Positions 1 through 27,857 of a stretch of 27,857 bases of DNA are shown in pieces. The first letter of the stretch is position 1. Each line of letters opens with the position of its first letter. Both the position numbers and the translations under genes were made by a program. The DNA is from Geosiphon pyriformis uo1 (Eukaryota > Fungi > Glomeromycota). The DNA lies in assembly GCA_016748015.1 (NCBI GenBank), contig JAAOMT010000038.1, forward strand, positions 24,527-52,383, in the 5' to 3' direction. The notes below the pieces were generated by a model. The model saw nothing but the letters and a program-made list of their open reading frames with translations, made no database searches and was not told the origin of the DNA.

Positions 1-1439
1 TTCTTTTTTTTACATAATATCTTTGGCAAGTATTTAATGCTGTTTTTCGAATATTTTATTTATGTCTATGAATTTATGGATACAAAATAAAATTCTACTT
101 CACTTGTCAGGAAATTAAGTTGAGCTAAAGAGAAATTCGAGAGATAATCCGGATTAAAAATTTGATTCTAATTAATTTAAATGTAACATTTGAATGAACT
201 TATTAAACGTAAAATATTGATACAAAAATACACAAGCTCTATTGAAGAATCCGAAGATAAATTTTTAGTTATGCCTTTTGAAAAAATCTATTCATGGGAA
301 GAAATTCAAGATGTAGCAATCGATTGCAACATATTTATTTAAAGCATTCGAGTATAAATGGCTTCAAGCTCAGAGGGCTTTGATAAATACTGCTGGATTA
401 AAAGCTAAAGCGAAATAATTTTAAATTTACTAAAGCCACTTTCTATATCAAATAACAGTTTTTGGCAAGGTTGAAAGACTGACCGTGAAATTATCACAGC
501 CGATACCCTCAGGCTGATAATTAGATTTTTTTTTAATAAAAATCCTAGTTTTTGGCAATGATTGCAATTGCAAAAAGCCATTCAAGCCCAAGTGAATAAA
601 AATTTTTTATCTCTGAGGTATGACAAGGAAATATTCAAAATTATTATTTATCTCTTATGCCAAAAATAAATTCTGCCTAACAGCTAAAGTTTAGAAGAAC
701 ATAACACTAAATTTCTCTTTGTCCAAATCAGACCATTTACATGAGCTTTAGATGAGAACACGTATTTAAGTCTCAGTTTCTATGAATTGATATCTTATTT
801 CAAGTATTGAATAGAATTATTCGAACAATGAAAAAGAAGTTATTTTTTAATTTTACCTACATTGGTGCTGAATTATAAAGTGTAAATGTAAATCGTACAA
901 TGTTATTTAAAGAATAATATAAAATAAAATTATTATACTGATTAGGGTTAAAATATACTATCGAAAGCGTTATAAATAATATAAATTAAAAGGTGGTTTA
1001 TAATTTTTAATTTACGCTTATTGTGGAACCTTATTTTTTATTTATAATAATTATATTTAATACTTTAGCATTTATTTCAAAAACTACTTTTCACTATAAA
1101 GGAATTGTTAACCCAAAAGTCTATATTTGGTATTAAAAAGAAGCAATAATCGAGAGTTTATCTCATTTCATAAATTGCAATATTGCTAATAGATTTTGGT
1201 ATATATAATTTTTTATATGTCTACCAAATTGTATGAAAAAGATATAAAATAAAACTACGTTTTGTTAAAAAATAAAAAATTCTTTGTTTATTTCACTATT
1301 ACTAAAGAAAATATATTATGCAAACAAATATAACTCTAGAACTTAATACTTTGCTGCTTATAGGTTTTTACAAAAACCATCTGACCCAAAAGTGACAAAA
1401 AACGCTAAAATGCTCAGAAAGTGACAAATTAGACTCATC

Positions 1440-2560
1440 TTACCATACAATATTCTTTTATTCTTCATTTCAAACCCATTTTTTCTGACACCAATTCAAA
1501 TAAGCAATACATTGATTTTCGGCCAAAAGCTATTTTTAAAACAAAACCTCATATTTTGAATTGACTAATTCTGACACAGAATGTCTGGTCTCGTTTTAGA
1601 ATGTAAATAGATATTTTTGATTTTTTATCTGATAGAGACCATTTGATAATAAATTATGCCAGAAAAGGATAAAGTTTACATTTAATACAATGTTTAATTT
1701 AACTTTATAATATGCAGGGGACAAAAAGTAAAATTCACCTTCAATAGAATATTATTTAATTTTGTAATATACAAGGGGGACAAAAAGAATAAATAACGAC
1801 TTTTATTTTTCAAACTTTAGCAAGTAGTTGGAGACCAGAAACTAGATATATTATTTGATTCATAAAAAAATGCAATAAGAGTTTTATAGGCATCCTAAGT
1901 TATATTTTCGAATATCTGAGCGTAATCCAAAAAGTATTTCGAAAACAATTGATACCCTATTTGCATTCTATACATTTTGGTTATTCAATTTTAATGTCTA
2001 ATATAGCATTCGTAGCTAAACCCGAAAATTAGTTCTAGGTTTTTTAAATTCAAAACATATTTGATGCATAATTTTTTGATTATCAAAAAGTGATTTTGTA
2101 TCCCGCTGAAAGTTAGGATCAGATACTAATTCAGAAAAATGGATTGTGTAGTCACTTCATTTTCATGTAGATACATTACGAGCTTAAATAAAAAAATTTG
2201 ATGAAACATAATTTGATTATACTTTAAACTCAGAAATTGTTTGTACATCACCAAATACGTACATAAATTTTTACGATAAGTACTATTGAAAATAATTGAA
2301 AATTTCATGTTTTTGATTAATAACTTCCTTTGATATAAAGAAACTGGAGATTAGATAAAAAATCCGTATGCCTCGGATTATAAACCTTTTAATATGTAAT
2401 TCCAAATTTAGTTTTATATAATTTTCTTACCTAAACAAGTCACAAAATGACTTGTACTCAACGCTCTGCGAACAGAAACTTCAGTTTTGCATGATTATTC
2501 TTTTTCATTAATTTAAATTTCGTTTAATAGCTTATAAGTGGCGCGAGGACTCATGAAACT
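1440..2560 (-). pseudogene. Probable decayed multi-exon gene of unknown function
   Basis: The minus strand shows regularly spaced GT..AG segments (candidate introns 2386-2430, 2283-2324, 2183-2222) separating GC-richer blocks. These translate into protein-like text with stops and frameshifts (KTEVSVRRALSTSHFVTCLGL*SEAYGFFI*SPVSLYQRNTYRKN; FSELVSDPNFQRDTKSLFDNQK). No family recognised; boundaries approximate. Confidence 0.3.
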
Positions 2561-2979
2561 TTAATATTCAGAAATAGAAAATTTGATATTTTAAGAAACT
2601 CAAACAATATTGCTGTTGAAAATATAAACCAATTTTTAAAAATATAGAAACTCATTCCTTATCGATTGGAAAATATAATATAATTAATAAACTTATTTTA
2701 TATTGATATAGTAGGTATTTCAGAACAAAAGGATTAAATAGGTAAAAAAAATTATATGCTATCTCATATTATAATCTAAAGATCTTTCCGTGCCGCTATC
2801 TTTTTTATTTCCCTCTAAATTCGCATTTTTATTTATTGAATAACTGAATCAGTTGATTGCTTGTTAAGTTTTAAATCATGTATCAATAATTTGTCAAAAC
2901 GTCTTGGCCGAATTAGAATAAATAAGTTTCTTTGTCAATACAGAAATATTTTGAATGAGGAAACTTAATTTGAATCAAA

Positions 2980-3543
2980 ATGCTTTTGAGATTTTTCTTC
3001 CTATTTTTAGTTTTAATATCTTTGTCGTCACTCGCAAATTCCAAACAGCTAAAAAAATTGGTGGCTCAATGTGACGCTCCTTTTAATCCGATTTCTCAAT
3101 GAGAGTTGAATGATCGTTACTGTCTAAACGTTTATGCTCCACCTGCACATGCCATATTACTACGTTTGGGTTCGATGGAATAAAACAAATGAATGTAATC
3201 CTGAAACACTGTTATCAAATTTTATACTCATACGTCAAAATAACCCGAAAAGTGCAGATAATGTTGATAGCTCAAAGGTTAAATTAGAATGGCAAAAGCC
3301 TATTACTTTTAATGTTCAAGAATTTCAATATGAATGGATCGTTCCTTTAATTTTGGTAGGCGAAGTGAAAAATATTAGTTTATTTATATTATGGTTTCAA
3401 CTAATAACCTTTTTAACGGGGCTGGATATACCATTTCTGGTATTGCTGGGAGTAAACCTGATATAGAAAGTAAAACACTTTTCGCTCCGTCAGTTATACC
3501 AATTAGAGGAAAGAATAGCACAAGTAGTTCAATGACTCTTTGA
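2980..3543 (+). pseudogene. Small secreted protein pseudogene (signal peptide; in-frame stop, frameshift, degenerate intron)
   Basis: ATG at 2980 gives MLLRFFFLFLVLISLSSLANS-KQLKK..., a typical signal peptide. There is a TGA at 3100-3102 and reading continues ELNDRYCLNVYAPPA. It then shifts into the ORF-track frame (YYYVWVRWNKTNEC...FQYEWIVP). After an AT-rich intron-like stretch (~3356-3418) a last exon reads GAGYTISGIAGSKPDIESKTLFAPSVIPIRGKNSTSSSMTL*, with the stop at 3541-3543. Confidence 0.55.
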
Positions 3544-4613
3544 TGAATTTAAAAATCTAGTTCTTTTATGGTCTAGATCTTTAAATTTCCCTTCATTCTT
3601 TTGAACCTATTTTAAGTGCTACAGGTTGAAATTATCTTTTTCACCGATTTTCAAAGAAATTTTCAAGCAGCTTTTGGATTTCAGACGCAGTCTAGCTTAG
3701 CCAGTTTATTTAGTTCAAGATCGATATTCATTTTTGCCTTTGATTGATTGTTTGGTTTTCGTAAAAGAGTCAAGATTCTTTCAAAAAGCTCATAATACTA
3801 TTTCAAAATGCTGCCTATTTATTTTTTATTAACATCATTCTTTATTAAAATGACCCAATGAGAGTAATTAGCGAAAAAAGTATGTTAAAAGCATTACAAA
3901 TTTTTCCAGCCAACTTACATCTATCCGATAACTTAAAATAATTTCATATTAAAGCTCTTTAAACACTTATTATGTCTTTATTTGGGTTTCTTACGTTCCA
4001 AAAACTGGAAACATCTTTCACGTTTTGAAAAGAAAATTTTTCCCTTATTTAAACTTAACGATAAATTGTAGTTTGATTTCGCCTGTATTTTTTAAATATC
4101 TTATTGAAAATGACAAGGAAGCATATTTAGTATTAATAAATTCTGGAAACATATATCTGTTTACTTCTTTGGTTTAGGCAATTCATCTAAATTTAAATTT
4201 TTACTGAATTTTAAAATGCTTTCTTATTTAAAGAAATTGAGGTTTAATTGAGGCATAAAAAAGATTGCAGGTTAAAGAATTGGGGTTAAATTGATTCCTT
4301 TGCCCTTAAAATAATTTATTGAAGTTGAATCTTTGTAAATTTAGAAGGTAAACAAAGGTTTTAAATTTGTCTTAATGAGAAGTTTTTTGAATCTTTGATA
4401 GTAGAAACGATTAAAGGTTTAAAGTATATGTACTGTTGATTAATTGTAAATTTGATTATCCATAGCTGAACATTGAATATTCTCAATGCAATTTTGGGAT
4501 GTGTGAACTATAGAGTTTTTTGTGACTTTATTAAGTTAGATGATTGCTTTTTTATTATTTTATGTGATTCTTTGCGAAAATATACTCGATTCAAAAGATC
4601 TGTTTTAATTTGG

Positions 4614-5231
4614 CTAATAGAATGGATTAAAGGCTCTTTGAGATTGGTTGGTGGGATGAATGAACACATCTTCAACTTTGTATTGGGTTCTGAAGGATAA
4701 AGGGAATTCTTTTTTCAAAGTTGAGAAATGGTGAGGTTCTTGATAGCATGTCTCTACATTCTGTTCTAATTGGGTATGAAAGTTAAATTGCTCGCTTCTA
4801 GTATTAGATTCTGAATAGTGTGAACGAATGGTTGGGAGTTTAGTCTTTTTTCGATTATTATTTTCAAATTTATTCATGCTATTCCATTGGATCCAATTTT
4901 GCTTGTTAGATGAGATAGACTTTATCTGCTCAATTATCAACAATTTTCTTGCTTCTTGTGAGAATTCATCATACCATTTCTTAACATGAGCAGGTTCATT
5001 TTTCCAAACAGAACCAATCACTTTTGAAATCTCTGTCATTCCTGGCTTGAATCCTTGCTTCTGTAGTTCTCTTAAATATTGGCCTCGATAAATAATGAAT
5101 CCGTTCTGAGGTTTTACCAATTTTTGGCTATTCCTTTTCTTGTGGATGATATCGGATGCCTGAAGTTGTGGTGGGAAAGGCATGTTTATTTTCATATTTG
5201 AAAAGCTGGTAGTTGGCTCTTGAGCTTTCAT
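4614..5231 (-). CDS. MATA_HMG-type HMG-box transcription factor, 205 aa
   Basis: HMG box at aa ~39-100 (nt 4932-5117): VKPQNGFIIYR...MTEISKVIGSVWKNEPAHVKKWYDEFSQEARKL, matching the P-x-N-x-F-I-x-Y-R, ISK-x-x-G-x-x-W and K-x-x-Y signatures. It is preceded by PFPPQLQASDII, a leader resembling that of arbuscular mycorrhizal fungal HMG proteins. Uninterrupted ORF from an ATG. Confidence 0.92.
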   Translation of the reverse strand: MKAQEPTTSFSNMKINMPFPPQLQASDIIHKKRNSQKLVKPQNGFIIYRGQYLRELQKQGFKPGMTEISKVIGSVWKNEPAHVKKWYDEFSQEARKLLIIEQIKSISSNKQNWIQWNSMNKFENNNRKKTKLPTIRSHYSESNTRSEQFNFHTQLEQNVETCYQEPHHFSTLKKEFPLSFRTQYKVEDVFIHPTNQSQRAFNPFY

Positions 5232-6848
5232 TATTTAATAATAAACTTCTTTTTTGGAATTTATTTTCAATTTCTTATTTCGGGATTTCTTTGCCTAATT
5301 GAATAGTTTTTTCTTTATATAAACGGATTTTTATTGCCTTCAATTATTTTTGAGAATTTTCATTTATCTGACTTTTTATAGTTATTATAAGAAAAAGTTG
5401 ATTAAAGAAAATTCAAACTTTTTATCTAAAGTTTTTAAGTAATGGTTTCGTTTAGATTACTAAATTTATCCACAAAACTACATATTAACTTAAAATAGAT
5501 TCCTTTTTTGGTTCCTTCATTGAACGGTCAAACCAGATTACTTTTATTGTCTAAAGAAATGAAGCCCAGCCAAAATTTCTTTGAGCGTTACAAAATAATC
5601 AAGATTTTCAATGCACCTACTGAGAAAGCTAAATACTTTATCGAACAGTTGCAAGCATATATTACCAAAAAAATTGTTTTCCTTTTAATAAGGATGTGAC
5701 GCATATTATAAGCCACAAACCTAAAATTCTTAGCTTTTTAAAGCTCAGACAAATTATTTCCTATTAGTGAGACACAATAAGCCGAGCAGAAAATGTGAAT
5801 AAATTTCTATGAACAAAAATATTAAAAGACGTTATAGATAATATAGAGTTAGATTTTTTCTTTTTAAAATTTTAAGGTATCTCTGTTTTAGAAATAGCTA
5901 CTAAGATGATTAGAGTCCAATTTTTTTTTTTTGAAGATTCACTTAAATTGAAGAAAATGCTTAGTTTTATCTATCTAAAATAATCTCAATGAGAAAATGT
6001 AATTGGCAATAACCGTTCCCCCATTTATAAGATGAATCATAAAATTACTTTTTAAATAAATAAATAAAACAAAGTTCTTACTCTTGGGACCCCAAATAGG
6101 ATCCAAAGATTTCCCTTTTAAAGTTCTTTTTTCGGAATTTGCCTGTAACTACTTGAGGATTTTATCATACGTAATGAACTTTTTTTAAGCATTTTAATTT
6201 ATATTAATTTGGACTTCTCAACATCAATGACTTTACTTTGATAACTTGATAGATGAATAATGAGTTTCATTTTTGGACTTTATATAAAGATATTCCGTGA
6301 GAGATTGTATTTAAGATCAAGATCTCTTTCGATAAAAAAAATCATAATAATTACAAAAAAACCAGAAATTACTACTTTTTTGTCAAGGAATATCCATCCA
6401 ATTGAGTGCAAGGCTCTAAATTCAACCAAAGCTTTTACTCAAGCAGTTAATGAGGCTTAAATTACTTTATTCGTTTTTCATTCAAAGAAAACTGATCTTG
6501 GATGGCATATTTCAAGTTAGAGATGAGTAATTTGTCATTTTTTTTATATTAAATTTTTCTTATGATAAAGTTCTTTTAAACTTTGACACAAATAAACACA
6601 AAGCTTAATTCTAATTTTAAAGTTAAGTTTACTCCAAACAATTATACTCAATGATAAAGTAATAGAATTAATATTATGATTAAAAGTTACTAATGCAAAA
6701 AGTATTACGTTTTCAAATTCTAAGACCATAATTGAAATTAAAAAATATTATTTTTAATTTTTTTAAAATTAATTAAATCAATTATTAATTTATCGTTAAG
6801 AAAAATATAAAATAATTATTTTATTTTTATTTTTACTTTTATTTTTAC

Positions 6849-6979
<131 letters not shown>

Positions 6980-7565
6980 GGTTATAAACAACATTAATCA
7001 TTAAATAAATTTTTTATAAATATATTTAAATCTCAATTTTTGTTATTATTAATTAATAAATACAAAAATATTTTATATTTATATTTAATTAATTGTTTTT
7101 GGTCAAATGATTTTATTTACTTACTTATTTTGCTATACGAATGTATTCCAATCAATATCTATTTACATACACCTTAACACCGTGGTGACTCACACCCCTT
7201 ACTACGCGTGACCAGTCACCCAGGTTTTTAATATCAAATTGTTAATCTTTTAAAATTAAAATAATTAAAAATTAAAATCTTCAAATTATATTATTATTTA
7301 GCTTAAAAAATTAAAAATTAAATATAAATTTATATATATGCTTAATTATTTTAAAACTATTTCTTAGTTAATAAATTGTTTATTTTGTTAAATTCATTTT
7401 TTTGTATTACAAAAATACGACAGATTTTTAAAATTTATATATAAATATGAATTTTACAATTCTTTTTTTTTCTTGGAAACCAGCTAAACACGATATTTTG
7501 TTGCTACAATTTTTAATAATTCAAAAGTATAAACATTATAAGTCATTATATAGGATAGAATACAG

Positions 7566-7644
7566 AAATATAAAGAGAATGAGAAATCACAAATATAAAG
7601 AGAATGAGAGATCACAAATATAAAGAGAATGAGAAATCACAAAT
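7566..7644. repeat. 25-bp minisatellite, ~3.2 copies (AAATATAAAGAGAATGAGAAATCAC)
   Basis: Units at 7566-7590, 7591-7615 (one mismatch) and 7616-7640, plus a partial AAAT. Confidence 0.95.
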
Positions 7645-8553
7645 GTTCCTCATCAAGTAACTATAAATTGATAATAAATTGACGAGGGTATATGTTGAAA
7701 AAGGAGTCAGTCTATCATATGAGTTTTCGCATAGAAATAGGATGGATGATTGGGAAAAATCTTTGTGTACAAATGATTGAATTGACTAAAAAGTTAGGCG
7801 AGTTATTTGACTTAGTTATTTTAGTTAGCCTTAATAAATCAAATGTAAAGTACTTATAGAATGATTAATTTGGATTGGTAGAAAAAGTTAAAGGTTGGTT
7901 CGAGGAATTTTTTGTTTTTTTTTTTAAATTATACAATAAAACTGAACTAATTATTTGTTTTAATTTAATAAAAGAATTTTTGGTCTAGAAAAAAAAATAA
8001 TTTCCGACTTTATTGGTTTCATGTAAAATTATAAAAAATATGTATGCTATGGGAAATTTACATCTGAAAATCAAATGATTTCGTGCAGATTTCTATATGC
8101 AATCTAAAAGCATAACGTATGCATTGAGAGTATATAATTTCGACTACAGGAAGATGATACTGCCAAGCCTTTTACATTTTATGACATCAGTTAATATTTA
8201 TGATTGGCTTTTAGAGTTCTAGTAGCTATTATTGGGTTTACCATTTAGAGCTTAGCAGCTATTGCCTTAAAAATAGATAACCTATTAAAAAAAAAACTAA
8301 CACTCCACATTTAAATACCATTGAATCAAATTAAAATCCCAAATCAAGTTTTTTCAAGTAATCATTAAATATTCAATGATTCTTAGTTATGAAAAGGTTG
8401 AGTTTTATCCTTTGAATTTTTTTGGGGTCAATTGAACGAATAGACGATTAAAGCTAGCAACGTGAAAAGAAGCCATTAAAGTTCCAGAGATTGTATTGGT
8501 CCCAACATTTGAATCAATTAAGGCTCCTTACTCTGAATTAAAGAAAGTAAAAC

Positions 8554-8691
8554 TTTACAAGTGGTCTTTAGTAACATCTTTAAATACCGGTGCTAAACAC
8601 GTTTCATGATTTGAAAGCAAGTTTTATAATTGGTCTTTAGTAGCATCTTAAAAAACCGGTGTAAAACCCATTTCATAATTTGAGAGCCAGG
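8554..8691. repeat. Diverged 69-bp tandem duplication (23 codons) inside the subtilase pseudogene
   Basis: TGGTCTTTAGTAACATCTTTAAATACCGGTG at 8562 versus TGGTCTTTAGTAGCATCTTAAAAAACCGGTG at 8631; period 69. Confidence 0.9.
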
Positions 8692-8892
8692 CTCATTTTT
8701 CTTCAATCTGAGAAACACCAAAAGTGATTGCTTTATCAGTGGCAGCTGGAAAATAATCACAGGAATCATGATTCTCATTTCTGACAACACATCCAAAATC
8801 GACAGCCTAAACCAAAAAATGGTCAAAGAACAAATTAATTTAAACAAATATGGTGGAATTAAGCATTTAATTACTAGATTAATTCAATACAA

Positions 8893-8930
8893 ACATACAT
8901 ATATACATACATACATACATACATACATAC
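8893..8930. repeat. (CATA)n microsatellite at the intron donor of the subtilase pseudogene
   Basis: ACATACATATATACATACATAC... read directly; on the minus strand it reiterates the GTAT donor. Confidence 0.9.
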
Positions 8931-9326
8931 ACCATTGACAGCGACGTACAATATTCTACTTTTGCCTCATATTAGCATCTGGATTTCTGCATGATCTTTT
9001 TCAAAGACTAAAAAAATGTTATTTTGGTTATAAATGAGATGAACACACGCGAATCCAGATTATAATTTATGTCTAAAAAAAGAGAAGTAGGGAAAGGATA
9101 AAAAGGAAAAAGGAGAGAAAGAAAAGATTCTGATAAAATTCATTATGTTATTAGACTGGTTAATTTGATAAAAGTTTTATTTTATTTGAGTTTAAAAATT
9201 AAATTATTTTGCAAAAAACTTTAAATCTTATTTATTCAAAATAAAAAAAAAATATTTTAAAAATAAAAATAAAAGTAAAAATTGTTTGCTTTTAATTTAT
9301 TAAATTATTAGTTGTTCATATTTACT

Positions 9327-9359
<33 letters not shown>

Positions 9360-10129
9360 TAATTTTTTTAATTAGATTTTCATTTTAATATATTGTAAAT
9401 AAATATTAAATAAATATTAAATTCAATCTCTAATGTTGATGATAATTTTAAAAATATATATATACATATTTGTTTTATTCTATTTTTTTCAAGACCAGTT
9501 AAATATAAATTTTAATAAATAAATAAATAAAATTTATTATTTAATGAAAAATATATATATATATACCATAAATTAATTAAATTAACTTTCTATAAAAATT
9601 AGTATCAGTGATCAGTTTTTTTTATTAATGAAAAATCAGGCTCTTAGATTTCTTATAAAAAGTTTCTATAACTGAAAGACAATTTCTTGGTCATCTATAG
9701 AAATTTAATGAATCTCATTCTCAAGAGTACAAATCACAAATTCTTAATACTAATTTAAATTTATCATAAAATTCAGATTATCAATAAACATTCATAACAA
9801 AAACGTAACAGCTTATTTTAAAAATGTTGCCTAAATCTTATTTTGTTTAAACATTTGAGTCTTCTTTGGAAAACAAAAAAAAACTATAAATTAAAGTCTT
9901 CAGCCTACTACCCATATCAAGAAAAAAAGTTAAAAAGTATTGGCTCTCACTTTCCTAGTGCAAATTCCATGAAAATCGCAAACCTGGTTTAACACGTGAT
10001 TGTGATCTTCCAATAAGATGAATAAAATAATTTCAAATGAAATTGTGTTTAAAAATCATTGTTTTTAATTTTGGCTATTGATTCCTGTCATAATTTTTTC
10101 AAGTGAAAATATCGAGCGAACGAAATTTT

Positions 10130-10206
10130 CTAAAAAAAAAATGAAATATTGTCAAAAGATGTCTTATATATCCCAAAAACTATAATAATTAATCTATCTA
10201 TCTTAC
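10130..10206 (-). other. Candidate 77-nt intron in the 3' UTR of the HTH-domain gene
   Basis: G|GTAAGA donor at 10206, 22 nt after the TGA; long poly-T tract ending in TAG at 10130. Confidence 0.45.
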
Positions 10207-10228
10207 CAATCCTTCGTTCTAAACATTT

Positions 10229-11785
10229 TCAAAAGCTCTGCTGCGGTTTTTCCTGCCTCCTTTTTTCATATTCAAGCCATTTACGAATTGCAGTCCTCGT
10301 ACGTTGTGGTTTAGGCACAGATATACGTCGCATCATAGTAGATACTGAACCTTGTGACATTTTACAGGTATTATTCGAAAGTGCAATAATTTCACTAGCG
10401 ATTTGAGCTTGAGTACATTTTGGGTTTTTAAGACGAGGACCAGCATATTTAATAAAATCATCTGTAAGAGCATTCTCTTCCATGGTTAGTGGTTGTGGAG
10501 AATAAGTGCTTTTCGTTACATCATTCCACCATTTAGATGCTGAGGTAGTCTGATGTGGAAGACCATTCAAGAAAAAGCTCTGTAATGTGGGCCCCTGTCC
10601 ATTGTTTGATTTATCTGACGCCTCACCAGAATTCGAAGATTTTGGGGCTTGAGCTATTGAAGAGTCAGAATTATATTGATGAAATATATTGTGTGGATAG
10701 TGTGGGAATGTAAATTGAAAATCATTTGAATTTCTTTGATTATTGTTATGCTTTTGGTTTTGTTCTTTTTGATATGGTTCAAATCTATCCTTAGATTTTG
10801 ATGTAAAATCTTCACTCTTGCTTAATCGATGAAAAGTTGAGGAAGATCTTTTAGTCAAAGAGTTTGATACTTTTTGGCATTTGTTTATTTGACCCATGGT
10901 GTCCCAAAAAGAGTAGATAGGAGGTGGCATGTGGTTGTGTTGTGAGCGATTAATAGAACGACCGTGAGAGGAAGAATTCATTGGTGTTGAATGAGGTTTT
11001 TGATTGGCCGGCCCCAGAAATTCTTTGTGTGAGGAGGAATCCATCGCACCTGATCGCACAGGTGATATGGTGTCTTGCATTTTTTTCATGTCAATCGCAG
11101 TTGCCATATGAGACTTTTTGGTTTTTCTATCAAATCTAGCGGGAAATTCTGTTTCAAGCAGAAAATTTTGATTTTTTCGACCACTCCTTACATCGAAGTC
11201 GCTTGATGATTGAAGTGAAATCTCATCTTCAGTTTCTGAAAGATCAACACCTTGTTGAATGTCATATGCAGACTGTGATGACTCAACAATTTGCATAAAT
11301 TCATCTTCAAGATCTTCATGTTCAGAAGAAGAAGAGATCGTTACGGTTGGGCTTTGACTTCTCTTTCTTTTTTCCTGATTTTTATCTTGTTCATAAAAAC
11401 TTTTTACAAAAAATTCCCGCTGCCAGTCAAGAGTTGAACTTGTAAAGTTGTTTGAGAGATCCGTGGGTATTTGTATGCACATATCTTTTGGGAGAAGTTT
11501 ACGTAACTCCTTAACTTTTTGGGAAGCATTTTTTAATGTCTTGCTGGCAAGTTTAAAGGCCTTTCCTGCCTTTGCATAAGCCTCTAAAACCTTTTGAGGA
11601 TTAAAAATTGAGGAGAATTTTTTTGGAATTATATATTGAGAAACGCAAAACTCGTTCTCATTTTTGATAATCTGATAGACTTTTAATTTCACTTTCAAGA
11701 GCGAAATTTCAAATAGCCATACCTCTTGTGTTTTTTCCACAATGTATTGCTCTTGTTCAACCTCAAGCAATGAAGAGTCGCTCAT
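10229..11785 (-). CDS. Putative transcription factor (~518 aa) with C-terminal lambda-repressor-like HTH domain resembling POU-specific/CUT domains
   Basis: A 1.56-kb stop-free ORF in very AT-rich DNA; the first ATG is at 11785 (the track start 11806 is TTG). Architecture: N-terminal helical region (LEAYAKAGKAFKLASKTLKNASQKVKELRKLL), basic NLS-like KRKR, acidic tract, long S/N/Q-rich disordered region, then DDFIKYAGPRLKNPKCTQAQIASEIIALSNNTCKMSQGSVSTMM...AIRKWLE (nt 10271-10468). ORF reality is well supported; the domain call is by eye. Confidence 0.85.
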   Translation of the reverse strand: MSDSSLLEVEQEQYIVEKTQEVWLFEISLLKVKLKVYQIIKNENEFCVSQYIIPKKFSSIFNPQKVLEAYAKAGKAFKLASKTLKNASQKVKELRKLLPKDMCIQIPTDLSNNFTSSTLDWQREFFVKSFYEQDKNQEKRKRSQSPTVTISSSSEHEDLEDEFMQIVESSQSAYDIQQGVDLSETEDEISLQSSSDFDVRSGRKNQNFLLETEFPARFDRKTKKSHMATAIDMKKMQDTISPVRSGAMDSSSHKEFLGPANQKPHSTPMNSSSHGRSINRSQHNHMPPPIYSFWDTMGQINKCQKVSNSLTKRSSSTFHRLSKSEDFTSKSKDRFEPYQKEQNQKHNNNQRNSNDFQFTFPHYPHNIFHQYNSDSSIAQAPKSSNSGEASDKSNNGQGPTLQSFFLNGLPHQTTSASKWWNDVTKSTYSPQPLTMEENALTDDFIKYAGPRLKNPKCTQAQIASEIIALSNNTCKMSQGSVSTMMRRISVPKPQRTRTAIRKWLEYEKRRQEKPQQSF

Positions 11786-14455
11786 TTTTTTTTTCAAAGT
11801 AGTCAAGTTAATTTTTATTACAAAGGGGACTATTATAGATTTAAAACAAAATGTAGTTATAATTTTGGTTCAATTTCAAAGGTTAAAAAGCAAAACGTTG
11901 AAAGTAAGAATTCTTTGGAATCTTGGAAGAGCTAGCGAAAAGCAAAAAGAATTATTGAAAGTGATATAAACAGCGTTCACAAAAACTATGGTGGCCAGTC
12001 TTGTTCCTATAACCTGGTTTTATGATTTCTAAATATCATTTTAAATTAGTAGTATATTATTTATATGTGAGTCTATGAAGATTCCTTGAAAAAGTGATTT
12101 TAGATATACTATGATCTTCAACTGTCTGTTTAGCAAAATAAAAGCTCAATGGGGTTTGATTTTAACTAGTTTTGACAACACAAGTGTTAGGAGCTAGACC
12201 GAATAAAATTTTGTGATTGCGCCAATTGTATGCATTTTCAAGTTTCCAAAATGAAAGTTGACATGAGAGTTAATTTCTGAAGAATTTTTGTAATAAAAAT
12301 ATATATTAAATTTCCAATGAATTTTCAACAGAAATTTCATTTTTTTTGTAATTTTTATTTGCTCCGCGCGCTCAAAGTAAAAAATTCAATAAACTTTAGT
12401 TTTAATAATTACAAGTATATGTTTTATCGAGTGGCTGTTTTGTTTTTTTTAAGGCTGTGGGTCGGTTTTTGATTGCCACTTTCAATAATCAATGAAACAG
12501 ATCTTTAACATATTGGTCAAAACTTGAATTATATATTTTTTTGAGGCTTTACTCAAGGAAAATCTTTTTTAAGTATTCATAAATACTTAATAAATATTCA
12601 AGATAATCTATTTCCCAATATTTTTATTTGATTGATTTAGTATATTTTTTTTTTAATTTTTCAAAAATTTTGGAATTGGATAAACATTCAAAAATTATCA
12701 TTGATTCCATATTATTAAAAAAAAGGGTATTGTTCGCTGAGAAATATATATTTTAAAATATTAAATATTATACAGCATAAAAGTTTTTTGATACCAGATT
12801 TTTTCTTGAGAAATCAAAATTATACTATAAAAATTATCATTTTATAAATGTTCGTAGTTCACTGTAATAGACTAATCAATCAATCAATCAATCACTAGGT
12901 AGTTATCACCGAAATTTTAATTTTCCTATGGTATCCCCCGCGTAGCAACGCAAAAAAAAAAAAAAAAAAAATTTGTCTTGATTTTCCTATGTCAAAAATT
13001 TAATTTTTTCATTAATTTTCCCGTTCTAATCCAAAGACAGTGATTATTATAATTATTAATATTAATATTGAGTTAAGAGAGAGAGCATTACCTGTACAAA
13101 AAAATTTTTTTTATGTATCAAAATGCGGCCAATCAATTTCACATAATTATGAAATCTAAAAATAATTGATTTGCTAAATTGGTGATCTTAAAATTCTTTT
13201 GCATAAGAATTAAATTTCCTTGAAAAGGAACACAAGCCCGATAATTTGGGTGATAAAATAATCTTATATTCAAATTTTAAATTTATATATGTCCAAAATG
13301 ATACATCACTGAGCTCATACACAATAGGTATTTAAACCAAAAAAAAATAGATTAAATTCTTGGGATCAAATCTCTTAAAAATATCTTATAGAAAGATAAA
13401 CGGAAATTTTTTACAGCTGCATTATACTTTGTATGGAAACAGGCACAGTGAGTCTAAAAGAGAGTAACCTATATTTGGTAAAAATAGGATCAGGTATAAA
13501 GAGAATGGGATTCAGTTTAAACAACAATAAAAATTTATTCGAATAATGAGAGAAATTAATCATTCTCTGTTTCTATCTTTCTTTATTTAAATTTTTATAT
13601 TATTAGAATCATTTACATTTAAATTATAAATAAAATTCTCAATTATCCAATTTTTCCTTTCACATGAATTGATAAACTGATAAAATTATTATTATTATTA
13701 TTATTAAAATGTAACCAAAAAAAAATTCTAATAGTTTTTATTATAACTCCGTGGTCAAAACCCATTGTCGTAGGTGTTTGTTATAATAATAATAAAAAAC
13801 TTTCCAAATTTATAAATGTGAAAATTTATTAAAGACTTTTGATATCAGTTACACGACATATAAAGATAAGTAATACTTAGTATAAATGGTAATATCTATT
13901 CTTGTATATACATTTCATTGAGGTAGATGGAATTCAAAAATTTCCTAAAATTTTCTTTTAATCAATGAACCATGATTGCATAGAATTGGCGTTCGTTGTG
14001 CAACATACTCTTTGTCTATGCTACCTTTTTGGAAAAAAACAAGAATCTTTACTTTTAAAATGCAATGCCTAATTTTTTTCAATCATGCTTTTTAATGAAG
14101 ATTGTTTCTTAATGGTCAAATGACGACAAATGACCAAATTATGATGAAATAAAAGGTATACTGATGTTCATTGAAAGGTTTTATTATAAGATGAAGATAT
14201 CTGACTTCTTTTTATTTGTTGCTTTTGAGATAAAAGTTGAATTATTGGTCAAATTTTATATATATAAATTTTAAAAATTTTAAGATGGGTTAATTTTTTT
14301 TAAAAATTAGCAAATTTAATATATAAGTTGAAAAAGAAAGTTTAATATATTTCAAAAAATTAGTTTTAGGGTAACTAATTTTTAATTATTCTAAAAAGTT
14401 ATTCAGTCTATTGATTTATATCTAATTTTAATATCGTTTTTTTTTTTTTTTTTTA

Positions 14456-14524
14456 NNNNNNNNNNNNNNNNNNNNNNNNNNNNNNNNNNNNNNNNNNNNN
14501 NNNNNNNNNNNNNNNNNNNNNNNN
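14456..14524. other. Assembly gap (69 N) flanked by poly-T runs
   Basis: Seen directly. Confidence 1.
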
Positions 14525-15871
14525 TTTTTTTTTTTTTTTTTGGAATATTTAAAAAAAAAAAAGTTAAAAAATTTTATATTATTATTAATAAATAAATGAA
14601 AATTTAAATGAGATCAAGATGTAAAAAAAAATTATTTTTAAATAAAATTAACCGCCATATTAAACAATCGTCATTATTTATGATTGGAATCCATTTTGTT
14701 CATTTACAATCCGAGGACGATTAAACTTTATTCGAAAGAAAATACATATATATATACAAGTTAAAACAAATAAAACAAAAAAGCCAAAAGCAAACAAACA
14801 AGCAAACAAACAAACAAACAAATAATCGAAGCCTTTCAAAACAAAAAGATCAGGAAATAAATTTTTAGAAGACCAATTAAAAAAATGTGTCGTAAAAAAA
14901 AAATCAAGAAATTAACAAGGCTTTTTATATATTGTTAACTTTTAAATCCAATGTTTTTTTAACTTAACTAGTATAGATCCCCTATTAAATGTCCCCAAAA
15001 AGTTTTTCCAAGATTTCAAGATTGATTATTAAACTGCCAAATAACATGTTTTTATCATTCGTTTTATTCTAACAAAACCAACTATTCTTCTAAAACATTT
15101 AGTTTCGAAACAAAAAATATTTTTCAATAAAGCTAATTTGTTATTAAATTGATCTTGTAAAAATTTTAAAGGATTTTAGATATTAGGGAAATTTCAATTC
15201 AAATATAATTTTATTCTCATTTATGATTGAAATTAATTATTAAAAAAACATTTAGATATGTGAAAAGTAAAAATTCCTAAATCATCATCTTATTTTAAAC
15301 CATTTCTCTGTGATCTAGATCATAAAGGAATCATAATCAAAAAATCTTGGATCCTTGTTCATTAAACCTCTCAATTAGATTCTTTAAAGGGAATTTTGTG
15401 TTCTGATAAGGAGCTAAAAGTGTTATGGTTATCCTAATTAAAATATATCTTGAAATGAAGATATCATTGAATGAAAAAAATTACTTGAATGAGATTATAT
15501 TGGGAAGGAAGTTTAGTTAATATATTATTTTTTTTTCTGATCTCTGAAATAATAATAATACTAATAGCACTTCCTCATAAAAATTTTGAAAATAACACTT
15601 AAAGACAAGATTTACGTATTAAGACTTTTTCAATTTCTTTTACATTTCTAAAAGAAGGCTTTGATTAAGGGAATATTTTTATCAAGAATGCTTATTTTTT
15701 AATCAAAATAACTTTAAATTTAGCTCAAAGTTTTTGAGAATCGCAAAACGTGATAAAGTACACGTAGTTGATTGATCTACTTTAATTGGTGAGAACTTTG
15801 TACAATTTTATACCTCGCGTTTGTTCGACATATATTGCGTTTGTTAATATTATTATTATTATTATTAGATG

Positions 15872-16950
15872 TACTATAACCCCCAAGAACTAACGCACCC
15901 AATTTGCATGGGTGATCACTTTTTAACAAATAAACTTCACATTTCTTTACTCTTTACAACTTTACAAAATTATGATAATCTTGTATTAAAAATTAGCACC
16001 CATTCATTCACAGTTAAACGAGATTAACAAAGGGCATATACATAGAAACCATAAATCGTGCTAAAATTGTAATAATGTTGTATAAGAAATTAGCCCTCAC
16101 TCACTCGTACACAGTTAAACATAGAAACCATAAAATCGTAAAATTAATATGACGCTTTATTGAAAAGTATCAAAGAATAGAAAATAGTTAAAATTATAAA
16201 CCACGGAAAAATTTTATTAGTGTGGAAAAATGACATGCACCACTCTACAAAATTTTCAAATACTACAAATCTACTCTACAATTCCGGACTTCATTCATGT
16301 ATCGCAGCAAAAAAATCTTTTATATCAGAAACACATGCTTATCCTCATGTTAGGTGGTAGTAGTGTGAGGAAAATAAAATAAAATTGGGCAAAAATTATC
16401 TTCTCTGATGAGACGATTGTGGAAATTGGGAAGCAATGACGATAAAAAAAAGTTTGACAGTAAACACTGGAGAAAATTTAATGTTAATTGCTTAGTAGTA
16501 CCTACTTTCAAAAGTGGACGAAAATCCATAATGGTTTGAGGGTGTTTTCGTGGGAGGATTAAAAAAGGAATATTAATATTTTGTGATAAATACAAAAAAA
16601 AATGGTGAAAATTTTTAATGTAAATGCTTACTTTGAAATCTTAAAAGCTAACCTGTTAACATTTCAGAACGTAATTAAGTTCTTTAACCGGAAAGCTACG
16701 CCAATTCATAGTGTGGGAAATATCAATAAATGGCTAACAGGGAAATAAAATAAGGACTATCAACTGGCCGGGCGAATTCGCCAGACCTGAATTCAATTGA
16801 GAATAAGCAAAAAAGTAAGTAAATTGGAAAAGTAGCAGAATTTTTTTTTGAATCGAGAATTACTTTTTTGGTACTGTACATGGTTTTAAGATGATACCTA
16901 CTACATTTAAATTTTACAAAGAAGTATGGATTGGGTGTCAATTAGCCACA
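15872..16950 (+). mobile_element. Degenerate Tc1/mariner DNA transposon (DDE transposase relic)
   Basis: GLHSCIAAKKSFISETH (16286), WAKIIFSDET (first Asp 16407-16409), PTFKSGRKSIMV*GCF (16501-16548), and WP-[frameshift]-NSPDLNSIEN (16765-16804). These are the Tc1 FSDE, VWGCF and SPDLNPIEN motifs in the correct order. Ends are uncertain; possible TIR remnants near 15872-15903 and 16929-16944. Confidence 0.9.
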
Positions 16951-19230
16951 TTTTTCTAGGATATTGAAAAACGTTTTAAAGTAATTCATTATCCAAACTG
17001 ATATTGACTTGTTCGCAATAATTACCTCAAAAGGTGTCCTCTCTCAATAAAAGGAATATTTCTTTTGTATTTGAAAAATTTTAATAGATTCAAGACCTTA
17101 AATGCCCATATGACACCAGTCGTTTTTTGATAGTTAGAGAATTAGAATTTGTTTGGATAAAGTTTTCATTCATTTGTTTAAACAAATAAGTCTTCATATT
17201 TTTAATACCTTTATGGTGTTCTCACTTTGGCAACATCTAATCCGAGAAAAATATAAATAACATAGTGAAACAAATAATTTATATTTATAGTCTTAAATAT
17301 CTCAAAGATCTTAAGCTTCTTAGTGGTTCTGAAAGTTGTATTAAATGATTATTTCCATTATTCTCGAAGCTTCCACCTCTCACTTGAGCAAAGAGCAATA
17401 AGGACCTTGAACTATATTAAATTCAATTCGAATCTTTTACACATCTACAGAAATTATTCCCATGTCTTTGTCAAAAGATCTTTAAAGTTTGGGATTAAAA
17501 ATGGATTGAAGACCCTTTAAAGATTTAAAATATGCATAGAAACCAATATTGGCAGGATTCTCGGTAAAGAAAAGCCGAAAAAAATCTCGGTTTTTCAATA
17601 TAAGTTATCACGACCAATTAAAAATATATATTGAATTGACCAAGAAATTGAAACTTTGGCTGCTGAAATCTTAACAAATTTTGACTTGAAACAAGATGAG
17701 CTAAAAGCTTGATGAAAAGATTAGCATTTCTAAATTGATGGGTAATAAATTATCTTTAATTGGGGAATAAAGAGCAATTATTATTATTTGCTCTTTATCA
17801 ACCAAAATAATCCAGCCTTATTTTCAGATTGTTATTTAAGTCATTGACCCAGGAGGTAAAAATAAATTCATACTATAAAATAGCCTATAAAAAAGATATT
17901 TACTTATAAACATCTTTCAATGCTGTTTTCACAACATTATTAAATACTCATTCAGCATTATCAATAGTTTTAATCGAATTGGTGGTGGTGGTATTTAGCC
18001 ATAGCCTTTTACAAGTTTATCTGCATTGTTTACAATATTACTGACCTTTCACATATGAAAATTTTATACTTCTTTTTAATAATTACATGTACCATGTCGT
18101 TAGACGTAACTTCTTTTTTCTTGTTCCTTTAATTTAGTTGGTTTCAATAGCTGGGAACTTAAAAACTTTATAAAAAAACTTCTCGTCAAATTATATGAAA
18201 GTACCATGAAATTGAGCCTAATTCTTGTAATTCTGTTTTCTGAGCAAGAAATTTTCTCTTGGTATTTTTAAGTAACTCAATGGTGATTTCTAAATTTTCT
18301 TTTAGCAAAAATCTCAAATTACAATATTTTACTTAACAAGTTAGACGCTATTATTTGTTTAATGAGATGCAATGTTTTCTTGTTGTGATTCACATTTAAC
18401 AATCAAAGAAGGACGATTTCAGAATTGATATTCATTAAGATAAATAAAAACCCTTATCTACAAAGTACATGTATTGTAGTTTTCAGCGTTAAAGCAAAAT
18501 CTCGAGCTAAATCTAATTGGTTGATTTGGTGTTCCAAATTAATTTTTAATAGATAAATTTTTTGATTATTGATTAAAATTATCTATTTAATTTTACAATT
18601 TTTTTTTGAAATAATTGGTTTGTTATAGGATTAATGGTACTTAAAAATCTCGCTTCGTATCATGTTAATATCATGTTAATATCAAATTGAGTTAATGAAT
18701 GGTAGCGTCATAAAAATTTTTTAACAGCCTTAAAGTTTTACTATTATAAATTATATAATTTATCTATAAAAAAATAACATGTTTATAAAATAAATTTAAT
18801 AAATAATTTTATGAATAATTTTGAAATTAAATTTGAACAATCATAATAATATTTTTAAAAAATACATCAATTTGAAACTATTTTAATTGTATTTAATCAA
18901 ATTTAATAATTATTTAATCATTTGATTTTTAATTTAATTTATTTCTATATTTAAATTTTTTGAAAAATTTCTATTGAGTACATTGTTACATGTTTTAATA
19001 AAAGGCCTCAAAATAATGAAATTAAAAATCAACAATAGAAAATAAATTTGAAATTTAAGGAATTCTCAGAAATAAGTTTTGAAAATTAGGAGTTAAAAAT
19101 AATTTTGTTAAATATTAGAAATTAAATCAACAAATATTGTATAATTCGTTTTAAATATTAATTTATTTTTTCTTTATTAATGAAAAAAATATGAATTATG
19201 CAATGTAAATAATAATAATAATAATAATAG

Positions 19231-19231
<1 letters not shown>

Positions 19232-19273
<42 letters not shown>
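19232..19273. repeat. Perfect 42-bp palindrome (AAT)7(ATT)7
   Basis: An AAT run abuts an ATT run with the centre at 19252/19253. Confidence 0.92.
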
Positions 19274-19895
19274 TTATAGTTTAATTATTTATTAATATAA
19301 AATTATTTTTTTGGTTTAACAATAAATTTAATTTTTTTACTGCTAATAGATGCATATTAAATAAATATAATATTTCGAATATTCAATAGATGATTTCAAT
19401 GAGATCTTTTAACCCTTGGTCGACGCTAACAATAATAGCAATAAACTAGTATATTTTGAATCTTTTCCATCATATTAGTTATATCACATTTTTTTAAATC
19501 TACATTTATTATCATGCTCGAACGTTTCTAGAGAATTATTATCTATTCCCGAAATTCAAAGAGAATCTATGAAACATTTTTAGAAACATAATCTATAGAA
19601 TACAGTTATTCAGGAAATTGGTATGAATCTAGAATAAAATATACATCAATTCTTACTGTATGTTATTATTTGACTATCATTTTTAAAAAAGAGATTTAGA
19701 AATAAGTTTTGATTTACAAATTATTTGAATTTTTCGAGTTGTTTGGAAAATTGGTAAATTTAGTTTTGCACCAATAAAAACTGTAATGATTCTTAAAAAG
19801 GTTGTTTTTTTTTCAAGTAAATTTTATGTTAAACAATTATCTGTTCATATGTTACCACTTTTATGTTTTTCTAAATATTTTCTGCAGCTTTAGCG

Positions 19896-19914
19896 CTGTC
19901 TCTTATACACATCT
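19896..19914 (+). other. Tn5 mosaic end / Nextera adapter sequence (library artefact)
   Basis: Exact 19-mer CTGTCTCTTATACACATCT. Confidence 0.97.
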
Positions 19915-19969
19915 AGAAAATATAGTCACACAATCACGCATTTTTTGATTGAATGAACTTTTTCATTTA

Positions 19970-21436
19970 CGAAATGTCGATCTTCAAGGTGCAGCAGAAA
20001 ATCCAAAAGAGGAAGTAAATGCGTTTCAAATATATGATGGTGGAACTTATTAGATCCATTTGGGAGATTATATCAAAATTTTAGAATTTCATAACAGTCA
20101 TTATATAACTATATTTAATAAGTAATAATTATCGGTGATAAACTCCAATTTCCAACATCATTGATCTTATGGTTTTCATTATTATTGCTACCGTTCAAAC
20201 TATACTGGATGATACTTCTGTTATTTTTGATTCAAGATAAGCGAAATATTATAGATGCTGGGTCATTACATTTCATCCGAAACAGAAACTCTTCTGGAAA
20301 AATTTGTGACAACATTCATTTGAGCAAGATCCTTTCCTTACATCTCAAAGTTCACATGAAAATTTTAATATTTTCAACGATGGCCAAGAATTTGAGAATG
20401 TAGATCAACATGAAGATGTTGATATAATCTTCCATTATAGGGATTCAAATTTTGCCAGTTAATTTAAGTGTTACTCATGAACAAGTTCAACCCATTTCTA
20501 ATGAACAAGAAGACGATGAAAATGAAGTAAATAATAGTTTTATTTTTAATAAAAATTTATTTGCAGATTATTTTTTTCACCGTTGAAATGTATGTTGATA
20601 AATCCAAACTTTCAAAGATTTGCCAGCTGATCTCGACGACACCGGTAACGATAAAGGAAGATTTATTGGAATAATAGCGAGACTATTGAGAAATCGGAAA
20701 GAAAAAACACGGGAGATTTGGCAAATTTTGAGAATTCGCAATATCTATCCAAGTCCCGAAAAAATTTAAAATGAGTTTAAATTAAATTTTTTAGCTTTGA
20801 TTAGTTTTAATATAAGCATTATCGGCATTTGATATGACGCAGATTTTGTGTTCAAAATTATGGTTTTATTTAAATTTATATGCAAAATACATGCTTCAAA
20901 GATCATTTCTTTTTTTATGAAAAACTAGCTGAAAAATTATTTAAGTATAATGAAGAGAGTTCTCATATTTCAATATTCGTGTGTGTTAATTCAAAAAATC
21001 TTGGATATTCCGATGAGAAGAGATTTTCATGGGAACATTAACATTTTTTTAAAAAAGCGTATTTTGCTTTTTTATTTAGCACTTTAGTCTTCTATAAAAT
21101 GTTCCATTCTTGATATTAAATATTAAAGCGACAAGTTAAGCTCCTTTTACTTTACCAAAAAGGAGTTTCAAATTTCAAAATAATAATCTAATTTTTAATT
21201 TACTATATATTGAAAACTTGGAAGGCTACTAGAAACTTTCCTTTCTCCCAACGATTTTGAAATTTTTAACCAAGATCAAGAATCTATGAGATTGATGAAC
21301 TTGAAGACTTGGATCTAGTTTTTTACTATACCAGAGGTTCCCATTTTGCCTATTAATCCAAGTGCTACTAACCGAGATTTACTCAACACTCTTTACTCAA
21401 ATAATGTTCAAACTCAACAAGCTGAACGTATATAAT
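19970..21436 (+). pseudogene. Decayed coding sequence of unknown function
   Basis: Successive protein-like fragments broken by stops and frameshifts: DLQGAAENPKEEVNAFQIYDGGTY*; QHSFEQDPFLTSQSSHENFNIFNDGQEFENVDQHEDVD; FTVEMYVDKSKLSKICQLISTTPVTIKEDLLE; IPEVPILPINPSATNRDLLNTLYSNNVQTQQAERI*. No family recognised. Confidence 0.35.
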
Positions 21437-21839
21437 GCTTTAATTTTCTAATTTTTTTTGAATTTAATTCATTAATGTATGACAATTTTTTGCCTACAAA
21501 TTTTTTCTCAAAATTTTTTTTTGATTCAATTTATGTTTGGTTTGACTATATTGCTTAATAAAAAATTGATAATTTTAAATCTATTTTTAAATTTGTATTT
21601 TTAAGTCGTATTAATTACAAACTTTTATTTCTCTACATTTTTAATATTGGAAAAATTGGACAAAAATTAGCATATACATGTGTAAAACTTCTTTTTTACT
21701 TTTTATACAATTTGGATTAAATGATATCTAAAAAAATTCTATTTGATAGACTTTATTTTCACTATTTTTTTAATGAAATTAATTTGCTACCTTGTACAGA
21801 ATTCACATTTGACATCAATGTTATTTCAATGAACGCAAC

Positions 21840-22320
21840 AGACAAAAGCTATTACGCTTCTAAAATAAGGATGAAAGTTCGGTGTCAAAATTAAGTAATA
21901 CACAAAGCAACCTATCTCAACTGTGCGATAGAACGTCAAAAAGTTGGAAAAACTAGCTTGTCATATCATAGATACTAATTTATTTTGAAACAGGAGTTGG
22001 GAATACTTGGCAACAAATGGAACTTTCAATGTGATAACGATCCCAAGCATACAAATCGAGTAGTTAAAATGTAACTAAAGTTATTGACTGCCATCTACAT
22101 CCTACTGAAAAAAATATATGAGTGATCGTCAAACATAGATGATTTCGGAACGAAGAATGAAATTCTTCGTTCCGAAATCAATTCAACGCCGCGGCGTTGC
22201 GAGTTGATTATCGAGAGTGAAGGCGAAAGAATCGCATGTTAAATAAAAATCTATTGCTTTCTAACAATATATTTGTCCATATGGTTGCATGTGCCTAATA
22301 ATTTTTTGTTACCCACTGCA
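21840..22320 (+). mobile_element. Second degenerate Tc1/mariner element (internally deleted, 3' part with right end)
   Basis: WNFQCDNDPKHTNRVVK (22018-22068; Tc1 FQQDNDPKH), NI*VIVKHR, and C-terminus INSTPRRCELIIESEGERIAC* (stop 22240-22242; Tc1 SMPRR.....G). It ends in ...GTTACCCACTG-CA at 22318-22320, resembling the Tc1 CACTG-TA terminus. Confidence 0.88.
22140..22180. repeat. Perfect 19-bp inverted repeat with 3-nt loop
   Basis: TGATTTCGGAACGAAGAAT-GAA-ATTCTTCGTTCCGAAATCA. Confidence 0.95.
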
Positions 22321-25300
22321 TTTGTGATTTTGCCAAAATCGAAAAACCAAATTCCCGAGTAACACAAGTTTTGTGGTTTTGTGGTTTTGTGTATCATGTA
22401 AGAAATTAAACGAGTCTTACACTCAACAATTTTTCCTAAATTACAAATGCAGCTTCCAAATGGCCTTTTTAGGGAAATTAAAATTTAGAGCCATCACCGG
22501 GGAGCTTTACAAAATACACGATTAATAATAAAAAATATTTAAAATTATTTGTCTTCTCAATATAAATATAAATTTTTAATGGTTCTAAATTAAATTTGGT
22601 ATTACACAATTAAGCAGTAGCAATTTAAAAATAGTAAATAAGATTGTGCATTTAAATGCGGCTGAATCATATAAAATGTGAACTAATGACAATAAATATG
22701 ATCCATTATTCACTAGATGTTTTACTTAAAGAGATTCTTGTGCGCTTCCAGAAAAATTTATCAATGTGAATATGAATGGATGAGATTATTCGATTAACTC
22801 AAGTGGAGATGAAGCAAAACATCAAGATTTTTAAATATATCGCATTTATTTTCTACTTTATTTAATAGATATAAGATCATTTTCAGTTGGTAATTATAAT
22901 TATATTTGTTATCTATAAGATTATTATAGCAGATTTTTTATACATAAATATTTTAACAGAAAGAATAAATAAAATTTATTTTTTGTTGTGACAATAAAAA
23001 ATTTTTATAACATCAGTTGTTACAAATTTAATTTTTCCTGGCCAGGAAACAAAAATAACTAATAATGTTTGAATCACAAAATTGTATTAAGTGTGTTGAT
23101 AATGTAGTTGAAAACAAATTAAAGAAATATTAAAAAAAATTAGCTATGAATATTCAACTAATTAATTACCATATATTTTACTCTTTAAAATAAAAATTGT
23201 TTATCAAGATAAAAAATTATTAATGAATTATTTAATAAACTGCTTGATATAAATTCAAAATTTTAAATTAATAATTAAATTAATATGTCAATGTTTATTT
23301 TTAAATTTTTAAAATAGCAAAGTAAAAACTAATTTTTTTATTGTTTTTGATAAATATAAGCTAAAGTAATGAAAAAGCTTGTTTTTCACCTAAATAAAAT
23401 TATTATTATTTTAATGCTTTATTGACGGATATAATAAATGCGGATCATGCTTTTCTCACACGTGATCAGCAATCCGATTAACAAAAATATAATGTTAATA
23501 ATGATAAAATGTTTTAATTTAAATAAATTGCTTTGTATATTTTTAAGGTATAATGTTTTTTATGATTAATATTTGAATCTTAAAATAATAAATTTTAATA
23601 TTATAAATTGGTATTTTTATTTTCAATTAAACATTTTATAAAAAAAGGTTTTTACATTGTTACAAAAATGATTTATTGGTATTTTTAAATATTTCCGAAT
23701 TTCTATTTTAATGCTTTTATTGAAAATCGGTTTGCAAGTTGCTCTTTGTTGCAATAATTTTTTTTTAATAATGCTGATGATGGCTTATACTATTAGAAAT
23801 GGCTTATTATTCACAAGAAGCATACTGTCTAACTGATGAAAATGGGAAAATTGGAAATGGAATTGTTTTATATGCAATAAAATTTAAATGTTTTTTTGAA
23901 AATTACTTTTGTAATTGTTTGAGGTATGCAAGAAGTTTTTTTGGACCTAAGTCTATTAAATAAAATATGAAATTAAATACATAAAAAAACTATTTTATTA
24001 AAAACTTGGAAATAGTTGATTATTTAAAAAAATTATGTTTAAAATAATAGTTATAAGTCTTTTTTTATGTTTTAACAAAATGTGATTTAACTATTTAAAC
24101 ACATTCAACATATAGATACTCCATATTATACATGACTTATGTGCTCTTTACATGTAATCAACCATTTGAACTTACATCAAAATAACATTAAATTAAGTAT
24201 TGAAACTTTTTTAGATGCTTTTATTTTCTTAACAAAACTGTTTCAATGAAAATAGACTTAATTTTTCAAGTTTTTTTACTTTTTTGTTGTATTTCAGTGT
24301 AAAATTTAAAACATAAAATCAAGATTGATAATTAATCCAAATAAATATTATAAAACCAGCCAAATTAACTACAAATTTAATTACACTATAAATATGAATT
24401 TGTCTTATTTCTGTTTTTATATTAAATATATTAGCAACTTGTAATTTAGAAAATTAACTAATAATTTAAGCATATAAAAACAACTTAATAAATTAATTAA
24501 GGCGATTTTTTTTGGATTAAACAATTTAAAAATTTTTTTTAGCAAGACTAAACAAGTAGTTTTCAAATTTTATTAAACATAAATTTATCAGTTTTAATAA
24601 CAATAATATAAGTGTTTTTTAAGTTTTAAAAGTCACAATTATATATTTTTGATAGTAATTAAACTTAAGTAATTAAATAATACAATATGATTTATTACAA
24701 ATTTGGTTAATTATATCATTAATTTCATGTATTGTAAAATTAAAAAAGATCTTAAAAGTGTTTTTAAAACAATAATCTTTTTTTGATTTAAAAATCAAAA
24801 TTTTAATGCCATTTTTTTTACAAACTAAAGTCTTAAAATAAATTATAGCATATTATTACAAATTAACAGATTTTATCTTAATAATAACAATATTAAAAAA
24901 TATATCAAAAGCTATTACAAAGCATAATAGCAATAAAGTTAAAATAAAAATAAAAATTATAGCAAATTTTAATTTTTTTTTAAGAATTTTAATTTTTAAA
25001 TCAGTATATTTGTAAGAATAGCCAATTTTTTGTAATGTTTTATTTAAGTTAAAATGCTTTATAAAAATTTTTATTTTTAGATTATTTTTTATTATATTCA
25101 TTATATAAATATGTTGATTCTGTCTTTTTTGTATTAAAAAAATATGCTAATTTTTGGTTTAAAACCTAATATCAATTTAAAATGTATTTTAATATTGATT
25201 TTTACTTTAAATATTTTAATTTTGCAAGTTATCATTTTTGAATAATTAAATATCAGTTTAAATTAAAATTCAAAATATAGTAAATATTAATCTATTAGAA

Positions 25301-27319
25301 ATTAATATTAATTTTAAAATTATTAAAATTTGAAGTTCAATAATAATTTTTAATAATAAAAAAGAAAAATAATTGTTTTAATGTTAAAATAAATAAAAAA
25401 TTGAAGAGCTATATTTTTTTCAAACTTTCAAGTATTAAAACAATTTTATTTAAAAATTTGAATTTAACTAAGATACTCAAATACTAAAATACTATTTCTA
25501 AAAGAAGAAAAGCTTTTTTTTTATACATAATTTATGTAATTCTAAATAAAATCTTAGAATTCTTAATTTACATTAAAATATTTATACATTGCACAGAAAT
25601 TTTGCTGAATTTTGGTCTAACTACATGAATTTCAATAAATTTGGCATGCTTTTTACTGTTTTAAAAGAATTTGTAGTATTGTATATAATCTAAATGCCAC
25701 ATTTAGTTACTTTTTGTAAATCAGTGCTAATTTTCTTTAAAATTATTAGATAATAATAAATAAATAATTTAATTAATAATTTGAAAATGAATAATTAAAA
25801 AATATATCATTTTCAAATAATAAAAGTTCATCATATTTTTGAAAACGAAGTTGTAAAACATTAAAACTGTACTTTTAATTTTAATATTTTGTTAATATGA
25901 TTGATTGTAATTGTGAATTTAAGGTTTCATACTTGGTCTTTTTTTGAAGAAAGTCATGGATAGCTATTAATCTCAGAGCTAGAAGAGTTTTTTTTTATTT
26001 TCAAATTATAAAAGTTTTTTATAAAAAGCAAATTTAAGCGCATTTTGCTTAAAGTCATTCTTGCCAGTTTCAACAAAAAATAATGCGTTTGTAAGAGCTT
26101 TTATTTCAATAGCTTTTTTAATATTTAGCACCAATTTATATTTTGAAATTTCATAGGAGCAATTCTGACTTTCCTTTTTTTTGTGAACCAAGATTTGATC
26201 GGTTAGTACTAAGAAAAATTATAATGCTGTTGATGATTAACAAATCTAAAAATTATTTTTGTTTGGTGTGTATGATATTTGAAAAAGATATAGGCAAAAT
26301 GATCTCTTGAATAAATAAAGTGGCCAAAAAAGCTATCATTTTATTACTCAACTCAACGGGAAGTTTTATATGATTTCCGGGAATGAATTATTATTTAGAA
26401 AATATAATGTATTTGGAATTATTAATTAGGAATGAATTTACTTTTTCAAGTTAGAAGAAATCTCTGAATTTCAAGGAGATTAAATTTTTTCAATAGTTTC
26501 AAACTCCAAACTTATATTTAGAAAATTCGCAATTTATAGTAAGAAAAATGTAACACTTTTAGAGAATTAATTATGTATTAATCTTAGATTAAAATTTATT
26601 TTCTGCTCAGCCATTAGGTTAAAGAAAATCAGAATCAACGAAGCTGACAATGACAGAAATTCAATAAATTTTTTGTATACAAAGTAATGAGTTTGCGTTT
26701 TAAATTTATAAAAAATCTTAATATATAGAAAATATGGAACTTTATATCACCTCTCACCAGTTGCTAAATTTGCATGTTTCTATGTGTTTTTTTACTCAAT
26801 AGTAAACAAGGGAGCCAGTGAGTTCTCGTCAGCAATTTAGTAATAAAGATTAGGGAAAATTTACTTTTTTGACTTTGCAACTTAAATGTTTACTATTGAA
26901 AAACAAATTGGTTTAGAAATTTAATTTATATTAATGTTTGAACCTTAACCCGAATAAATAGTTTTACAAATAGTAGATATAAAAGTTTTTAATTATTTAA
27001 AAGATTTATGAAAAAATTCTTTGAAAAATATGTGAAATATTATTCTGAGAATTTTATAGCATACAGGGAAGATTTCAAAGCATTTATTTAAGATTTGAAC
27101 ACCTCATGTAGAGAAAGGTATTAAAACCGAGATAAATTTGAATATCATTTGGAAAATTGAGACAAAAAAATAGCTTAATTATACTTTGCTTTTATAAGTT
27201 TTAACCTTAGTACAAAATAATATGAATAATGTCTCATTTTTTTATTTTAAGAGTATAGCAGATACTTTGGGGTTATAGTTTTTAATGAAATTCTATGTAA
27301 ATAGCAACTTATGTAATTA

Positions 27320-27545
27320 TTTAAACCATATACGTGGAAATATTTGCTTTGGGGAGTAATTGTTGAGGACGATGCAATTTCTACTAATGACAGAATAACC
27401 GATACCGGAATTTGGGAGTTCTCCCATTTCTGCGGAGATCGGCCTTTTGCAGATGTCCCACATGAAGGTCACTTTAGCATCCATCAGTGGGAATTAAAAC
27501 CCTGGGATAAAGATCCAAAGAAAAGACCAAACTGCCTTTAAACTA
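27320..27545 (+). pseudogene. Protein kinase (tyrosine-kinase-like) pseudogene fragment, C-lobe
   Basis: GNI-[frameshift]-L (subdomain VIb end), RITDTG (DFG/DLG equivalent), then a jump to GIWEF...GDRPFADVPHEGH (subdomain IX, WE....G.RPF) and WDKDPKKRP (subdomain XI). The activation segment/APE region is missing. Fainter remnants may extend upstream to ~26600. Confidence 0.7.
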
Positions 27546-27857
27546 AATGAAACTTTTAATCGATGGATTACCGATATTTGTGATAATCCTTTACCGACAC
27601 TCATTCCCAACAGTTTGCTATAATTGAGGAATATAGATGGGTTATTCTAAGATCAAGCGATAATAAGTTTTTGCAAAAAACCAGTTACTTTGGAGAAATT
27701 TTTAATAAACCATTTATGAGAGTTTGCAAATTTAAGAAATCAATTTTTTGGATTTTATTTTAATTTCGTTAATATATTTAAAGAAATTCCATTTTCTTTT
27801 AATTAAAATTTGCATTCTTTTAATTTTTTTAAAAATTTTGTTTAGCAAAATATTTTT

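Follow-up and report, generated by a model that had tools for sequence, protein, structure and literature searches.

The described domains that lie closest to the one studied here are the POU-specific domain (PF00157; Oct-1/Oct4, Pit-1, Brn-5/POU6F1), whose partner is a homeodomain; the N-terminal POU-S-like domain of HNF-1 (PF04814), a protein that dimerises through a domain of its own and whose homeodomain is atypical; the CUT domain (PF02376; CUX, ONECUT, SATB); and the HTH of bacterial and phage XRE proteins (Cro/C1, HTH_3) and of eukaryotic MBF1. XRE proteins carry a Q-x-x-L-A motif in helix 2, bacterial repressors mostly have this domain at the N-terminus, and, to our knowledge, HTH_3 domains have no invariant tryptophan in helix 4. 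In zygomycetes, proteins that combine a homeodomain with a lambda-repressor-like domain have been counted (PMC5415576). Arbuscular-mycorrhizal fungi do not grow in culture by themselves, and we know of few characterised transcription factors in them.

The window, the whole stretch of 27,857 nucleotides of Geosiphon pyriformis DNA that was analysed, contains on its minus strand a gene whose product differs from all of these. Its HTH is followed by no homeodomain, since the protein ends 13 aa past K-W-L-E; the partner element is a long N-terminal helix where POU proteins have a homeodomain, and the host is a fungus. The product, encoded by a spliced gene of a Glomeromycota multigene family, probably ends in a basic HTH of the XRE/POU-specific class and is likely to act as a nuclear, dimeric DNA-binding regulator.

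Gene model and protein layout

Translation of the minus strand of 10271-10468, which starts LTDDFIKYAGPRLKNPKCTQ and finishes AIRKWLE, returned the pattern F-I-K-x4-R-x6-T-Q-x17-S-Q-x23-K-W-L-E with every spacing as originally read; the opposite (plus) strand has many stops across the same stretch. The stop codon was found at 10229-10231, leaving 13 residues after KWLE, as had been noticed at first. The motif falls within a 525-codon open frame (10229-11806) interrupted by an in-frame 132-nt GT..AG intron at 11591-11722, which translates as 44 spurious residues in the unspliced frame. Splicing gives a product of 474 aa that matches NCBI G9A89_003269 exactly, a real, spliced gene of Geosiphon pyriformis. 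Its features are as follows:

10229..11785, minus strand: whole CDS of G9A89_003269 (exon 1, 11723-11785; exon 2, 10229-11590 including the stop), from the open frame and the alignment
11591..11722, minus strand: intron, 132 nt, GT..AG, seen as a 44-residue insertion relative to seven relatives (boundaries GTATGG...AAAAG)
11495..11776, split by the intron, minus strand: N-terminal long alpha-helix, residues 4-53 (H4-53 of the full-length AlphaFold2 model, pLDDT 79-88)
11465..11494, minus strand: LP-x-D-M-C-I-Q-(L/I)-P motif, residues 54-63, adjoining the N-terminal helix (L54, P55, M58, C59, I60 and P63 invariant)
11360..11371, minus strand: basic cluster KRKR, residues 95-98 (K95 and R98 invariant in seven proteins)
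10580..11458, minus strand: low-complexity linker, predicted disordered, residues 66-358 (pLDDT ~30; 43% S/N/Q/T/P)
10493..10579, minus strand: subfamily extension before the HTH, residues 359-387 (SFFLNG-x-P-H ... A-S-x-W ... Y-x-P-Q-P-L)
10244..10492, minus strand: C-terminal four-helix lambda-repressor-like (POU-S-like) HTH, residues 388-470, containing 10271-10468 (AlphaFold2, fold searches and family profile searches)
10427..10483, minus strand: helix 1, residues 391-409, E-E-x-x-L-x-D-D-F-I-K-Y-x-x-x-R-L (DSSP on the AlphaFold2 model, H37-55 of the domain construct)
10379..10411, minus strand: helix 2, first HTH helix, residues 415-425, Q-x-x-I-A-x-E-I, starting at the Q of TQ (model, H61-71 of the construct)
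10331..10354, minus strand: helix 3, residues 434-441, predicted to be the recognition helix, Q-G-S-V-S-T-M-M with R-R next (model, H80-87 of the construct)
10250..10306, minus strand: helix 4, residues 450-468, with Trp459 in K-W-L-E (model, H96-114 of the construct)

The hydrophobic residues of the N-terminal helix (V22, Y26, A29, F33, A36, L40, A43, V47, L50, L54) recur at 3-4 (heptad-like) spacing, and this modelled helix is therefore a probable coiled-coil pairing element; K18, T19, E21, V22, A25, Y26, A29, K34, A36, L40, V47, E49 and L50 are invariant in seven proteins. The KRKR cluster is a candidate nuclear localisation signal, judged by its sequence. Relatives could be aligned to the linker at short motifs only, with a conserved FPHYPHNIF motif at 10682-10708. 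The extension that precedes the HTH is invariant among the seven close relatives and missing from the wider family, and was modelled by AlphaFold2 at pLDDT 45-59. Genes of the family have a fungal composition, and the intron of the window gene is spliceosomal.

Predicted fold and conservation of the HTH

The anticipated HTH fold was recovered with confidence: AlphaFold2 predicted a four-helix bundle for the domain construct, with pLDDT 95-98 over construct residues 35-115, and the full-length model, built on a shallow alignment, gave the same HTH helices. The HTH is formed by helices 2 and 3 within the helical bundle, as in the lambda repressor-like superfamily (SCOP a.35 / IPR010982), and of the 50 best matches nearly all had this fold in searches of three independent structure libraries. 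The best matches among solved structures were POU-specific and HNF-1 POU-S-like domains, in agreement with the POU-type match that had been foreseen, while the structure searches with the predicted domain did not place a CUT-type structure closest. On the model, the domain is POU-S-like in shape: four helices of lambda-repressor type, an extended helix 2 followed by a long helix 2-3 linker (8 residues), and the conserved Trp in helix 4. POU-S domains aligned over 67-78 residues because the long helix 2 and the helix 2-3 linker are common to both, versus 57-67 residues for bacterial and phage XRE proteins (Cro/C1, HTH_3) and MBF1, which have a shorter HTH turn. The lead of POU-S is small, and predicted phage and bacterial XRE structures matched about as well: Foldseek gave E 0.03-0.3 for predicted phage HTH structures and E 0.3 for POU, and the Atlas and viral structure searches brought up XRE/HTH_3/HTH_60 proteins of bacteria and phages, at rmsd 2.3-2.6 and with a TM by target that reached 0.69-0.71.

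Conservation was strong over the last ~85 aa of Geosiphon paralogues and Ambispora relatives, the C-terminal domains of the two genera being 61-68% identical. Seven Geosiphon and Ambispora proteins shared 53 invariant positions in the C-terminal ~115 aa, among them the F, the R, TQ, Q-x-SVSTMMRRI-x-VPK and the W, although the middles of the proteins were not alignable. In the 41-sequence family alignment, R407, E421, P447 and A455 were each conserved at 90% or more (R407 in 37/41, E421 and A455 in 40/41), F400 of helix 1 was kept in 35/41 and the I-A of helix 2 in ~30/41. The conservation of TQ, SQ and W that the original prediction called for holds in the subfamily of the window protein, where helix 3 is invariant; in the wider family the Trp is kept throughout (41/41), and T/S (29/41) and Q (27/41) at the start of helix 2 and the Gln of helix 3 (27/41) in most members only.

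The helix-3 residues of POU domains that contact bases are Q44, T45 and R49 (PMC11564870). Their equivalents were assigned from HMMER alignments with Pit-1 and POU6F1, in which helix 3 of the relatives pairs with the POU-S recognition helix: Q44 corresponds to Q434, the helix-3 Gln of the window protein; T45 to a Gly (Ser in 12 and Gly in 11 of the family); and R49 to a Thr in the window subfamily, with Lys/Arg in 26/41 of the family.

The HTH domain has a pI of 10.0 (family median 9.0), and this, together with the helix-3 Gln and the helix-2 Thr/Ser-Gln that most members keep, makes DNA binding plausible. That the HTH fold reads no DNA and instead mediates contacts with other proteins or with RNA or the ribosome, as in MBF1 or the N-terminal domain of MuB, is improbable: nothing else in the proteins of the window subfamily is as invariant as the predicted recognition helix with its R-R, the domain is strongly basic, and a terminal HTH joined through a disordered linker with a basic cluster to a pairing helix would be a layout typical of transcription factors. 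We infer DNA binding, dimerisation and nuclear location for a protein of three parts, namely a ~50-residue amphipathic helix, a ~300-residue disordered linker with an NLS-like cluster, and the terminal HTH. It would most likely be a nuclear, sequence-specific DNA-binding regulator in which the N-terminal helix probably pairs two chains, helix 3 (Q-G-S-V-S-T-M-M-R-R) would enter the major groove, and the dimer may read a two-part site.

Sequence comparison with POU, CUT and XRE families

The Pou and CUT affinity that was to be sought with Pfam models surfaced in sub-threshold scores only. Against Pou, the window protein gave no match at E<=10 (gathering score 27 bits) and the best score was 18.8 bits (E 0.0016), in one of 30 members; against CUT, it scored 13.4 bits (E 0.082; gathering score 24.4 bits), and likewise a single member of the 30 matched below the gathering score. 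HTH_3 reached 14.4 bits in 1/30 (threshold 23 bits). The same 30 members matched Arg_repressor in five cases and Pou, CUT, HTH_31, HTH_3, LacI and SoPB_HTH in one each, all sub-threshold. Identity with the winged-helix Arg_repressor was ruled out, as the predicted four-helix bundle has no wing and ArgR was never among the structural matches. Scans of the whole Geosiphon genome gave zero matches for Pou and CUT and three loci for HTH_3, all outside the HTH family, which we take to be MBF1-like genes; the HTH_3 model thus misses the family both in its members and in the genome. Searches of PHROGs and NCBIfam yielded weak, scattered matches only.

Against the PDB, the window domain alone returned only leucine-rich-repeat noise, and the noise returned by the 7-, 30- and 41-sequence profiles consisted of RGS, CYP51 and ferritin-like proteins; POU6F1 appeared in one of these searches (E 0.68), and the full family profiles gave no POU at E<0.6. 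One family member had Pit-1 POU-S as its top match (E 0.0038), a value of about 0.004 that is not significant after correction, because this query was the best picked from ~40 members; a 12-sequence subgroup profile had POU6F1 POU-S on top (E 0.025). Both alignments covered all four helices and set the invariant Trp opposite the Trp of K-W-L. Scores in the same range came from ArgR (E 0.033) and, at E 0.005-0.007, from XRE repressor families of phages. A language-model feature search with the window domain placed onecut CUT, Pou and HNF-1_N first (0.84-0.80), a ranking not kept for the divergent member P0009, whose nearest clusters were unnamed or phage or bacterial HTH_3.

Residue by residue, the domain is 15-21% identical to POU-specific domains, has T-M-M in place of the POU signature R-F-E, and spans 17 residues from TQ to SQ versus 15 in Pit-1 and POU6F1, the helix 2-3 gap being two residues longer. 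HNF-1 gave no sequence match (identity 11-14%). With CUT it shares a local motif that runs from helix 3 into the residues behind it, S-Q-G-S-V-S ... P-K-P, which yields the weak Pfam CUT match and the top language-model cluster (0.84).

It is possible, although we regard it as doubtful, that the domain is specifically related to animal POU-specific, HNF-1 and CUT domains, more closely than to the XRE domains of bacteria, and that it survives as a standalone version of the module which became fused to a homeodomain in animals. The longer POU-S alignments, the Pit-1 and POU6F1 matches over all four helices and the language-model ranking of the window domain point in this direction. Every one of these signals, however, lies under its own method's significance line, the full family profiles lost POU, ArgR and phage XRE families scored alike, predicted phage HTH structures equalled or surpassed POU in Foldseek, P0009 fell among unnamed, phage or bacterial clusters, the Pou and CUT models were empty in the genome, and named members outside Glomeromycota are absent. 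Of the POU/CUT kinship in the original prediction, the fold and the POU-like solved structures stand, but no significant sequence match was obtained and CUT was not the closest fold; membership of the POU or CUT family is not demonstrated. A confirmed POU link would bear on the origin of the bipartite POU domain; otherwise, the XRE superfamily would offer here a clear case of convergence on the extended HTH of POU-S type.

Extent of the family in Glomeromycota

An exhaustive profile search (1.84 billion entries) retrieved only 33 representatives at E<=1e-3, with no bacterial or phage protein among them and no named member from outside Glomeromycota. All the named members came from Geosiphon, Ambispora, Entrophospora, Dentiscutata, Gigaspora and Rhizophagus, which represent four orders of Glomeromycota, and the unnamed metagenomic matches bear the motifs of the fungal family. 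The conserved fungal relatives that had been expected were thus found, and the protein proved to be standalone as supposed: no Pfam family exceeded its cut-off in any member checked, and ten members, including the longest, had no homeodomain or other Pfam domain. A transposon or virus origin was unsupported, as none of the members carries a transposase, an integrase or any further domain.

Acquisition of a bacterial or phage XRE-type HTH by the ancestor of Glomeromycota, which then expanded and diverged, the likeness to POU-S being convergent, seems unlikely. Glomeromycota harbour endobacteria, the family is limited to one fungal lineage, the Atlas and viral structure searches returned XRE-type proteins, and the helix-2 Q-x-x-I-A-x-E-I resembles the XRE Q-x-x-L-A. 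In contrast, the exhaustive search returned no bacterial or phage protein, Pfam HTH_3 matched only the presumed MBF1-like loci and never the HTH family, and the gene composition is fungal and the intron of the window gene spliceosomal. Still less likely is that the family is a surviving standalone eukaryotic POU-S/HNF-1-type module or, in a variant, a POU-S captured from an animal by the ancestor of the mycorrhizal fungi; if the first of these is true, an independent POU-S-type module would have existed in early opisthokonts, before homeodomain tethering in animals and choanoflagellates, and would have been lost in most fungi.

We describe a genuine lineage-specific family of standalone, probably regulatory HTH proteins, in which a long helix at the N-terminus is joined by a disordered linker to the HTH at the C-terminus. 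The literature search found no paper describing it; this C-terminal-HTH family is undescribed until now, multigene and without a Pfam model, and its named sequences come only from arbuscular-mycorrhizal fungi. It is a eukaryotic, homeodomain-free HTH with POU-specific domains as its nearest solved structures. Transcription-factor catalogues based on Pfam do not show this family of likely DNA-binding regulators, so that current counts for these fungi would leave it out, and it is a candidate for lineage-specific regulation, symbiosis included.

In the Geosiphon genome, the subfamily profile detected 13 loci and the family profile 25, so that at least 25 loci are present, all without stop codons and several in tandem clusters. 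A chance motif in a non-functional or mis-annotated frame, which would accord with the sub-threshold matches to known families, is effectively refuted by these 25 paralogous loci, the 53 invariant positions across two genera and the confident fold prediction. Nearly all of the 25 paralogues have the HTH domain at their C-terminus, in contrast to the usual N-terminal place of the XRE domain in bacterial repressors.

Structure of the gene and its surroundings

The plus strand at 10271-10468 contained stop codons throughout. The minus-strand translation started with L-T-D-D-F-I-K-Y and ended with A-I-R-K-W-L-E, and reproduced exactly the pattern F-I-K-x4-R-x6-T-Q-x17-S-Q-x23-K-W-L-E described in the original prediction. 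The domain is encoded by the last part of an open frame of 525 codons (10229-11806, minus strand), and 13 residues were counted after K-W-L-E before the stop at 10229-10231, as had been stated. Alignment with relatives revealed 44 extra residues near the N-terminus of this frame, indicating an in-frame intron:

11591-11722, minus strand, in-frame intron of 132 nt (GT..AG), the 44-residue insertion relative to relatives
11785-11723 joined to 11590-10229, minus strand, spliced coding sequence, 474-aa translation

The spliced product was identical to the NCBI entry 'hypothetical protein G9A89_003269 [Geosiphon pyriformis]', so that the protein taken as apparently fungal does belong to a glomeromycotan fungus.

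The window (1-27857) was AT-rich (GC 16-35%), with the HTH gene within its GC-richest kilobases, and very gene-poor, with just three ORFs of at least 100 aa in 27.9 kb. A 205-aa ORF about 5 kb downstream of the HTH gene (4614-5231, minus strand) codes for a protein with an HMG box (Pfam HMG_box, E 6.2e-9, 36.6 bits; MATalpha_HMGbox, 25.1 bits, under the cut-off). An HMG box beside a POU-S-like gene is a curious echo of the Sox-POU pairing of animals; since HMG-box families are greatly expanded in mycorrhizal fungi, this proximity is probably a coincidence.

Members and conservation of the family

A word-based search recovered two Geosiphon paralogues and four Ambispora proteins as close relatives, with which the window protein forms a subfamily. 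Conserved in these proteins were a helix at the N-terminus, three short motifs (L-P-x-D-M-C-I-Q-L-P, the basic cluster K-R-x-R and F-P-H-Y-P-H-N-I-F) and the last ~115 residues, which included 53 invariant positions, while the middle ~300 residues were unalignable. Two of the motifs, for which searches gave no hint of function, lie outside the predicted domains and are kept between Geosiphon and Ambispora:

10682-10708, minus strand, F-P-H-Y-P-H-N-I-F
11465-11494, minus strand, L-P-x-D-M-C-I-Q-(I/L)-P, with an invariant Cys

A profile of the C-terminal block detected 13 loci in the Geosiphon genome; of 1.84 billion cluster representatives searched, only 33 matched it at E<=1e-3. All the named matches were from Glomeromycota, namely Geosiphon and Ambispora (Archaeosporales), Entrophospora, Dentiscutata and Gigaspora (Diversisporales) and Rhizophagus (Glomerales); the remaining ones were short metagenomic fragments sharing family motifs. 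With a broader profile built on 30 sequences, 25 Geosiphon loci were detected, in nearly all of which the domain occupied the extreme C-terminus of one long open frame. The shared core of ~85 aa reads E-x-x-L-x-D-E-F-x-x-Y-x-x-x-R ... (T/S)-Q-x-x-I-A-x-E-I, with Q-x-x-V-S-x-M-x-R-R-x-x-V-P-K ... A-I-x-x-W-I-x-x-E as its second half.

The TQ, SQ and WL positions highlighted by the original prediction were unevenly conserved in the 41-sequence alignment: the helix-4 Trp was invariant, whereas helix 2 had T/S in 29/41 and Q in 27/41, and the helix-3 Gln, also present in 27/41, was lost in the most divergent Geosiphon paralogues. R407, E421, P447 and A455 were conserved in at least 90% of the sequences.

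Several Geosiphon loci were arranged in tandem:

C634 (contig 634), 661-685 kb, four loci
C621 (contig 621), 6-38 kb, three loci
C666 (contig 666), 465-471 kb, two loci
C612 (contig 612), 67-96 kb, two loci
Clustered loci: L016, L021, L031, L033, L024, L026, L028, L027, L034, L029, L030

The members of these clusters were strongly diverged, many having no helix-3 Gln, yet retained the helix-4 Trp and the Pro after helix 3; this looks like a regulator family in which genes arise locally and diverge fast. Two separate matches to the domain profile were found in each of P0008 (Entrophospora sp., 1049 aa) and P0021 (Geosiphon, 805 aa, corresponding to the C621 cluster), which might reflect either a duplicated HTH in some members or gene models that fuse adjacent tandem genes.

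Fold of the domain and its relation to POU-S, HNF-1 and CUT

The HTH family is unclaimed by any known sequence family. Pfam gave nothing on the whole window protein, and the C-terminal piece matched CUT at E 0.082 and 13.4 bits (cut-off, 24.4 bits). Across 30 members the Pfam matches were scattered and sub-threshold: Arg_repressor in five, Pou in one (metagenomic P0029, 18.8 bits, E 0.0016), and CUT, HTH_31, HTH_3, LacI and SoPB_HTH in one each; no Pfam domain besides the HTH was found in the long members. The Pou and CUT models had no match in the Geosiphon genome, and HTH_3 matched only three loci, all outside the family, which we take to be MBF1-like genes. PHROGs and NCBIfam yielded weak scattered matches, those to phage repressor families (E 0.005-0.007) involving one member each.

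Against PDB sequences the family profiles returned noise, with two exceptions: P0029 alone best matched the Pit-1 POU-S (E 0.0038), and a 12-sequence subgroup profile best matched the POU6F1 POU-S (E 0.025), with ArgR close behind (0.033). Both alignments ran through all four helices with gaps of just 1-2 residues, pairing T-Q, S-Q-x-(T/S)-(I/V)-S and the invariant Trp with K-W-L; P-K was aligned in that of POU6F1 only. These matches are suggestive of POU-S but not significant, because the best of ~40 members was chosen and several searches were run.

AlphaFold2, using the 30-sequence alignment, modelled construct residues 35-115 (protein 389-469) at pLDDT 95-98 as the four-helix bundle that had been expected (protein residues 391-409, 415-425, 434-441 and 450-468), with a linker of 8 residues joining helices 2 and 3; the helices were the same in a full-length model made from just seven sequences. 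In Foldseek against PDB the seven best matches were POU-specific domains (probability 0.94-0.96, E ~0.3), followed by HNF-1A, HipB, cI, SATB2 CUT, MBF1 and C.Esp1396I. An independent scan of 48,161 PDB representatives was headed by Oct4 (7.3), Brn-5 (7.3), Oct4 (7.2) and HNF-1A (6.8), ahead of a designed DNA binder (6.6), an XRE protein (6.4), MuB-NTD (6.3) and many Cro/C1-type proteins, with SATB1 CUT at just 4.8. Together these scans make a lambda-repressor-like HTH a robust assignment for the predicted fold, to which POU-S and HNF-1 are the nearest solved structures.

Judged on its model, the window domain is POU-S-like in form: helix 2 and its linker are long (the TQ-to-SQ gap is 17 residues, compared with 15 in Pit-1 and POU6F1), the helix-1 pattern and the invariant Trp of helix 4 also fit that shape, and structural alignments are longer to POU-S than to XRE. 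A specific kinship with POU-S, HNF-1 or CUT is nevertheless unproven and doubtful, given that phage and bacterial XRE/HTH_3/HTH_60 proteins have predicted structures that match as well or better (Foldseek/TM). In a language-model search with the window domain, onecut CUT, Pou and HNF-1_N led, but their scores (0.84-0.80) were under the trust line of 0.9; for the divergent member P0009 the clusters retrieved were unnamed, phage or bacterial, HNF-1_N came fourth, and its Atlas structure matched bacterial and phage HTH_3 proteins. The CUT resemblance noted originally depends on an S-Q-G-S-V-S ... P-K-P motif that is indeed present, but in a single subfamily. What stands of the POU-specific/CUT-like proposal is the POU-S-like form; the domain does not qualify as a POU or CUT member, since Pfam Pou and CUT scores fell below their cut-offs, the protein has no homeodomain, and CUT was not the closest fold.

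POU factors, described in the original prediction as animal-specific, were long regarded as such, but two choanoflagellates are reported to have them (PMC11564870). In fungi, a survey of transcription factors based on InterPro listed IPR000327 (POU-specific) among the domains present, and counted homeodomain plus lambda-repressor-like proteins in 7/191 genomes, most of them from zygomycetes (PMC5415576); there is thus some precedent for POU-like signatures among early-diverging fungi. Our literature search found no published description of a homeodomain-free Glomeromycota HTH family.

Architecture and putative mode of action

The full-length model showed a single long N-terminal helix (residues 4-53, pLDDT 79-88), whose hydrophobic residues V22, Y26, A29, F33, A36, L40, A43, V47, L50 and L54 follow the alternating 3-4 spacing needed for a coiled coil, which we infer it forms. 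Residues 66-369 were predicted to be disordered, are S/N/Q/T/P-rich and carry a conserved K-R-K-R cluster, and the C-terminal HTH is basic (pI 10.0). A 29-residue extension before helix 1 (S-F-F-L-N-G ... W ... P-Q-P-L) was conserved in the window subfamily only and poorly modelled.

The most economical model would be a nuclear regulator paired through the N-terminal helix, which would read a bipartite DNA site with its two C-terminal HTH domains by placing helix 3 and the R-R after it in the major groove. The equivalent of POU-S Q44 is kept in the window subfamily, whereas those of T45 and R49, named as contact residues in PMC11564870, are Gly and Thr, which would make an octamer half-site an unlikely target.
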